Part shown: positions 1 through 64,000 of the stretch, piece by piece
Numbering within the stretch: the stretch's first letter is position 1
How the letters are laid out: each line of letters starts with the position of its first letter
Source: Desulfomonilia bacterium
Lineage (GTDB): Bacteria; Desulfobacterota; Desulfomonilia; UBA1062
Assembly (NCBI GenBank): GCA_963664325.2
Contig: CAXXDQ010000004.1
Location: forward strand, 832,001 to 896,000
Direction of reading: 5' to 3'
DNA: 64,000 nucleotides
The notes under the pieces: model-generated
Told to the model about the DNA's origin: nothing
Database searches by the model: none
What the model saw: only the letters and a program-made list of their open reading frames with translations
Translations under genes and position numbers: made by a program

Positions 1-1
1 C

Positions 2-370
2 GAGATTACTGCAACATTCCCTGCAGGCGTGGTCGGTAGCACACTGGACAACCTGAAGGCCTCGGCTGCCGGCGAATACCATGAATGGAGCGACCTGTAT
101 CCAGGGTTTGCCAAAATTGCCAGAGAAGAAGGCTTTGAAGCGATCGCCAAAATCTGGGATGCTGTTTCCGTGGCCGAGAAACAGCATGAAAAGCGCTATA
201 AGGACCTGGCTGCAAACATAGCTGCCGGGAAAGTGTTCAAAAAAGACACGAAAACGGTATGGCGCTGCAAAAACTGCGGTTATATACATGAGGGAAATGA
301 GGCTCCTGGCGCATGCCCAGCCTGTGCTCATCCCCAGGCATACTTCGAAGTCCTTGGTGAGAACTGGTAG
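2..370 (+). CDS. rbr: Rubrerythrin, 5'-truncated by the window edge
   Basis: ExxE/ExxH diiron motifs (GEYHE, EKQHE) and C-terminal rubredoxin-like WRCKNCG...CPACAHP; frame is open from the window start. Confidence 0.93.
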   Translation, partial: EITATFPAGVVGSTLDNLKASAAGEYHEWSDLYPGFAKIAREEGFEAIAKIWDAVSVAEKQHEKRYKDLAANIAAGKVFKKDTKTVWRCKNCGYIHEGNEAPGACPACAHPQAYFEVLGENW

Positions 371-381
371 GTTTAACAAGA

Positions 382-407
382 TAAGGACTGCCGCACGGCA
401 GTCCTTA
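382..407 (+). terminator. Stem-loop after rbr (terminator or processing hairpin)
   Basis: TAAGGACTGCC-GCAC-GGCAGTCCTTA perfect 11-bp stem; no clear U-tract. Confidence 0.5.
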
Positions 408-419
408 CATAAAACCCGA

Positions 420-986
420 ATGAAGAAAATACTCTTACTGGTTTTTATATCATGTCTGGCCACGGCTGGTTTGGTATGCGCAGACGATTTAAAATATTCA
501 AAAGAAATAGGGAGCATTAAACTCAATATCCCTGATGACCAGACCGTTAAAAATTATCTTGGCATAAAACAGAAAGAGGGACAGTTTACTCTCCCTCAAA
601 TCCGGCAGGGAATACTTATTGTTGAGATATTCAACATGTACTGTCCGCATTGCCAGCACTATGCACCAAAGGTTAACGAGGTTTATTCAAAAATAATTTC
701 CAGGCCGGATACAAAAGATAATGTATTAATGCTCGGTATCGGTGTCGGCAATTCGCCGTTCGAAGTTAATTTTTTCAGGAAAAAATTCAACATCGCCTTT
801 CCCTTGTTCGATGATAAGGATTACAGTGTTGCAAACAGGCTTGAAGGTTTGCTCACACCGCATTTTATTGTTATGATTATTGACGGAACAGGTGGTTACA
901 GGGTGGTTTATTCTCAAAGCGGCGGATTTGAAGATGCGAATGATTTCTTGAATAACATACTCAAGCTGTCTTTGGGGACAAAATAG
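420..986 (+). CDS. Exported thioredoxin-fold redoxin (TlpA/AhpC-TSA-like)
   Basis: Signal peptide MKKILLLVF..., EIFNMYCPHC CxxC motif, FPLFDD and cis-Pro-like TPHF; start moved to ATG 420. Confidence 0.8.
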   Translation: MKKILLLVFISCLATAGLVCADDLKYSKEIGSIKLNIPDDQTVKNYLGIKQKEGQFTLPQIRQGILIVEIFNMYCPHCQHYAPKVNEVYSKIISRPDTKDNVLMLGIGVGNSPFEVNFFRKKFNIAFPLFDDKDYSVANRLEGLLTPHFIVMIIDGTGGYRVVYSQSGGFEDANDFLNNILKLSLGTK

Positions 987-995
987 GAGGCATAT

Positions 996-1583
996 ATGAA
1001 GCGATCATTCCTGGTCGTATTCCTGATTTTGTTAATATCTGTTCCGGCTTTTTCTGCTTCTGAAGCCTTTAAGGGCAACATCTATGATCCCGGAACTCTC
1101 AAGCCTGTTGACAGCCGGACAACGCTTAAACCCGGAGACATGGCCCCTGATTTTGATTTGCCGGCAGTTTCCGGTGGCCGTATTAAGCTTTCCGATTACC
1201 GTGGGAAGAAAAATGTGGTTATATCTTTTGTACCTGCCGCATGGACGCCTGTATGTTCCGATCAGTGGCCGGGCTATAATATTGCAAAAGAAACCTTCGA
1301 TGCAAATGATGCAATTCTCATTGGCATCAGTGTTGATAACATCCCCACACTTTATGCGTGGACAAGGCAGATGGGTACGCTTTGGTTTCCGGTACTGTCC
1401 GATTTCTGGCCGCATGGGGCCGTTGCAAAGAGCTACGGCGTTCTCAGGTCGAACGGCGTATCCGAAAGGGCAATTTTCATAATCAACAAAAAAGGTTTAA
1501 TCACGTTTGTTGATGTTCACGACATTAACAAACGCCCTCCGCTTGAAGACATTGTCGGAGGTCTTGAAAAGATCAACAGATAA
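996..1583 (+). CDS. Exported peroxiredoxin (AhpC/TSA, AhpE-like)
   Basis: PAAWTPVC (PxxxTxxC) motif, LSDFWPHG, ERAIF; signal peptide. Confidence 0.9.
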   Translation: MKRSFLVVFLILLISVPAFSASEAFKGNIYDPGTLKPVDSRTTLKPGDMAPDFDLPAVSGGRIKLSDYRGKKNVVISFVPAAWTPVCSDQWPGYNIAKETFDANDAILIGISVDNIPTLYAWTRQMGTLWFPVLSDFWPHGAVAKSYGVLRSNGVSERAIFIINKKGLITFVDVHDINKRPPLEDIVGGLEKINR

Positions 1584-2068
1584 AATCTAGCGGAATATTA
1601 CTTCCATTTTATCTGATATTCCCATATTTGACCTGTCTGTATCCTGTTTAAGGCAGGATAACAGTATCAGCGGCTGCATTCTGCGCCGTATCAATAAGGA
1701 ACACCGGGGCTTGTAAGATATACAAGGCAATTCAAGAAATATTGTGGTTTCCTTTGGGGCGGCACAACCATGGCGCCAAAAGCGTTGTCAGGTCTGATAC
1801 GACACCGCTGCAGACTTTGAACACGGCAGAACTTCATTTCGTGCAGCAGCTGTATTGATATGTTTTCCGGTGGTCTTCTGTTTTCTTTTCGAGATTTTCA
1901 GCAGACTCAGTATCACAGCCTTTCTTGCAGAATTCATATTTTTCAGGTGCCTGCTTGTAAGCTTTTTCCGCTGAGTTCTCTTTACAGCCATATAATTGAC
2001 TCAACATCGTACATTATCCGGCTGTTAACTTTATTACAGTCGGGCTCAGAAGAACGGTATATGTTGCT

Positions 2069-2566
2069 TCATTCAAAAGATACGAATCTCTCTTTCTTTG
2101 CCGAACAGATCGGGCAGATATCCGGCAGTACGCCGTCAGACACGTAACCGCAGACATCGCACACATAATATGTTGTCTCGCGCTCTTCCATTACATGGTC
2201 CATCGCTTCCTTATAGAGCTTTGCGTGTATTTCTTCGACATCACGAGACTGGCTGAAATAAAGTGATGACGCCCTGTCGCCGACCTCTTCGGCCTTTTTT
2301 ATAAAATCGTCATATGCTACTTCGGCTACCCTTGTTTCGCTTTCGAAACTTTGCTTGAGATTATCCTCCGTGCTGCCGACGGCCTTGAGCAGCATTAAAG
2401 CACGCTTTCCATGGACTTCCTCGGAAAGGGATATAACCCTGAAAAGTTTTGCAAGCTGCGGATAACCCTCGGCCTCTGCCTTTTCCGCAAAGACCTTCAG
2501 CCTTAATGCCGCCTTTGATTCTCCTGCGTATGCGTCATGAACAGCCTTTTTTATCATATCATCCAT
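2069..2566 (-). CDS. Rubrerythrin family protein (short form)
   Basis: AYAGESKA, EEVH, EEIH diiron motifs; C-terminal CDVCG...CPICS. Confidence 0.9.
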   Translation of the reverse strand: MDDMIKKAVHDAYAGESKAALRLKVFAEKAEAEGYPQLAKLFRVISLSEEVHGKRALMLLKAVGSTEDNLKQSFESETRVAEVAYDDFIKKAEEVGDRASSLYFSQSRDVEEIHAKLYKEAMDHVMEERETTYYVCDVCGYVSDGVLPDICPICSAKKERFVSFE

Positions 2567-3371
2567 AAGCAGCCTCCTGATTTAATAGTTCCATGCATTC
2601 TTCGGGGATCCGCCCGTTCCATATACCGGGACGGGTCAGTGCAAAATCATATTTAAGCGGGTCGTCCGGATTTATCTTCCTGAAAAATCCGGTAATTTCA
2701 AGCGCGGTTTTCATATCAGCACTATTTCTTTTCGTGATGCCCAGATTTGAACATATTCTGAATATGTGCGTGTCAATGGGCATAACAAGCATTTTGGGGC
2801 TTATGGTGCTCCAGCATCCGGGGTCGACGTCATCTTTTCTGATCATCCATTTGAGATACAGGTTCTGCCTCTTGCATGCGCTCCCAGCAGAAGGCCTGGG
2901 TAGAAGGCTCTTGAATTCATAACCATCGGACAGGGCGTTAACAAACTTTTCCAGTGCAGGCAGGATATTGGTATCATTCGAGGATATGTTTGAAGCTATG
3001 CATGCCTCGATGGAGTCATGTGTTTTGATAACATTTCTTATACCATGAATAAGACCGGCGGTTTCTTTACCTGAAGTGAACCTGTGTTTGAAGGATGCAA
3101 GTATTTTTTGCAGGTCTTTTCTGTCGGAGTTCTCAACAAAGAGCCTCGGACTCTTGCCCATCAAATCAAGGATGGCCCCGACGCTTTTTAGTATCTGCGC
3201 AACCCTTCCGTATGCAAGGCACGATGCGATGAGTCCTACGATTTCCCTGTCCGGACCCATGGGATAACGGTATACAAATTCGAGAGGGTCCGGGTGGATG
3301 TACTGGTATCGATTATATGCCCGGTACAAACCCTCGAAAAATTCTTTTGACGGGGGATTGCATCCGGGCAT
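2559..3371 (-). CDS. TIGR02757/DUF2400 family protein (HhH-like)
   Basis: HPDPLEF, AYGRV, SACKRQNLYLKWMIR, PIDTH, DPLKYDFAL motifs. Confidence 0.85.
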   Translation of the reverse strand: MPGCNPPSKEFFEGLYRAYNRYQYIHPDPLEFVYRYPMGPDREIVGLIASCLAYGRVAQILKSVGAILDLMGKSPRLFVENSDRKDLQKILASFKHRFTSGKETAGLIHGIRNVIKTHDSIEACIASNISSNDTNILPALEKFVNALSDGYEFKSLLPRPSAGSACKRQNLYLKWMIRKDDVDPGCWSTISPKMLVMPIDTHIFRICSNLGITKRNSADMKTALEITGFFRKINPDDPLKYDFALTRPGIWNGRIPEECMELLNQEAAYG

Positions 3372-3401
3372 TATTAACGGGTCCTGTATGTCAGATAATA
3401 T

Positions 3402-4121
3402 TTATTCTGGTGAAAACTCATCTTTGCTGGCGCCGCATACCGGACAGGTCCACCCGGCCGGCAACTTATCAAAGGGTGTTCCTGCAGGAATTGAACCTTC
3501 GGCATCCCCTTTTTCCGGATCATAGATATAACCGCAAACTCCGCATACGTATTTCTGCATGTTTTCTCCTTTCTTTTTTTCATTTAGAGGCTCTTCCTTG
3601 GCGGGGGCGTCTCCTTTGTAAGTGGGAGCGGTTTTCGGCGCCTTGCCTTTTTTGACATCCTGATAAACGGCATAAGTTAACGGCGTTCCTTTCTTGAGGA
3701 CATCACAGTTGGCAATCTCTGCAATGAAGACCGTATGCGTGCCTGCATCCGCCTCAGCGACAACCTTTCCTTCCATCCATGACAGACAGTTTTCCGTAAC
3801 TATAGGACATCCGGTCTCACCTTTTATAAATTTTGCCTGGGAAAGCTTATCGGTTTCACGGCCCGATTTGAAGCCGAATATGCCGATAAACGGCAACGGC
3901 GCATCCTCTTCCAGAATAGATATCGCCAGCACGCCGCTTGCTTTTATGTATTCGTGAGTCAGGTTTTCCTTGTTTATGCTCACAGCCACCTTTGCAGGTT
4001 TGTTGCTCACCTGAAAAGCGGTGTTTGCGATCTGGCCGTTGGATTTGCCGCCGGATATGCTTGTGACTATGTATAAACCGTAGCTTATATCCCAAAGCGC
4101 CTTTGAATTGATCTCACCCAT
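3402..4121 (-). CDS. hrb: Flavin reductase-rubredoxin fusion (high-molecular-weight rubredoxin, Hrb)
   Basis: ISYGLYIV...GTHTVFI flavin reductase domain plus [10 protein letters not shown]...WTCPVCG rubredoxin; start overlaps the fprA stop. Confidence 0.9.
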
Positions 4122-5329
4122 TACACCTTCTCCTTGAGTTTTGAAGCAATGCTGAGGCCAAGCTGCCTGCATTGTTCTATTGTCTCAGCCTGTGGAACCC
4201 ATTTTGCCTTCAACGGGTCCGCCACAATGTCCACGCCTATTTCTTTAAGGTAAGCTTCAACCTGCGCGGGAGATTCTCCGCTCCATCCGTATGAGCCGAA
4301 AGCAGCTCCAATAAGGTTTTTGGGCTTCAGGCCTTTGATATAGGTAAGTACATCCGCCATGGACGGGAAGAGGTTATTGTTCAGTGTCGGTGCACCTGCG
4401 ACAACAGCACCAGCTTCAAGCAGCTCGTATGCGACATCACTTCGATGCGACGAATCCATTGAAATAAATTTAACCTTTGCCCCGCCTTCCACAAGCCCTT
4501 CCTCAATTGCGCGTGCCATTTTTTCAGTTGACTTCCACATGGTGTCATAGACGACAACTGTCTTCATTGTCGGCTTCTGGGTTGCCCAGTCCTGATATCT
4601 GCCGATTATGTGGGCGATGTCCTTGCCTCTCCATACCGGGCCGTGGTCGGGTGCAACAATCTCAAGTTCAAGACCGCTTGCCGTTATTGTTTCGATCAGG
4701 TTCAGTACCAGTTGAGAGTAGGGCAGCAGGATGTTAGCATAATATGTCGCGCCTTCAAATTCAACTAAGTCGGCAGGCAGTTCATCAGCAAACCGCTCAT
4801 CGCTTGCCAGATGCATTCCGAAGGCATCTTGTGAAAAGAGAAGTTTTCTTTCCTTGAGATAGCTGAACATGGAATCGGGCCAGTGAAGCATGCGCGTTTC
4901 AGTAAAAGATAGAGTCATATTGCCGAGACTGATTTCATCGCCGGTCTTCAATGAAGTGATATCGCGGTCAAACCCGAAATGCTCATTCAAGCCTTTTACT
5001 CCCATTACAGAGGCAAAGACCTTTTCCGGTTCCACTTCTCTGACTACTTCGGGCAGGCAGCCTGAATGATCCATTTCGGTATGGTTCGATATGATGATAT
5101 CGATCTTTTTCGGGTCGATTACCGAAGAGATGCGGCTCATAAGCTCATTCTTAAATGGCGCTTTTACCGTATCAATCAGCGTCACCTTGTCTGCCAGTAT
5201 CAGATATGCATTGTATGTGCTTCCTTTATGTGTCGTATAGCCGTGGAAATCTCTGATGTTCCAGTCAATGGCCCCTACCCAGAAAACGTTTTCGGCAATT
5301 TTTACTGCTTTGAAACCCGGCATCATCAA
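4121..5329 (-). CDS. fprA: Flavodiiron protein (FprA/ROO, O2/NO reductase)
   Basis: [27 protein letters not shown]; C-terminal flavodoxin domain with AFGSYGWSG. Confidence 0.95.
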
Positions 5330-5357
5330 ATCTCCCTTTGCTCTGCAGTCATGCTGA

Positions 5358-5843
5358 TTATGCTATGGATTCTAGTTTACTGTTCAGCATGACGATGTGT
5401 TTCATCTCTTCACTGATGATTTCTTCAATAGCATCCTTTGCCATAGTCTCAGGAAGGGCCTTCTTAATGCCTGTATAAAAGAGTATGGAATTCTTCTCCG
5501 CATCGAGGGCCATTTTAAGAATTTCAGAAAGTGTGGTCTTTGCGCTCAACGCATCACACATGTTCGAGCCTTTAGCAAAAACTTTCCCTTCAGTGAAGGT
5601 ATGGATGTAAGCTGCTGCCATTTCATCAGGGTCATAACCCTTGAATGCATCGCTGAGTATGTCGGAACGCATTTTTTTGAATGTCTTTTCATGAGCGGCT
5701 TCCATTCTGGAAAGTCCCTCAAGCAGATTCTTCAAGTCTGCATCTGAAAAAAGGCCTGCCGCTTTTGTATAAAATGCAGTCCCCTGCTTCTCGATGTCTT
5801 CTGCCATTTCAAAAACTTCGTCAGCGTTAAAGTAAAGTTTCAT
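5358..5843 (-). CDS. Ferritin-like (rubrerythrin-domain) protein
   Basis: MAEDIE...[21 protein letters not shown] diiron pattern; no rubredoxin domain. Confidence 0.85.
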
Positions 5844-5873
5844 TTTTACCCCTTTATAAAGATATTCTTATTT

Positions 5874-6398
5874 CTAGGCCTGGGTATTCTGTCCCTGTAC
5901 CGGAGGAACAAATACCCTTTGTGCAAGTTCGCGGTCAAGCATCAGAATTCCATGGCCATTGTCTCCTATCAGGCGGAGTTCCTGTGCTATGCTGTCTGCA
6001 TTGGCCTCCTCCTCCACCTGCTCGTTGACAAACCATTGAAGGAAAGTGTTTGTTGCATGGTCCTTTTCCTTTACTGCAAGGTCAACAAGCGCATTAATAA
6101 GCCCGGTCACCTTCTGCTCATGCTTATAAGTTTCCTGGAAAATTGCCAGGGCTGACGCCCATTTGGTTGGTGGCCCGGCAATAACCTTGAGTTCAACCCT
6201 GCCGCCTCTGTCGATAAGAAAACCGTAAAATTTGTCTGCATGGGTGAATTCTTCAAGCGCCTGAACTCTCATCCAGTTGGCGAATCCCTTGAGATTCATG
6301 GCCTGGAACTGTGCGCTCATCGATATGTACAGATATGCAGAATACAGCTCGGCATTTATTTGAGAGTTAATGGCAATCTGCATTTTTTCACTTATCAT
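5874..6398 (-). CDS. ftnA: Non-heme ferritin
   Basis: QINAELYSAYLY, EEFTH, FLQWFVNEQVEEE; start after the AGGAGG SD. Confidence 0.93.
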   Translation of the reverse strand: MISEKMQIAINSQINAELYSAYLYISMSAQFQAMNLKGFANWMRVQALEEFTHADKFYGFLIDRGGRVELKVIAGPPTKWASALAIFQETYKHEQKVTGLINALVDLAVKEKDHATNTFLQWFVNEQVEEEANADSIAQELRLIGDNGHGILMLDRELAQRVFVPPVQGQNTQA

Positions 6399-6421
6399 GT
6401 GGACCTCCTTAATCGGTTTGT

Positions 6422-6796
6422 TTAGGCTTTCCAAAGGCCGTGCAGATTGCAGTATTCTCTTGCTGTGATCTCTTTGGCATCTATGCAGAAAACTGCCTCT
6501 GGCACTTCACCCGGATTTAAAAATTGCCTGTAGGCTTTTCCATCAGCTATGATCTCTATCCATTCTATATAATGTTTTTCCTCCATCGGGTGGGCAACCG
6601 AGCCTACTTTAACCTTGATTCCATGCTCGAGTACTTCGATTACAGGGACGTGCTTTTCTTTTGAAGCATCTACGGTGTTTTCCTGAAAGAGCTTCATAGG
6701 CTGGTGGCAGCATACGAGTTCACCTTTACCCTCATGCAAAATCTCCACAATATTGCCGCACAACTCACACTTGTAAATTTCAAGCTTCTTTGCCAT
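6422..6796 (-). CDS. dfx: Desulfoferrodoxin (2Fe superoxide reductase)
   Basis: YKCELCGN...[27 protein letters not shown]. Confidence 0.96.
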
Positions 6797-6817
6797 TTAT
6801 TACCTCCTTATATCTTT

Positions 6818-6836
6818 ATTAGTAATTGTTACTGTT
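6818..6836. promoter_or_regulatory. PerR-type operator upstream of dfx
   Basis: ATTAGTAATTGTTACTGTT fits the deltaproteobacterial PerR consensus AwnAGTAA-N3-TTACTnwT as I recall it; minus-strand TTGACA at 6855-6860. Confidence 0.75.
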
Positions 6837-6867
6837 AACAATATGATATCTCTATGTCAAGAATTTT

Positions 6868-7191
6868 TCAGTTGTTTATTTTTTCCCAAAGACTCTCATC
6901 TGTTGACTGCTTTATTTTTACTGCCAGCTTTCCTCCTGTTTCCTGTCTTGCGACTATACCGAACAGAGATATAGGGGTTGAACGGAAATATACCGCTGCA
7001 AGCCCACCCTCAAGATGAAGCACTTTCGAGTTGTTTTCAATATTATAAATATTTTTCAAGCAGATACCGCCAAGGCTTATGTTATCTATCTGTGCAAATT
7101 TTTGCATGGAGCCTTTTGTTGTGTTGATATGTATAAGCGCACTGTCCTCTAGGCTTTTCCTTGAATGCTCCCTTCTTTCGGTACTGTTCAT
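6868..7191 (-). CDS. PilZ domain protein
   Basis: ERREHSR (RxxxR) and DNISLGG (D/NxSxxG). Confidence 0.8.
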   Translation of the reverse strand: MNSTERREHSRKSLEDSALIHINTTKGSMQKFAQIDNISLGGICLKNIYNIENNSKVLHLEGGLAAVYFRSTPISLFGIVARQETGGKLAVKIKQSTDESLWEKINN

Positions 7192-7264
7192 TGCCTCATC
7201 CCCTTTTTGATGTTTTTCTTGTGATGACCTTTTCTGAAATTAAAGACCTATAAAATATTACCTT

Positions 7265-7465
7265 CCTATATACAAATCTGCGAAACATAAACCCTGCTTT
7301 TCCTGATTTCTTTGCATCATATAGCGCCTCATCGGCAAGTGCAATCAGCTGTTAGGGATTATCCTCTGAATTCTTTATAACGGATGCAACCTCTTTAAGG
7401 CATTCATCTCCAACAAGATGGCCATAACAGTCATTCATATTTTTAAAACTGTCAATATCAATCAT
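7265..7465 (-). pseudogene. Diguanylate cyclase (GGDEF) remnant
   Basis: [27 protein letters not shown] followed, out of frame, by LIALADEALYDAKKSGK; central GGDEF core absent. Confidence 0.8.
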
Positions 7466-7853
7466 CTCGCCTGGTACTGCTATCACTTCGGCAGGAGAGA
7501 GGCTGTCGTGCTGGTGAAATCTTTTGGTTCAAGCCGCTTCAATTGTAGAATATCCAGTTATACCTTAGTTTAAAGGGACCCTTTTTGGCAAAGTTTAATC
7601 CCATTAGGTCAAGATGCAATTTATTGTTCGGAGAATACCGGCTTCAATCTGGCTCAAAAAATAAGGGCCGGGAAAGAATATCAAGGACAGAATGAAAATT
7701 GCCGGACGATTTGTATCCTTTCCTGTTTGCATTCTTATGTATTGTTAATTTTAATTATATCAAAATACGATAAAAACTAAAATCTGCCTGTACATATTTG
7801 ATCTTTAATGATAAAAAACGCTTTCCGAAATGAAATAAGGACGGATATACAGA

Positions 7854-8069
7854 ATGGCAGCAGTTGGGAAAATAGTTATTGACAGATCATTATGCAAGGA
7901 ATGCGAGCTATGTGTATCGATATGCCCCGAAAAGGCAATAAACCTGTCAACCGAGATTAATTACAAGGGTTACCATCCCGCTGAATTTAAGAAGAAAACC
8001 TGTAGGGGATGCACTCTTTGTGCGATTATGTGCCCTGAGATAGCGATAGAGGTATTCCGTGAGCGATAA
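7854..8069 (+). CDS. 2-oxoacid:ferredoxin oxidoreductase delta subunit (2x[4Fe-4S])
   Basis: CKECELCVSICP and CRGCTLCAIMCP. Confidence 0.9.
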   Translation: MAAVGKIVIDRSLCKECELCVSICPEKAINLSTEINYKGYHPAEFKKKTCRGCTLCAIMCPEIAIEVFRER

Positions 8070-9123
8070 AGTACTGATGAAAGGTACAGATGCGATTGCC
8101 GAGGCTGCTGTAAGAGCAGGATGCAGGTGCTATTTCGGTTATCCGATCACCCCTCAGAATGAAATTCCCGAATACATGGCAAAAAGAATGCCTGAAGTGG
8201 GCGGAGTTTTTCTTCAGGGGGAAAGTGAAGTCGCTTCAATAAATATGGTTCATGGGGCAGTAGCGGCAGGTGCAAGGGCGATGACATCATCATCTTCACC
8301 CGGTATAAGTCTCAAGCAGGAGGGATTGTCATTTCTCGCAACACAGGAACTGCCGGCCGTTATAGTAAACATAATGCGTGGAGGACCGGGATTAGGCAAT
8401 ATTGCGCCCAACCAGGGAGATTACTATCAGGCTACACGGGGAGGCGGTCATGGTGACTACAGAATGCCTGTGTTTGCACCTGGCTCGATACAGGAACTGT
8501 ACGACCTGACAATGAATGCATTTGATATTGCCGACAAATATCGCTCCCCGGTCCTTATTCTTGGAGACGGGATGCTGGGGCAGATGATGGAGCCGATAAT
8601 CATCCATGAAAAGCCCAGCGTCGAACTTCCTCCCAAAGATTATATACTTGACGGGGCCAAAGGGAGGCCAGGTAGAGTTCTTAAATCGCTCATCCTTAAT
8701 GTCAGGGGTATGGAAGAACATAACTGGAAACTGAAAAGAAAATATGACCTGATGAGGCAGGAGCTTCCTCTTTGTGATGAATACATGACTGAGGATGCAA
8801 AGCTTGTAGTAGTCGCATACGGCACAGCTGCCAGAATTGCAAAAGGTGCAGTGAAAAGGGCAAGGGCCGGAGGACTTCAGGTAGGACTGTTCAGGCCGGT
8901 GACCTTGTGGCCTTTCCCTGATAACGCTTTGATAGAAATCGCAAAAAAAACAAAGCTGTTCCTTGTTTTTGAAATGAGTACAGGGCAAATGATCGATGAC
9001 GTCAAACTGGCTGTCGGAAATAGGACTGAATGCGAATTCTATGGCAGGCCGGGCGGTGTTGTTGCTGCGCCTCAGGAGATACAGAGAATTATCGACAGGT
9101 TGTGGCTGCAGAAGGAGTTGTAG
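8059..9123 (+). CDS. 2-oxoacid:ferredoxin oxidoreductase alpha subunit (Vor/Kor type)
   Basis: YFGYPITPQ, ESE, MTSSSSPG, RGGPGLG. Confidence 0.93.
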   Translation: MSDKVLMKGTDAIAEAAVRAGCRCYFGYPITPQNEIPEYMAKRMPEVGGVFLQGESEVASINMVHGAVAAGARAMTSSSSPGISLKQEGLSFLATQELPAVIVNIMRGGPGLGNIAPNQGDYYQATRGGGHGDYRMPVFAPGSIQELYDLTMNAFDIADKYRSPVLILGDGMLGQMMEPIIIHEKPSVELPPKDYILDGAKGRPGRVLKSLILNVRGMEEHNWKLKRKYDLMRQELPLCDEYMTEDAKLVVVAYGTAARIAKGAVKRARAGGLQVGLFRPVTLWPFPDNALIEIAKKTKLFLVFEMSTGQMIDDVKLAVGNRTECEFYGRPGGVVAAPQEIQRIIDRLWLQKEL

Positions 9124-9876
9124 GTGGAAAAGATTTTTTCAAGACCTGTTTGCATGAAACCAGCGCCCTTTCATTATTGTCCGGGTTGCGGGCATTCAAT
9201 AATTCACCGTCTTGTAGGAGAGTTGATTGACGAAATGAACCTGCAGGAAAACATTGTGTGTGTGCCGCCATGCGGATGTGCGGTTCTTGCATATGATTAT
9301 TTCGATATTGATATGGTAGAAGCCGCACACGGTAGAGGTTGTGCTGTAGCAACTGGCATCAAGAGGGCGAATCCGAGTCTTATGGTTTTTACATACCAGG
9401 GTGACGGTGATATATCGGCAATCGGCACGGCTGAAACCCTGCATGCTGCAAACAGGGGAGAACTCATAACCAGCATATTTGTCAACAATGCAGTATATGG
9501 CATGACGGGAGGACAGATGGCTCCTACGACGATGCTGGGCCAGAAGACAACGACATCCCCTGCCGGAAGAAGTGCCAGGGTTGAAGGTTATCCCCTTAAG
9601 ATGACCGAGTTGATCGCTCAACTTGAGGGTTCTGCTTATGTGGCAAGAAATTCTTTAGCTACTCCTGCCAAAGTCAACGCGACGAAAAAATCCATTAAAA
9701 AGGCATTCGAGATACAGCAGCAGGAACTTGGTTTTTCGCTTGTGGAAGTCCTTTCTCCTTGTCCGACAAACTGGAAAGTTAATTCACTGGAGGCATTTAA
9801 ATATCTTGAAGATGTCATGGAAAAGGAATTTCACCCCGGAGTATTGAAGGATATTACTAAAGACAGAAAGGCTTAG
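9124..9876 (+). CDS. 2-oxoacid:ferredoxin oxidoreductase beta subunit (TPP-binding)
   Basis: YCPGCGH, GDGD...NN, YGMTGGQ, CPTNW. Confidence 0.93.
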   Translation: MEKIFSRPVCMKPAPFHYCPGCGHSIIHRLVGELIDEMNLQENIVCVPPCGCAVLAYDYFDIDMVEAAHGRGCAVATGIKRANPSLMVFTYQGDGDISAIGTAETLHAANRGELITSIFVNNAVYGMTGGQMAPTTMLGQKTTTSPAGRSARVEGYPLKMTELIAQLEGSAYVARNSLATPAKVNATKKSIKKAFEIQQQELGFSLVEVLSPCPTNWKVNSLEAFKYLEDVMEKEFHPGVLKDITKDRKA

Positions 9877-9886
9877 AGCATCTGAT

Positions 9887-10435
9887 ATGATTACCAAGAC
9901 TATCATGAGCGGTATCGGCGGACAGGGGATCCTATTCTCAGGTATCTGCCTCGCATGGGCTGCAATGGAGGAGGGACAGCATGTCACTTATCTTCCTTCT
10001 TACGGGGCGGAAATGAGAGGTGGGATAACATCCTGTACCATAGCTATTTCCAATGACGAGGAAATAGCTTCACCTGTATCCTCCGAACCCGACTATCTGG
10101 TAATAATGGACAATCAGTCTCTTTTCAGGCTGCAGAACCAGATCGTGCCTGGAGGAGTGTTATATCTTAACAGCAATATGGTAACTGACAGGCCGATCAG
10201 GAGCGATATAGAAGTTGTTGATATCCCTGTAAATGACATTGCATTGGCCACTGTCGGTCTTAGATATGCAAATATGATAATGCTTGGCGCATTCGTAGGG
10301 CACACACATTTAATAAAGATTTCTTCAATTACAGATCACATGGCCGATATACTTGGAAAAGGGAAGGACAGGTTCAAGGATAAAAATATCGAAGCCATAC
10401 AGGCAGGAAACAACTTATTTTCAAAGGGGATTTAA
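9887..10435 (+). CDS. 2-oxoacid:ferredoxin oxidoreductase gamma subunit
   Basis: GIGGQG, PSYGAEMRGG, NMIMLGA. Confidence 0.93.
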   Translation: MITKTIMSGIGGQGILFSGICLAWAAMEEGQHVTYLPSYGAEMRGGITSCTIAISNDEEIASPVSSEPDYLVIMDNQSLFRLQNQIVPGGVLYLNSNMVTDRPIRSDIEVVDIPVNDIALATVGLRYANMIMLGAFVGHTHLIKISSITDHMADILGKGKDRFKDKNIEAIQAGNNLFSKGI

Positions 10436-10436
10436 A

Positions 10437-10865
10437 ATGCCAGTCAAACAGTTTCGAATCAAGATGGAAAATAAATCCGGAAAACTCTCCAGTCTCAGTG
10501 AAATCCTGGGTGAACAGGGGGTTAATATTAGAGCTATCTGTGTGAGTCATATGGCCAGCGAGGCCAGTAATGTCTGCATTGTCGTCGATGATCCCAAAAG
10601 GGCGAAAGACGCTCTGAAAGCAAGGAGCATAGAATATACCGAACATGAAGTTCTCGCTGTTGAGATGCCAGATCACCCCGGCGGTATGAATGCAGTTCTC
10701 AAACCTTTAAGAGATGCTAATATAAATGCAATAACGGTATATCCGTATATCGGCAGGGCGTCTAACCCTATTATGATTATTGAAGTGGATCATATCAAGA
10801 AAGCTACTGATGTTCTCAATCATAACTGGGTCAAGGTCTGGGATAAAAGTGTTTATAAGCTATAA
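10437..10865 (+). CDS. Tandem ACT domain protein
   Basis: ENKSGKL...VNIRA and [11 protein letters not shown] motifs; ATG at 10437 after a GGGG SD. Confidence 0.85.
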
Positions 10866-10885
10866 CGCCTTTCTGTGAAGAGAAC

Positions 10886-11311
10886 ATGTCATACATAATA
10901 ACAGAAAAATGCAAGGGTTGCGGTTCATGCGCAAAGGTCTGTCCGACTTCTGCAATTTCAGGAGAGAAAAAGGCGCTGCATTTAATAGATAAAAGCAAGT
11001 GCATTGAATGCGGTGTCTGCGGAAGGATTTGCCCTACGGCAGAGGCTGTTCTAGATGAAAAAGGTAATTACTGCGAGAGGATCAAAAAGTCCGAATGGCC
11101 AAAACCGGTAGTCATACGCTCCGTATGTTCCGCTTGCAGCATATGTATTGATATGTGCCCGTTTGACTGCCTGGGCTTGACTGAGCCCGAGGAGTTTCCA
11201 AGAACGATTAAGTCAAATGCAAGGCTGATTGATGATAAAGCCTGCGTGGGATGCAGCATATGTATTAATGCATGTCCACAGGAAGCAATGTATCTGGCAA
11301 GGACTTTATAA
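10886..11311 (+). CDS. Polyferredoxin with four [4Fe-4S] motifs
   Basis: Four CxxCxxCxxxCP motifs. Confidence 0.9.
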
Positions 11312-11926
11312 TCCCCTTTTCATCCTTTTCAGGGCAACCTGTCCGACCTTTACGGTCATTGCATAGCCTTCAAAAGCTGCATAAAAGATCCCAAAAACAG
11401 GCAGGAGTTTTAAAATCCTGTTTCTTGTCGGGAAAATCTTTGAAAGTAATCTATTAAACCCCTTGCTCAGATATTGGGGCGGTAAAACCCTGGTGACATA
11501 TTGTTCTGTTATTGTGGCTACATCGGCCTTATCAGTTTTATCTAGTAGTTCATATGCTTCGCCAAGAATCCTTATGACTTCCTCTTCAAGATTATCATCT
11601 CCGTTTCTTAAGCCGTTCATTAAAAGCAAGACAAGGGAAAGCTTTACACCCTGTTCAAGAATAAGAAAATTTTCAGTTCCCAGTAGAAAAAACGATACCA
11701 CTGTTCCTATACCGGGGAAAATTGATGGGGAATTTACAATCCCGCTTTTGAGAGCCTGTTCATTCGCCAGCTCTTCAATAATATCCTGCATGCATATGTT
11801 CAAGCCGTATTTCCCGGCATTTTCCAATGCATATATTGATAGTTTAGCAGCCCTGTTCAAGTTTCCTTTTACAAGATTATGAATCAATAAACCAAACTGT
11901 CCTGAGATTACATTTAATGTTGACAT
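11306..11926 (-). CDS. Hypothetical protein, possibly EcsC-like
   Basis: 206-aa ORF; FPGIGT and KLLPVFG resemble EcsC-type proteins. Confidence 0.55.
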
Positions 11927-12117
11927 ATTGCTCCATCAGCCTGAAATACCGTTGACATATAATTTTGCTGATTATATACACGATAATATTCATTAGTAAA
12001 GGGGACGGGAAAACGCATTGCCAACAGTTATCCAGCCCGCGATCTCGTTGTTTTTCCTCAAATGGAAAAGCAAGCCTTTAACAAATTAAAAGTTTATCAT
12101 GCCAAGGAGGTATAGTA

Positions 12118-13302
12118 ATGGCAATTAAATCCATCAAGGATCTCAACCTTAATGGAAAAAGGGTGCTCATAAGGGTTGATTTCAATGTGCCGCTGGACGA
12201 AACTTGCAATATTACCGATGATTCCCGCATAAAAGCTGCAATTCCGACGATAAAATATGCAGTTGATGCAGGTGCAAGAGTTATTGTCATGTCCCATCTC
12301 GGAAGACCTAAAGGCAAGATTGTCAAGTCGCAAAGTCTCATGCCAGTGGCCAGGAGACTCTCGGAACTCCTAGGTATTAGTGTAAATATGGCTCCTGACT
12401 GTGTAGGACCAAATGTTAAGAAGATGGTTGATAGTCTTAAACCTGGCGAAGTGCTGTTGCTCGAGAATCTCCGTTTTCACCCGGAAGAGGAGAAGAACGA
12501 TCCCGAATTTTCAAAACAGCTTGCCGGTCTTGCAGACTGCTATGTCAATGATGCCTTCGCAACGGCGCACAGGGCGCATGCATCAAACTCCGGTGTCTGC
12601 AATTACTTAAAGGAAACAGCAGCAGGATTTCTGATGCTCGGTGAGGTAACCAGCATTAACAGGGCTCTGAATAACGCCAAAAGACCGTTTGCCGCAGTAA
12701 TAGGTGGCGCAAAGGTTTCAGGTAAGCTTGAGATACTTGAAAACCTGGTAGATAAAGTTGACAAACTTATAATCGGTGGAGGCATGGCCTATACATTCCT
12801 GAAGGCTTTAGGATTCAATGTAGGCAAATCCCTTGTTGAGGAAGACCTTATAGATACGGCCAAATCCGTTATTGATAAAGCAGGGGCCAGAGGGGTGAAA
12901 ATATATCTGCCGGTGGACAGTGTATGTGCTGCGGAACTAAAGGAAGGGGTCCCTGCTTATATAAAAACAACCCAGGAACATCCCGAAGATCTTATGGGAC
13001 TTGATATTGGACCTGCTTCCCGGGTTCTTTACAGTGAGGCTATGACAGATTGCCAGACGATTGTCTGGAACGGGCCAATGGGAGTATTTGAAATAAAGGC
13101 TTTCTCTGAAGGAACGATGAAAATTGCACAAGCTATAGGCTCATCCAAGGGCTTTACAATAGTGGGAGGAGGGGATACTGATGCAGCATTGCATAAGAGC
13201 GGCAATTATGACAAGGTCAGCTTTGTTTCGACTGCAGGTGGTGCCTTCCTCGAGATGTTTGAAGGAAAAGTGCTGCCGGGTGTAGCCGTTCTGGACAAAT
13301 AA
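12118..13302 (+). CDS. pgk: Phosphoglycerate kinase
   Basis: RVDFNVP, SHLGRP, LENLRF, WNGPMGVFE, GGGDT. Confidence 0.98.
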   Translation: MAIKSIKDLNLNGKRVLIRVDFNVPLDETCNITDDSRIKAAIPTIKYAVDAGARVIVMSHLGRPKGKIVKSQSLMPVARRLSELLGISVNMAPDCVGPNVKKMVDSLKPGEVLLLENLRFHPEEEKNDPEFSKQLAGLADCYVNDAFATAHRAHASNSGVCNYLKETAAGFLMLGEVTSINRALNNAKRPFAAVIGGAKVSGKLEILENLVDKVDKLIIGGGMAYTFLKALGFNVGKSLVEEDLIDTAKSVIDKAGARGVKIYLPVDSVCAAELKEGVPAYIKTTQEHPEDLMGLDIGPASRVLYSEAMTDCQTIVWNGPMGVFEIKAFSEGTMKIAQAIGSSKGFTIVGGGDTDAALHKSGNYDKVSFVSTAGGAFLEMFEGKVLPGVAVLDK

Positions 13303-13326
13303 TCATTATCCCTGGAGGCATAAAAC

Positions 13327-14082
13327 ATGAGGAGAAAAGTAATTGCCGGCAACTGGAAAATGTATAAATCCCAAGGCGAAGCGAAGGACTTTGCATTAGA
13401 ATTGAAAGGCCTAGTATCTGATATAAAGGACAGGGAAATTATTATCTGTCCGCCATTTGTTCATATCAGCACCCTGGTTGAGACCTTCGCAGGATCACCC
13501 GTAAAAACAGGCGCGCAGAATCTCTTCTGGGAAGATGAAGGGGCCTATACGGCGGAGATCAGCGGTCCTATGCTCAAATCCGTTGGGGCAAGCCATGTCA
13601 TAATTGGCCATTCCGAGAGGAGGCAATATTTTAATGAAACGGATGAAACAGTAAATAAAAGGCTCTATGCCGCTTTAAAAAACGGGCTTATCCCGATTGT
13701 ATGCGTCGGAGAAACACTTGAACAGCGGGATATCGGATCGACATTCAATGTTATTGACACTCAGGTGAAAAATGGGCTAAAGGGGCTTGCTGGCGGTGAT
13801 GTTTTCAGGCTGGTAGTTGCCTATGAACCTGTATGGGCAATCGGTACCGGGAAGACAGCCACTCCTGAGATAGCACAGGAAGTCCATGCCTATATCAGGT
13901 CCATATTGTCTGATATGTTTGGAAGCGGGCCATCGGAAAGCATACCTGTTCTATATGGCGGGAGCGTTAAACCTGATAATATAGATATTTTGATGGCACA
14001 GAAAGATATTGACGGTGCGCTTGTAGGCGGTGCCAGCCTGAAGGTTGATTCTTTTGAGCGTATAGTAAAATACAGGAGTTGA
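13327..14082 (+). CDS. tpiA: Triosephosphate isomerase
   Basis: AGNWKM, GHSERR, AYEPVWAIGTG, YGGSV. Confidence 0.98.
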   Translation: MRRKVIAGNWKMYKSQGEAKDFALELKGLVSDIKDREIIICPPFVHISTLVETFAGSPVKTGAQNLFWEDEGAYTAEISGPMLKSVGASHVIIGHSERRQYFNETDETVNKRLYAALKNGLIPIVCVGETLEQRDIGSTFNVIDTQVKNGLKGLAGGDVFRLVVAYEPVWAIGTGKTATPEIAQEVHAYIRSILSDMFGSGPSESIPVLYGGSVKPDNIDILMAQKDIDGALVGGASLKVDSFERIVKYRS

Positions 14083-14087
14083 TTATT

Positions 14088-14474
14088 ATGTATGGAATTT
14101 TGCTTATAATACACATTCTGGTTGCAGCATTGCTTATCATATCAATACTGCTCCAGGCGGGAAAAGGCTCCGATCTGGGTGCTGTATTCGGAGGAAGCGG
14201 TTCACAAGCTCTTTTTGGATCAGCAGGACCAATGGATTTTATTAAAAAGGCAACAATAGTTCTTGTAACGCTTTTTATGATAAATTCACTGTTGCTCGGT
14301 TATGTGGTTAAGGCAAGACCTACTTCAAGCGTTATGTCTACAACCACGAAAGCCAAAGCAACTCAGACAACGCCAATCTCTGCCAAAAAACCAGTTATCC
14401 CGGCTGTTCCGGCAGCGCCACAGCAGGCAAAACCTGTCCCAGCCGCACCGCAAACTCCAGCACCTGCAAAATAA
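14088..14474 (+). CDS. secG: Preprotein translocase SecG with Pro/Ala-rich tail
   Basis: ILLQAGKGSDLGAVFGG, two TM helices, position after tpiA. Confidence 0.93.
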   Translation: MYGILLIIHILVAALLIISILLQAGKGSDLGAVFGGSGSQALFGSAGPMDFIKKATIVLVTLFMINSLLLGYVVKARPTSSVMSTTTKAKATQTTPISAKKPVIPAVPAAPQQAKPVPAAPQTPAPAK

Positions 14475-14492
14475 CAATTTAAGAAAATCCCA

Positions 14493-14525
14493 CACGCGGT
14501 TTGGTCTATAAGACCATATCGCGTG
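14493..14525. terminator. Hairpin between convergent secG and the HD gene
   Basis: CACGCGGT-TTGGTCT-ATA-AGACCA-TATCGCGTG imperfect stem. Confidence 0.45.
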
Positions 14526-14564
14526 ATTTAAACCAATACCGGGTTCTTATCTTTTACCAAATTC

Positions 14565-14984
14565 CTAAAGTTTACCGGAAAGCCTGATCCATGCCCTGTG
14601 ATATTTGGCAAGTCTTTCAACTGCATCATTATCAACAGCCTTTATTCGTTTCATATCCATATTATCTTCCAGGTCGGCGAGTTTGATCTTTAGTGCAAGC
14701 GGATTTACTGCTGCTCTTTCAATGTAGGCCTCATAGGTTTCGTTATCCCTTCTGGTGAGACAGTCGAGTGCTGCAATTATATTATGGGGAAAGCCTTCCG
14801 CTTCAAGGGCTTCTAAGGTCCAGTCAGTATCTTCAACCACATCGTGGAGGATGGCTGTTATCATTTCTTCTTCAGAGCATGTTTTCATCATTAGCCTTAT
14901 TGGATGAAGAATGTAAGGTGATCCGTATCTGTCTTTTTGCCCGGAATGGGCAGCTGATGAGATTGCAATTGCCTTATCCAACAT
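14565..14984 (-). CDS. Stand-alone HD-domain protein (RelA/SpoT hydrolase-like)
   Basis: AHSGQ, PYILHP, LHDVVED, KLADLEDN. Confidence 0.85.
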   Translation of the reverse strand: MLDKAIAISSAAHSGQKDRYGSPYILHPIRLMMKTCSEEEMITAILHDVVEDTDWTLEALEAEGFPHNIIAALDCLTRRDNETYEAYIERAAVNPLALKIKLADLEDNMDMKRIKAVDNDAVERLAKYHRAWIRLSGKL

Positions 14985-15029
14985 AGATGATCATTGAGTG
15001 ATTCATGCTTTAATATTTTTAGGTGCGGC

Positions 15030-16439
15030 CTACATATAGCTCGAACCGTCCCAGCAGTGCGTGCAAAGCTTGTCTTTCGGCAGCCCTATCGCATCAACAA
15101 GATCGTCAAGGCGCTGATATTTCAATGTTGTCAGTTTAAGCCTTTTTCGAATGCATTCGACCATTTCCTCATATTTCTCTGAATCCGCTTTTGCATATTC
15201 GTGAAGACAGTCACATTTCTCTGGGTCGACTCCAAGTTCTTTCATCGCCGTTCTGCTGGCAAGGTCGAGAGACGAACGTGAGCGCGAGAAGTTGAGGAAT
15301 TCGCACGGGTAGACAAGAGGGGGACAGGCGACACGCATGTGTATTTCGGATGCGCCGCAGCTGTAAAGGATCTGGACATTGTCTTTTAGCTGTGTTCCCC
15401 GCACGATTGAATCATCGCAGAATACAAGTCGCTTGCCCTCGATGAGCGCCCTGTTGGGAATGAGCTTCATCTTGGCCACCAAGTCTCGCATTTCCTGGTT
15501 TTGCGGCATAAAACTCCTGGGCCATGTAGGTGTGTATTTCACATATGGCCTCATGTAAGCTATATGGCGCTCGTTCGCATAACCTATCGCATGGCCGATT
15601 CCGGAATCAGGTATCCCCGAAACGATGTCAGCCGGCATGCTGTCGTTGCGCCCCAGTGCGTTTCCGCATCTGTACCTGACATATTCCACATTGATGCCTT
15701 CATAATTTGATGTGGGATAACCGTAGTACACCCATAAAAATGAGCAGACCTGCATCTTCTCGCCGGGAGCCTTTATGTGTTCAACACCGCCGGGGGTTAT
15801 AAGCACGATTTCACCGGGCCCGAGGCAATATTCCTCGATATAGCCCAGGTTAAGAAAGGCGCTGGATTCTGAACTGACGGCATAGGCGCCTTCTTTCTTT
15901 CCTATTATAATGGGTGTACGCCCAAGTTTATCGCGTGACGCGTATATGCCCTGCTCTGTAAGCAACAGGATAGAGCATGAACCTTTAACCATTTCCTGCG
16001 CATAGGCAAGCCCCTCGGAGTATGAACCCTGCTCACATATGGTTACGGCCACAAGCTCGGTCGGGTTTATGTCATCGCCTGATGTTTCGGTGAAATAGTT
16101 TTTGTGGTTAAACGCAAGCTCTGCAAGTTCTGTTGTGTTGTTGATCTTTGATACTGTCACAATCCCAAATCTGCCGAGATGAGAGTTCAGGACTAAAGGC
16201 TGCGCATCTGTATCGCTAATGACACCGATACCTGTATTGCCTTCAAATTCGGTCAGATCAGGCTCAAACTTGTTTCTGAAATAAGCGTTTTCGATGTTGT
16301 GGATGGACCTTTTGAACGAGTGGTTCTTCAAGACAGCCATACCGCCTCGCATAGTGCCCAGGTGTGAGTGATAATCGGTACCGTAAAACAACTCTTTAAC
16401 ACAATCGCTTTTTGAAGCTACACCGAAAAATCCGCCCAT
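15030..16439 (-). CDS. purF: Amidophosphoribosyltransferase, variant without N-terminal Cys
   Basis: PDSG, DDSIVRGT PRPP motif, Fe-S cysteines (ACPP, CTHCW); begins MGGFFG after a GGAGG SD. Confidence 0.9.
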   Translation of the reverse strand: MGGFFGVASKSDCVKELFYGTDYHSHLGTMRGGMAVLKNHSFKRSIHNIENAYFRNKFEPDLTEFEGNTGIGVISDTDAQPLVLNSHLGRFGIVTVSKINNTTELAELAFNHKNYFTETSGDDINPTELVAVTICEQGSYSEGLAYAQEMVKGSCSILLLTEQGIYASRDKLGRTPIIIGKKEGAYAVSSESSAFLNLGYIEEYCLGPGEIVLITPGGVEHIKAPGEKMQVCSFLWVYYGYPTSNYEGINVEYVRYRCGNALGRNDSMPADIVSGIPDSGIGHAIGYANERHIAYMRPYVKYTPTWPRSFMPQNQEMRDLVAKMKLIPNRALIEGKRLVFCDDSIVRGTQLKDNVQILYSCGASEIHMRVACPPLVYPCEFLNFSRSRSSLDLASRTAMKELGVDPEKCDCLHEYAKADSEKYEEMVECIRKRLKLTTLKYQRLDDLVDAIGLPKDKLCTHCWDGSSYM

Positions 16440-16682
16440 GTTTCCTCCATGTATTAATTTGCCGACAGGCAAAATAGACGAGATATTTATGTCAGAGAAA
16501 AGATATCAGTACAAGCAGGAAGTCTCTTTAATTTTTATGGATTCGTAAAAGGCCTTCTGTGAATATAAGTCCTGTATTGTTTACTGGAAAGTTTATTTCG
16601 AAATATTACAGCAAGGGATTAATTATCAAATTCTCAAGCGATAATATCCGGATTTCTTTTTAAATTTTCAATTTTCCGCAAG

Positions 16683-16787
16683 CTATGATTTGTGATGCTG
16701 CAAGGTACTGTTCGTTGCATGGGCTTTAAATGCAAACCTTACTGTAATTGCCAGAAAAGCGGTTATTCCTATTGCTGTGAATATCAT
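16683..16787 (-). CDS. 34-aa single-TM small protein (not in the ORF track)
   Basis: MIFTAIGITAFLAITVRFAFKAHATNSTLQHHKS; ATGA overlap with the upstream stop and AGGAGG SD. Confidence 0.6.
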   Translation of the reverse strand: MIFTAIGITAFLAITVRFAFKAHATNSTLQHHKS

Positions 16788-17023
16788 CTTTTTACCCTCC
16801 TTTCCGAGATTGCTTCCTGGATGAAACCTTTGAAGCCCAGTATGATACCGGCAATAAGGAAAAGGAAAGTGAAGTTGGGCGCCAAGCCTGTTACCTTATC
16901 AATGTACATACCAAGATAAAGTCCAAGAAAAGTCACGATAACAAGCACCAGTCCATGAGCACTGATCCTTGTTATCTTCTGCAAGAGTTCCCTTGAGAAC
17001 TTTTCTTTTTTGATATTTTTCAT
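16784..17023 (-). CDS. AtpZ/AtpI-like (ATPase gene 1 family) small membrane protein
   Basis: GLYLGMYIDK..GLAP.F..LFL..GI..GF two-helix signature. Confidence 0.75.
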   Translation of the reverse strand: MKNIKKEKFSRELLQKITRISAHGLVLVIVTFLGLYLGMYIDKVTGLAPNFTFLFLIAGIILGFKGFIQEAISERRVKR

Positions 17024-17055
17024 GGCACCCTCTTTTTTGTTATTTTAAATATCCC

Positions 17056-17232
17056 TTAGAAAAGAAGCGCAATCAGTTGTCTTGCCGGTGCTGTATTTAC
17101 CGAGATCAAAGTGACGATAAGTACGTATACTGCTGCAGCCTCAACAGGTGTAAGCCCCAGAACCTTGTATGTGAACCTTACTCCGATTCCTGTTATAAAT
17201 AAGCATCCTATTACTATCCAAAGTGTAAGCAT
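17056..17232 (-). CDS. 58-aa two-TM small membrane protein
   Basis: MLTLWIVIGCLFITGIGVRFTYKVLG...; AAGGAG SD. Confidence 0.7.
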   Translation of the reverse strand: MLTLWIVIGCLFITGIGVRFTYKVLGLTPVEAAAVYVLIVTLISVNTAPARQLIALLF

Positions 17233-17270
17233 CTTGCTTCTCCTTTCGTTTGTTTTACTGATGAACATGG

Positions 17271-17286
17271 AGCAATGACCATGCCA
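17271..17286 (-). promoter_or_regulatory. Sigma54 (-24/-12) promoter
   Basis: TGGCATGGTCATTGCT (GG-N10-GC), about 40 bp upstream of the 58-aa ORF. Confidence 0.8.
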
Positions 17287-17350
17287 GGTTTTGAACATAT
17301 GCAACACTCTGAAATTACAAAGTTATTTTATATAGCTGCAAAGCATATAG

Positions 17351-17447
17351 TGCCACAATGACAAAATGGCTTTTCCTTCGGCAGCCGGTATGTGACAATT
17401 TGTCAATCGGCCATGATGTGCTCTCGGTCTATTATGACATGGTGTCA
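17351..17447. promoter_or_regulatory. Three palindromic enhancer-like sites TGACA-N3-TGTCA
   Basis: Perfect copies at 17393-17405 and 17435-17447, degenerate TGCCA-CAA-TGACA at 17351-17363; centres 42 bp apart. Confidence 0.7.
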
Positions 17448-17546
17448 AAGACCCGGGTTGAGCGAGTTTTAAAAAGGATTGACTTTAACAGTGCCGTACC
17501 GCACATCTATATAAAATCTTTTCGATAATCCCGCAGGAGGTGCTTC

Positions 17547-20303
17547 TTGGCAAACTGGCATTCGTTAAAGGCGTCATCTGTCTTTGATGAGCTGAAGACT
17601 TCGATAAACGGCCTGTCGAATAGTGATGCCGCCAGACGTCTTGCAGAGGACGGCCCTAATGAACTCAAAGAGCAGGGATCAAAAAATCCTTTAAAAATCC
17701 TGTGGGAACAGTTTACGGCATTCATGGTTTTGATTCTTATAGTGGCTGCCATAATTTCATTTTTTCTGGGTGAGCATATTGATGCTACGGCCATATTGGT
17801 TATTGTGATCGTGAACGGCATATTGGGTTTCCGCCAGGAGTACAAGGCAGAGAAGGCCATGGCTGCCTTAAAAAAAATGTCTGTCCCTATTGTCAGGCTC
17901 AAACGCGAAGGCCGGGTGATGGAGATTCCATCACTGGAAATTGTTCGTGGAGACATTGTACTTCTGGAAGCGGGGAACCTCGTTCCAGCCGATGGAAGGC
18001 TTATTGAATCGGCCAATCTGCGCATTCAGGAGGCTGCGCTTACCGGAGAAAGCGAGCCTGTCGAAAAATATGAAGATATTGTAACAGGCGAGAATATCCC
18101 TCTGGGTGACAGAAAGAACATGGCATATATGGGCACGGTCGTGACATATGGCCGTGGCCAGGCGGTTGTCACTGCCACGGGTATGTCAACTGAGCTCGGC
18201 AATATTGCATCAATGCTTCAGAAAGTGGGAGGCGAGCAGACTCCGCTTCAAAACAGGCTCGATCAGCTGGGTAAAAAACTTGCGCTAATCGCAGCAGTCC
18301 TTGTTGGGATAATTTTTATTGAAGGGCTCATTATTGAGGGCAGGGGTGCCATAAAAGAGCTTTTCCTGACCGCTGTAAGCATGGCTGTTGCCGCGGTGCC
18401 GGAAGGACTTCCAGCCGTAGTTACGATAGCCCTTGCGATCGGGGCTCAGCGGATGCTCAGGCGCAGGGCTCTCATTCGCAAACTGCCTGCAGTTGAAACG
18501 CTTGGCTCGGTAACAGTCATATGTTCGGACAAGACAGGGACTCTTACTGAAAATGTCATGACAGTAACAATGCTTGATGTAGCCGGGCATACCCTTGACC
18601 TTACCGAACACCTGAAAAAGGCTAGTCCTTTTCTGAATTCCGGTGATCCTGATATTCCAAAGGATAAAATTCACGCCATGACGCTGCTTCTAGCCGGTGG
18701 TGCGCTGTGCAATGACGCAGAACTGAGGGTTGACCCCTCAACAGCCAATATCAGTGCAATAGGCGATCCGACGGAAGGGGCCATTGTTGTTGCTGCAATG
18801 AAAGCGGGGCTTTCAAAGACCGATATGGAGAAAAACCTGCAAAGGGTTCTTGAACTGCCGTTTGATTCCGAACGCAAACGCATGACGACCGTTCATGGAA
18901 TATCCAAGGAAAAGCTCAGCACAGAGATGAAAGAATGGCATGTGAACTTTGGATCGCCTTCATATGTAGCATTTACAAAAGGTGCTGTCGACCAGCTGCT
19001 TGATGCAACAGCATCGGTCTTGAACGACGGTGTTGTCAAGCCTCTTGATGACGGGATACGCGGAAAAATTCTGGCATCAAACAATTCAATGGCAGGCAAA
19101 GGCATGCGTATATTAGGTGTTGCCATGAAAGCTTTCAATGCAAAACCACATCAGGATGAGCTTGAAAAAGGCCTTGTATTTATAGGCATGGTCGGGATGA
19201 TTGACCCGCCGAGACAGGAAGTAAAAGAGTCTGTTAATACATGCAAGACGGCCGGCATCAGGCCTGTGATGATAACCGGTGATCATCCGCTTACGGCAGA
19301 GCACATTGCAAGGGAGCTGGGAATCTATGATGGCGGCAGGGTTATTACCGGCCGGGAACTTGCCTGCATGTCAATCGAAGAGCTGGAGAATGTTGTTGAT
19401 GATGTTTCAGTCTATGCAAGGGTATCTCCAGAACATAAACTTAATATAGTAAAAGCGCTGCAGGATAAGGGGCATATCGTGGCCATGACAGGCGACGGGG
19501 TGAATGATGCACCTGCGCTGAAAAAGGCGGATATCGGCGTCGCAATGGGCATTACAGGGACCGATGTCTCGAAAGAAGCTTCCGACATGGTATTGCTGGA
19601 TGATAATTTTGCCACAATTGTTGCGGCCGCCGAAGAAGGCCGTGCGATTTATGATAATATCCGGAAGTTCTTCAGATACCTTATGGGAACAAATGCAGGA
19701 GAGCTGATCGTAATGCTAACCGCCCCCTTTCTTGGCATGCCGCTTCCTCTGCTGCCCCTTCAGATATTATGGATGAACCTCGTAACGGACGGACTGCCGG
19801 CTCTTGCACTGGGTGTTGAGCCTTCGGAAAGGGATATCATGAAAAGACCACCATACCCGCCGAATGAAAGCGTGTTTTCAAGGGGTATGGCTGTCCATAT
19901 CCTGTGGGCGGGTTTGCTTATGGCCACAGTCACTCTCGGCATGGGCTACTGGGCCTGGTGGGAACATGGATTTACGGCGAAGGCATGGCCTGTCGTTCAG
20001 ACAATGATATTCACGACCATTACACTTACGCAGATGGGGAACGTTATGGCCGTGCGTTCAGAAAAACGCTCTCTCTTCGAGATCGGGGTTTTTACGAACA
20101 AACCCCTGCTGCTGGCAGTGTTGGCTACTGTTATACTCCAGATATTCCTTATATATACACCATTTATGCAGAAGATTTTCCGCACCATACCGCTCGATCC
20201 GATTGATTTTATCATCAGCATGGTTATGAGCACGGTTGTGTTTTTTGCAATTGAATTTGAAAAATGGCTTTTCAGGATCAAAGACTCTAGGCATAAGGCA
20301 TAG
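17547..20303 (+). CDS. Cation-translocating P-type ATPase (P2A, Ca2+-type)
   Basis: LTGES, VPEGL, DKTGT, KGA, MITGD, TGDGVND; multiple TM helices. Confidence 0.95.
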
Positions 20304-20309
20304 GTAATC

Positions 20310-21191
20310 ATGATAACTGAAAAGTTGAAACAGGAGTTCCTTGTTGCACTTGAAAAGGCCGAATCGGCTCTTTTAATGCCAGTATACATATCTGAAATTG
20401 AAAAGCTTGTTTCGGACCCGAAGGCTTCGGCGCAGGATATTTGTGAAATACTCGACAAGGAACAGGATTTATCCCGCTTAATGTTGAATACGGCTAATTC
20501 TCCTTTTTACAACATTCCTAAAAGGGCGACGAGTACCATCCATGCCGTCCAGGCGATCGGCTTTGAAGAGGTTATAGCAGTTGCAAGGTGCCATGCGGTC
20601 TACGCACTTTTCGCAACTGACAGGTCAAGCCTGCCTGAAAAGATAATCACCCATGGGTCCGCGGTCGGGGCAGCTGCGGTCATGGTCTCTGCACATCTCA
20701 AATTAAAGCACACTGCGGATATTTTTCTGGCAGGGCTTGTTCATGATATCGGCAAGGTTTTCATGTCAGTCTTCATGCCGGATAAATTTGAAAAATTACT
20801 TCTGGTTCTGAACGACCCCGAGAACCTTCTGGGATATCACAAGCTTGAAGAAATGATCTTTGGTGTAACGCATTCGGATGCCGGTGCCGGCCTTCTTGAA
20901 AAAACAGGTTTTGCAAAAAACATCATAGACGCGGTTTCATATCATCATGCGTGCTCCCATGAGGGGCCGTACCCTTTATATTCAGCAATAGTACATATAG
21001 CCGATGCCATCTGTAATATAAAAGGACTTACACCATTTAAAGGACTGACTTTCCCGCTGGTTGAACCGGCCCTGCTTTTACCTTTGCAGGATGTGAAAAA
21101 GGAGTTTGGCACGGCGGACATGACATTCCTGGCAGACGGGGTGGAAATAGAAATTGAACGTTTAAGGCCGTTTGTTGCGGCGTTAAGATAA
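20310..21191 (+). CDS. HDOD domain protein
   Basis: ANSPFY, AGLVHDIGK, HSDAG, YHH, ADAI. Confidence 0.88.
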   Translation: MITEKLKQEFLVALEKAESALLMPVYISEIEKLVSDPKASAQDICEILDKEQDLSRLMLNTANSPFYNIPKRATSTIHAVQAIGFEEVIAVARCHAVYALFATDRSSLPEKIITHGSAVGAAAVMVSAHLKLKHTADIFLAGLVHDIGKVFMSVFMPDKFEKLLLVLNDPENLLGYHKLEEMIFGVTHSDAGAGLLEKTGFAKNIIDAVSYHHACSHEGPYPLYSAIVHIADAICNIKGLTPFKGLTFPLVEPALLLPLQDVKKEFGTADMTFLADGVEIEIERLRPFVAALR

Positions 21192-21205
21192 GAAAGGAGG
21201 CCGGC

Positions 21206-21799
21206 ATGCGCAAGGAAAAATTCATGAGACCCCTTGTTCTGTTTCTGGCATTACTTATTCCGGTGCTTGCGTATGCGAATGACGGGACTACAGGGCCTGC
21301 CGGTAATAAGGGAGGTACAAAGAAAATGGAAAACGCTTTTAAATTGATGAGTCTTTCCTTCGGCAATTTACAGGCAATTCCAGAAAGGTATTCCTATAAT
21401 ATGAGGCCGCAATGCTCGGGAGATAACTTCTCGCCGGCCTTGTCCTGGGTGGGCGTTCCGGCCGGGACGAAGAGCCTGGCCGTAATCATGCATGACCCCG
21501 ACGGCGGCAACTGGACGCACTGGGTCCAGTTCAATATCCCTTCAAATGCAGACAGACTTGATGAGGCAAAGGGCGGCCCTGCTGTCGGGATTAAAGGGTC
21601 AAACAGTTTCGGCGGAACAGGTTATGCCGGTCCGTGTCCTCCTTCAGACGGCAGAACTCACAGGTACATTTTCACGCTTTATGCACTTGATGCTGATATA
21701 AACCTGCCTGTCGGAACGTCCAGAGAACGCCTGGAAAAGGCTATGGCTGGACACATCCTCGGCAGAGCCGTATTTACTGGCATTAAAAAGCGGGATTAG
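21206..21799 (+). CDS. YbhB/YbcL (PEBP) family exported protein
   Basis: SPALSW, MHDPD, THWV, GPCPP, HRYIFTLYALD. Confidence 0.92.
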   Translation: MRKEKFMRPLVLFLALLIPVLAYANDGTTGPAGNKGGTKKMENAFKLMSLSFGNLQAIPERYSYNMRPQCSGDNFSPALSWVGVPAGTKSLAVIMHDPDGGNWTHWVQFNIPSNADRLDEAKGGPAVGIKGSNSFGGTGYAGPCPPSDGRTHRYIFTLYALDADINLPVGTSRERLEKAMAGHILGRAVFTGIKKRD

Positions 21800-21809
21800 A
21801 GACAACTCC

Positions 21810-23012
21810 TTAGTCTTTAATCTCGAGCAGCTTCTTTAGAATCGTATGCCCTTCTTCGATGAACAGGCCAGATGCCAAGGCATCCTTTTCGGTGAACCTT
21901 TGAGGGACAGACTTTTCTTCCCTGCTGTCATATAGAAGGAAGGGCACCGGCTCTGATGTATGAGTCTTTTTGGCAATCGGGGTCGGGTGGTCGGGCATGA
22001 AAAGAAGCCTGTAAGGTGCGCCTGCTGCATTGAGGCCTTTCAGGACAATGGACATCACCCGTGAATCGATATCCTCTATGGCCTTTACCTTTTCCTTCAA
22101 ATATCCGCCGTGGCCGGCCTCGTCAGGCGCCTCGATATGGACATAGACGAAATCGTGTGTTTTTAAAGCCTCAAGCGCGGCGTTGGCCTTGCCCTCGTAA
22201 TCTGTATCGATCCAGCCCGTAGCACCCGGGACTTTCACGATGTCCATACCTCTGAGTTTTCCTAGCCCTTTCAGCAGGTCAACCGCTGAAATCATTGCGC
22301 CTGTTATATTGAACTCCTCTTTCAGTGTCGGAACCCTCATTGCCTTGCCTTCTCCCCACGGCCAGAGGCAGGTAGCTTCCTTCTTGCGTTCCTGTCTGCG
22401 CTTCAGGTTTATAGGATGATCCTTCAGGGCCGCCTTGCTTTCATCTATGACATTTTTCAACAAGGCGTCATTCGGAAGGAAAGGCTCGACTGGCCGGCCT
22501 GTAATATCATGCGGGGGCGTGGTTTTCAGGGCCTGATTGTCAAATCTGCTTATCACCATCAGATGCCTGTATTCAACACCCCGGTAAATACCGATACCTG
22601 TATGTTCAGTGATAATCGGCCTCAGATGATCAATCAATGCTCCAGCCTCTTCGGTTGAGATATGGCCTGAAGAATAGTCTTCCATTATCGGGCCGTCTGG
22701 ACCATGGCCCAGGGTCACGAAATTGATCCTGAAAGCGGTGTCGTCATCTGCGAGTTCGACGCCGATGCTCACTGCCTCTATCGGCGCCCTGCCCGTATAA
22801 CAGCGAGACGGGTCAAGGCCCAGGACAGCCATGTTGGCGATATCGCTGCCCGGAGGAAAGTTGTCTTTTACCGTCTTGACCGTGCCGAGAGTTGACTTTG
22901 CGGCAAGCGCATCGATATTGGGGGTAAAGGCCGCCTCAAGAGGGGTTTTACCTCCGAGCGCATCTATCGGATAATCGGCCATCCCATCGCCGAGGATAAC
23001 AAGATATTTCAC
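21810..23012 (-). CDS. apgM: Cofactor-independent phosphoglycerate mutase, ApgM type
   Basis: GDGMAD, PGSD, HIEAPDEAGH, PDHPTP...HT. Confidence 0.9.
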   Translation of the reverse strand: MKYLVILGDGMADYPIDALGGKTPLEAAFTPNIDALAAKSTLGTVKTVKDNFPPGSDIANMAVLGLDPSRCYTGRAPIEAVSIGVELADDDTAFRINFVTLGHGPDGPIMEDYSSGHISTEEAGALIDHLRPIITEHTGIGIYRGVEYRHLMVISRFDNQALKTTPPHDITGRPVEPFLPNDALLKNVIDESKAALKDHPINLKRRQERKKEATCLWPWGEGKAMRVPTLKEEFNITGAMISAVDLLKGLGKLRGMDIVKVPGATGWIDTDYEGKANAALEALKTHDFVYVHIEAPDEAGHGGYLKEKVKAIEDIDSRVMSIVLKGLNAAGAPYRLLFMPDHPTPIAKKTHTSEPVPFLLYDSREEKSVPQRFTEKDALASGLFIEEGHTILKKLLEIKD

Positions 23013-23042
23013 ATGAGCCTCCGCTTAAACCTGTACATGACT

Positions 23043-24365
23043 TTATTTCTTCTTTATGGAATTATCCTCGACCCTGAGGACAATGGGTTTACCGCCTACT
23101 TCCTTGATTGATGAAAGCATACCTATCGCTTCCATCATATCGGCTTCCCTGGCCTCATGCGTCATCATGACCACCTGCACGAACTTGTCTTCATATGCCG
23201 GTTTCTGGATGACGGAGAGTATGCTTATATCCTTTTCCCCCAGTATGCCGGCGATTTTTGCAAGCACGCCGGGCTTGTCGGCCACCTTTATCCTCAGATA
23301 GTAGTTGGTGCTTATTTCTTCAATTGGCATGAAGCTTTTTTTCAGGCTCTGGTCTTTTCTGTAGCCAAGATGGGGGATCCTGCCGGCAACACCGGATTGT
23401 ATGTTCCTGGCAATATCCGCAATGTCACTCATGACTGCGGAGGCGGTAGGCATCATGCCTGCACCCCGGCCATAGAAAAGGGTCGTATCGACAATGTCGC
23501 CCTTGACATAGAAGGCATTAAACACCCCGTCGACCCTGGCAAGCTGGTAAGAAAAAGGAATCAGCACGGGATGAACCCTGGCCTCGACCTTGTCTCCCCT
23601 GTCTATGGCTATGCCGAGGAGCTTCACCTTGTATCCGAGCTCTTTTGCATAGGTTATGTCAACGCTGTCCAGTTTCGAGATACCTTCCACGTACATGCCC
23701 TTAAGGTCGGGAGCGGTGCCATAGGCGAGGCTGCAGAGTATCGCCAGTTTGTGAGCCGCATCGTGACCTTCAATGTCGAGCGTAGGGTCTGCCTCGGCAT
23801 ATCCAAGTTTCTGAGCTGACTTCAAGACATCGTTGAATTTTATGCCTTTTTCGGTCATCTCTGTCAGGATGTAATTGCAGGTGCCGTTCATTATGCCGTG
23901 GATGAATACATAGTTGTTTGCGATAAGGGCTTCCCTGAGTGTCTTGATTATCGGGATGCCCCCGCCGACGGCCGCCTCGAAATAAAGGTCCCTGCCGCAG
24001 GACTGCGCCGTATCGAACAGGGACTTTCCCTTTGAAGCGAGCAGGGCCTTGTTAGCGGTGACAACGTGCTTTCCCGCCTTGAGAGCATTGGTAATGAAAG
24101 TCTTGGCAGGCTCTATCCCGCCGATCAGCTCAACAACGATATCAATTTCCGGGTCATTGATTATCTCGTTTGCGTCGGTGGTCAGGATTGCCTCGGGGAG
24201 TTTAATTTCCCTTTCCCTGGCAATATCGATATCCGCTATTTTTTTGAGCGTTAAAGGAAAACCGAGCCTTTCCTCGAGAAGACCCATGTTCTGCATGAGG
24301 GTTTTTGCCACACCGGCGCCGATAGTTCCAAATCCGATAATTCCAACCTTGATCTCTCTCATCAT
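23043..24365 (-). CDS. hom: Homoserine dehydrogenase with ACT domain
   Basis: [34 protein letters not shown]-terminal ACT. Confidence 0.96.
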
Positions 24366-25537
24366 ACGTTATACCCCAGAGCCTTTCTTATGCCTCTTAC
24401 AGCCTGCCTTATCCTGTGCTCGTTTTCAACGAGTGCAAACCTTACATGGTCATCGCCGTATTTGCCGAAACCTATTCCGGGCGAAACCGCTACTTCTCCC
24501 TGTTCTAGCAGCTGTTTTGAGAATTCAAGGGAACCCATTTTCCTGAACTCTTCGGGTATATTCGCCCAGACAAACATTGTACCCTTCGGTTTCGGAATTT
24601 CCCAGCCTGATTTTGCCAGTCCTTCGCAAAGGACATCCCTCCTGCTCTGATACCTTTCGCTGATTTCGTTTACGCATGACTGGTCTTCATTCAGGGCTAT
24701 GATTGACGCAATCTGAATCGGCTGGAACACACCGTAATCCAGGTAGCTCTTTATCCTCCCAAGTGCATAAACCGCCTCTCTGTTGCCGACTGCAAAACCC
24801 ACGCGCCAGCCTGCCATGCTGTAGCTTTTTGAAAGCGAAAAGAATTCAACCGCAATATCCTTGGCGCCCGGCACCTGCAGGATACTGGGGGCTGTGTACC
24901 CGTCAAAACAGAGGTCTGCATAGGCAAAGTCATGGATGATGAATATATCATGCTCCTTTGCAAACTCGACCACCTTGGTGAAGAACTCCAGATCGACCAC
25001 CGCAGTAGTGGGATTGTGCGGGAAGGAAAGTATCATAAGCTTGGGCTGCGGCCATGTCAGTTTGGTGGCAGTAAGAAGATCGGCAAAGAAATCCCTGTCC
25101 CTTTGCAAAGGGATGCCCCTCACATTGCCGCCTGCGAGAACTGTCGCATATGTGTGGATGGGATAGGTGGGATTAGGCACGAATACGACGTCTCCTGATG
25201 TGATCATCGAGAATATAATGTGTGCGAAGCCCTCCTTGACACCCATTGTTGTTATGGCTTCGGTATCCGGGTCTATGTCCACATCAAAACGGCGTTTGTA
25301 CCAGTTTGCAATAGCCATCCTCAGTTTGTAAATGCCCTTTGAAGCTGAATACCTGTGGTTCTTGGGGTTGCGCGAGGCCTCCACCATCTTGTCTATTATG
25401 TGATCGGGGGTCGGAATGTCCGGGTTGCCCATTCCCAGGTCAATTATGTCCCTGCCGTCATGCCTTGCCTTCATCTTGAGCACGTCAACCTGGGCAAAAA
25501 CATATGGCGGAAGCCTGTCAATCCTGACAAACTGCAT
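24362..25537 (-). CDS. alaC: Class I PLP aminotransferase (AlaC-like)
   Basis: [33 protein letters not shown]. Confidence 0.85.
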
Positions 25538-25540
25538 TTA

Positions 25541-26404
25541 TTACCTCCGGTCTTGTTCCCTAATTTCTTCGAGTATACTGCCTGCCCTGTAAGAGCTTCT
25601 TACGAAGGGGCTTGCGACTACATATCTTATGCCAATGCCTTTTGCAAGCACGGCCCATGCCGCAAATGCCTCGGGTTCCCAGTATTTTGATACCGGCACC
25701 TGCTTTCGCGTGGGCCTCAGGTACTGGCCGATTGTAAGAATATCAACATGAGTCTCATTTATTAAGACAATCAGCTCCTCGATTTGGCTTTCGCTTTCAC
25801 CAAGGCCTACCATAAAACCGGTTTTGACCAAGGGCCCGCCATGCTTTTTTGCCGCATCGAGAACAGCCAGGCTTCTGTCAAGGTCTGCTTCGGGTCTGAT
25901 TGCGCCATAAAGAGAGCGTACGGTTTCCAGATTGTGTCCGAATACATCGGGTTTTGCCTCAAGAACAATATCAAGAAGCTCTGTCCTGCCTGAAAAGTCC
26001 GGGGTAAGCACTTCAACGGTTATCCCGGGCAGCCTGGTGTTTAATTCCCTTATGCATTCAGCAAACTGGCCGGCGCCTTGGTCAATGAGGTCATCCCTGG
26101 TCACCGACGTTATTACTGCATGCCTTAGGCCAAGATCTCCTGCAGCTTCTGCCAGCAGTACGGGTTCATCAGGATCGGGCAAAGATGGTATTCCTCCCCT
26201 TACTGAACAGAAAGTGCAGTTCCTGGTGCATATGTCACCAAGAATAAGAAAGGTAGCTTCATTTCTGGAAAAACATTCGGAAATATTGGGACAGCGGGCC
26301 TCCTCGCAAACCGTTGATAGCCTGCCTTTTCTAAGCTTGAGTCTGACATCCCTCAGGCCGGAGAGCTCCCTGCGGTTTCTGAGCCATACCGGAAGCCTCT
26401 CCAT
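25541..26404 (-). CDS. lipA: Lipoyl synthase
   Basis: CEEARCPNISEC, CTRNCTFC, RSSY. Confidence 0.95.
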   Translation of the reverse strand: MERLPVWLRNRRELSGLRDVRLKLRKGRLSTVCEEARCPNISECFSRNEATFLILGDICTRNCTFCSVRGGIPSLPDPDEPVLLAEAAGDLGLRHAVITSVTRDDLIDQGAGQFAECIRELNTRLPGITVEVLTPDFSGRTELLDIVLEAKPDVFGHNLETVRSLYGAIRPEADLDRSLAVLDAAKKHGGPLVKTGFMVGLGESESQIEELIVLINETHVDILTIGQYLRPTRKQVPVSKYWEPEAFAAWAVLAKGIGIRYVVASPFVRSSYRAGSILEEIREQDRR

Positions 26405-26425
26405 GGGCGTCGTTCCTTCCGTTTT

Positions 26426-26725
26426 CTACCCCGGCTTTACCGGTGATTTTATCTCAGCCTCTTTTTCCCTGAGAATCTTTTCGAGCTGTTTAACCTGGTC
26501 GGCGGCATTTTTCTCTCTGGCTCTCATGTCCGACCCCGAGAGGATATTGTAAATAAAAGCAATAAGCGTACCCGATACGAACGAAACAAATAGCACAAGG
26601 TAAAGGGGGAATTCTTTGGACGTTAGCGTAAAGAAATGCAGGCTGGCCCCCTGCTGATTTGAGACTCCAAAAAGGATGCCGGCGACAATTATTGAGATTA
26701 TAATGGCAACCTTAATATATATCAA
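26426..26725 (-). CDS. LapA (DUF1049) family membrane protein
   Basis: Two TM helices with F..SN motif and a coiled-coil tail. Confidence 0.65.
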   Translation of the reverse strand: MIYIKVAIIISIIVAGILFGVSNQQGASLHFFTLTSKEFPLYLVLFVSFVSGTLIAFIYNILSGSDMRAREKNAADQVKQLEKILREKEAEIKSPVKPG

Positions 26726-27189
26726 GAAATAGCCCCCCTTATTTTTGCCAGGGTTTTTTCAATATGCTCGGAAACTATATGGACTTCTGACAGTACAGGG
26801 ATAAAGTTTGTATCGCCGTTCCATCGCGGAACTATGTGCACATGGATATGATCGGCTATTCCTGCACCGGCAGCTGCACCCATATTAATGCCTATATTAA
26901 AACCATCAGGCTGCATGGATTTCTTTATTGCCGCTGTCAGCTCCTTGACAAGCCTGAACATGTCTGCACCCTCTTCATCATTGAGGTCATTTATGTCTCC
27001 GGTATGTCTCACCGGCGCCACCATGCAGTGGCCGGCGGTATAAGGGAACCGGTTCATTATTGCAAATGAAAAAGGGCTTTTCTTGATGAGCAGGCTGCCA
27101 GTTTCTTCCTGTGCGTTGCAGAAAAGACAGCCGTCCTGCCTGGACCCGGATACATATTCAGCCCTCCATGGCGACCAGAGATTATTCAT
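26722..27189 (-). CDS. HIT family hydrolase (Ap4A phosphorylase-like)
   Basis: LWSPWR, CLFC, HIHVHIVPRW. Confidence 0.92.
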   Translation of the reverse strand: MNNLWSPWRAEYVSGSRQDGCLFCNAQEETGSLLIKKSPFSFAIMNRFPYTAGHCMVAPVRHTGDINDLNDEEGADMFRLVKELTAAIKKSMQPDGFNIGINMGAAAGAGIADHIHVHIVPRWNGDTNFIPVLSEVHIVSEHIEKTLAKIRGAIS

Positions 27190-27674
27190 AGCTCTATGAT
27201 TTCTCCCCTCATATTTCCAGAATCGGTTACAATTATACCCACTGAATTGATGTTTGTAAATCTTGAGTCGGTGGGCGATCCCGGATTAAAAAAGAAAATA
27301 CCCGACTCATACGCACAGAATGGCTGATGCGTATGGCCGTATACGATTGCGTCGACATCTGAAAATTCGCAAATGATGCGCTGTCTGATACCGCCCGGAG
27401 ACCCCCAGCCGTGAATGATGCCGATCCTTATGTCTTCAACCTCGATGACTTTTTTTGCAGGATACCTGCTTCTTATTTCATCAATGTCCATGTTTCCTGA
27501 GACCGCATGAACCGGCTTATTCGTTGCGTAAAGTGAATCCAGAACCGAAGGCCATACCATGTCGCCTGCATGAATGAACATATCCACAGTAGAAAGATGC
27601 TTTTCGACAATTTTATCGATAATGTTGTCAGGCCCTTTAAGGTGGGTGTCAGAAAAGACTCCGATTTTAAGCAT
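27186..27674 (-). CDS. YfcE-type metallophosphoesterase
   Basis: SDTH, HAGD, GNMD, HG, GHTH, NPGS. Confidence 0.92.
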   Translation of the reverse strand: MLKIGVFSDTHLKGPDNIIDKIVEKHLSTVDMFIHAGDMVWPSVLDSLYATNKPVHAVSGNMDIDEIRSRYPAKKVIEVEDIRIGIIHGWGSPGGIRQRIICEFSDVDAIVYGHTHQPFCAYESGIFFFNPGSPTDSRFTNINSVGIIVTDSGNMRGEIIEL

Positions 27675-27780
27675 TTCTTAAGATAGCCACACAAACAAAG
27701 ATAATTCAAGGGCGAGACTCATGGGAATTGCGTTCAATCCGCTTACGGGTTGGGCTTGCGACTTCCGGCCCGGAAATGCG

Positions 27781-28842
27781 TCACTTCTTAAGCAGCATCT
27801 CGCCGAGCCTTTTCTGTTTGATCATTGATACGCCGTCGGCAATCCTGATCAGTCTGCTGAAATCAGACAGCATGACCGGAAGGCGATCGTCTCCTTTAGT
27901 TGAGCCTGAAATGATATTGTCAGAGATTTCCTGAAATTCCGCAGCCAAAGACCTTGAGACCAGTATTACCGGCAGCAGATTATCCACCACATCTTCATCG
28001 AGCAGACCTGCGGCCTTGTCAGCAATGAAAGCCGCTGTTTCACATATTGCCTTCATCCGGCCAAGGACAAGCAGGATATCGTCATTGGTGGGCGAATCTC
28101 TAAGAATGACAGCAATGCCATTGACAATAAACCCCATCGCTCCTGCGAGAGGACCCATCATCATGACGTCTTCGATCTCCCTGAAAGGAACCACGATTTC
28201 ATTATATGCCGAACCCCCTGTACCTATCAGGTTTTCTTTGGGAACAGCGCAAGAATCAAGCTTAACAAAGCCATGCGGCGACGGCCTTAAAAAAGGTATG
28301 CCCATGTCAACAACACTAAGGCCTGCTGATGATTTGGGTACAATTATGGCGCTGAATTTCTTACGGCCTTCCTTCTCATCCGTGACTGCGATGACAACAA
28401 AGATATCCGCAATGGGCGCATTGGTGATAAAGGCCTTTTCGCCGGTAATGACATAGCCTCGATCTGTCAATTCGGCACGGGTTTTCATGTGTTTGGGATG
28501 CGCCCCTGTTTTAGGTTCGCTCATGGCTAAGCAGGCGGTTTTCCCGCCCGAGAGCATTTCTATCTGCCCCGGTGTACCCAGCCTTTCAAAGACAAAGCGG
28601 CATGCAAGCTGATGAAGCATCCAGCTCAGGCAATACCCTATATTGCCTCCGTGCCTGAGAAGCGCTTTACCTGCAGAACTTATTTCCGAATAGCTCTTCA
28701 GGGGTTCAAGCAGGCCTTCAGAACGCATTATCTCCCAGACGTCACAGGGGAATGGACCTGAAGCCAGGTTTCGCCCGGCCATATGTTCACCGGCGAACCT
28801 CACCATCCTTTCATATTGCATTTCCATATTGTTCTGACCCAT
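27781..28842 (-). CDS. Divergent acyl-CoA dehydrogenase family protein
   Basis: CLAMSEPKTG, ITGEKAFITNAP, VPKENLIG. Confidence 0.8.
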   Translation of the reverse strand: MGQNNMEMQYERMVRFAGEHMAGRNLASGPFPCDVWEIMRSEGLLEPLKSYSEISSAGKALLRHGGNIGYCLSWMLHQLACRFVFERLGTPGQIEMLSGGKTACLAMSEPKTGAHPKHMKTRAELTDRGYVITGEKAFITNAPIADIFVVIAVTDEKEGRKKFSAIIVPKSSAGLSVVDMGIPFLRPSPHGFVKLDSCAVPKENLIGTGGSAYNEIVVPFREIEDVMMMGPLAGAMGFIVNGIAVILRDSPTNDDILLVLGRMKAICETAAFIADKAAGLLDEDVVDNLLPVILVSRSLAAEFQEISDNIISGSTKGDDRLPVMLSDFSRLIRIADGVSMIKQKRLGEMLLKK

Positions 28843-28868
28843 CCAATTTTACTCTGTTCCCGGTTTTC

Positions 28869-28916
28869 TTTAATGACTCAACGGCTTAACAGCTCAAAAG
28901 CTTTTCAGCTTAACGG
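28869..28916. repeat. Imperfect 8-bp tandem repeat (about 6 units)
   Basis: TTTAATGA CTCAACGG CTTAACAG CTCAAAAG CTTTTCAG CTTAACGG. Confidence 0.6.
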
Positions 28917-30254
28917 CTATAAAACCAGCTCTTCTACAAATTCCATCAGCTCGTTTAAAGTCCTCATCTGCCTAAGCTCATTGCAGTAAGGCTCATAGGT
29001 GCTCATTTCGCTGTCGCCCGTATTCCAGACATAGTTCGGTTCCGGATTGAGCCATATTACGCGCCTTGCCCTTTCCCGCATCTCTGAAAAGATCCTGTCT
29101 TCCGGGTTCTGGTAATTAGTTCTGGCATCGCCCATGACAATCAGCGTAGTCTTTTTATCAAGAGTGTCCATATGATGCTGTTTAAACTCGCGGAGCGTCT
29201 TCCCGTAGTCCGTGGGCAGATTGAACTCGAGTGGGGATTCCTTGAGCACGAGGTCTATTGCATGGTTTATCTCATGCTCCTTGAGGGTCTTTGTAACATC
29301 AGCCAGGCCTGAAACAAAGATGAAGCTCTTTACGTCTGCAAAGCATTCCTGAAGTGAATAGAGAACGTTAAGCATGAAGCGCGCCGACGCCCATACGGAA
29401 CTGGACACATCGCACAGGGTGACTATACGAGCCTTTCTTTTCGGCTTGTGGCGCATGCGAATCTCAATGGGCACTCCGTGGTATTTCTGGGCGGCCCTCA
29501 ATGTCTTTTTTACATCAATAACGCCTGCGCTCATGGAGGCCCACCTTCTTGTTACGATATCCTTCAGTTTCCTTACAAGGTGGTCGATCGTTTCCCGGAC
29601 TTCATTGATCTCCTTTTCGTTAAGGGTGCCGAAGGGTTTTGAACCTGTCCCCCTTTTTTCATCATGGGCCTTCAGTTTTTTAAGCCCGTCCGCGACAGGG
29701 CCCTGGTCCTCGACCATCAGCCTGTAGGCGCGTTCTATGCGGGAAGTTATAAGGTCTGCGTATTCGTCCTGTCCCCTTGTGTATGCAGAGTCCAGAGCAA
29801 GGTCTCGGATTCTGTTAAGGGCCAGCAGTATTTCAATGCGGTTTGCGAGCGGTCCCAGGTTGAATCTCATGAATGTGTGGGATTCATTCTCCCTCATCCT
29901 CCTCAGCACGTCCAGGTAGGGTAACGGGTTACCTGAAACGAAATCCACGATCGCCTGTTCCTTTCCGTCGGCGTCCTCTTTTATGTGGGCAAGCTCGTCC
30001 CTCATTTCATCGAACGGATTGGTTCTGTCCGATTCGCCTGGAAGGCCGTGAAAGAACAGATCATAAAGCCTGTCGAAGCGCCTGGAGTCGCGATGGGTCT
30101 TGACGAAATTGCATTTGAGGGTGGTCCTGAAAACGTCCTCGTCCAGCGCATCGATGACCTCCAGGTGCCTAGCACAGTCAAGGACCTCGGCTGTAGAGAC
30201 CAGCATCTCTCCGGCCTTAAGGCATGATACGAAATCTAGCAGGAGGTTTATCAA
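28917..30254 (-). CDS. VWA domain protein (CoxE-like)
   Basis: MIDAS-like DVSSS, TDYG, GDARTN, WLNPE. Confidence 0.88.
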   Translation of the reverse strand: MINLLLDFVSCLKAGEMLVSTAEVLDCARHLEVIDALDEDVFRTTLKCNFVKTHRDSRRFDRLYDLFFHGLPGESDRTNPFDEMRDELAHIKEDADGKEQAIVDFVSGNPLPYLDVLRRMRENESHTFMRFNLGPLANRIEILLALNRIRDLALDSAYTRGQDEYADLITSRIERAYRLMVEDQGPVADGLKKLKAHDEKRGTGSKPFGTLNEKEINEVRETIDHLVRKLKDIVTRRWASMSAGVIDVKKTLRAAQKYHGVPIEIRMRHKPKRKARIVTLCDVSSSVWASARFMLNVLYSLQECFADVKSFIFVSGLADVTKTLKEHEINHAIDLVLKESPLEFNLPTDYGKTLREFKQHHMDTLDKKTTLIVMGDARTNYQNPEDRIFSEMRERARRVIWLNPEPNYVWNTGDSEMSTYEPYCNELRQMRTLNELMEFVEELVL

Positions 30255-30271
30255 TTTTTTAACCCCCGGAA

Positions 30272-31183
30272 TTACTGCCTGACTATTTTTGACAGATTGT
30301 CTTTTACCCTGTCAGCATCCGTCTTGTATTTAATAAGTGCTCCGAGCGTGTCGGTGACCAGTTCCGCAGACAGATCATCCACCTGCAGCGCAATAAGCGC
30401 ACGCGCCCAGTCGAGGGTCTCCGATATGCAGGGCCGTTTTCTGAGGTCGAGCTTGCGGATCTCCCTGACGGCATCGATCATCCTGTCAAGGAGCCTTTCC
30501 TCAATGCCGGGGATGCGCGTCTTGACTATGCGCTTTTCAATCTCCCGGTCGGGATAGTCTATCCAGATGTGCAGGCAGCGCCTTTTTAGCGCATCGCTCA
30601 TGTCCCGGTAATTGTTTGACGTCAGCACGACAAACGGGATGTTTTTTGCCTTCCTTGTGCCAAGCTCAGGGATGGTAACCTGGAAATCACTCAAAAGCTC
30701 AAGCAGAAAGGCCTCGAATTCCGGGTCGCTCTTGTCGACCTCATCTATGAGCAGTACCGTCGGCTTTTCAGAGCTGATGGCTGTGAGCAGCGGCCTCGGG
30801 CAGATGAAACGCTCTGAGAAGAAGGCGTCCTCCTCCCCCGCAATCCTGTCAACAGCCTCTGAAAGGGTTTTAGTTCCTTGAAGGACCTCGCCGATCTTTT
30901 CCTTGACCATCTGGGTATATAGGAGCTGTTTAGCATATTCCCACTCGTACAGGGCCTTGGCCTCGTCTAGACCTTCATAACATTGAAGCCTTATCAGTTC
31001 CCTGCCCAGGCAGAGGGCAACCGACTTTGCGAGCTCGGTTTTTCCCACTCCAGCCGGCCCTTCGACAAGCACGGGTTTGTTCGTGGCCTGGGCCAGATAA
31101 ACTACTGTCGATATCTGCCTTGACGGGATGTATCCTACCGATTCCAATTCACTGCTGACATCTGCTATTGATGAAAATGACAT
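30272..31183 (-). CDS. MoxR-family AAA+ ATPase (CoxD-like)
   Basis: GPAGVGKT, LQCYEG, LLIDEVDK, LTSN, ALKRR. Confidence 0.92.
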   Translation of the reverse strand: MSFSSIADVSSELESVGYIPSRQISTVVYLAQATNKPVLVEGPAGVGKTELAKSVALCLGRELIRLQCYEGLDEAKALYEWEYAKQLLYTQMVKEKIGEVLQGTKTLSEAVDRIAGEEDAFFSERFICPRPLLTAISSEKPTVLLIDEVDKSDPEFEAFLLELLSDFQVTIPELGTRKAKNIPFVVLTSNNYRDMSDALKRRCLHIWIDYPDREIEKRIVKTRIPGIEERLLDRMIDAVREIRKLDLRKRPCISETLDWARALIALQVDDLSAELVTDTLGALIKYKTDADRVKDNLSKIVRQ

Positions 31184-31272
31184 GGCATTTCTCCTTTGGA
31201 AATACTGAAAAAAGGCTTATCAAGTATGTTTATATATGGCAAGAGATAAAAAACCCTTTCAGGAGTAGACTT

Positions 31273-32430
31273 ATGTCCCTCGAACTGAGCCAAAGAAACA
31301 GCTGTGTCATGCAGTCTGAAATCAGAAACATGACAATCGAATGCAACCGTATCGGCGGTATAAATCTGTCACAGGGCGTGTGCGACACGCCGGTTCCTGA
31401 TGAGGTTATCCAGGGTGCCAAGAAAGCCATGGACGACGGTATAAATATCTATACAAATTATGCCGGACTGACGGACCTGAGAACCGCCATTGCAGAAAAA
31501 CAAAGGCGTTTCTATGGCATGGATGTAAATCCAGAGAACGAAATCATTGTCAGCGCAGGCGCGACCGGAGTCTTTTACTGCGCATGCTTTGCCCTGCTCG
31601 ACCCGGGCGATGAAGTAATAGTCTTTGAACCATATTACGGCTATCATGTAAGCACCCTGAACGTGCTCGGCGTAGTGCCTGTCTATGTCAGGATGGAACC
31701 CCCTGACTGGATATTTTCAATGAAAGACCTTGAAAAAGTGCTTACGAATCGAACAAAAGGCATCATAATTAACACGCCGGCAAACCCTTCCGGCAAGGTT
31801 TTCAGCTTTTCGGAGCTTGAGATGCTCTCTGAATTTGCCATAAGGCACGACCTATTCGTTTTCACCGACGAGATTTACGAGCACTTCCTTTATGACGGCG
31901 TCAGGCATGTTCCGCCGGCAAAACTTCCAGGAATGTATGAACGCACGATATCGATCTCAGGGGCCTCGAAGATGTTCAGCGTTACAGGCTGGCGTCTCGG
32001 ATGGTGCATATGCGATGCAAAGTGGTCACAGGCCATAGGTTTTTTCAATGATCTTGTTTATGTCTGCGCGCCTGCTCCTCTGCAGGCTGGAGTTGCCGCC
32101 GGCATTATAAAGCTCGGCAATGACTATTATGATGGACTCTCAACTGATTTTGAAGGGAAGCGTGCCATGATATGCGAAGCTCTTGCAGCTGCAGGGCTTA
32201 AACCTCATATCCCGCAGGGTTCCTATTATGTGCTGGCAGATATAAGCGGTGTCCCGGGCAAATCAAGCAAGGAAAAAGCCCTTTATATCCTTCATAAGAC
32301 CGGCGTTGCAAGCGTACCCGGCAACGCCTTTTATCATGATAACGGCGGAGAATGCCTGGCCAGGTTTTGCTTTGCTAAAGAAGATGCCGTCCTCGAAGAG
32401 GCCTGCAAAAGGCTTAAAAAGCTTGAATAA
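31273..32430 (+). CDS. Class I PLP aminotransferase
   Basis: INLSQG, NTPANPSG, DEIY, SKMFSVTGWRLG; start after the AGGAG SD. Confidence 0.92.
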   Translation: MSLELSQRNSCVMQSEIRNMTIECNRIGGINLSQGVCDTPVPDEVIQGAKKAMDDGINIYTNYAGLTDLRTAIAEKQRRFYGMDVNPENEIIVSAGATGVFYCACFALLDPGDEVIVFEPYYGYHVSTLNVLGVVPVYVRMEPPDWIFSMKDLEKVLTNRTKGIIINTPANPSGKVFSFSELEMLSEFAIRHDLFVFTDEIYEHFLYDGVRHVPPAKLPGMYERTISISGASKMFSVTGWRLGWCICDAKWSQAIGFFNDLVYVCAPAPLQAGVAAGIIKLGNDYYDGLSTDFEGKRAMICEALAAAGLKPHIPQGSYYVLADISGVPGKSSKEKALYILHKTGVASVPGNAFYHDNGGECLARFCFAKEDAVLEEACKRLKKLE

Positions 32431-32645
32431 CCGTTAGATGCAAGGAATTGAGATAAAGGAAAATATGATATATTAAATATGCTATAAGAAGCATAATAAA
32501 TGTTCACAAGATATCCTGTTTTGTTATATGATTTTAAAAGTGCGGTATCTGTTCACATCCGGAAGCTCTTTCCTGGAAGAGATGACCGAATGGCTGTTTG
32601 AGCTTTAAGAAATTGAATTACAACATTACAGGAAGAGGAGGAAGA

Positions 32646-34073
32646 ATGAAGGATTATAAATATATTTATATTAATGGAAGATGGGTGGCACCCGTAGGTA
32701 ATGAAACCGTTGATGTAATAAATCCTTGCAACGAAGAAGTGATAGCAAAATGCTCCATGGGTAATGCCGAGGATGTTGACATGGCGGTTAAATGCGCCAG
32801 AAACGCCTTTCCTTCATGGTCAAAGACGCCGGTATCAGAGCGCATCTCGATTATTTCAAAGCTTGCCCAGGCCATGACGTCCAGGCAGAACGAGATAGGC
32901 GATATCATTGCACTGGAAATGGGTATGCCCTCAGCCTGGTCAAGAATGATACAGGCCGGTCTTCCAATTGCGACACTGAACAGCTTCGTTCCCATTCTGG
33001 AAAACTATGAATTCGAATATCCCATGGCAGGAACCCAGATCGTGAAAGAAGCCATCGGGGTCTGCGGTTTCATTACACCGTGGAATTATCCCATGCATCA
33101 GATAATCGGCAAGGTAGCTCCTGCTCTGGCGGCCGGGTGTACGATGGTCCTGAAGCCCAGCCAGCTGGCCCCGCTTGACTCCTATATACTGGCCGAAATT
33201 ATAGATGGGATCGGACTTCCTCCAGGGGTCTTCAACCTCGTTCTCGGTGCAGGCTCCAGGGTGGGGCATGCCCTGGCGTCACATAAAGACATAGATATGG
33301 TCTCGCTAACCGGGTCCACCAGGTCCGGAACCATGGTCGCCCAGGCCGCTGCCGAAACCATCAAACGGGTTACCCTGGAACTCGGGGGAAAATCCCCTAA
33401 CGTCATTCTGGATGATGCCGATATTACTACGGCTGTACTGAAAGGGGTGTATGGCTGCTTTTTGAATTCGGGTCAGACATGCATCGCCCTCTCAAGGATG
33501 ATAGTCCCGGCGAACAAACAGAATGAGATTGTCGAGCTTGCAAAGGCGACTGTGGAATCGCTGAAGATGGGTGACGCGTTTGAAGACGGAGTTTATCTCG
33601 GGCCCATGGTGGATGATCACCAGCGGCAGTCGGTGCGTGATTACATCCGTTCTGGCATAAGCGAAGGGGCAACGCTTGTAACCGGTGGTCCTGAACGGCC
33701 GGAGAACCTTGAAAAAGGGTATTTCGTCAAGCCTACCCTTTTTGCGGATGTCCAACCCGACATGACCATTGCCAGGGATGAGATATTCGGTCCCGTGTTA
33801 TGCATAATACCATACCGGAGCGAGGAAGAGGCTGTTGAGATAGCCAACAACACCGTCTATGGTCTGTCGGGCTCTGTTTGGTCAGGGGATATGGAGAGGG
33901 CGCGCAGAGTGTCAAAACAGATCCGTTCCGGACAGGTATTTATAAACGGCGCCGACTTTGATATCAATGCACCTGCCGGAGGATACAAACAGTCCGGCAT
34001 CGGCCGGGAAAGGAGCAAATACGGGCTCGAGGAATACCTGGAAATCAAGGCTCTGATAGGCCACAACAGGTAA
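32646..34073 (+). CDS. Aldehyde dehydrogenase
   Basis: PWNYP, LTGS, LELGGKS, GQTC, EIFGP. Confidence 0.95.
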   Translation: MKDYKYIYINGRWVAPVGNETVDVINPCNEEVIAKCSMGNAEDVDMAVKCARNAFPSWSKTPVSERISIISKLAQAMTSRQNEIGDIIALEMGMPSAWSRMIQAGLPIATLNSFVPILENYEFEYPMAGTQIVKEAIGVCGFITPWNYPMHQIIGKVAPALAAGCTMVLKPSQLAPLDSYILAEIIDGIGLPPGVFNLVLGAGSRVGHALASHKDIDMVSLTGSTRSGTMVAQAAAETIKRVTLELGGKSPNVILDDADITTAVLKGVYGCFLNSGQTCIALSRMIVPANKQNEIVELAKATVESLKMGDAFEDGVYLGPMVDDHQRQSVRDYIRSGISEGATLVTGGPERPENLEKGYFVKPTLFADVQPDMTIARDEIFGPVLCIIPYRSEEEAVEIANNTVYGLSGSVWSGDMERARRVSKQIRSGQVFINGADFDINAPAGGYKQSGIGRERSKYGLEEYLEIKALIGHNR

Positions 34074-34113
34074 TGTTGTTTTCATGATTAAGTATATAAA
34101 TATATCGGCGTAT

Positions 34114-35760
34114 TTATGACACGGACAGGATAAAGCATTTGGAACCGCCGCCACCCGAATCGCCCGCTTCTTGGCCAGGAGCAGCAGTGGCGGTCAATGT
34201 CATATCGTCCCCCAGTGATGCGCCTTCGGAATTAACGGCCACAATGCGGTAATGGTACAATGTCCCTGCGCTCAGACCTGAAATATTGACGCTGACAGGC
34301 TCGTTGATGTCTGAAGTTCCGGCTGAGGTGCTTTGTGTGGCGGTGCCGTAGGCAAGGCTGGTGCCGTATTCGAAATAGTATGCAGTCTCCAGTTCATTGG
34401 GATTCACTGTTCCATTGAGGGTCGCGCTGCTTTCCCCAAGAGCTGTTGCCATGGCGGTCGATACTACAGGCCGGGCGGAAATGGTTGTGAAAACCGATGC
34501 CGCACTGTAGACAGTCCCAAACGAGCTCTGCGCCGCAAGTCTGTACCAGTATTGGGTTCCCGGGGTCAATCCGGTCAACTCGGCACTGACCTCAAGGCTT
34601 TCTGTTCCGTAGCCTGCCGATGCCGCTGCGGTTGTATTGCCGTAATTCTGGTCAGTTCCGTATTCGAAATAATAGCTCGTTGCCTTGCCCCCAGGGTAGA
34701 CTGTTCCCTTCAGTGTCGCCCTTCTGGCAATAACGGGTGAGGCCGATTCTGCTGATGCGCGCGTCCAGTTGCCCGGTACAAGATATGCGACGGCACAGGA
34801 AACTGCCGCCGAGTCATATCTGATCCTCATGTAGCCGTTTTCTCCCCAGTTCTGTCCCCAGCTGTTGCGCAATATCCAGTAGCCTTCTCCGTTGTTATCA
34901 TCCCAGCCCACAAGGGCAACGGCATGATCTGTCTGGGTGTAATAGCAGGGCACACCTGAACAGATGTCATTGGTGTCCTCATATATGCCGCTTTCATAAG
35001 CCATAAAGGCAGAGGTTATTTCGACCGCGGCATCTACCGGACCGTATGTAATGATGGCTGTTTTTATGGCGTCTGTGTCGCTGCAGGAAATCCTGTGCCA
35101 TGAATCGAAGCTGACCAGCTGGTTTTCTGTGGCGGTGTATGCTTCAGGCTCGTTTACGGTATATGGAAATTCAGAGTCCCTGATTATGCCAATATCTACC
35201 AGGGCCTGGAGCTCATAATAGCCATAGTCGGCACCATCGCAGCCGTAGAAATGGGAACCGTATTCGCTCATGCCGCCGAGGCTCCAGATTATATAGGATT
35301 CGGAGAAATCAGCGCAATCGCCGTCAATGTTATTGGTAGAAACGTTATAGACCCCCTCTGCGGCTGCAGCTGCCGCAAACCCATAACATGAACCGCAGTC
35401 CCCCTGGTCCCTGACCGGCCCTATATACGACTTTCCGTTTTCATTCCTTAAGTCAAAGCTTGATGGAAGCGCCCGGCCGAGGTTTTCCGCAAGGGGGCCA
35501 ATATCTTCAGCCTCAGGATTATGGACTATTATCGGGGGCAGCCTTCTTTTAAAGAGTTTCTTTTTATCTTCCGTAGGCAGATTGAATATGCTGTTCGGCT
35601 TGACAGAGAAATTGTATCCGTTATGAATAATCTTCTGCTGTATGGTTTCTATGCTGTCGGAATCTTCGAACAGCAGCTTATCAGATGCAAAAAGAGGCAG
35701 TACGGGAAAAAAGAGCATCACAGAAGCTATAATCATGAATAAACTTGAGCGCGTTATCAT
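34114..35760 (-). CDS. Secreted papain-family (C1A) cysteine protease with two FN3-like repeats and a Gly-rich CFI tail
   Basis: QGDCGSCYGF, HAVALVGW, NSWG; two YYFEYGT...LTPGT.Y.YR-type repeats; ends GGGGSKCFILSVS. Confidence 0.9.
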   Translation of the reverse strand: MITRSSLFMIIASVMLFFPVLPLFASDKLLFEDSDSIETIQQKIIHNGYNFSVKPNSIFNLPTEDKKKLFKRRLPPIIVHNPEAEDIGPLAENLGRALPSSFDLRNENGKSYIGPVRDQGDCGSCYGFAAAAAAEGVYNVSTNNIDGDCADFSESYIIWSLGGMSEYGSHFYGCDGADYGYYELQALVDIGIIRDSEFPYTVNEPEAYTATENQLVSFDSWHRISCSDTDAIKTAIITYGPVDAAVEITSAFMAYESGIYEDTNDICSGVPCYYTQTDHAVALVGWDDNNGEGYWILRNSWGQNWGENGYMRIRYDSAAVSCAVAYLVPGNWTRASAESASPVIARRATLKGTVYPGGKATSYYFEYGTDQNYGNTTAAASAGYGTESLEVSAELTGLTPGTQYWYRLAAQSSFGTVYSAASVFTTISARPVVSTAMATALGESSATLNGTVNPNELETAYYFEYGTSLAYGTATQSTSAGTSDINEPVSVNISGLSAGTLYHYRIVAVNSEGASLGDDMTLTATAAPGQEAGDSGGGGSKCFILSVS

Positions 35761-35818
35761 TTCTCCAGGATATTCCTCTAAAAATATAAACGGCAAAAAT
35801 TAAGATTACTTTAGAATA

Positions 35819-35850
35819 AAAAAATCCCCTCCCCGTTAGGGGAGAGGTTT
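35819..35850 (-). terminator. Rho-independent terminator after the Spy/CpxP-like gene
   Basis: Minus strand CCTCTCCCC-TAAC-GGGGAGGGG followed by a T-run. Confidence 0.6.
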
Positions 35851-35905
35851 GAATTGGGGGTTTAATAAAAGGAGGTTTCTATGAGTTTTGGGTTTGGTTT
35901 ATCAC

Positions 35906-36424
35906 TTATTTAGTCGGAGCCTGTTTAGTATTTGTATCGTCTGAATAAGGACATCTGCTCTTACTATGGCATCCTTTCCAGCCTGTCTTGCAGGGACGGT
36001 CCTTTTCCCATGCCTTGATCTTCTCCAGAAGCATCTTCTGCTGCTTTGCGTCCAGCGTATTGTAGAACTGCGTGAAATAATCCACCATCTTGACGCCCGG
36101 ATTGGGCTCTGCAGCTATCTTTGTCTTGATATCCGCGGCCAGTGCGTTAATGTCCGGATTCCCCTTTGCTATCGCCTTGTCAATCTCTGAATGGAACGAC
36201 TGCATTCTTTCACGATGGGCTTTCATATCACTTGCGATGTTTTTCTTTATGGATTCAAGCTGTGCTTTTTGCGATTGCGTAAGATTAAGGTCTTTTACTT
36301 GTTTGTCTATCATTTTCCCCGGGTCGCCGAAACAGCCCGGGCCGAACCCTTCCCTGCATCCGGCAAACGCTAGCAGTGAGAAAACAACCATCAAGCCTGA
36401 CGTTATGTACAATATCCTTTTCAT
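35906..36424 (-). CDS. Spy/CpxP-family periplasmic chaperone, probable lipoprotein
   Basis: Lipobox-like LAFAGC; LNLTQSQK and LDAKQQ LTxxQ-type motifs; divergent from a two-component system. Confidence 0.75.
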   Translation of the reverse strand: MKRILYITSGLMVVFSLLAFAGCREGFGPGCFGDPGKMIDKQVKDLNLTQSQKAQLESIKKNIASDMKAHRERMQSFHSEIDKAIAKGNPDINALAADIKTKIAAEPNPGVKMVDYFTQFYNTLDAKQQKMLLEKIKAWEKDRPCKTGWKGCHSKSRCPYSDDTNTKQAPTK

Positions 36425-36495
36425 TTTTTTCTCCTTGTTCATTTTTGTTATGGGCGTTATTTATCCCCAAAATGTAAAAGGCGTATGTCGGAATT

Positions 36496-36510
36496 GTAAA
36501 AAATTGTAAA
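36496..36510. promoter_or_regulatory. CpxR-type direct repeat GTAAA-N5-GTAAA
   Basis: GTAAAAAATTGTAAA; extra GTAAA half-site at 36474. Confidence 0.65.
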
Positions 36511-36569
36511 CTTATGAAAAAGACGGTAAATTGCCTTGAGAATAAAATAAAAGCGTAGCAAAAAGTTAA

Positions 36570-37268
36570 ATGAAAATGGAAAAGAAAGTCCTTATTATTG
36601 ATGATGACGTAAAACTCAGAGACCTTCTTAAAGAATATCTCGAGGGATTCGGGTATCAGGTGAGCTGGCTGCCTGACGGTTCCAGGACACTGGAAATAAT
36701 AAAGGATTCACCACCTGACATAGTTATCCTTGATGTCATGATGCCTGGCGAAGACGGGATAGAGGTACTCAGGAAAATTCGAACAAAATACCAGACTCCG
36801 GTGATAATGCTGACGGCTCGCGGGGAAGACTCGGACAGGATAATAGGTCTTGAGCTCGGAGCGGATGACTATCTGCCCAAACCCTTTAACCCTCGTGAAC
36901 TGCTGGCCAGGATGAAAGCCGTTTTGAGAAGAGCGGACAGCAGCCCGGCATCTGAAGCCGATGATATGATATCTTCTGGCGGCCTTACTCTTAACAGGCT
37001 CAGACAGCGGATTTTGTACCAGGATAAGGAAGCTGATCTTTCAACAACCGAATTCAAGCTTATCGAGGCGTTCATGGAAAGGCCGGGCTCGGTTCTTTCA
37101 AGGGACGAATTGATGAATCTGGCCCGCGGACGTGATTTCATGGCCTTTGACAGGAGCATCGACGTTCACGTGAGCAGGCTGAGGGCAAAGCTGGAAGAAC
37201 TGACTGGGAGCCGTGACTGGATCAAGACACACTGGGGGTCAGGCTACCTCTTTACGAAGGTGTTATGA
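36570..37268 (+). CDS. OmpR/CpxR-family response regulator
   Basis: IIDDD, LDVMMP, GADDYLPKPF, DRSIDVHVSRLR. Confidence 0.95.
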   Translation: MKMEKKVLIIDDDVKLRDLLKEYLEGFGYQVSWLPDGSRTLEIIKDSPPDIVILDVMMPGEDGIEVLRKIRTKYQTPVIMLTARGEDSDRIIGLELGADDYLPKPFNPRELLARMKAVLRRADSSPASEADDMISSGGLTLNRLRQRILYQDKEADLSTTEFKLIEAFMERPGSVLSRDELMNLARGRDFMAFDRSIDVHVSRLRAKLEELTGSRDWIKTHWGSGYLFTKVL

Positions 37269-38636
37269 GGACTCCCAAACTCTATATAAAATTCTTTCTT
37301 ACTTTTCTCGCGATCTTTGTTGTAACCGAACTGATGATATTCTCGTTTTTCCATTATGTGGTCGGAAAAAAAATGGCTGCCCATATGGCCGATGTAAACC
37401 GCTATGCCGTAACAAGCCTTATTGAAGACAGGCTTTTTAAAACCCCTGGTTTAAACCCCAAGGAAAACCCCCATCTGAGGAAACTGCTTGTGGAACTGGG
37501 AAGGGTATATCATGCAAACGTATGGATAACCCAAAATAAAATGATAATATGCAGCTCTGAAATTATACCGTGCATGACTCCCGGAGAATGTCCCAGGGGA
37601 ACGACATACGGTTATGAAAAGGACATCCGTGAATATGGGGGAAGATTCTTCTCCGTAGCTATCAGACTCCCGGATGGAAGGACAGGCATTCTGAACATGT
37701 CGCTGAGACCTCCGCCCAGACAGCCTCATGACCTGGTCTTCGCCATGGGACTTGGTGGCATAGGCGTCATAATTGCGTTGATGCTTTTCCCGCTTTACAG
37801 ATTTATTTCCAGGCCGTTGGGCGAATTGAGGGATACGGCCATGGTGATAGCATCAGGCGACCTTTCTGCAAGGGCTCCCGTCAGAAGTTCCGATGAAATA
37901 GGGGAACTGGCAAACGCGTTTAATAAAATGGCCGACAATGTAGAACGCATGGTGAAATCCACACGTGAACTTACCGCAAATATTTCGCATGAACTGCGCT
38001 CGCCCCTTGCACGGATCCTGGTGGCGGAAGAGCTTCTCGAAGAAAAGCTCGGGCAGTCCGAGAACGCGAGACACTATCTTGAAAGCATAAGGAGAAGAAA
38101 CCGCGGAAATAGACAGGATGATAGGTGACATCCTCAGGTTGAGCAAACTCGATATGAATGTCGCAAATGCCCAGAAGTCAGAATTCAATATTGCGGGAAT
38201 GCTTAAAGAACTTGTCATGAGATTGGAACGCATCAGCCGAACATTCAGGCATAAAAATTGATCTCAATATTCCAGGTTCTCCGGTTGCGGGTTAATGCAA
38301 TAAAGGACGACATAAACCGGGCGCTGGACAATCTGATTGCAAATTCAATTAAGTTCTCAGACGGGAAAGGCCCGGGTAACAATCAGACTGGAAGTTAATG
38401 CAGGCAGAGTCCTGATAGGTATCAGGAATACATGCCCCCCGCTTTCGAAAGAGGAGCCTTGACAAAATATTCCAGCCTTTCTACAGGGTTCCCGGCAGCA
38501 CGCCGCAGGGAACGGGGCTGGGCCTCACCATAGCCCCGGAAGATTTCGGAAAACAACGGCGGCAGCCTCAGTGCATCATCATGGGGAATCCGGCATAGAA
38601 ATGCTGTTTTCTGTACCTTATGGCGGCAGCGCTTAG
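37265..38636 (+). CDS. HAMP sensor histidine kinase, 3' half frameshifted several times
   Basis: HAMP, SHELRSPL; N-box (DNLIANSIKF), F-box (IFQPFYR) and GTGLGL lie in shifting frames. Confidence 0.85.
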
Positions 38637-38706
38637 GCTGGTTCTGATCTTTTAAAATTACTATCCGCTGTTCACCGGTGCAATTTTTTTTTTATATAAT
38701 TCTCGA

Positions 38707-39563
38707 ATGGAGATTTCCAAGAAATCGATTATATACGTACCCGACGGTATAGAACCGGGTGTTGCACTCGCCCGGACAACACACATGGCAATAGGTCCGC
38801 CCATCAGGACGATGCCGAGATAATAGCGCATGACATCATCTCCCAGTGTTTTGACAATCCCTTCAAGTGGTTTACCTGTATCGTTGTGGCAGACGGTGCA
38901 GGAAGTGCGAGAAAGGGAAAATATTCAGAAATTTCAAAAGCGGAACTTGTAAAGATAAGAAATGCAGAACAGAAGGAAGCCGCCCGGACAGGAGATTACG
39001 GGGGCGCTTATACTGCTGGGGGCATCCAAGCGGTATTGTCAAAAATCCCAATCAGATCGTCGTAACGGATGAATTGAGGGGTATTTTGAAATGGGCAAAA
39101 CCGGATTACATTTACACTCACAATCCGTTTGACGTTCATGATACGCATGTTGCCGTTCTGCTCAGGACACTGGATGCCCTCAGACGCCTTTCCGGTGAAT
39201 ATATGCCCGAAAAGGTCTACGGATGCGAAGTGTGGAGAAGCCTCGACTGGCTGCTGCCTGAAGACCGAATACCGATTGATGTTTTCGCTTCGGCCTGAAC
39301 TGGCTAAAAATCTGCTTGGGCTCTTTGAATCGCAGATCGGTTCCGGTAAGCGGTACGACCTTGCAGTACTGGGCAGGAGGCTTGCGAATGCCACCTTTGA
39401 CAGTGCGGTAAACCCCGATGCTTCAGATGCTCTCAGCTATGCAATTGACCTGAAACCTTTGATAGACAGTCCGGGTCTTGATATGAGTGTATTCGTAAGG
39501 GAATTCCTCGACAGGTTCAAAGACGATGTAATAAGCCGAATAGAAAGGCTTGGGGGAATCTGA
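38707..39563 (+). CDS. PIG-L/LmbE family deacetylase (frameshifted)
   Basis: AHQDDAE, DGAGS, R..EQ, THN..D.HDTH across frames. Confidence 0.8.
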
Positions 39564-40564
39564 TGAAAAAGAAGGCTGCCTGTTTTAACGTGATTAAGGA
39601 GATGTTTGAGGCAGCCGATGCGATCCGAAATTTTAACCCCGGGGTTGTTAAAGATTTTACCTGTGAAGCGAAGGGATACAATATGCTGTTTTTTACCGGA
39701 GAAGGAAGCAGCAGGATGTTTCCCGCAGCCCATGCCGTGTGGCTTTCCATGAGGCATGGAGGACCTGCCCCTGGCCTTTTCAGCTGGCTCGGACAGAGGC
39801 CCTTGCTTATGACCTTAAAAACTGTGCGGTATTTGCGGCGACAAATTCAGGCATGACAAAAGAGACCATAAGGCTTTTAACCAGACTCGGTTCAGAAGGC
39901 CATCAGGCCCTTTATGCAGTCACGAATTCCCCTGGAACACCTGTAACAGAAGCCGCAAGCAGGACATACATCCTTTCATGCGGTATGGAAATGGCGATAC
40001 CGGCAACAAAAAGCCTGATCGAACAGGCGCTCTTTTACCACGCGCTCATTTTTGATATGGCCGGCACCCCGCTGGATGGCCTCATGGAGACGGGGAACGT
40101 CTTTGAAGAGGCGTTGTCGCAGGATATACCAGCTGTGCTTGTTGAAAAGACGGCCGGGGCGCCTTTTATATATTTTGCAGGATGGAACAATGGGGTGGCC
40201 GAAGAATTGTCGCTGAAGGCGGGGGAACTTTTACGGAAGAAAACGAGGTTCCTTGAAGGCACGATACTGCTTCACGGAATAGGAAGAGGTGATGGATAAG
40301 GGCGAGATGGTGGTGCTGATTGATCCGTTTGAAGAGGATGAAGCCCTGATAAAAAAAAGGCTTGAAGAGAATATTGGTGTTCATGTCATTGCAGTTTCTG
40401 AAAGACAAACCCTGTTTCCGACCATTCTTATTCCGCAGGCCCCAGGTTTTGAATGTTATATCCAGATGGCCGCGGCCTGGAACATGCTGGTAAAGGCGGG
40501 CCTGCTGCTGGGGCTGGACATTGATCATCCTGCAAGGGTGAAGAAGGTCGGCAATGCAGTATGA
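39563..40564 (+). CDS. SIS-domain sugar isomerase/deaminase (frameshifted)
   Basis: TGEGSS, NSGMTKET, ATKS, EELSLK, LLHG. Confidence 0.8.
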
Positions 40565-40711
40565 TTCTCTTCTGAATTCAAAACATGCCAGTGCATTCTC
40601 TGCCGGAACACCACTCGATATGCCCGAAAGTATGCCTCTTGCGCTTCCTGTCGGCTTTCCTGGCATCATTACGAATGCAAACCGGAATAAATATCATTAG
40701 ATAAGGAGATA

Positions 40712-41511
40712 ATGATGAAAAAATTAATCTCTGCCGTTGCTCTTTTTACAGGACTGGCCGGGCTGGCAGCTCTTTCTGGGTGTTCAGATGTCCCTACAGG
40801 CAGCCTTCTTGAAGGAGTAAAACCCGGTCCCGATGGAAAGATTAATGTTGTGACTGTTTTCAGCCATCCTGATGATGAAACATTCTATACCGGCGGCACG
40901 CTCCCTGAAGATGAAAAAGGATCCGAGGGTCAGGCTCCACATAGTCTGCTTGACCAACGGCAACATGGACGAGGCAAAGGAAAATCTCGGGATTACGAGG
41001 ATCAGCTTGGTAAATTCAGAAAGAAGAGCTGAAACTTGCAGGTCTGGTGCTTGGAGCCGACAGTGTCGTCTGTCTCGACTATGACGACCAGGGACTTGAA
41101 CCTGCCGACAAAGAAATAATGCTTAAACGCGTGCTTGATGAAATTAGTAAGAGCAATGCGGCAATAGTAATCACTAACGACCCGTTCGGGCTTTCGGGAC
41201 ACCCGGATCACATCGCCTGCAACAGTGTTGCCAAAAAGGCGTTTGATAAATCCTCGGCGCAAAGGCTTTACTATATAACCATGACGCCCTGGCGCTATAA
41301 ATACAACATGATTTTCGCCCTGTCGGATTCAAAAGCGGAAAAGTCAAAACCGAGTATGCGCGTAGACATATCAAAGGAAAAGAAACTCAAGAAACTGGCC
41401 CTTTACAGCCATGTGACACAGGCCAATTTCTCGTTCTGGAACTCGATCGCCATGACAGAGGACCTCTGGTACAACTACGAGTATTTTACACTTGCGGGAC
41501 AGAAACAATAA
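40712..41511 (+). CDS. PIG-L family deacetylase lipoprotein (frameshifted)
   Basis: Lipobox LSGC, SHPDDE, CLTNG, GHPDH. Confidence 0.8.
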
Positions 41512-42424
41512 TTGAAAAGACCGGCATACATTCATTTACATGAGAATGGCATCCTGGCTGATCGAATTGAAAGGGCCATCGACTCATTAAAAGAATGCAG
41601 ACTATGCCCCAGAGGCTGCTGCGCTGACAGGCTTAAAGGACCAAACGGTTTCTGCCGTACAGGGAGATATGCTAAAGTGGCCAGCTACGGCCCGCATTTC
41701 GGGGAGGAAGCTCCGCTTATCGGTTCTCACGGCTCAGGGACAATATTTTTTTCATCCTGCAACCTGCTCTGTTCCTTCTGCCAGAACCATGGCATCAGCT
41801 TCGGCAATATCGGAAATGAAGTAAGACCTGATGAACTCGCCTCAATAATGCTTGAGCTTCAGTGCGCCGGTTGCCACAATATAAATTTCGTCACGCCCTC
41901 ACATGTAGTTCCTCAAATCCTAGAGGCAATACCTGCCGCCATTGAAAAAAGGTCTTAACATTCCCCTGGTTTTCAATACAGGCGGTTATGATTCAGTAAA
42001 AACTCTTAAGCTTTTGGACGGCATTTTTGACATATATATGCCTGACTTCAAGTTCTGGGACAATGAACATGCCAGGCGTTTCTGCAATGTTGATGATTAC
42101 AGAGAGGCGGCCTGTGAGGCGATAACTGAAATGCACACCCAGGTTGGAGATCTGGTGATTGAAAGCGGAATCGCCGTTAAAGGTGTTTTATTAAGGCACC
42201 TTGTAATGCCTGAAGGCGTTGCTGGTACAGGGGATGTGATGAATTTTATCGCCGGGAAGATTTCAATAAACACATATGTTAATATTATGAACCAGTACCG
42301 GCCGCACTTCAATGCAAACAGGGCTAACCTTATAGGCAGGTCCATAACTGAGGCTGAATTTTCTCAGGCGCTCTTATTTGCTGTCAGATCCGGACTGACA
42401 AGGATATGTGGTGTAACAATATGA
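41512..42424 (+). CDS. Radical SAM protein (PflX-like), one frameshift in the A-run near 41945
   Basis: CRLCPRGC, CNLLCSFCQN, HNINFVTP, DIYMPDFK, RHLVMP. Confidence 0.88.
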
Positions 42425-42573
42425 AATTAAAGATGCGAGCCTCTGACGATCTGATTTCAGCCGGGAGTGTATTTGCAGGGTTGGAAACAACAATCGGTCC
42501 TATTTACCTGACTTATGGACAGGCTGACAACGGGCAGAGCTCATTATATTTCTATCTGGGGCATATGTATTAA
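42421..42573 (+). pseudogene. C-terminal beta-barrel fragment resembling patatin/Omp85 (PlpD-like) proteins
   Basis: GSVFAGLETTIGPIYLTYGQADNGQSSLYFYLGHMY, a terminal beta-strand pattern ending in an aromatic residue. Confidence 0.6.
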
Positions 42574-42586
42574 TCGGAGGTAAAAC

Positions 42587-43348
42587 ATGCGAATAATCTC
42601 ATGGAATGTTAACGGGATAAGGTCCGCAGCAAAAAAAGGGCTCATTGAGTGGGTCAACGTGGAACAGCCTGACATTTTATGCCTTCAGGAAACAAAAGCA
42701 AATCCGGATCAGCTTGAAAAAACCATTCGGGAAATTCCGGGATACTCGAGCTATTTTTCATCAGCCGAGAAGAAAGGCTACAGCGGGGTTGCGCTGTATA
42801 CGAAGAAGCAACCTTTGACAATCCTCTATGGAATGGGCATTCCGAGGTTTGATTCCGAAGGCCGGATGATTATCGCAGAATATGACGAATTCTTTATTTT
42901 CAATGTCTATTTCCCGAACGGCAAGCAATCGCAGGAGAGGCTTGCCTATAAAATGGAATATTATGATTCTTTTCTTGAAACTGCAAAAGGCTACCTGGCA
43001 AAAGGGAAAGGTATTATTGTCTGCGGGGACGTGAATACGGCACATACCGCCATTGACCTGGCAAGGCCGAAAGAAAACGAGAAGGTATCGGGATTTCTGC
43101 CGGAAGAAAGGGCATGGATAGACAAATTCATAAAAACGGGGTTTGTCGATACTTTAAGGATGTTCGTTCCTGAAGGCGGCCATTACACATGGTGGGATAT
43201 AAAAACTGGCGCCAGGGCCAGAAATGTTGGCTGGAGGATCGATTATTTCTTTTCCGATGAAGCCTTTTCAAAGAAGATAGAAAATTCATTTATTCTGCAG
43301 GATGTTATGGGTTCGGATCATTGCCCCATAGGAATAGAAATAAATTAA
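42587..43348 (+). CDS. xth: Exodeoxyribonuclease III / AP endonuclease
   Basis: SWNVNG, LQETK, GDVN, GWRIDY, SDHCP. Confidence 0.96.
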
Positions 43349-43487
43349 GACTCAGAAGACTATTTCAGGATTTTTGATTTTGATAATTGAAACAACATGG
43401 CAGTTGAGTTAGTATCCTGATACATCATGATTGAACCTTTGAATTAAACATGAAGCCTAAAACCATTTACAAAAGAGGGGGTTATAC

Positions 43488-44702
43488 ATGAAAAAGATAT
43501 CGATTATTCCGGCCTCATTACTGATGGTGCTTATTCTGGCAGCATCTTCTCTGGCAGTGGAATTCAGAGTAGGCAGCACGGATTTGAATATCGGCGGGAG
43601 CGCCCGACTTGATGCAGGCTGGGAGTATAACGATGAAGGTGACGTTGCACCCGGCCAATCAGGCTCAAACTCGAGCATGTTTGTCACAATACCTTCAGAT
43701 ACAAATATTAATTTAAGGGCAAAAAATGGGAACCTGCTCGGATATGCGGAATTAGGCCTTTCCAATCCGCATCAGAACATCAATAACTCTACAAGCATCA
43801 CAAATCTCCAGGACAAGGGCGCAGTAAGAATCAGGTATATTTATGGTCAGTATGCCTTTAACAGCAACAGCGAGCTGTTAATAGGACAGACGGATTGCAT
43901 GTTCAGCCAGCTGACACCAAAGCAGTATCTGTATGACGATAACGGATTGCAGGGGTTCGGTGTAGTGCTGTCCGACAGGTATCCCCAAATACGCTATACC
44001 TACAAGCAGAGCAGGTTCACGGCCCAGATAGCCCTCCAGCAGCCTGTGACCGATAATCCTGAAGATTTCAAGCTGTTTTATGACTATGAGGCAAACGTGA
44101 TACTTCCGGCCGTTGTCGGAAGCCTTACATATATGATCAACAACGACATCTCGGTTATCCCGAACTTTTATTTTCAGTATTACAAGTTAAAGACCGATGA
44201 GCAAGCTGCACCGGATGATATCGATGTCACAACATTCGGCCTTTGCGTCAATGCGCAGGCTAAGGTCAACATGGTTAACCTGACAGGCGGAATATGGTGG
44301 GGAGTCAACCTGGGAATATTCGGAAATGACAAACGGTTTAATCTCTCAGGCAGTTCAACAATATTTGGAGCGCCTGTGGGCAACGAATATGCCGAGTCAG
44401 GAAACTCAACAAATATCAAAAACAATCAGAGCTACGGCGGCTGGATTCAGGCGGCGGCCAATGCAGGGCCGGGCCTTCTCAGGGCAGGCATAGGAGGCCA
44501 GAGGGCCCAGACAGGGGTTACTGATCATGGCTATACGGAAAACATTTATACCTGGGCTATGTTTGCCAACTATACTTATACGTTGGTTAAAAATTTCACG
44601 ATAGCCCCGGAAATAGTATTTATGAACAACGGTTATGATGTTGACCGCAGCAACCTTGGAAACACAACCCTTGTAGGGGCGCATTTCCAGTACGATTTTT
44701 AA
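43488..44702 (+). CDS. Outer-membrane porin-like beta-barrel
   Basis: Signal peptide, amphipathic strands, C-terminal FQYDF. Confidence 0.8.
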   Translation: MKKISIIPASLLMVLILAASSLAVEFRVGSTDLNIGGSARLDAGWEYNDEGDVAPGQSGSNSSMFVTIPSDTNINLRAKNGNLLGYAELGLSNPHQNINNSTSITNLQDKGAVRIRYIYGQYAFNSNSELLIGQTDCMFSQLTPKQYLYDDNGLQGFGVVLSDRYPQIRYTYKQSRFTAQIALQQPVTDNPEDFKLFYDYEANVILPAVVGSLTYMINNDISVIPNFYFQYYKLKTDEQAAPDDIDVTTFGLCVNAQAKVNMVNLTGGIWWGVNLGIFGNDKRFNLSGSSTIFGAPVGNEYAESGNSTNIKNNQSYGGWIQAAANAGPGLLRAGIGGQRAQTGVTDHGYTENIYTWAMFANYTYTLVKNFTIAPEIVFMNNGYDVDRSNLGNTTLVGAHFQYDF

Positions 44703-44729
44703 TTGGAAATACCTGATTTGTTTATGCTT

Positions 44730-44763
44730 AAACCCGGTGAATGGAACACTTCACCGGGTTTTT
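44730..44763 (+). terminator. Rho-independent terminator
   Basis: AAACCCGGTGAA-N8-TTCACCGGGTTTTT. Confidence 0.85.
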
Positions 44764-44822
44764 ATATTCCAATATTGCCAAGTTAATCCTTTGTATATAT
44801 ATCCCTGCTGACAGGAGGGTAT

Positions 44823-46232
44823 ATGTCTGACGAAAACAGCAGCACAACTATGGCGGATCTCTTGAAGGAATATGATAAGAAAGAGAAGAAAAGACTCCAT
44901 GTAGGTGACAAGGCAAGGGTGGAAATTATTTCTATCAGCAAGGATACGGTATTTGTAGATACCGGCATGAAGATAGACGGTACGGTTGAGATTGCCGAGC
45001 TTTTGGATGAAAACGGCAGCCTGCCTTACAGCATTGGCGATGTTCTGGAGCTCTATGTGATGTCAGTTCGCTCAAGGGGTATTGTCCTGTCACGCGCCTT
45101 GTCAGGTATAGGCGGACTGAATATGCTTGAGGAAGCCCACGAAAAAAGCATCCCGGTTGAGGGCAAGGTGAAGTCGGTCGTTAAGGGCGGTCTTGAGGTT
45201 GAGGTGATGAAGAGGCGCACATTCTGCCCTGCAAGCCAGGTCGATATCAAATATGCAGGCAACCTGGAAGATTTTGTCGGCAAGACTTTCAACTTTCTGA
45301 TCACTGAATTCGCCGAGGAAGGCAAAAATATAATCCTGTCGAGGAGGATTCTGCTTGAGCAGGAGCAGGAAAAGACCAAGACAGCCTTCAGGCAGGAGCT
45401 TGCCGAAGGCTCAACGATAACCGGTCGTGTGGTAAGGCTGATGCCTTTCGGGGCTTTTGTTGAACTGACACCGGGAATTGAAGGCCTTATTCCCATCTCC
45501 GAACTTGGATGGGCGCGAGTGGAAAAGGTCGAGGATCTGCTTCACGAAGGCGATATGGTTACGGCGAAAATAACTGCCCTTACGCCAGAGAAGATCACCC
45601 TTTCACTCAAACAGGTGTCCGCCGATCCGTGGGACAGCGTATCGGAACGCTATTCAACAGGCCAAAAGCTCAGAGGCAAGGTTACGCGCCTGGCCAAATT
45701 CGGCGCTTTTGTGGAACTGGAGCCCGGGATTGAGGGACTGGTTCATATCAGTGAGATGAGCTATCTTAAGCGGATAAACAATCCCTCCGAAATTGCCAAT
45801 CCCGGAGATATTGTTGATGTAATGATAAAAGAAGTTGACGGAGAAAACCGCAAGATATCATTAAGCATAAAAGACGCCGAGGGCGATCCATGGATAGGTA
45901 TTGACGATAAATATCCTCTTGGCAAGCCTGTTACGGGTATGGTCGAGAAAAAGGAACGGTTCGGATGGTTCATTCAACTTGAGCCGGGGATTACAGGCCT
46001 TATGCCCAAGTCTAGGATAGATAAGGTGCCTGATCCGTCTGCAATCGAAAAGCTTTCTGCAGGGGACAGGATTGTTGTCAAGGCCGAAGAGATAAATTCG
46101 ACTGAGCGAAAAATAACCCTTGCCCCCGCGGGAGAGGCCGATGACGACTGGAGACAGTATGCAACCGAAACGAAGGTCATGAGCCCTCTTGCTGCAAAAC
46201 TGCAGGCGGCCATGGACAAAAAGAAAAAATAG
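44823..46232 (+). CDS. rpsA: Ribosomal protein S1 family protein (five S1 repeats)
   Basis: Repeated FGAFVEL.PGIEGL..ISE motifs. Confidence 0.88.
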   Translation: MSDENSSTTMADLLKEYDKKEKKRLHVGDKARVEIISISKDTVFVDTGMKIDGTVEIAELLDENGSLPYSIGDVLELYVMSVRSRGIVLSRALSGIGGLNMLEEAHEKSIPVEGKVKSVVKGGLEVEVMKRRTFCPASQVDIKYAGNLEDFVGKTFNFLITEFAEEGKNIILSRRILLEQEQEKTKTAFRQELAEGSTITGRVVRLMPFGAFVELTPGIEGLIPISELGWARVEKVEDLLHEGDMVTAKITALTPEKITLSLKQVSADPWDSVSERYSTGQKLRGKVTRLAKFGAFVELEPGIEGLVHISEMSYLKRINNPSEIANPGDIVDVMIKEVDGENRKISLSIKDAEGDPWIGIDDKYPLGKPVTGMVEKKERFGWFIQLEPGITGLMPKSRIDKVPDPSAIEKLSAGDRIVVKAEEINSTERKITLAPAGEADDDWRQYATETKVMSPLAAKLQAAMDKKKK

Positions 46233-46246
46233 CCCTGGAGGATCTT

Positions 46247-46627
46247 ATGGAAAAAAAGACCTATATGGTTGAAGGACTGCCTCATGTCGGACCGTATTCA
46301 AATGTTGCTGAGGCAGGCGGCTTTCTGTTCGTATCAGGAACTCTTCCGGTTGACACAACAAATAATATATCCATCAAGGACAGTGTTTCACAAGCCACAG
46401 AACTTATTCTGAAAAATATTAAAAAGGCGCTTGATGAGTGCGGAAGCTCGATTGACAGAGTTGTTAAAACGACGGTCTTTTTAAAGGACATGGCGGATTT
46501 TAATGAAATGAATGAAGCATATAAGAACTTCTTCCCGGTTGCGCCACCTTCAAGAAGCTGTGTTGCAGTAAAGTCCATACCAGGTGATTACCCTGTTGAG
46601 ATTGAAGCGATAGCTCTTAAGAAATAA
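46247..46627 (+). CDS. RidA/YjgF reactive-intermediate deaminase
   Basis: GPYS, FVSG, VKTTVFL, PSRS, VEIE. Confidence 0.92.
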   Translation: MEKKTYMVEGLPHVGPYSNVAEAGGFLFVSGTLPVDTTNNISIKDSVSQATELILKNIKKALDECGSSIDRVVKTTVFLKDMADFNEMNEAYKNFFPVAPPSRSCVAVKSIPGDYPVEIEAIALKK

Positions 46628-46650
46628 AATTTTGTTTTTTTAAATGTATA

Positions 46651-46680
46651 AAAAAAGGCGGGCAATTGCCCGCCTTTTTT
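46651..46680. terminator. Bidirectional terminator
   Basis: AAAAAAGGCGGGCAATTGCCCGCCTTTTTT perfect palindrome between convergent genes. Confidence 0.9.
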
Positions 46681-46698
46681 GTTCTTCAGTAGTACTGA

Positions 46699-49116
46699 TT
46701 ACCTGACATCCTTCGGAATTCTCATTCCATAGAAGGACCTGTAAACAAAGAATACTGCTACGGCGAGGAATGCAATGCCTATGTACTGTGCCGTACCCTG
46801 TAGCGTTGGAACAATAGCGATTTCCATTGCAAGCAGTCCGAACAGTGTTGTGAACTTGATGATCGGGTTAAGAGCGACTGAGGAGGTATCTTTGAACGGG
46901 TCGCCTACCGTGTCGCCGACAACCGCTGCCTTGTGGAGTTCAGTGCCTTTTTCCTTAAGGTCGACTTCAACGACCTTCTTGGCATTGTCCCAGCATCCGC
47001 CGGCATTGGCCATAAAGATTGCCTGGAACAGACCGAATATGGCGATCGATATCAGATAGCTTACAAACAGACTGACGGTGTTGTTGTCGTTTGCCGTTGG
47101 TGCTGAAAGGAATGCAAATGCAAGCGCAAAGCAGAAGATCGCTATAAAGATATTGATCATACCTTTTTGGGCATACTGTGTGCAGATCTTGACGACTTCC
47201 TTGGAGTTTTCTGTGGAAGCGCTCAGGGATGCATTCTCGTCAAGATTGATGTTGTCTTTGATGTATATAACGGCGCGGTATGCACCTGTTGTAACAGCCT
47301 GGGTGGAAGCGCCGGTGAACCAGTAAATTACGCACCCGCCGCAGAGCAGTCCGATAAGGGTATAGGGATTAAGCAGGTTGAGAATCATCTCGGGCTCAAC
47401 TCCGAGGGCCTTCTTAAGAAGAAGGATAAGAGAGAAAATCATTGTCGTGGCTCCGACTACCGCCGTACCGATAAGAACGGGTTTTGCCGTTGCCTTGAAT
47501 GTATTTCCCGCACTGTCGTTTGCCTCGAGGTGATGTTTTGCGGTATCCATTGCTGGTTTGAAGCCGAAATCCTTCTCGATATCCTTTTCAATATTCGGGA
47601 TGGATTCGATCAAAGAAAGCTCATAGACTGACTGCGCATTGTCGGTAACCGGTCCGTACGAGTCGACAGCTATTGTGACCGGGCCCATGCCGAGCATACC
47701 GAATGCGACAAGACCGAATGCAAAGACCGAAGGATAGCCCATGAAATCGGCCAGTCCGGCGGTGCTTGTAATGTATGCTATGAACATCAGAACGGTAATA
47801 GCTGCGCCCAGCCAGAATGCAGCGAAATTACCGGCGACAAAACCGGAAAGGATGTCAAGAGCCGCTCCGCCTTCACGGGCTGCCGTAACTACTTCGTCAC
47901 AATGCCTTGACTTGGAGCTTGTGAATGCCTTGACAAGTTCCGGAATGATGGCAGCGGCTAAAGTTCCGCAGCTGATGATGATGGAAAGCTTCCACCACAA
48001 TCCGTTTGCATAACCGCCGAGCTGCCATTTGCTGACTGCGAATGTTACCAAAATAGAAATTATTGATGTAATCCATACAAGTACCGTAAGAGGCTTTTCG
48101 AAATCGGCCTCTTCCTTGTTGTCTTTCATGATTGCATTGGTAGGGATCTTGTTGATCAGGAAGGATCCGATGGAGGTTATGATCATGAGAACGCGCATAA
48201 TGAATATCCAGATAAGCATTTCAGCCTGATAGTCGGGCAGAACCGACAGCAGGATGAAGCTGATAAGTGCAACGCCGGTAACGCCGTATGTTTCGAAACC
48301 GTCGGCGGTAGGCCCTACGCTGTCGCCAGCATTGTCGCCTGTACAGTCGGCAATAACACCGGGGTTTCTCGGGTCGTCTTCCTTGATTGTGAAGAATATC
48401 TTCATCAGGTCGGAGCCGATATCGGCAATTTTTGTGAATATACCGCCGCAGATCCTGAGAACGCTTGCGCCGAGTGATTCACCGATTGCAAAACCGATAA
48501 ATGCCGGGCCTGCAACGTCGCTCGGGAGGAAAAGAAGAATAAGGAGCATCATGATAAGCTCAACGCAGATAAGAAGAACGCCGATCGACATCCCTGCATT
48601 GAGAGGAATATTAAGAAGTTTGCTGGGCTTGCCTTCGAGAGAGGCAAAAGCCATACGGCTGTTGGCAAGCGTGTTCATCCTGATGCCGAACCATGCGACA
48701 CTGTAGGAGCCCAATATACCAAGAACAGAAGCAATGAGGACTATTGCGACATTACCGGCCGGCATATGTACGAGGAAACCGAAATAGAAAAGGATGCATA
48801 CGCCAATGAAGACTTCAAGCAGTATTAGGAATTTTCCCTGCTGCAGCAGATAAGTCTTACATGTCTGGAAAATGATTTCCGAAACATCAAGCATTGCCTT
48901 ATGAGCAGGCATAGCCTTAACCTTGCTGTACATGATCAAGCCGAAAATCATACCCAGCACGCAAATGCCAAGACCTATGTAAAGCCATAATTTGCCTGCT
49001 TCCGGGAGTTCCGGAACGATCAGCTCGGCCTCGGACGCAAAAAGCTGCGAGGAAGCGAGCACGCCGATGAGCGTAAGCATGAATACGCTCAGAAAATGAT
49101 TAAGCCTTTTACCCAT
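46699..49116 (-). CDS. hppA: Membrane-integral ion-translocating pyrophosphatase
   Basis: GGIFTKIADIGSDL, EDDPRN, DNAGD, GNTFKA, WDNAKK, GDTVGDPFKD. Confidence 0.95.
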   Translation of the reverse strand: MGKRLNHFLSVFMLTLIGVLASSQLFASEAELIVPELPEAGKLWLYIGLGICVLGMIFGLIMYSKVKAMPAHKAMLDVSEIIFQTCKTYLLQQGKFLILLEVFIGVCILFYFGFLVHMPAGNVAIVLIASVLGILGSYSVAWFGIRMNTLANSRMAFASLEGKPSKLLNIPLNAGMSIGVLLICVELIMMLLILLFLPSDVAGPAFIGFAIGESLGASVLRICGGIFTKIADIGSDLMKIFFTIKEDDPRNPGVIADCTGDNAGDSVGPTADGFETYGVTGVALISFILLSVLPDYQAEMLIWIFIMRVLMIITSIGSFLINKIPTNAIMKDNKEEADFEKPLTVLVWITSIISILVTFAVSKWQLGGYANGLWWKLSIIISCGTLAAAIIPELVKAFTSSKSRHCDEVVTAAREGGAALDILSGFVAGNFAAFWLGAAITVLMFIAYITSTAGLADFMGYPSVFAFGLVAFGMLGMGPVTIAVDSYGPVTDNAQSVYELSLIESIPNIEKDIEKDFGFKPAMDTAKHHLEANDSAGNTFKATAKPVLIGTAVVGATTMIFSLILLLKKALGVEPEMILNLLNPYTLIGLLCGGCVIYWFTGASTQAVTTGAYRAVIYIKDNINLDENASLSASTENSKEVVKICTQYAQKGMINIFIAIFCFALAFAFLSAPTANDNNTVSLFVSYLISIAIFGLFQAIFMANAGGCWDNAKKVVEVDLKEKGTELHKAAVVGDTVGDPFKDTSSVALNPIIKFTTLFGLLAMEIAIVPTLQGTAQYIGIAFLAVAVFFVYRSFYGMRIPKDVR

Positions 49117-49370
49117 GATAATATCTCCTTTAAATTAAGTTCATCTTTGTTTTTGAGAAGTTAAGAAATCTAGTTAAAACCGCTAAGTTGGTATCACAGC
49201 ACCTGACCAGTGTCAAGGAGTTAAATTCTTATGAAAACAATCAAAATATCCCACGGATGCTGATAGATCCAGAACAAATCGGACATAGAAAATTCTGAAT
49301 CACAATTCATTAGGAGTAGCTCATGTGAAATAATTTGACTTGAAATCTACCATTCATATATTTAGGGCCA

Positions 49371-50528
49371 ATGAAAAGAAGAATCCTGAAAACCTCTTTA
49401 ACGGTTCTGATTGGATTACTGTTATCGGGATTTTTATTTTCTAATGATGACAGCAGTTCGAGAAAAACTGTCGGTGTGATATTACCTCTGAGCGGCAAGT
49501 TCAGGCCCATTGGATTAAAAATGCTTAAGGGTGTTGAGCTGGCATCCAATGTATATACCAATGAAGGTACACAAAAAATAGAATTTATAATCCGTGATTA
49601 TGGAAGTGACGATTCAAGGCTTGGCGATATAATTGAAGATATGGATCGAAACAATAACATGATCGCGGTTATGGGGCCTATGGGTACGCAGGCGTGCAGG
49701 ACTGCCTTGAAAAAAGGGATACCGACATTTATCTATTCCAAGGAAAATCTGGCACCAAGGGAAAACTCGTGCTGCTATGGAAATTATCTCACAATCGGGA
49801 CTCAGGCCAGCACCCTTTTAAGGACGGCCAGAAATCAGGGGATAAAGCGCTTTGCCCTGCTTAGTCCCGCAGATGCATTCGGCAGAACTTTCAGGGATGT
49901 TTTCATAAAAACAGCGCCTCAGTATGATATAGAGATTATATTTTCACAGGAATACAAGGATGATACAAAGGATTTTTCAGGCGTTGTGAAGATTTTCAAG
50001 GATACGATCAGGAAACAGAAAAGGCCTGCAAAGCAGAAGACCGTCAACAAACAAATCCCGCCTGTTGAAGCGGTTATGATACCTGACACGGCAATAAATG
50101 CATCTACGATCGCCGCTTATTTTCCTTATAACGGCATTAAAGATATTAAGCTTTTCGGGACCGACCTCTGGGACACACCGGATTTTATAAGACTTGGCGG
50201 AAAGAATATTGAAGGGGCCTTTTTCGTCAGCGGATTCTACGCCGACAGTTCATCTTTAAGGGTTAGAGATTTTGTTTCTTCCTTCAGGACTACATTTGAT
50301 TCATTGCCGACGATATGGGAAGCAAGTGCCTATGATACGGCCTGCATAATCAGGCAAATGATAGGAAAAGGTTATGATTCGAGGAGCGAACTCAATGAGG
50401 CTGTCTCATCCTTAAAAGACTACCAGGGAGTAACAGGTATAATATCGTTTTATAATGACGGATCTACCCTTAAAGAGATAACCGTTCTCACGGTAAGGGA
50501 CGGAAATATAACAGAGGTAATACAGTGA
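49371..50528 (+). CDS. Periplasmic-binding-fold protein (LpoA/LppC-like)
   Basis: GVILPLSG, AYD, GVTG type I PBP motifs; upstream of bamD. Confidence 0.75.
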   Translation: MKRRILKTSLTVLIGLLLSGFLFSNDDSSSRKTVGVILPLSGKFRPIGLKMLKGVELASNVYTNEGTQKIEFIIRDYGSDDSRLGDIIEDMDRNNNMIAVMGPMGTQACRTALKKGIPTFIYSKENLAPRENSCCYGNYLTIGTQASTLLRTARNQGIKRFALLSPADAFGRTFRDVFIKTAPQYDIEIIFSQEYKDDTKDFSGVVKIFKDTIRKQKRPAKQKTVNKQIPPVEAVMIPDTAINASTIAAYFPYNGIKDIKLFGTDLWDTPDFIRLGGKNIEGAFFVSGFYADSSSLRVRDFVSSFRTTFDSLPTIWEASAYDTACIIRQMIGKGYDSRSELNEAVSSLKDYQGVTGIISFYNDGSTLKEITVLTVRDGNITEVIQ

Positions 50529-51190
50529 ATAGAGCAATGCAGTACAATCTTGTTTGTTATTCGGGTATGATGTTACTTGTTTTTTTTATCGTCTCGGGAT
50601 GTGCTCATACCCCTGACAAGGAACTCCCTGTCGATGTCCTGTATAAACAGGCTCAGGATTTTGCAAAGGGAGGCAGGGTTGAAAAGGCATCAGAGGCTTA
50701 TATGAAAGTCAGGACATTCTATCCTGGAAACGACCTTGCGAAACAGTCTCTGCTGGAACTCTCCGACCTTTATTATAAAAATGAAGAGTATGTTTCCGCC
50801 TTGAACAGCTATCAGGAGTTCAGGATGCTTTATCCTACTGATGCGAAATCCGAATACTGCATGTTCAGGTCGGCAATGTGCCATTTCAGGCAGATATTGA
50901 CCATAGACAGGGACCAGTCAGAGACAATCAAATCAATTAAATCTTTTGAAGATTTCCTTCGCATGTACCCCAACTCGACTTATGCGAGTGAGGCTAATGA
51001 AGACCTTAAGAAATCAAAAACAGTACTGGCAAAAAACGGGATATATATCGGGAAATTCTATATGAAGAAAAAGAAATGGCATGAAGCTGCTTGCAAGAGA
51101 TTTAATGAGGTGAAGAAAGGCTTTCCTGGTCTAGGCCTGGATGAGGAGCTTGATAAACTTATTGAGCAGTCCTGCGGTGCTAAGAAGTAG
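50525..51190 (+). CDS. bamD: Outer membrane assembly lipoprotein BamD
   Basis: Lipobox VSGC, TPR repeats, DRDQ, YPNS.Y. Confidence 0.88.
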   Translation: MNRAMQYNLVCYSGMMLLVFFIVSGCAHTPDKELPVDVLYKQAQDFAKGGRVEKASEAYMKVRTFYPGNDLAKQSLLELSDLYYKNEEYVSALNSYQEFRMLYPTDAKSEYCMFRSAMCHFRQILTIDRDQSETIKSIKSFEDFLRMYPNSTYASEANEDLKKSKTVLAKNGIYIGKFYMKKKKWHEAACKRFNEVKKGFPGLGLDEELDKLIEQSCGAKK

Positions 51191-53046
51191 GGCAGAGTTT
51201 CCTGTTGTCTCCCACTCTTAAGGTCAGCCTTATCCTGTCAAGGTATTCCATATAGGGTATTGCATATTTTCGGCTGACCCCGGTAATCATTTTCATATCT
51301 GTCGGATTCATGGTGCCTTTCTCTTTCAGGAATGCCCTTATCTTGTCTTTAAGGTGAGCCTCATTTTCATCAGTGAGGAAAATATCATCCTTGATCCTGA
51401 ACAACCTGCCTTCCCTGACCATAAACGAAAGAATTCCAGTGAGCTTCTTCATATCAACCCCCAGCTTTTCCGAAATTTCCGCAGGGCCGGGAGGTTCAAG
51501 GCCGGCTTTGTTGAGAAGCATGTATATGCTCGTTGTGGTATCTTTATCATTTCCGAGGGACGCGTTGAAATCTTTCATCCTGATATTCGGTCCATCCTCG
51601 ATAACAGCCTGGTTTTTTATCATATCGGTCAGGGCTTTATGGAATAGTTTGGAATTGGCTTTTGCCTTGATGGAGGATCTGAGATGTTCCTTTGATATTC
51701 CCGGTGATGATGGATTTGCTTCGTGATAACCTGCAACGGAACTGGAAATTATATTTTTCAGCACGGCCAGATGTCTGGAACTCACATATGTATCATTCTG
51801 GGTATCAAATCTTACAATCTCATTTCTTGTCTGAAGTTCCTGCAGGAGCTTTTCAATTGCTTGAGAGTTGTCAGCCAGGTGTGCCTGAAGAGTATTTTTG
51901 GATATACCCGACAGGCCCGAATCCGAAACAAGACCAGGGATTACCCTTGATAGATTGCCGCTCATAAGCTCAACTGCAATTTCGGCTGAAAATCTTCTTA
52001 ACGGATACGGGTTTATGACCTTCCCTCCCCCTAATGTTGCACCCGGGGAAATGCTTCTGATAATAAATCTGTTGCCTACGGATGCAATAACTGGATCTTT
52101 CAGCCTGATGCGTGCAACTGTCTTATCTCCGGAACTGTACAGGTTCATATTGCCGTCGACCTCGGCAGTACCTGTATAGAACCTTATTCCTCCTTTACCG
52201 GGCTGTTTTATGAGCCTGAGCTCGGCATCGATAACTCGTGTTGGCTTGAAAATGCCTGCTGGAACAAGCCATTGTCCCCTGGCAATTTCCTCCCGGTCTA
52301 TCCCCTGCAGGTTTATTGCCGTTCTCATGCCTGCGGCAGCAGTTTCCACACTCTCGGAATGTATCTGTATGCTCCTTATTTTTGCCTTGATGCCTGAAGG
52401 CAGTATCTCCACATCCTGACCTTCTGCAAAGGTGCCTTTGGCCAGTGTCCCGGTTACAACCGTTCCAAAACCTTTAATGGTGAACACCCTGTCAATCGGA
52501 AGAAATGCAATGCCTGAATTGTTTCTTTCCTTTGCCTCAAGCACTTCTTTTTCAAGTACTTGAAGCAGTCTGTCGAGTCCGAAACCGGTAACGGAGCTTA
52601 CAGGAATGACCGGCGTATCCTTTAGGAAAGTGCCTTCGAGGAATGATTTGACATCTGAAACGGCTAGATCAAGAAGGTCTTCGTCGACCATGTCGGTTTT
52701 AGTAAGTGCAACGACTCCCTTTTCAATCCCCAGGAGTTCGCATATCTGGACATGTTCGACAGTCTGGGGCATGACCCCTTCATCGGCTGCGACAATCAAT
52801 ATTACAAGGTCAATACCGGAGGCACCAGAAAGCATATGGCGTATGAATTTGACATGCCCCGGGACATCGACAACGCCGACTCTTTCCCCTGACGGCAGGG
52901 ACCAGGGAGGCGAATCCCAGCTCAATTGTCAGCCCTCTTTCCTTCTCCTCCTTGAGCCTGTCGCAGTCAATTCCTGTCAGAGCTTTAATGAGTGACGTCT
53001 TTCCGTGGTCGACATGACCGGCAGTTCCGATTACTATTCGTTTCAT
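51180..53046 (-). CDS. selB: Selenocysteine-specific elongation factor, +1 frameshift near 52902
   Basis: [26 protein letters not shown]-terminal SRKYAIP..EYLD. Confidence 0.95.
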
Positions 53047-53173
53047 TCTTTAACGGATATACCTTCTGAAAGCGGGTTCGTCAATTGAGCCTTTCTTGCC
53101 TCCGGTCTCAATAGATTCATTATTCAGAGGGAAAATGCCGTTAACAGAAACAGGAAAACCAGGAGGTTTTATT

Positions 53174-53785
53174 ATGTCCAGGATATCTGTTGCATTACTT
53201 TTGACATTGATCTTTTCAACCCTCGGATATGCCGCCGAGGCGGACACGTTCAGGAATCCATGCGCCGGCATCAGCATAACAAAACCGGCGGAATGGTATT
53301 ATATGAGCATCGATCAGAATTATGAAAATCTGAAGAATTCAAAGATGAAGGATGAAGATTTGAAAAAGATGTCTCTGAAATTGGCCGATGTGCCGATGAT
53401 TGTCATCATGAAATATCCGGAACCTTATAAAAACCTGAATCCGACATTGAAAATCGATGTGAAACCGGCGGGAGACTACAAGGGAACAGATCCCAGAAAG
53501 ATTCTATCGGCAATGACCGCTTCCATGGGAGAATTTTTTGATGGTTTTAAGATCATAAAAGGACCGGCTGAAACCAAACTTGATGGAATGGCCGGGGCCT
53601 ATATCCGTTTCAATACAATCATGAAAATGGAGAGCGGACAGTCATACCCGTCATGTTCTGAAATATGGATAATCCCGCGCGGCGATCACATGTTCATGTT
53701 CAGTGCAAACACGAGGCAGGATGAGAAGAACTGCAAGAGAGATGAAATACGAAAGATCATAGATACAATAAAGATTGAAAAATAG
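53174..53785 (+). CDS. Hypothetical exported protein
   Basis: AGGAGG SD and signal peptide; no motif recognised. Confidence 0.7.
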   Translation: MSRISVALLLTLIFSTLGYAAEADTFRNPCAGISITKPAEWYYMSIDQNYENLKNSKMKDEDLKKMSLKLADVPMIVIMKYPEPYKNLNPTLKIDVKPAGDYKGTDPRKILSAMTASMGEFFDGFKIIKGPAETKLDGMAGAYIRFNTIMKMESGQSYPSCSEIWIIPRGDHMFMFSANTRQDEKNCKRDEIRKIIDTIKIEK

Positions 53786-53816
53786 AAAATGGACGGGAAA
53801 TTTTCCCGTCCATTTT
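53786..53816. terminator. Bidirectional terminator
   Basis: AAAATGGACGGGAAA-T-TTTCCCGTCCATTTT. Confidence 0.88.
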
Positions 53817-53821
53817 AAGGG

Positions 53822-54906
53822 TTATGAATGACTTTTTTCAAATTTGACCATGAAATCTGCAAGTTTCTGTGCACCCTCCACCGGCAGGGCATTATACATG
53901 GAGGCCCTTATCCCGCCGACCGAACGGTGTCCCTTGAGACCGATAAGCTTTAGCTTGCCTGCCTCGGCAAGAAATTCCGTTTCAAGGTCTTCAGTGGGAA
54001 GTCTGAATGGTATATTCATTTTCGATCTGGAATTCTTCTGGACAGTTCCCTTGTAGAATGAGCTGTTGTCGATTACGTCATAAACAATAGCCGCCTTTTT
54101 GTTGTCGATTTTTTCCATTTCTGTCAGTCCGCCCAGGCCTATGATCCAGTTCATGACTTCATGGATCACGAAAATGCCGATGCACGGCGGTGTATTGTAG
54201 AGAGAGTTGTTTTCAGCATGAATCTTGTAGTCCAGCATTGTGGGAATACTTTCCGGCGCCTTGCCGATAAGATCTTCCCTTATTATAACCAGGGTTACTC
54301 CGGCGGGGCCTGCATTTTTCTGGGCGCCTGCGTAAATGAGTCCGAAATCGGATACGTTGATCTTTCTGGACAGTATATCTGATGACATGTCGCAGACCTT
54401 GGGGACGCTTCCGGTATCAGGGAAACTCTGCCACTGGGAGCCGTAGATGGTATTATTTGATGTGAGATGGCAGTAGGCAGCATCCTTTGTAAGCTTGAGC
54501 TCTGACAGCTCTGGAATTCTGACATATTTTTCTTCTTTGTTGAAGCTGCTATATTGACCCTGCCGACTTTTTTTGCTTCCTTGATTGCCTTTGAAGACCA
54601 GCTACCGGTATCGATGTAGTCGGCAACCTGGCCTTCTCCCAACAAATTAAGGGGTACCATGGAAAATTGCAGGCTTGCTCCACCCTGTAAAAACAAGACT
54701 TTGTAATTATCAGGTATGCCCAGGACTTTTTTAACAAGATCGATTGTTTCATTTAGAAGTGATTCGAATTGTTTTGAGCGGTGGCTTACCTCCATTATAG
54801 ACATGCCTGTGCCTGCAAAATTGATAACAGCCTTGCTTGTAGTCTCCAAAACCGGTTCAGGAAGAACCGCCGGGCCCGCATTAAAAATATAAACGTCTCT
54901 ACTCAT
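53822..54906 (-). CDS. serC: Phosphoserine aminotransferase, single -1 frameshift near 54537
   Basis: FNAGPA, SHRS, QGGAS, DMSS, AGAQKN.GPAG, GHRSVGG.RAS. Confidence 0.95.
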
Positions 54907-55097
54907 AATATTCACCTCCTGCATTATTGTTAAAGGTTTTATATACCCAAAGAAACGCTAAATATAAAGACGAAAAAGAATTAAATAGAATCAGTAAGAT
55001 AAATGCCGTACTTGACGGATTTGCATTAAGCTGGCAACCTCTGTCCTAGAATATTTTTCAATCCTTGCATCTGTTTTAATATCCTGGAGGTATAGAT

Positions 55098-56210
55098 ATG
55101 AACAGAAAAGCTGTGATAATAGTTATATCAGTCATAGCGGCAATTATTGTTATAGTGCTCATCGGATACCTGCTTAAGGAAAAACCTGCTGCCCAAAAGG
55201 GGCTTCTCCCGGTGGTTAAAGAAAAGGCTGTCAAGTTGACTGAACCCCAGGTTGCAATTTCCGAAGAAGACCAGAAGGCAATGGGAATAAAAAAAACCGA
55301 GATCAGCAGGGTCAGTTTCAGGAAGACGGTAAAGATTCAAGGGAAGATCGATTATGACAGTGCAAACATCTCCGAAGTGGAAACCAATATAAAGGGAGTT
55401 GTGGAATCAGTTGCCGCCGAAGAGGGCAAATATGTTAAAAAAGGTGATCTGCTGGTTGAAATAAACAGCCCCGAAATCCTGGCGGCGCAGCAGGATTTGA
55501 TTGCTGCGACAAGGTCCGGCGCCACATCAGGGGGGGATGAATCCTCTGCAGCGGCAGCAGAGACTGCAAGGAAAAAGCTCAGGCAGATGGGTATACGTGA
55601 TGATATTATAAGCCAGATTGAAAAAACAGGGACATATTCAAAGACTGTTAAGATCATGAGTCCGGTTACCGGATATATAGTAAAGAATTTTGTCAGTAAG
55701 GGAAGCCCGATTGCCGACGGCAACAAGCTGATTCAAATCGTAGATTTAAATTCAGTAATATTTACCGGTGAAGTGAATGATCAGGATGCTCCTCTTGTCA
55801 AACAGGGAGAGGAAGCAGAGATACTCATTGATGCCTATCCCGATAAGATATTCAAGACAAAGACCGAGGGCGTTATTCCTTCAGGCGTTGTTGGTAATCC
55901 TTCGATAGTGAAGATGCGTATTGCCAATGCTGATAACGGCCTGAAACCTGGAATGCAGGGTGCTGTTGAGATCAAAATCGATCTGGGGGCCAGGCTTGCC
56001 GTTCCAATGGAGGCAATAATCGACAAGGACGGCCGCAAGATAGCCTATGTCGAAACGGGTGAGGGAAAATTTGCTGCAAGGACAATCAGGACAGGTATCA
56101 ATTTTGAATCTCAAGTAGAGGTTATTGAAGGATTGAAGGAAGGTGAACTGGTTGTCTCATCCGGCCTGACCAAAGTTGATTCAGAGGCTGAACGCCAAAG
56201 ACAGCGCTGA
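55098..56210 (+). CDS. RND efflux periplasmic adaptor (CusB-like)
   Basis: N-terminal TM, V.KGD.L...SPE, SPVTG, LKPGM, GL.EGE.VV. Confidence 0.88.
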   Translation: MNRKAVIIVISVIAAIIVIVLIGYLLKEKPAAQKGLLPVVKEKAVKLTEPQVAISEEDQKAMGIKKTEISRVSFRKTVKIQGKIDYDSANISEVETNIKGVVESVAAEEGKYVKKGDLLVEINSPEILAAQQDLIAATRSGATSGGDESSAAAAETARKKLRQMGIRDDIISQIEKTGTYSKTVKIMSPVTGYIVKNFVSKGSPIADGNKLIQIVDLNSVIFTGEVNDQDAPLVKQGEEAEILIDAYPDKIFKTKTEGVIPSGVVGNPSIVKMRIANADNGLKPGMQGAVEIKIDLGARLAVPMEAIIDKDGRKIAYVETGEGKFAARTIRTGINFESQVEVIEGLKEGELVVSSGLTKVDSEAERQRQR

Positions 56211-56225
56211 TTGCAGGAAAAATCA

Positions 56226-56837
56226 ATGCACAGGAAACAGCTTTATGCCAGGGCATACCTGCTGGCTGTTTTCACAATCGTGTATAATATTATCGAAGGG
56301 ATTTTTTCCGTTGGTTTCGGGCTTGCTGACGAGACTTTTTCTCTGTTCGGTTTCGGGCTGGATTCCTTTGTTGAGGTTATGTCCGGAGTGGGCGTCTGGC
56401 ATATGATAAGGCGGATAATGGCGTCCGGAGATGAAAGCCCGGACACGTTTGAGCGCAGTTCTTTGAAAATTACAGGCGTGTCATTTTACATTCTCAGTGC
56501 AGGCCTTTGCTTTACCGGAATATACGGCTTTTTCGTGAGCCATAAACCTGAAACAACATTTTGGGGCATTGTCATTTCACTGGTTTCGATTTCAGCAATG
56601 TGGGTCCTTGCAAGCATGAAAATAGGAACCGGCAAGGCTCTGGGATCAGAAGCCATCCTTGCAGATGCGGAATGTACCAGGACATGCCTTATCCTGTCGG
56701 TGGTGCTTCTTGGAGCGAGCCTTGGTTATGAACTGACAGGCATTGGAAGAATAGACAGCCTCGGGGCTGTTATTATTGCCGTTTTGGCATTCAGGGAAGG
56801 GAAAGAGGCTTTTGAAAAAGCAAGGGGACGCTCTTGA
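56226..56837 (+). CDS. CDF-like cation transporter (TM domain only); may extend to 56873 via Sec
   Basis: YNIIEG, FGLDSFVE, AILAD, DS; several TM helices. Confidence 0.85.
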   Translation: MHRKQLYARAYLLAVFTIVYNIIEGIFSVGFGLADETFSLFGFGLDSFVEVMSGVGVWHMIRRIMASGDESPDTFERSSLKITGVSFYILSAGLCFTGIYGFFVSHKPETTFWGIVISLVSISAMWVLASMKIGTGKALGSEAILADAECTRTCLILSVVLLGASLGYELTGIGRIDSLGAVIIAVLAFREGKEAFEKARGRS

Positions 56838-56847
56838 AACGATTCAT

Positions 56848-56864
56848 GTCGCCGGTCCGGCAGC
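56848..56864 (+). promoter_or_regulatory. Putative bacterial SECIS element
   Basis: GTCGCCGGTCCGGCAGC hairpin with GGTC apex 17 nt after the in-frame TGA at 56835-56837. Confidence 0.55.
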
Positions 56865-57031
56865 TCTCATTGACAATCAGCCATGAAAACGTCTTTTGGG
56901 AGCCTTCATGATTTTATTCTATATTTTGCCAATTGAATGCCTAGGATATATTCTCAATTCATCGTGGCCTTTTGACACGGGCCCTTCTATGGTATATTGA
57001 AAGTATAACTTAACACTCTAAAGAGGGAATC

Positions 57032-57718
57032 TTGGGAACTAAAATCAGCGATATTTCAAAAAAGAGCGGAGTAGCCGCTTCGACAATACGCTATTATGTG
57101 AGGGAAGGACTGTTGCCTGAACCTGAAAGAAAGAACAGGAATATGTCCTACTATGACGAAGCCTGCATAGAAAGAATAAAGACGGTCAGGCATTTTCAGG
57201 AAAAGAAGTTTTATCCCCTTACCGTTATCAGAAATATCATGAGAAGAATGGACGATGGGATGAGCGCTGTTGAGGCCGAGGCCATTGAACATGCCGTTTT
57301 CGGGGAAGGTGCAGATACCGTTGCAGGCAGGTCTGAATTTCTCAAGAAAACAGGTCTTACCGAGGAAGAGCTGAAAGCGGCAGAAAGCGCCGGCCTGCTT
57401 ATGCCGTTTGTACAGGAAGGTAAGAAACGCTTGTACGATGCCGACGACATCAGATTCGGCGGCATAATAAAAAGGATGCGTGAATTTGGAATAGATATGG
57501 ACAGCCTGAGTTTCTATGTCGAAATTGGCAATGCTCTCATGGAACGGGAGATGGCCTTGAGGAAGGATGTCGTCAGGGGCAGATCAAAAGAGGAAAACAT
57601 CCGTATAACTTCGGAAATCACCAGGGCTGCCGACACCATAAGGGGGTATGTCCTGAAAAGGCTCTTCCAGCGCACGGTTGAAGATAATATCAGGAAGAGC
57701 CTGTTAAAGAAAAAATAA
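57032..57718 (+). CDS. MerR-family regulator with a second degenerate HTH
   Basis: ISDISKKSGV..STIRYYVREGLLP...YY; TTG start. Confidence 0.88.
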   Translation: MGTKISDISKKSGVAASTIRYYVREGLLPEPERKNRNMSYYDEACIERIKTVRHFQEKKFYPLTVIRNIMRRMDDGMSAVEAEAIEHAVFGEGADTVAGRSEFLKKTGLTEEELKAAESAGLLMPFVQEGKKRLYDADDIRFGGIIKRMREFGIDMDSLSFYVEIGNALMEREMALRKDVVRGRSKEENIRITSEITRAADTIRGYVLKRLFQRTVEDNIRKSLLKKK

Positions 57719-57719
57719 A

Positions 57720-59717
57720 TCAGCCCAAATTCCTGGCGGCAAAAAACCCTTCCCTGATTGCGTCTATGGCCTTTCGCGGTTTTTTTGCATCTCCCGCCGG
57801 AATTACATGTATTTTTTTATCGAGCTTTGAGGCGAGACTGTTTTCGCTCAGTGTTCCAGCTGCAATAACAACCGTATCGCAGTTGATAAACTCCTGTATG
57901 CCTCCCTTTTCGACAATTATGCCGTCAGGCAGTATCCTGGCCGCTTTGGTATCGGTCATGGTCTCGACGCCATAGCGTTTCAAGAGCTGGAGTTCCACCC
58001 ATCTCGTTGATATGCCTATATCAGCTCCGAGTCTCGGGAGCATTTCAATAAGCCGGACTCTTTTTATCCCCGTTGTCGCAGCCTGGCGTAAAACTTCGAC
58101 ATCTTCAGCGTTGTTCAGGAAAAGAAAAGCCAATGTGTCATTGTCTATGGTGCCCTTCTTGGCAAGGTATACGGCAGTTTCAATTCCCACGGCGCCGCCT
58201 CCGATAACAACTATGTCCTTTCCCGTATCTGTGTTGCCTGAGAGCACATCCCATGCCATTACCACGTTCCCGTTTTCCAAGCCAGGTATCGGCGGGATAA
58301 GAGGCTTGCCGCCGCAGGCTATGATCACCGTTTCCGGATTTTCCGCTGCAACGGTTTCGGGATCTATTTCAGTAGATGTCCTAATATCGCATCCTGCATT
58401 TCTGGCCTGTCCCGCCATGACCTCTGCCAGCCTGATGAAGTCCCTTCTCTCCTCAAGCGCCCCTGCGATTTTCAGCTGACCGCCCAATTCCCCTGACTTT
58501 TCATAAAGGATAACTTTGTGTCCGCATAAAGCAGCCTCTTTTGCAGCAGCAAGTCCGGCCGGTCCACCCCCTGCAATGACGACCTTTTTGGGCGTTGCTG
58601 TTTTCATTGAAAGGGGCAGCTCTTTTTCCCTTCCCGCCCTGGGGTTGACCATGCATTCAATAGGCTTCAGTGAAAATACATGGTCCAGGCATCCCTGATT
58701 GCACCCTATGCACGGGGTGATGTCGCCAAATCTTCCTTTAAATGCCTTTGCCGGCATGAAAGGGTCGGCTATCAGGCCCCTGGCAAAACCTATGAGGTCT
58801 GCGGAACCTCTGGATAGGATCTCTTCTGCAAGGCCAACTCTCGTTATCCTGTTGCAGGCAATCACCGGTCTGGTTACCGCGCTTTTTATTCCCTGCGCCA
58901 GATAGGCATATGCTCCGGGGGGCACTTCCATTGGTATCTGCGGCACTCTTGTCTCATGCCATCCGCCGGTTACATTAAAGGCGTCCGCGCCCGCTTTCTC
59001 GAGTTCTGCGGCAAAGATCCTCGACTCTTTGTTCGTATGGCTGCCCGGGATAAAATCATTTCCGGCGATCCTGAATATCACAGGATATTCTTTCCCCACC
59101 GAATCTCGGACGGCCCTGGCAACCTCTAGACCGAAACGCATACGGCTGTTTATATCTCCTCCATACCCGTCCTTTCTGAAATTGGTAACAGGTGATAGAA
59201 ACTGGGAGATTATATAGCCTGCGGAAGCTATTATTTCGACTGCATCAAATCCTGCAGCCTTTGTCCTGGCGGCGGCGGCAGCGTAGTTATCTATTGTTCG
59301 CTTAATATCATTGATGCCCATCTCGCGCGGAACTTCCTTTGTCAGTCTTGATGCTACCGGAGAAGGCGCTATCGATTCCCTGCCTATAAGCGGTGAAAAG
59401 GCATACCTGCCTGCATGATAAAGCTGGGCCGCTATGCGGCAGCCGTTTATCCTGACGGCACCTGTTAGATTTTTGAGCCCCGGGATGAACTTGTCATGGC
59501 TCAGGCCAATAAGTTCACTGCCGCCGCTGTATTCGTCAATGCTGCAGCCGCCCACAATAATCAGCCCTGCGCCTCCTTCGGCACGCTCGGAATAAAACGC
59601 CGTCAACCTGCCGGTGACATATCCGTCAGGTGTGTACATCAGGTGCATTGCAGGCATCACTATCCTGTTTTTCAGGTCCATGCCGCCGATTTTTATTGGC
59701 GAAAACAGTTTGGACAT
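57720..59717 (-). CDS. fadH: NADH:flavin oxidoreductase, 2,4-dienoyl-CoA reductase-like
   Basis: LKNRIVMPAMH, QFLSP..N.R.D.YGG, GWHE, CIGCNQGC, GGGPAG. Confidence 0.88.
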   Translation of the reverse strand: MSKLFSPIKIGGMDLKNRIVMPAMHLMYTPDGYVTGRLTAFYSERAEGGAGLIIVGGCSIDEYSGGSELIGLSHDKFIPGLKNLTGAVRINGCRIAAQLYHAGRYAFSPLIGRESIAPSPVASRLTKEVPREMGINDIKRTIDNYAAAAARTKAAGFDAVEIIASAGYIISQFLSPVTNFRKDGYGGDINSRMRFGLEVARAVRDSVGKEYPVIFRIAGNDFIPGSHTNKESRIFAAELEKAGADAFNVTGGWHETRVPQIPMEVPPGAYAYLAQGIKSAVTRPVIACNRITRVGLAEEILSRGSADLIGFARGLIADPFMPAKAFKGRFGDITPCIGCNQGCLDHVFSLKPIECMVNPRAGREKELPLSMKTATPKKVVIAGGGPAGLAAAKEAALCGHKVILYEKSGELGGQLKIAGALEERRDFIRLAEVMAGQARNAGCDIRTSTEIDPETVAAENPETVIIACGGKPLIPPIPGLENGNVVMAWDVLSGNTDTGKDIVVIGGGAVGIETAVYLAKKGTIDNDTLAFLFLNNAEDVEVLRQAATTGIKRVRLIEMLPRLGADIGISTRWVELQLLKRYGVETMTDTKAARILPDGIIVEKGGIQEFINCDTVVIAAGTLSENSLASKLDKKIHVIPAGDAKKPRKAIDAIREGFFAARNLG

Positions 59718-59749
59718 ATCCACCTCCATATCCGGTTTTCTGATAATTA

Positions 59750-59774
59750 AAGTTTAAAGAATAACTTTAAACTT
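59750..59774. promoter_or_regulatory. Palindromic operator overlapping the fadH promoter
   Basis: AAGTTTAAAG-N5-CTTTAAACTT perfect; adjacent minus-strand TTGACA-N17-TATTAA. Confidence 0.75.
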
Positions 59775-59942
59775 AATAGCAATAAGCTTGTTAAGTGTCA
59801 AGTTGTTAATATTGAAATCCTGTTTGGACCGATTCGAAATCATTTACTCTTATCAGGGAAATTTATTACACCTCCTGATAGAAAGAATGTTCCATAATGT
59901 ATAGGCAATATTATTAAGTTATGTTAAAATAGAAGGTTGAGA

Positions 59943-59959
59943 TTGGCATAAAAATTGAA
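59943..59959 (+). promoter_or_regulatory. Possible sigma54 promoter
   Basis: TTGGCATAAAAATTGAA (GG-N10-GA; non-canonical -12). Confidence 0.4.
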
Positions 59960-60020
59960 GATAATGTTTAAATGATTTCATACTTGGATTTCGAATATTA
60001 ATAAAAAAGGGGATCTGCAT

Positions 60021-62351
60021 ATGAGGAAAAAACTTCTATCGGATGCTGTTCGAAGGAATTCGGCCGCTTATGCTTTTGTTTTGATAATATTGTCGATGGT
60101 TTTGGTTGCCGGTTGCAGCAGCGGTACGTCCAATGATGACGGCCCGATGCCCGGGGAAGCAAATAACGAAAGCGGCCTGGAATCCGGAACGGATAAGAGC
60201 ATATATGATTTCGCCAACAGCTGCTTTACGGTTTTATCTCAGAAGAGCGGCAGCTATATAAGCGTGACAGGATCTATGTATTCGTTTTCAACGAGTGATG
60301 TGACCAAAGCAGAGCCCTTTTTCATGAAGCCGTCTGACCTGGGCGTATATATGTTTCAGGACAGCAGGGGCCGGTATCTCGATTCCTCCTTCGGTGATAC
60401 AGTAATCAGCTATCCTGTGCCAAGGGTGAGTTCCGAATGGGAAATAGAAAGGATTGAAAGCGGTATTTTTGCAGTCAAGTCACACAGTGCGCAGAAATGG
60501 CTCAGTGCAGGAGAGGCTGGAAAACTCATGCTTTCAGAGGTGATGGATTCTTCCTGCCGTTTCCTGATCGAGCCGGGCAAGGGATGCAGCACCTTCCCCG
60601 AATCGGAAGTGGATGCCGATGTTCAGATACCCGGCACCCCTGTCGGAGAAAAGATTGTGGGCTTTGCCGATCCCCATGTTCATATGACAGGTAACGAGGG
60701 TTTCGGCGGGAAGGTAGTCTGGGGGAAGATGTTCCACCCTCTCGGTATAACTAAGGCCCTGCCGGACTGTGCGGAACTGCACGGGAAAAACGGCAGCAAG
60801 GATATAATCGAATCTGTGGCAAACGGAACGACAGGGCATGACACAAGCGGGTGGCCGGATTTCAAATACTGGCCGGGCCCCGACTCACCGACGCATCAGA
60901 TGGTTTATTACAAATGGCTTGAACGGTCATGGACAGGGGGTTTGAGGCTGATGGTAAATCTCGCGGTCAACAATGAAGTGTTATGCAAGATTGCCGGTCA
61001 GATGCCGGGCTACACATGCGACGATATGAGCACGGTCGACAGGCAGCTTGTCCACATCAAGCAGATGGAGAGATATATAGATGCGCAGTGCGGCGGGCCG
61101 GGCAAGGGCTGGTTCAGGATAGTCTACTCACCCGAAGAGGCCAGGGAGGTGATCAGCAGAGGCAAGCTCGCTGTAATACTGGGTATAGAAGTCGCCACCA
61201 TATTTGACATCCGCACCGACATTGATGAAATAAAATCGGAAACAACAAGGAAGGCTGAAATTCAGAAAGCTGAGGACATAATCACTTCTCAACTCGACAA
61301 GTATTACAGCCTTGGAGTAAGGAGCATCTTCCCGATACATGGATTCAACAACGCTTTCGGCGGTACAGCGATGTTTGTCCCCGGGATATACAACCTCGGG
61401 AACAGGATAAGAAACGGCGAGTATTTCAAGCCGTGCGAATGCCCTACTTCTGAGGAATATCCCGGCCTGCTTTCACCCACCGAGGTTTTCACGTACAAGG
61501 AGCTGTCCATCACATATCCTGAAGGGTCCAACCCGTTCGTTGTGGCACTGTTCAACCTGCTGGGAATCGCACTCCCAGTTTACCCCGAATATCCCGAGGG
61601 AAAGGCATACTGCAACTCAAGAGGGCTTACCGAACTTGGTGCGTTCTTCATAAAAGAGATGATTAAAAGGAAAATGATAATAGAGATCGATCACATGAGC
61701 TTCAGGATGTTAAACGGCTATGTTGATGACAAAGTGCACGACGGGGTGCTCAAAATTGCGGAGGACAATGACTACCCGATCGTCTCCAGCCATGCCGCTG
61801 TCGTAGAAGGCAAGGGTGACGAGGCCAGCAAGTCGATTGATGAGATCAGGCGTATACACAGGCTCGGTGGGATTGTGGCCCCGATACTGATACAGGGTGA
61901 TGAAAGAATTCAAAATCAATACATAGACGGCCCGTATTGCAAGATATCATCGAGGAACTGGGCTAATGTATATAAATATATATGCAATGTAATCGAAGAA
62001 GACGGGGATTTTGCTGGTGTTCCCCTGAGCACGGATGTCAACGGATTCGCTACGGAGCCTTCACCCCGTTTTGGTGAAAAGGCATGCTCCGGCACCGGGG
62101 AGCAGATGAACGAGGCGCCGAAGGTCTCTTATCCTTTTGCGCCTTATGCCGGAACAGGAATTATCGATCATCTGAGAACCGGGAACAGAGTTTTCGACAT
62201 AAACTATGACGGTCTGGCAAATTACGGCCTGATACCCGATTTCATACAGGAGGTCAGGAGTGTAGGCCTTACCGATGACGACCTTAAACCCCTTTTCAAT
62301 TCCGCGGAGGCTTACATACGCATGTGGGAGAAGATCGAAAGCAGGCCGTAA
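60021..62351 (+). CDS. Lipoprotein amidohydrolase (membrane dipeptidase / sphingolipid ceramide N-deacylase-like)
   Basis: Lipobox VAGC, GFADPHVH, LGIE, IDHMS, SSH, STDVNG; beta-rich N-terminal domain. Confidence 0.75.
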   Translation: MRKKLLSDAVRRNSAAYAFVLIILSMVLVAGCSSGTSNDDGPMPGEANNESGLESGTDKSIYDFANSCFTVLSQKSGSYISVTGSMYSFSTSDVTKAEPFFMKPSDLGVYMFQDSRGRYLDSSFGDTVISYPVPRVSSEWEIERIESGIFAVKSHSAQKWLSAGEAGKLMLSEVMDSSCRFLIEPGKGCSTFPESEVDADVQIPGTPVGEKIVGFADPHVHMTGNEGFGGKVVWGKMFHPLGITKALPDCAELHGKNGSKDIIESVANGTTGHDTSGWPDFKYWPGPDSPTHQMVYYKWLERSWTGGLRLMVNLAVNNEVLCKIAGQMPGYTCDDMSTVDRQLVHIKQMERYIDAQCGGPGKGWFRIVYSPEEAREVISRGKLAVILGIEVATIFDIRTDIDEIKSETTRKAEIQKAEDIITSQLDKYYSLGVRSIFPIHGFNNAFGGTAMFVPGIYNLGNRIRNGEYFKPCECPTSEEYPGLLSPTEVFTYKELSITYPEGSNPFVVALFNLLGIALPVYPEYPEGKAYCNSRGLTELGAFFIKEMIKRKMIIEIDHMSFRMLNGYVDDKVHDGVLKIAEDNDYPIVSSHAAVVEGKGDEASKSIDEIRRIHRLGGIVAPILIQGDERIQNQYIDGPYCKISSRNWANVYKYICNVIEEDGDFAGVPLSTDVNGFATEPSPRFGEKACSGTGEQMNEAPKVSYPFAPYAGTGIIDHLRTGNRVFDINYDGLANYGLIPDFIQEVRSVGLTDDDLKPLFNSAEAYIRMWEKIESRP

Positions 62352-62384
62352 CAGTATCAGGTCCTTGATAACAGGCAGGACTTT

Positions 62385-62418
62385 AAAACAGGCTGACCAT
62401 AATGGTTGGCCTGTTTTT
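62385..62418 (+). terminator. Rho-independent terminator
   Basis: AAAACAGGCTGACCA-TAA-TGGTTGGCCTGTTTTT. Confidence 0.85.
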
Positions 62419-62535
62419 ATTTCCGGATATCCTGTCAGTTAATAAATATTTTCATATTCAATAGATGCTTGCTTCTTTTATAACATGGTAGTATCAGGTT
62501 TACTTCATATCATTTGGAGGGGGTATTGAAGTATC

Positions 62536-63672
62536 ATGGGAAGAGACTCTATTGAGATCAGGGCAATAGCCTCTTCGAATACAAAACAGGCAGATGATTT
62601 TATCGCCCTGCCTTTTTCCATTTATAAAGACAACGACTGCTGGGTTCCCTGGTTCAACAATGATATGAAGCAATTCATAGACAGGAAACACCCGGTATTT
62701 GAGCATACTGATGGTGAATTTCTGGTTGCATACAAGAACGGTGCTCCTGCAGGCAGGATATTTGTTTTTGAAAACGGCGGATACAACAGTACACACAACA
62801 AAAACAGCGCATACTTTTTTTTCTGCGATTTCATCAATGACCAGGAAGTCGTTGACTCATTCATGGAAGAAGCCGTCAATTGGGCTAGGAAAAGAGGACT
62901 TGACAGCATAATAGGCCCGATAGGCTTTGGCGGTGTGTCTGGCTGCGGGTACCTTGTTCACGGATATGACAAACGTGCCGCCATGACCATGATGATGTAC
63001 AACCACGCTTATTATAATAAGCTGATCGAGGCTTTCGGCTTTTCAAAATATCTGGACAACTATTCCTATATCCTGCCTACATCAGCAGAACTGCCCCAGG
63101 CCATAAAAGACGCATCCGACAAGCTTTTGAGCAAGGGCGGGTTCAGCATCCTGCAGGCGAAAAGCAAAAAGGAGCTCGCCAGATGGGCGCCTTCGATAGT
63201 AGACGTATTCATCAAAACCCTGAGCGATCATGCAGGGAATTACAAACTTACGCCCAAAGAAATCGATTGCGTCGTCAAATCGCTCATGACAGTCGCACGG
63301 CCTGAACTCATAAAGGTCGTACTGCACAGCGAAAAAGTGGTGGGCTTCCTGCTGGGGTTCTATGATCTGTCAAAAGCCATTCAGAAGAGCAGGGGCCGTT
63401 TGAATCCGCTTTCAATAATCAGGCTTATCATGGAATATAATAAGACTGATGTGCTTTTGATAAACGGAATGGGCATATTGCCTGAATTTCAGGGTGTAGG
63501 AGCTAATATGCTTCTTTATTCGGAAATGGAAAAAACCATACGTGCACACCCGAAGTTCAAGCACCTTGAAATGGTCCAGATTCAGGAAGTGACGGCAAAA
63601 ATGCTGAGCAATGTAAATACGCTCAGAGGTGAAATAGCAAAGATTCACAGGATGTACGAATACAGACTCTAA
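62536..63672 (+). CDS. Tandem-GNAT protein, YghO / bacterial ceramide synthase-like
   Basis: FI.LP..IY....WVP, HP.F, GRI, W...RG...I.GP, G.LV.G, YN..YY..L.E..GF.K. Confidence 0.72.
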   Translation: MGRDSIEIRAIASSNTKQADDFIALPFSIYKDNDCWVPWFNNDMKQFIDRKHPVFEHTDGEFLVAYKNGAPAGRIFVFENGGYNSTHNKNSAYFFFCDFINDQEVVDSFMEEAVNWARKRGLDSIIGPIGFGGVSGCGYLVHGYDKRAAMTMMMYNHAYYNKLIEAFGFSKYLDNYSYILPTSAELPQAIKDASDKLLSKGGFSILQAKSKKELARWAPSIVDVFIKTLSDHAGNYKLTPKEIDCVVKSLMTVARPELIKVVLHSEKVVGFLLGFYDLSKAIQKSRGRLNPLSIIRLIMEYNKTDVLLINGMGILPEFQGVGANMLLYSEMEKTIRAHPKFKHLEMVQIQEVTAKMLSNVNTLRGEIAKIHRMYEYRL

Positions 63673-63760
63673 GAAATATATAAATCTTCCGTAAACAAAA
63701 GATACACTGGAACTGCGTCTGCCCCTTGACTTCGATATTATGAACATATAGCCTGAAAAA

Positions 63761-64000
63761 ATGAGTGCAACAGCAGCTTTATTCGACATGGACCATACGC
63801 TGATCTGGGTGAATTCTGGACACTCCTCCATCGTGCTTGCAAAAAGACTGGGTCTGGTAAACTCAAGCCAGCTTCTAAAAGGGATATATAAAATACTGCT
63901 CTACAGGCTTGCCCTGCTTAATATAAACGAATGGTATGAAGCTAATATAAGCACGCTTAAAGGCCTCAGTATCGAAGATTTGGATTTTTTTGCCGGCCTC
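63761..64000 (+). CDS. HAD-IB family phosphatase, 3'-truncated by the window edge
   Basis: MSATAALFDMDHTLI (DxDxT motif). Confidence 0.8.
   Translation, partial: MSATAALFDMDHTLIWVNSGHSSIVLAKRLGLVNSSQLLKGIYKILLYRLALLNINEWYEANISTLKGLSIEDLDFFAGL

Follow-up and report, generated by a model that had tools for sequence, protein, structure and literature searches.

A multicopy sigma54-type operon of three small membrane proteins in Desulfomonilia, one of them a probable relative of ATP synthase subunit c

The R-N-P loop of ATP synthase subunit c docks F1, and the size of the c ring is usually taken as fixed for a given species. Subunit c (AtpE, PF00137) includes the members of hybrid rings, for example c1 of A. 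woodii (PDB 4bem). AtpI is a chaperone of the c ring (PMC4154653, PMC2881411), and the PF09527 proteins AtpZ of B. pseudofirmus OF4 and AtpQ, the product of N-ATPase gene 1, are described as encoded inside atp operons (PMC4453477, PMC2881411, PMC4154653). B. pseudofirmus AtpZ is reported to aid Mg2+ acquisition, and a link to calcium uniporters has been suggested (PMC4453477, citing Hicks 2003 and Lee 2014). The small ATP synthase inhibitors AtpTheta, the zeta subunit and IF1 are soluble or amphipathic, and none is c-like as described in PMC12648545 and bioRxiv 10.64898/2026.10.01.756066. Here we compare with these systems a locus in which a PF09527 gene is found outside an atp operon, in the company of two other small membrane proteins.

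A sigma54-type operon and its conserved enhancer

In the window (the whole 64,000-nucleotide stretch of DNA that was analysed), a module of ~800 bp on the minus strand consists, in the order of reading, of three enhancer boxes, an IHF-like site, a sigma54 element and the ORFs A, B and C. ORF A (17056..17232) encodes a two-helix membrane protein of 58 aa that carries Glu31 and belongs to no Pfam family. ORF B (16784..17023) encodes a 79-aa helical hairpin of the AtpZ/AtpQ family (PF09527), and ORF C (16683..16787), which overlaps the B stop codon in an ATGA, encodes 34 aa with a single helix and a basic tail. All three ORFs had been picked out in a first-pass annotation made from the sequence alone, and the family assignment of B lies above the Pfam cutoff. 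No second copy of A, B or C is present elsewhere in the window, and there is no atpE within it, in keeping with the remark in that annotation that an atp operon is missing here.

The -24/-12 element, TGGCAT-GGTCA-TTGCT, is located at 17271..17286 (minus strand), with a predicted start near 17260. It is the single match to TGGCAY-N5-TTGCW in the whole window, although this motif by itself is weak, as 22 of 100 window shuffles contain one. Upstream of it are three palindromes of the type TGHCA-N3-TGDCA at 17351..17363 (proximal, centre 17357), 17393..17405 (middle, centre 17399) and 17435..17447 (distal, centre 17441), all given for the minus strand and spaced by exactly 42 bp, as had been proposed. 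The window has two box pairs with this 42-bp spacing, whereas none turned up in 100 shuffles. The distal and middle boxes are perfect TGACA-N3-TGTCA palindromes; the proximal box, centred 71 bp upstream of the -24 element, has two mismatches to that sequence and none to the family consensus TGHCA-N3-TGDCA, which was derived from homologous promoters with the window's own included. An IHF-like 13-mer with an upstream A/T tract at 17302..17314 (minus strand) has one mismatch to the IHF consensus used for scoring, WATCAR-N4-TTR; the site had been recognized earlier, with coordinates off by one base.

These elements are conserved. Promoters were compared for the 76 copies of A with 260 nt of upstream DNA, omitting seven of 83 copies (six truncated, one the second gene of a tandem pair). 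The sigma54 element is present with at most one mismatch in 75 of the 76, and three boxes with at most four mismatches in total are likewise found in 75 of 76, as compared with one of 1,262 random windows. Box spacing ranges from 40 to 44 bp in the family, mostly 40–42 bp, the proximal box stands 67–71 bp from the -24 element, and outside the window it is the middle box that has degenerated most. The IHF consensus is matched with at most one mismatch in 60 of 75 promoters (246 of 1500 shuffles), at a single offset (-28/-27) in 59 of them, and an SD-like site precedes A in all 83 copies. The arrangement of a -24/-12 element, upstream palindromes and an intervening IHF site at fixed spacing is that of a sigma54/IHF/bEBP promoter, and its conservation upholds the sigma54 promoter of the first-pass annotation. 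That annotation had also proposed a scan for palindromes associated with sigma54 sites. A matrix trained on the module promoters, run over 2.34 Mb of DNA (both strands counted), added a single site to those known, and this one stands ahead of another, truncated A; the promoter thus occurs solely before A, and in the sampled DNA the regulon consists of the module alone.

A P-type ATPase gene begins 100 bp from the distal box of the window, on the opposite side of the enhancer from the operon, and it had been suggested that the micro-proteins regulate this divergent P2A pump in the manner of KdpF, MgtS or sarcolipin. Its product is of the Ca type (best match TIGR01522, 745 bits, under the cutoff of 798). 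The closeness of the pump gene speaks for the suggestion, as does the size of C, which with ~34 aa and one membrane pass is comparable to MgtS (31 aa) and KdpF (29 aa) (PMC12648545). However, a search for P-type ATPases by their DKTGT motif found none in the flanks of 76 related loci, the full 10 kb upstream being available for 47 of them. Outside the window, an upstream gene was called for 75 copies, and in no case is it a P-type ATPase; the genes upstream of the module differ widely among loci. The likeness to KdpF, MgtS and sarcolipin is thus confined to the size and topology of C, whereas a conserved linkage to a pump is lacking in these loci. Regulation of the divergent ATPase is therefore highly improbable and the pump in the window is a bystander with no conserved link to the module, although regulation of a P-type pump in trans, as for MgtS, is possible. 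Because the boxes keep their 67–71 bp distance from the sigma54 site in copies that have no ATPase nearby, they belong to the small operon.

No cognate activator was found in the flanks of the 76 loci, where the one bEBP gene, at L048:10717-12087 (minus strand), encodes a REC-sigma54-HTH protein and converges on the module; it is a weak candidate for the activator. The -24/-12 consensus agrees with that given in PMC4641369, which also provides the nearest published enhancer motif found, that of the sigma54 EBP DVU1949 of the D. vulgaris nitrogen regulon. Its half-sites are similar and some of its sites are spaced by 41–42 bp (PMC4641369, supplement 3), but the sites presented there are of the TTACA-N4-TGTAA type, with a spacer of 4 bp rather than the 3 bp of the module boxes. 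DVU1949 was ruled out on this difference, and the activator is probably a different one.

Downstream of C by 210 bp, on the same strand, is an amidophosphoribosyltransferase (purF)-like gene (window 15030-16472, minus strand), which is not a neighbour of the module in any other locus. No intrinsic terminator was detected between C and this gene, and the A/T-rich spacer contains three weak sigma70-like sites. No Rfam family matches 16400-17600. Elsewhere in the window we noted what we take to be a serC-like gene divided between two ORFs that overlap (53822-54924, minus strand), a presumably selB-like ORF without a start (51180-52925, minus strand) and several fragmented ORFs at 38867-42424; these are possibly frameshift errors of the assembly.

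Distribution, copy number and gene neighbourhood

Protein searches returned 168 homologs of A and, among the 120 matches listed, most are exactly 58 aa long. With HMMER, 18 matches were obtained among 1.84 billion representatives, and 14 of them are real, indicating a narrow family; four long matches (P0129, P0131, P0135 and P0137) were dropped as repeat artefacts. A GTDB scan confirmed 99 stretches, and the best 80 of these, comprising 76 loci, were kept, so all counts are lower bounds. At least 82 A genes beyond the window were found in at least 41 GTDB genomes, giving 83 copies with that of the window. When genomes were grouped by WGS prefix, the numbers of copies were at least one in 13 genomes, two in 18, three in seven and four in three, such that at least 28 of 41 genomes have 2–4 copies of the module. 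Hosts are labelled mostly as Deltaproteobacteria, Desulfomonilia or Syntrophaceae UBA1062/UBA6087, and the labels Thermodesulfobacteriota, Bacteriovoracaceae and Firmicutes are intermixed with these in the tree. Taken with bioRxiv 10.1101/2020.12.28.424620, these labels suggest a single host lineage of uncultured anaerobes, probably Desulfomonilia_A/UBA1062. The phosphite oxidizer Phox-21, a member of the host order, is among the hosts (locus L021).

Among the 77 copies with at least 450 nt of downstream DNA, 61 have ABC, seven AC, four AB and five A alone, in a count that was ascertained on A and used B and C HMMs built from the same loci. For 62 close pairs out of 1,711, dN/dS was 0.20 for A, 0.25 for B, 0.31 for the helix of C and 0.45 for its tail; with pairs picked by each gene's own divergence, the values were 0.24, 0.30 and 0.71 for A, B and C. 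Values were thus below 1 for all three ORFs, and together with the further copies of A they bear out the conservation of the small ORFs. Departures from the common layout were also seen: a tandem A-A without B or C (L039:1722-2092), an orphan C gene (L025:15278-15379), and enhancer and C remnants of decayed copies (L017:14269-14310 and L018:14256-14354).

Some genomes have copies that are 95–97% identical to one another, a similarity limited to the stretch between distal box and terminator region. Near-identical copies with sharp boundaries in unrelated flanks, along with the remnants and partial copies, could be read as the trace of a selfish or mobile module that spreads without a host function. 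However, the nearest neighbour in the tree comes from the same genome for 10 of 69 copies, and most copies fall into old syntenic subfamilies. The boundaries fall at the enhancer and the terminator, which is what gene conversion would predict; no phage or plasmid record matched the module, and dN/dS is below 1 for all three ORFs. The selfish reading is largely refuted. In the genome containing L025 and L032, both sites are occupied by divergent alleles in other genomes, and this, with the near identity of same-genome copies, suggests gene conversion among copies as in dosage-selected gene families. Copy number and homogenization may reflect selection for high dosage. The recurrent neighbours (helicase-like, glyoxalase-fold, acyltransferase, metallo-beta-lactamase-fold, AsmA, epimerase, ABC transporter and kinase genes) represent ancestral synteny and have no functional theme.

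Relationship of proteins A, B and C to ATP synthase components

B scores 40.8 bits with PF09527 (Pfam cutoff 26.6), and the same family was found in 60 of 60 B homologs; the ESM Atlas also returned PF09527 for B. It keeps the invariant Asp42/Pro49 hairpin and shares with AtpZ and AtpQ the predicted two-helix fold, but unlike these it is encoded outside atp operons, both in the window and in the other module loci. Canonical atpZ exists apart from B in L047 and L068, and B is 27–31% identical to the atp-operon AtpZ of the same genomes, identifying it as a separate paralog. Foldseek with the B model gave no match at E≤0.001, and PDB sequence searches with B and C profiles gave nothing useful.

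C is a paralog of A residues 1–29, its helix 1, over 29 columns (hhalign probability 94.6, E 6.8e-8), and has no Pfam or NCBIfam family. Paralogy of A and C had been suggested in the first-pass annotation from a shared motif, which is present with a spacer of six residues (IG-x6-I-x-VRF-xx-K) in place of the five reported. No homology was found between A and B. A single 93-aa sequence, P0133, joins A residues 1–42 to the C-terminal two-thirds of B and is either a natural fusion or an assembly chimera.

Glu31 of A is invariant (91 of 91 members). When the A profile was compared with the 177,635 sequences of the PDB, the sole matches at E≤10 were two c subunits (E 0.056 and 1.7), both with Glu31 on the ion-binding Glu, and the E 0.056 match was repeated with a second alignment. 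An AtpE HMM built from 120 AtpE relatives, run over 29,302 six-frame segments, placed two true atpE on top, followed by A and A' (a longer homolog described below); over the 1,851 segments of the window A was the sole match (E 0.0013). With the leader removed, all 83 A copies, which are one family and whose scores are thus not independent, scored 6.6–18.6 bits (window copy 16.6). None of 152 unrelated clusters of membrane proteins exceeded 5.8 bits, and B and C stayed at or below 2.4 and 5.3. In family-level permutations with 17 of the 68 A copies of 58 aa, none of 500 reached the observed median of 11.7 (maximum 7.0), and this was done twice. The gapless register of A and AtpE comprises G-5, L-4, E0, A+3, aromatic+5, L+7, L+11 and P+18; A therefore has the helix-2 carboxylate with G-5, aromatic+5, L+7, L+11 and P+18 that marks subunit c. 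Helix 1 of A has the glycines G9, G15 and G17, and GIG aligns weakly, which makes these at best a tentative counterpart of the GxGxGxG packing motif of c.

Other comparisons set A apart from c. Pfam ATP-synt_C (PF00137) matches none of the 91 A members and the NCBIfam c model one (E 0.036), so A stays under all family cutoffs. It lacks the cytoplasmic R-N/Q-P loop that c has 20 residues ahead of its Glu, as well as the Na+ ligands Gln and Ser. A and A' are short of about 29 residues, corresponding to the cytoplasmic ends of both helices in the middle of the protein. Whereas c is an atp operon product, A is encoded outside that operon, from a sigma54-driven, multicopy gene; it keeps company with a PF09527 gene, as c does. 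Direct hhalign of A with AtpE was weak (probability 2.5–2.7, P 0.017–0.019), and its level was reached by five of 150 and one of 150 column shuffles and by seven of 152 decoys on score or one of 152 on E-value. A HMMER full-library search with A found no c subunit at E≤0.001. The AlphaFold monomer of A (pLDDT 86.5) is a hairpin with Glu31 in the first turn of helix 29–46 and not mid-helix; with helix 2 predicted to start at residue 29, Glu31 may be a capping residue. The motif T-P-x-E is also a generic helix N-cap. Foldseek with this model gave no match at E≤0.001, and VIA-align was non-specific (best Z 6.7): a c-ring chain from Tetrahymena came in at rank 20 (Z 6.0), level with hairpins of unrelated proteins. 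The top ESM Atlas cluster was a 58-aa family without a name, and weak Pfam/NCBIfam matches to DUF7454, MWFE and SecE were discarded as generic helix matches.

The A homolog A', of 91 aa, is intact in L015, L048 and L076 and broken in L067 and L073. It is located upstream of its own 87-aa PF09527 gene (Z') in a second operon (L015:1827-2409, L076:10753-11323 and L048:8514-9136, all minus strand), within about 3.5 kb of an ABC module in all five loci. Ahead of this operon are a site of the sigma54 type and a palindrome unlike that of the module (TTCATTCAAT ... ATTGAATGAA in L015 and L076). The deltaproteobacterial c subunits of the AtpE set carry a signal-peptide-like leader of about 25–30 aa and have Gln/Glu/Ser/Tyr, with no Thr, at the Na+-site positions. 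A' has a leader of the AtpE type, which on an AtpE-leader HMM outscored the remaining leaders of the loci (22–24 bits against 18). End to end, A' aligned with AtpE by hhalign (probability 60–71, E 4–8e-5; none of 152 decoys), in a result that comes from three intact members 85–90% identical to one another and partly from the leader. The register differs from that of A, with Gly66 rather than the Glu on the AtpE Glu, and R-Y-P stands merely 8 residues before the Glu, as compared with 20 for the c loop. The A' profile had no match in the PDB.

Taken together, the sequence comparisons make it likely that A derives from subunit c of the ATP synthase and has lost the cytoplasmic crown. By the family criteria A is itself not an AtpE, and the claim is one of descent and possible mimicry; descent by itself is no demonstration of action on Fo. 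In both genomes where atpE was seen, a normal atpZ-atpI-atpB-atpE order is kept, so A does not replace c. These Fo operons are at L047:15710-17455 (plus strand), ~5 kb from the module, and at L068:11332-13093 (minus strand), ~1 kb from it. The module is near an Fo operon in these two of 76 loci and unlinked to atp genes in the other 74, and the proximity in the two is either chance or a relic of origin.

Possible actions of the module

Two readings of the module dispense with the ATP synthase. In one, A, B and C are membrane-stress or dormancy effectors, similar to Psp proteins or type I toxins, and the resemblance to c is a convergence of capped hydrophobic helices. The psp regulon also couples sigma54, IHF and a dedicated activator to small membrane proteins, the direct c match of A is under family thresholds, and Glu31 is at the start of its helix in the predicted model. 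Against this, helix 2 of A and the leader of A' are separate segments and each ranks AtpE first relative to decoys, A and A' both adjoin AtpZ paralogs, and the module region has no Rfam match. No PspA or PspF was found among 31 neighbour representatives of 619 clusters, and in the flanks the promoter occurs solely before A. We consider convergence unlikely. In the other reading, the three proteins, whether or not A descends from c, assemble independently of the ATP synthase into an oligomer that conducts or leaks Mg2+, Ca2+, Na+ or H+. The role of B. pseudofirmus AtpZ in Mg2+ acquisition, with its suggested uniporter link (PMC4453477), the intact Asp42/Pro49 hairpin of B, the invariant Glu of A and the distance of most modules from atp genes would fit such a conduit. 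It would, however, account for the c-like register and the leader only if A were to form a ring as c does; B is missing from 12 of 77 copies, though it could be supplied in trans from other copies; and among the same 31 neighbour representatives there is no recurrent gene for a transporter or for metal homeostasis. We regard a stand-alone conduit as quite unlikely.

We favour, with a probability of roughly 45%, the reading that the module supplies, on induction and in high dosage, a set of proteins for modulating the Fo sector of the cell's ATP synthase. The first-pass annotation had offered ATP synthase assembly as an alternative target; a tie to the enzyme gains support from the family of B and the c-like character of A, while action on Fo is what we infer from them. 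A dedicated sigma54 activator would bind the three phased boxes and, with the DNA bent by IHF, switch on all copies of the operon together; the promoter architecture emerges from conservation, and transcription and joint induction of the copies would be expected from it. A would retain the outer helix with the Glu and would have lost the crown with the F1-docking loop, B would be a dedicated AtpZ/AtpQ paralog assisting A, and C a paralog of A reduced to helix 1, the three perhaps forming a physical complex. A may pack into or against the c ring, or occupy a binding partner of c; alternatively, subunit a could be the target, or the assembly factors AtpI and AtpZ could be tied up. The outcome would be a brake on, or a retuning of, ion-coupled ATP synthesis or hydrolysis under some condition, with target, direction of effect and signal all proposed here on these grounds. 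This mode would resemble that of AtpTheta or of a hybrid-ring subunit, reached by mimicry of c. AtpTheta, zeta and IF1 offer the parallel of a proposed conditional, dose-dependent brake on the ATP synthase (PMC12648545, bioRxiv 10.64898/2026.10.01.756066), but A has no evident sequence relationship to them and, in contrast to them, is an integral, c-like membrane protein with a predicted Fo target. The host order is described as having no classical respiratory chain, with an F-ATPase proposed to work in hydrolysis mode and build an ion gradient (bioRxiv 10.1101/2020.12.28.424620), and if so a brake would save ATP, as AtpTheta does in cyanobacteria (PMC12648545, bioRxiv 10.64898/2026.10.01.756066).

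A doubtful, more specific version of the favoured Fo reading is that A is a crown-less c inserted into the rotor on demand with the help of its own AtpZ-type assembly factor, where it would act as a decoy that jams the ring or as a change of gear. Extra ion-binding sites without F1 contacts would alter the ion/ATP ratio, the effect would be amplified by multicopy, gene-converted sigma54 operons, and A'-Z' would be a second, independently regulated version.

No account of the A/B/C module or of a loop-less c paralog was found in the literature searched, to which most subscription papers did not belong. The parts are of known kinds (AtpZ, variant c subunits, small regulators of ATP synthase), and the combination is without a match in that search. 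If the favoured reading is correct, a conditional, c-derived rotor mimic would be a new form of Fo regulation, found in anaerobes whose metabolism runs close to the thermodynamic limit. It would also open a way into the AtpZ/AtpQ family, which is poorly understood and has been duplicated twice here with a c-like partner. Even if the link to c fails, there remains a regulon of unannotated micro-proteins that spans the lineage in multiple copies under one type of promoter, and its enhancer is defined precisely enough to serve in finding the activator.

What the first reader, a model, noticed from the sequence alone, without database searches (positions are those of the whole stretch)
56226..56873. 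Candidate selenoprotein: CDF-like metal transporter with a Sec/Cys tail and SECIS
Seen: the ORF stops at TGA 56835 after ...EKARGRS, but the frame continues NDSCRRSGSSH to TGA 56871, which would give a U-x-x-x-C tail. A hairpin GTCGCCG-GTC-CGGCAGC starts 11 nt after the UGA, with its GGTC apex at +17; the E. coli fdhF SECIS has GGUC at +19. selB lies 3 kb away, so the organism very likely decodes Sec. Recalled, not verified: homologs of this TM-only CDF-like family often end in a short Cys-rich tail at this position. Inference: Sec acts as a soft-metal ligand in a membrane exporter co-located with a CusB-like adaptor. I do not know this as an established selenoprotein family.
Basis: partly seen in the sequence, partly recalled or inferred. 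Interest (0 to 1): 0.85.

Follow-up and report, generated by a model that had tools for sequence, protein, structure and literature searches.

The report
Probable selenocysteine-tailed CDF-like metal exporter
A small membrane metal-exporter gene appears to end at a TGA that most likely encodes selenocysteine in place of a conserved metal-binding cysteine, which would make it an undescribed type of bacterial selenoprotein.

Summary
The ORF 56226..56837 (+) stops at TGA 56835. The frame then runs 11 more codons (NDSCRRSGSSH) to TGA 56871, and a hairpin with a GGUC apex begins 10 nt after the first TGA.

For selenocysteine:
- The TGA lies on the first Cys of a conserved CxCxxxC tail. 109 of 120 listed homologous proteins have the tail, and 166 of 170 other DNA loci have a Cys codon there.
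- 16 other protein sequences, forming one clade with the window's protein, all end at exactly this residue.
- The hairpin matches 14 of 17 bases of the SECIS apex of one of this genome's two fdhA genes (13 of 17 for the other). Such a hairpin follows 0.12% of all TGA triplets in the genome.
- The genome has tRNA-Sec, selA, a Sec-containing selD and two TGA-containing fdhA genes.
- The split selB in the window is an assembly indel.

Against:
- The hairpin is weak.
- I could not fetch DNA for any second TGA-bearing homolog, so conservation of the TGA, tail and hairpin is untested.
- One ancestral Cys-to-stop mutation could explain the whole clade.

The protein has the six-helix CDF transmembrane fold without the cytoplasmic domain. 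Its predicted transport site is Asp/Glu/Cys/Cys. The selenoprotein lists I read name no CDF-like family.

Verdict: probable new selenoprotein family, confidence about 0.75.

The parts
56226..56873 (+). Proposed full selenoprotein gene: six-helix CDF-like transporter, 215 residues with Sec at 204, true stop TGA 56871-56873
   Evidence: Translation with TGA=U. Pfam Cation_efflux 25.7 bits, just under the 26.6 cutoff. AF2 model pLDDT 87 with six helices. Best PDB fold matches are YiiP and ZnT transporters, TMq up to 0.70. An AGGAAA ribosome-binding-like motif lies 8 nt before ATG 56226.
56835..56837 (+). TGA read as selenocysteine (codon 204); conventional gene callers stop here
   Evidence: It falls on the first Cys column of the CxCxxxC tail (alignment A2). 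87 of 120 listed homologs have Cys at exactly this spacing and 22 have it 1-2 residues later. 166 of 170 other DNA loci have a Cys codon there. The letters are confirmed in contigs of two runs with 0 substitutions.
56838..56870 (+). 11-codon tail NDSCRRSGSSH after the Sec codon; Cys208 aligns with the last conserved tail Cys
   Evidence: The AF2 model is disordered here (pLDDT under 50 for residues 204-216).
56848..56864 (+). SECIS-like hairpin GUCGCCG-GUC-CGGCAGC with GGUC apex at +17
   Evidence: 14 of 17 bases match the SECIS apex of the fdhA gene on C7 and 13 of 17 that of the fdhA gene on C3; in both, GGUC starts at +19. The 11-mer GCCGGTCYGGC occurs 9 times in 4.3 Mb on both strands, and 2 of those are the fdhA SECIS. 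The background rate of such a hairpin after TGA is 0.12%. It is weak, -5.2 kcal/mol with a C.A mismatch. No T-run follows and no + strand terminator is called.
55098..56210 (+). CusB/HlyD-type periplasmic adaptor gene, immediately upstream and probably co-transcribed
   Evidence: PF16576 E 3.4e-45. TIGR01730 RND_mfp 113.9 bits, above the 94.9 cutoff; CusB model 105.5 bits, below its cutoff. A 15-nt gap separates it from the transporter ATG.
51180..53046 (-). selB (Sec-specific elongation factor); appears split in the window through one extra base at 52898
   Evidence: Pfam domains. Contigs of runs X1 and X3 both lack one base at 52898. With that base left out, the gene is one 621-residue frame.

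Best explanation
The gene at 56226..56873 encodes a 215-residue inner-membrane metal exporter. It has the six-helix fold of cation diffusion facilitators but lacks their cytoplasmic domain. UGA 56835 is recoded to selenocysteine by SelB and tRNA-Sec, guided by the GGUC-apex hairpin 10 nt downstream.

Sec204 replaces the first Cys of a short cytoplasmic CxCxxxC tail that nearly all relatives carry. Together with Cys208 it gives a U-x-x-x-C pair. I infer that this tail captures a thiophilic metal ion in the cytoplasm and passes it to a membrane transport site made of Asp46, Glu50, Cys150 and Cys154. Candidate metals are Zn/Cd, Cu(I)/Ag(I), Hg or Pb; which one is not known.

Termination at the UGA would still give the 203-residue transporter core, so both products may be made.

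What is shown: the sequence features, the Cys/TGA alignment, the SECIS resemblance, the Sec machinery and the fold. What is inferred: actual Sec insertion, the tail's role, the metal, and any cooperation with the adaptor.
For: (1) Cys/TGA pair. Of 120 listed homologs, 109 carry the Cys tail. The first Cys sits at exactly the window's TGA spacing in 87, and 1-2 residues later in 22. Of 170 other DNA loci, 166 have a Cys codon there.
(2) 16 other protein sequences from ENA, JGI and Logan end at exactly the residue before that Cys: P0003-P0011, P0024 and P0376-P0381, 66-82% identical for those measured. P0003-P0011 and P0024 form one clade with the window's protein (SH-aLRT 99).
(3) The hairpin matches 14 of 17 bases of the SECIS apex of the fdhA on C7 and 13 of 17 of that on C3, with GGUC at +17 against +19. 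The background for such a hairpin is 215 of 173,533 TGA triplets, 2 of 1753 TAA frames and 0 of 986 TAG frames. Among 2441 long TGA-ended frames only the two fdhA, this gene and two shadow frames have it.
(4) Sec decoding is in use: tRNA-SeC, selA, selD with an in-frame TGA, and two fdhA genes with an in-frame TGA at HCARL-U-HS. selB is intact once the assembly's extra base is removed.
(5) The TGA, tail and hairpin letters are identical in contigs of two runs, so this is not a base-call error.
(6) Precedent: in SO_0444-family metal efflux permeases a CSC motif is occasionally USC (bioRxiv 10.1101/2022.07.06.499078, passages).
(7) Fold and site. AF2 pLDDT 87, pTM 0.83. Best PDB matches are YiiP and ZnT. 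The profile alignment to E. coli YiiP places family-invariant D46/E50/C150/C154 on YiiP residues 45, 49, 153 and 157. That those four residues form YiiP's transport site is recalled knowledge, not a tool result.
Against: The hairpin is weak: -5.2 kcal/mol against -9.7 and -10.1 for the fdhA apices, with a C.A mismatch that is not compensated. The 71-nt region folds no better than shuffles.

No Rfam SECIS model matches it at E up to 10. The certainly real selD SECIS is also missed at E up to 1.

I read no DNA with a second TGA at this codon: 0 of 166 readable other loci have it. By the field's classifier a single DNA sequence is only a 'candidate' (PMC1088965, section 18).

All same-length proteins form one clade, so one ancestral TGY-to-TGA nonsense mutation with loss of a dispensable tail would explain them equally well.

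Tail-less relatives exist: 5 of the 25 representatives whose C-terminus my pattern could read have no Cys tail. The tail after U keeps only one of the two further Cys (U-N-D-S-C against C-x-C-x-x-x-C). An 11-codon open frame is expected by chance more often than not.

Confidence: 0.75

Rival explanations
1. The TGA is a genuine stop. An ancestor of this clade suffered a TGY-to-TGA nonsense mutation at the first tail Cys. The 203-residue core works without the tail. The downstream open frame, Cys208 and the hairpin are a decaying remnant or chance.
For: All same-length proteins form one clade, so one event suffices. Relatives without a Cys tail exist (5 of the 25 representative tails my pattern could read). 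The hairpin is weak and the region folds no better than shuffles. No second TGA was seen at DNA level. The middle Cys of the tail is lost.
Against: A GGUC-apex hairpin like the genome's own fdhA SECIS at the right distance has a background of about 0.1%, and a dead 3' region gives no reason for it. The stop is TGA rather than TAA or TAG in the one DNA I could read, in an organism with at least three TGA-bearing selenoprotein genes.
Confidence: 0.2
2. The hairpin is a regulatory or stability element of the mRNA 3' end (terminator, attenuator or protein-binding site) unrelated to Sec, and the protein ends at residue 203.
For: It lies just after a stop codon, where 3' hairpins are common.
Against: No T-run follows it, and the scan calls no + strand terminator in 54900-57200. 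At -5.2 kcal/mol it would be a poor terminator. Its sequence matches the fdhA SECIS apex in 14 and 13 of 17 bases, which this reading leaves unexplained.
Confidence: 0.03
3. The TGA is an assembly or sequencing error for TGT/TGC. The window does carry indel errors in selB and serC.
For: Two 1-base indel errors lie within 4 kb of the gene.
Against: The contig of X1 spanning 52700-57000 has 0 substitutions, and the X3 contig pieces listed over 56521-57000 have none. These are from the same sample and possibly the window's source, so they are an independent assembly rather than an independent sample. 16 other protein sequences from three sources stop at the same residue.
Confidence: 0.02

Closest known systems
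SO_0444-family Cu/Zn efflux transporter selenoproteins (NCBIfam NF033936; USC in place of CSC)
   Same: A heavy-metal efflux membrane protein in which Sec replaces the first Cys of a C-S-C-type metal-binding motif in some anaerobic Deltaproteobacteria-like lineages, while most members keep Cys (bioRxiv 10.1101/2022.07.06.499078, passages; listed with motif UxC in PMC13188914).
   Different: A different protein family and fold (related to ArsP-type permeases according to that preprint). The window's protein gives no NF033936 hit at E up to 0.01. Here the motif lies in a disordered C-terminal tail of a CDF-like protein.
Cation diffusion facilitators YiiP/FieF, CzcD, ZnT (Pfam PF01545, TIGR01297)
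   Same: Six-helix transmembrane fold: Foldseek TMq up to 0.70 to YiiP, and ZnT1/3/4/7/8 also match. The alignment is colinear, with TM2 D-x-x-x-E on YiiP D45/D49 and TM5 C-x-x-x-C on H153/D157.
   Different: No cytoplasmic C-terminal domain; the protein is 203-215 residues against about 300. Sequence scores fall below the curated cutoffs: 25.7 against 26.6 bits, and 29.3 against 82.35 bits. Two Cys sit at the transport site instead of His/Asp, and there is a Cys- or Sec-rich tail.
MerT-like mercuric transport and E1-E2 cation ATPase selenoproteins (UxxC / CxxU)
   Same: Predicted Sec-containing metal transporters in which Sec stands in a metal-binding Cys pair (table in PMC13188914; PMC9312934).
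   Different: Unrelated families. In the ATPase the UxxC lies in a heavy-metal-binding domain rather than a C-terminal tail; this placement is recalled, not tested here.
fdhA/fdhF-type bacterial SECIS (Rfam RF01989 SECIS_3; E. coli fdhF mini-SECIS)
   Same: A hairpin a fixed distance after UGA with a GGUC apex. 14 of 17 bases match one of this genome's fdhA apices and 13 of 17 the other.
   Different: GGUC starts 2 nt closer to the UGA, the stem carries a C.A mismatch and is about 4.5-5 kcal/mol weaker, and RF01989 does not match it. The bulged U of the E. coli element (recalled) has no clear counterpart.

Membership tests
Bacterial selenoprotein (criteria of Zhang, Fomenko and Gladyshev 2005, PMC1088965 section 18) | In-frame TGA with at least two Cys-containing homologs, and a TGA/Cys pair in over 50% of homologs | tested here: met
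   109 of 120 proteins and 166 of 170 other DNA loci have Cys at the position.
Bacterial selenoprotein (criteria of Zhang, Fomenko and Gladyshev 2005, PMC1088965 section 18) | SECIS-like stem-loop immediately downstream of the TGA, with a small apical loop containing G | tested here: inconclusive
   A GGUC-apex hairpin is present at +17 and matches 14 and 13 of 17 bases of the genome's own fdhA SECIS apices; background is 0.12%. However it is weak (-5.2 kcal/mol) with a C.A mismatch, and the region's fold z-score is +1.17. bSECISearch itself could not be run.
Bacterial selenoprotein (criteria of Zhang, Fomenko and Gladyshev 2005, PMC1088965 section 18) | [quoted passage not shown] | not testable with these tools
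   16 other proteins end at the same residue, but their DNA could not be fetched. 0 of 166 readable loci carry the TGA.
Bacterial selenoprotein (criteria of Zhang, Fomenko and Gladyshev 2005, PMC1088965 section 18) | Genome encodes the Sec machinery and other selenoproteins | tested here: met
   tRNA-SeC, selA, selB intact after the assembly indel is removed, selD with TGA, two fdhA with TGA.
Bacterial selenoprotein (criteria of Zhang, Fomenko and Gladyshev 2005, PMC1088965 section 18) | Selenium actually incorporated (75Se labelling or mass spectrometry) | not testable with these tools
   This needs an experiment. No RNA run was listed either.
Cation diffusion facilitator family (PF01545 / TIGR01297) | Sequence score above the curated cutoff | tested here: not met
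   PF01545 25.7 bits against 26.6. TIGR01297 29.3 bits against 82.35. The database's precomputed Pfam column does list PF01545 for most homologs.
Cation diffusion facilitator family (PF01545 / TIGR01297) | Six-helix transmembrane domain of the CDF fold | tested here: met
   The AF2 model has six helices, pLDDT 87. Top Foldseek matches are YiiP (TMq 0.70, E 4e-5) and ZnT transporters.
Cation diffusion facilitator family (PF01545 / TIGR01297) | TM2/TM5 tetrahedral site of Asp/His type (YiiP D45, D49, H153, D157; the site's identity is recalled) | tested here: inconclusive
   The positions align, but the residues are D46, E50, C150 and C154. The profile-to-YiiP E-value is only 0.012. Coordinates of the model were not available for measuring distances.
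Cation diffusion facilitator family (PF01545 / TIGR01297) | Cytoplasmic C-terminal (ZT_dimer-type) domain | tested here: not met
   The protein ends 12-25 residues after TM6, and there is no second Pfam domain.
SO_0444-family Cu/Zn efflux transporter (NF033936) | Match to the family model | tested here: not met
   There is no NF033936 hit at E up to 0.01 for the window's protein or for Cys-homolog P0012.

The most novel reading that the evidence does not exclude
A whole clade of CDF-like exporters (at least 17 sequences in public data, counting the window's) uses a C-terminal selenocysteine as a soft-metal ligand. This would be the first Sec-containing branch of the CDF superfamily. In this genome it is paired with a CusB-type periplasmic adaptor, suggesting an efflux assembly of adaptor plus CDF-like pump without an RND, ABC or MFS partner. 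The family as a whole would be an uncharacterised thiolate-site (Asp/Glu/Cys/Cys) version of the CDF transport mechanism.
Probability: 0.45. Interest if true: 0.7.

Novelty: new member of a known kind. Interest (0 to 1): 0.58.

Why it matters
If confirmed, this adds a metal transporter of the CDF fold to the short list of Sec-containing transporters. That list now holds MerT-like proteins, an E1-E2 ATPase, YeeE, the Sao proteins and the SO_0444 family. It would also support the view that Sec serves as a metal ligand and not only as a redox catalyst.

It flags at least 17 database entries, the window's own included, as probably truncated by gene callers.

It also points to a large, uncharacterised family: 5712 homologs at E up to 0.001 in one search, named only 'cation transporter'. 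This family replaces the His/Asp of the CDF transport site with two Cys and carries a CxCxxxC tail. That makes a directly testable prediction of thiophilic-metal selectivity.

Tried and rejected
DNA of the same-length clade.
- The species-representative genome scan's best relative was 70% identical.
- The viral-contig scan found nothing.
- A search of all 52 genomes of the family found 8 with the gene, and only G000 has the TGA.
- A protein search restricted to residues 160-216 found no read-through gene calls among 116 hits.
- The cluster look-up of 10 proteins gave 6 further members, all ending at the same residue.

Reads.
- No RNA holder was listed.
- Nothing was laid from the raw-read run X6.
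- Wetland run X4 holds relatives of about 85% nucleotide identity that cover 56732-56875. The table of differences was cut, with 211 rows not shown, so their letters at the TGA are unknown.

Rfam. There is no SECIS match for the candidate. This test is insensitive, because selD's SECIS is also missed while both fdhA elements match SECIS_3 below its gathering score.

Genomic context as a clue to the metal.
- The adaptor and the MerR-like neighbour recur in 0 of 167 other loci.
- An ArsR/ACR3 pair flanks the gene in 1 of 171 loci, and a PHP-domain gene in 25 of 171, which looks like lineage synteny.
- The MerR-like protein scores best on FtsR (72.9 bits, below its cutoff), not on a metal sensor. 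I therefore do not count it as part of the system.

Tree. The careful tree search did not finish, so the quick IQ-TREE tree was used.

Literature.
- Searches found no CDF-type selenoprotein.
- I read passages only of PMC13188914, PMC12013277, PMC13326102, PMC9312934 and bioRxiv 10.1101/2022.07.06.499078.
- I read passages plus the whole of section 18 of PMC1088965.
Full report
WHAT IS THERE

The + strand ORF from ATG 56226 ends at TGA 56835-56837 after ...EKARGRS (203 residues). The same frame continues N-D-S-C-R-R-S-G-S-S-H to a second TGA at 56871-56873. Ten bases after the first TGA comes GUCGCCG-GUC-CGGCAGC (56848-56864). GGUC starts 17 bases after the UGA.

The gene follows a CusB/HlyD-type adaptor gene (55098..56210) after a 15-base gap. 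That gene scores PF16576 at E 3.4e-45, and TIGR01730 at 113.9 bits, above its cutoff. selB lies at 51180..53046 on the other strand.

THE CYS/TGA PAIR

A search with the read-through protein found 5712 relatives at E up to 0.001, of which 120 were listed. I counted from the Glu of the conserved EGxE motif after the last helix:
- 87 of the 120 have their first tail Cys at +13, exactly the position of the window's TGA.
- 9 have it at +14 and 13 at +15, after a short insertion.
- 11 end at +13. These are the window's own protein plus P0003-P0011 and P0024.
- All 109 proteins with a tail carry 2-4 Cys in it. The consensus is ...EAFEKAxGxx-C-x-C-x-x-x-C.

A MAFFT alignment of 34 members places the window's Sec on the first Cys column and its Cys208 on the last.

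At DNA level, 170 other loci were fetched from metagenome contigs, species-representative genomes and the window's own family. A Cys codon stands there in 166: 165 by count, plus L143, which my pattern mis-anchored. Two loci break off at a contig end and two are distant paralogs. None has TGA.

THE SAME-LENGTH CLADE

The ten other proteins that end at +13 are 66-82% identical to the window's. They come from ENA, JGI and Logan. On a quick IQ-TREE tree of the protein cores they group with the window's protein on one side of a branch with SH-aLRT 99; the careful search did not finish.

Their 90% clusters hold six more members. All six end at the same residue and differ in length only at the N-terminus.

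This is what a Sec clade looks like after conventional gene calling. It is equally what one ancestral Cys-to-stop mutation would give. Only their DNA can tell the two apart, and I could not fetch it (see Tried and rejected).

THE HAIRPIN

The genome's two formate dehydrogenase genes each carry one in-frame TGA at HCARL-U-HS. Downstream they have GUGGCCGGUCUGGCCGC (C7) and GUGGCCGGUCUGGCCAC (C3), with GGUC at +19. The candidate shares 14 of 17 bases with the first and 13 of 17 with the second, with GGUC at +17.

Frequency in the genome:
- The 11-mer GCCGGTCYGGC occurs 9 times on both strands of the 4.3-Mb genome. Two are the fdhA SECIS and one is the candidate.
- I tested for GGTC at +15..+23 closing a stem of at least 6 pairs with at most one mismatch. 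It follows 5 of 2441 TGA-ended frames of at least 150 codons: both fdhA, the candidate, and two frames whose translations look like non-coding shadow frames.
- The same hairpin follows 2 of 1753 TAA-ended frames, 0 of 986 TAG-ended frames, and 215 of 173,533 TGA triplets overall, which is 0.12%.

Against the hairpin:
- It is weak. The 17-mer folds at -5.2 kcal/mol against -9.7 and -10.1 for the fdhA apices.
- Position 3 is C opposite A where fdhA has a G-C pair.
- The 71-nt region folds no better than shuffles (z = +1.17).
- Rfam's SECIS_3 finds both fdhA elements (E 4e-8 and 6e-7, below gathering) but not the candidate. It also misses the selD SECIS, which has a GGU loop at +21, so this negative carries little weight.
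- The hairpin is not a terminator. No T-run follows, and the scan calls none on the + strand.

SEC DECODING IN THIS ORGANISM

- tRNA-SeC lies at C2:100135-100231.
- selA is intact.
- selD has one in-frame TGA.
- There are two TGA-bearing fdhA genes.
- selB looks split in the window. Contigs of two runs both lack one base at 52898, and one run has an extra T behind 54535. With those changes selB is one 621-residue frame and serC one 367-residue frame. The breaks are therefore assembly indels.
- The X1 contig spans 52700-57000 with 0 substitutions, and the X3 pieces listed over 56521-57000 have none. The TGA, tail and hairpin letters are therefore real. These runs share one sample and may be the window's source.

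WHAT THE PROTEIN IS

Sequence models place it at the edge of the CDF superfamily: PF01545 at 25.7 bits against a 26.6 cutoff, and TIGR01297 at 29.3 against 82.35.

An AlphaFold2 model built with the 34-row alignment has pLDDT 87, pTM 0.83 and six long helices. Residues 204-216 are disordered. Its best PDB matches are YiiP (TMq 0.70, E 4e-5) and human ZnT transporters.

A family profile aligns colinearly with E. coli YiiP, though the E-value is a weak 0.012. The family-invariant D46 and E50 fall on YiiP D45 and D49, and the invariant C150 and C154 fall on H153 and D157. From recalled knowledge, those four YiiP residues form its transport site A.

There is no cytoplasmic C-terminal domain. The family is therefore a TM-only CDF-like transporter with a thiolate-containing site and a Cys-rich cytoplasmic tail, which argues for a thiophilic metal.

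Context gives no help on which metal. Neighbours vary from locus to locus. The gene was found in 8 of 52 genomes of the family and in 0 of 3 genomes of the same genus, so it behaves as an accessory gene.

HOW IT MOST LIKELY WORKS

- Shown: a TGA on a conserved metal-type Cys, an fdhA-like hairpin at nearly the right distance, and a complete Sec system.
- Inferred: SelB with Sec-tRNA binds the hairpin and inserts Sec204. The U-x-x-x-C tail binds a soft metal more tightly or exchanges it faster than C-x-C. It then feeds the Asp/Glu/Cys/Cys site for export, possibly handing over to the adaptor in the periplasm.
- Termination at the UGA would still give the transporter core.

COMPARISON WITH WHAT IS KNOWN

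The 2026 review of prokaryotic selenoproteins lists as Sec-containing transporters a MerT-like protein, an E1-E2 ATPase (UxxC), YeeE/YedE, SaoX/SaoB/SaoP/SaoC and the SO_0444 Cu/Zn efflux family (UxC). 'CDF' does not occur in its text, and 'cation' occurs only for the ATPase (PMC13188914, passages). The 2022 review gives the same picture (PMC9312934, passages).

Haft and Gwadz state that SO_0444 and MerT relatives were the only two transporter families they could previously validate as selenoproteins. They also report that CSC is occasionally USC in SO_0444 (bioRxiv 10.1101/2022.07.06.499078, passages). This is the closest analogue, but it is a different family: there is no NF033936 hit.

The main texts of BSepDB and deep-Sep mention no such transporter.

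Searches for 'cation diffusion facilitator' with 'selenocysteine' (14 papers) and for 'cation efflux' with selenoprotein terms (3 papers) found nothing relevant.

VERDICT

By the field's own classifier (PMC1088965, section 18) this is a selenoprotein candidate that meets the Cys-pair and SECIS-like criteria. It lacks only a second DNA sequence with the TGA.

I put the Sec reading at about 0.75, a genuine stop after tail loss at about 0.2, and other readings at about 0.05. It is a new member of a known kind, namely bacterial selenoproteins in which Sec replaces a metal-binding Cys of a transporter. Interest is moderate to high for selenium and metal-transport specialists.

Noticed in passing
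window 52898 (selB) and 54535 (serC): Both genes look frameshifted in the window. Contigs of runs X1 and X3 lack one base at 52898, and X1 has an extra T behind 54535. With these changes each gene is a single frame (621 and 367 residues). The assembly therefore carries indel errors, so other apparent pseudogenes in this genome need the same check.
   Followed up: yes
window 56353-56833 and 56887-56961, in run X4 (wetland metagenome): One X4 contig (depth 9.6) matches the window up to 56353. After 4 other letters it matches 56833-56887, which is the TGA, tail and hairpin, and then matches again from 56961. A relative may carry an internal deletion of the gene while keeping the 55 bases around the TGA and hairpin at 80% identity or more. 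The contig's letters were not shown.
   Followed up: partly
window 55098-56873: The pairing of a CusB/HlyD-type adaptor with a CDF-like transporter, with no RND, ABC or MFS pump nearby in 50000-64000, is peculiar to this locus. 0 of 167 other loci encode a relative of the adaptor within their flanks.
   Followed up: partly
family alignment A2; window residues D46, E50, C150, C154 (about 56361-56690): The whole family has two invariant Cys in TM5 (CTRTC) where YiiP has His153 and Asp157. This looks like a thiolate version of the CDF transport site. I found no description of it, though I did not search the literature for it specifically.
   Followed up: partly
G000 C3:477478-478392; C7:185923-187188; C3:1011624-1012895: selD and both fdhA genes carry one in-frame TGA each. 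The selD SECIS has a GGU loop at +21 and is not found by any Rfam model at E up to 1.
   Followed up: partly
genomes G001-G003 (same genus) and the family set: The transporter gene was not found in any of the 3 same-genus genomes (93-97% complete). It is present in 8 of 52 genomes of the family, G000 included. The distribution is patchy, as for an accessory or transferred gene.
   Followed up: no
protein P0289 (named by NCBI as a Desulfobacterales MAG cation transporter): It has Gly where its closest relatives (P0276, P0278) have the first tail Cys (G-S-C-R-D-C). This could be a true Cys-to-Gly change or a TGA read as Gly by a non-standard gene call. Its DNA was not seen.
   Followed up: no
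L084, tail region (metagenome contig): The tail reads ...NQNNCC, then TGA, and the frame then stays open for at least 27 more codons. The TGA does not align with a conserved Cys, so it is probably an ordinary stop.
   Followed up: no
window 57032-57718: The MerR-family regulator downstream scores best on the FtsR model (72.9 bits, below its cutoff) rather than on CueR, MerR or ZntR. It has no homolog beside the transporter in other loci. It is probably not the metal sensor of this operon.
   Followed up: partly
loci L016, L028-L030, L102, L107, L123 and others (25 of 171): In a Nitrospirota-rich subgroup a PHP-domain gene sits directly downstream of the Cys-form transporter. The meaning of this link is unknown.
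   Followed up: no
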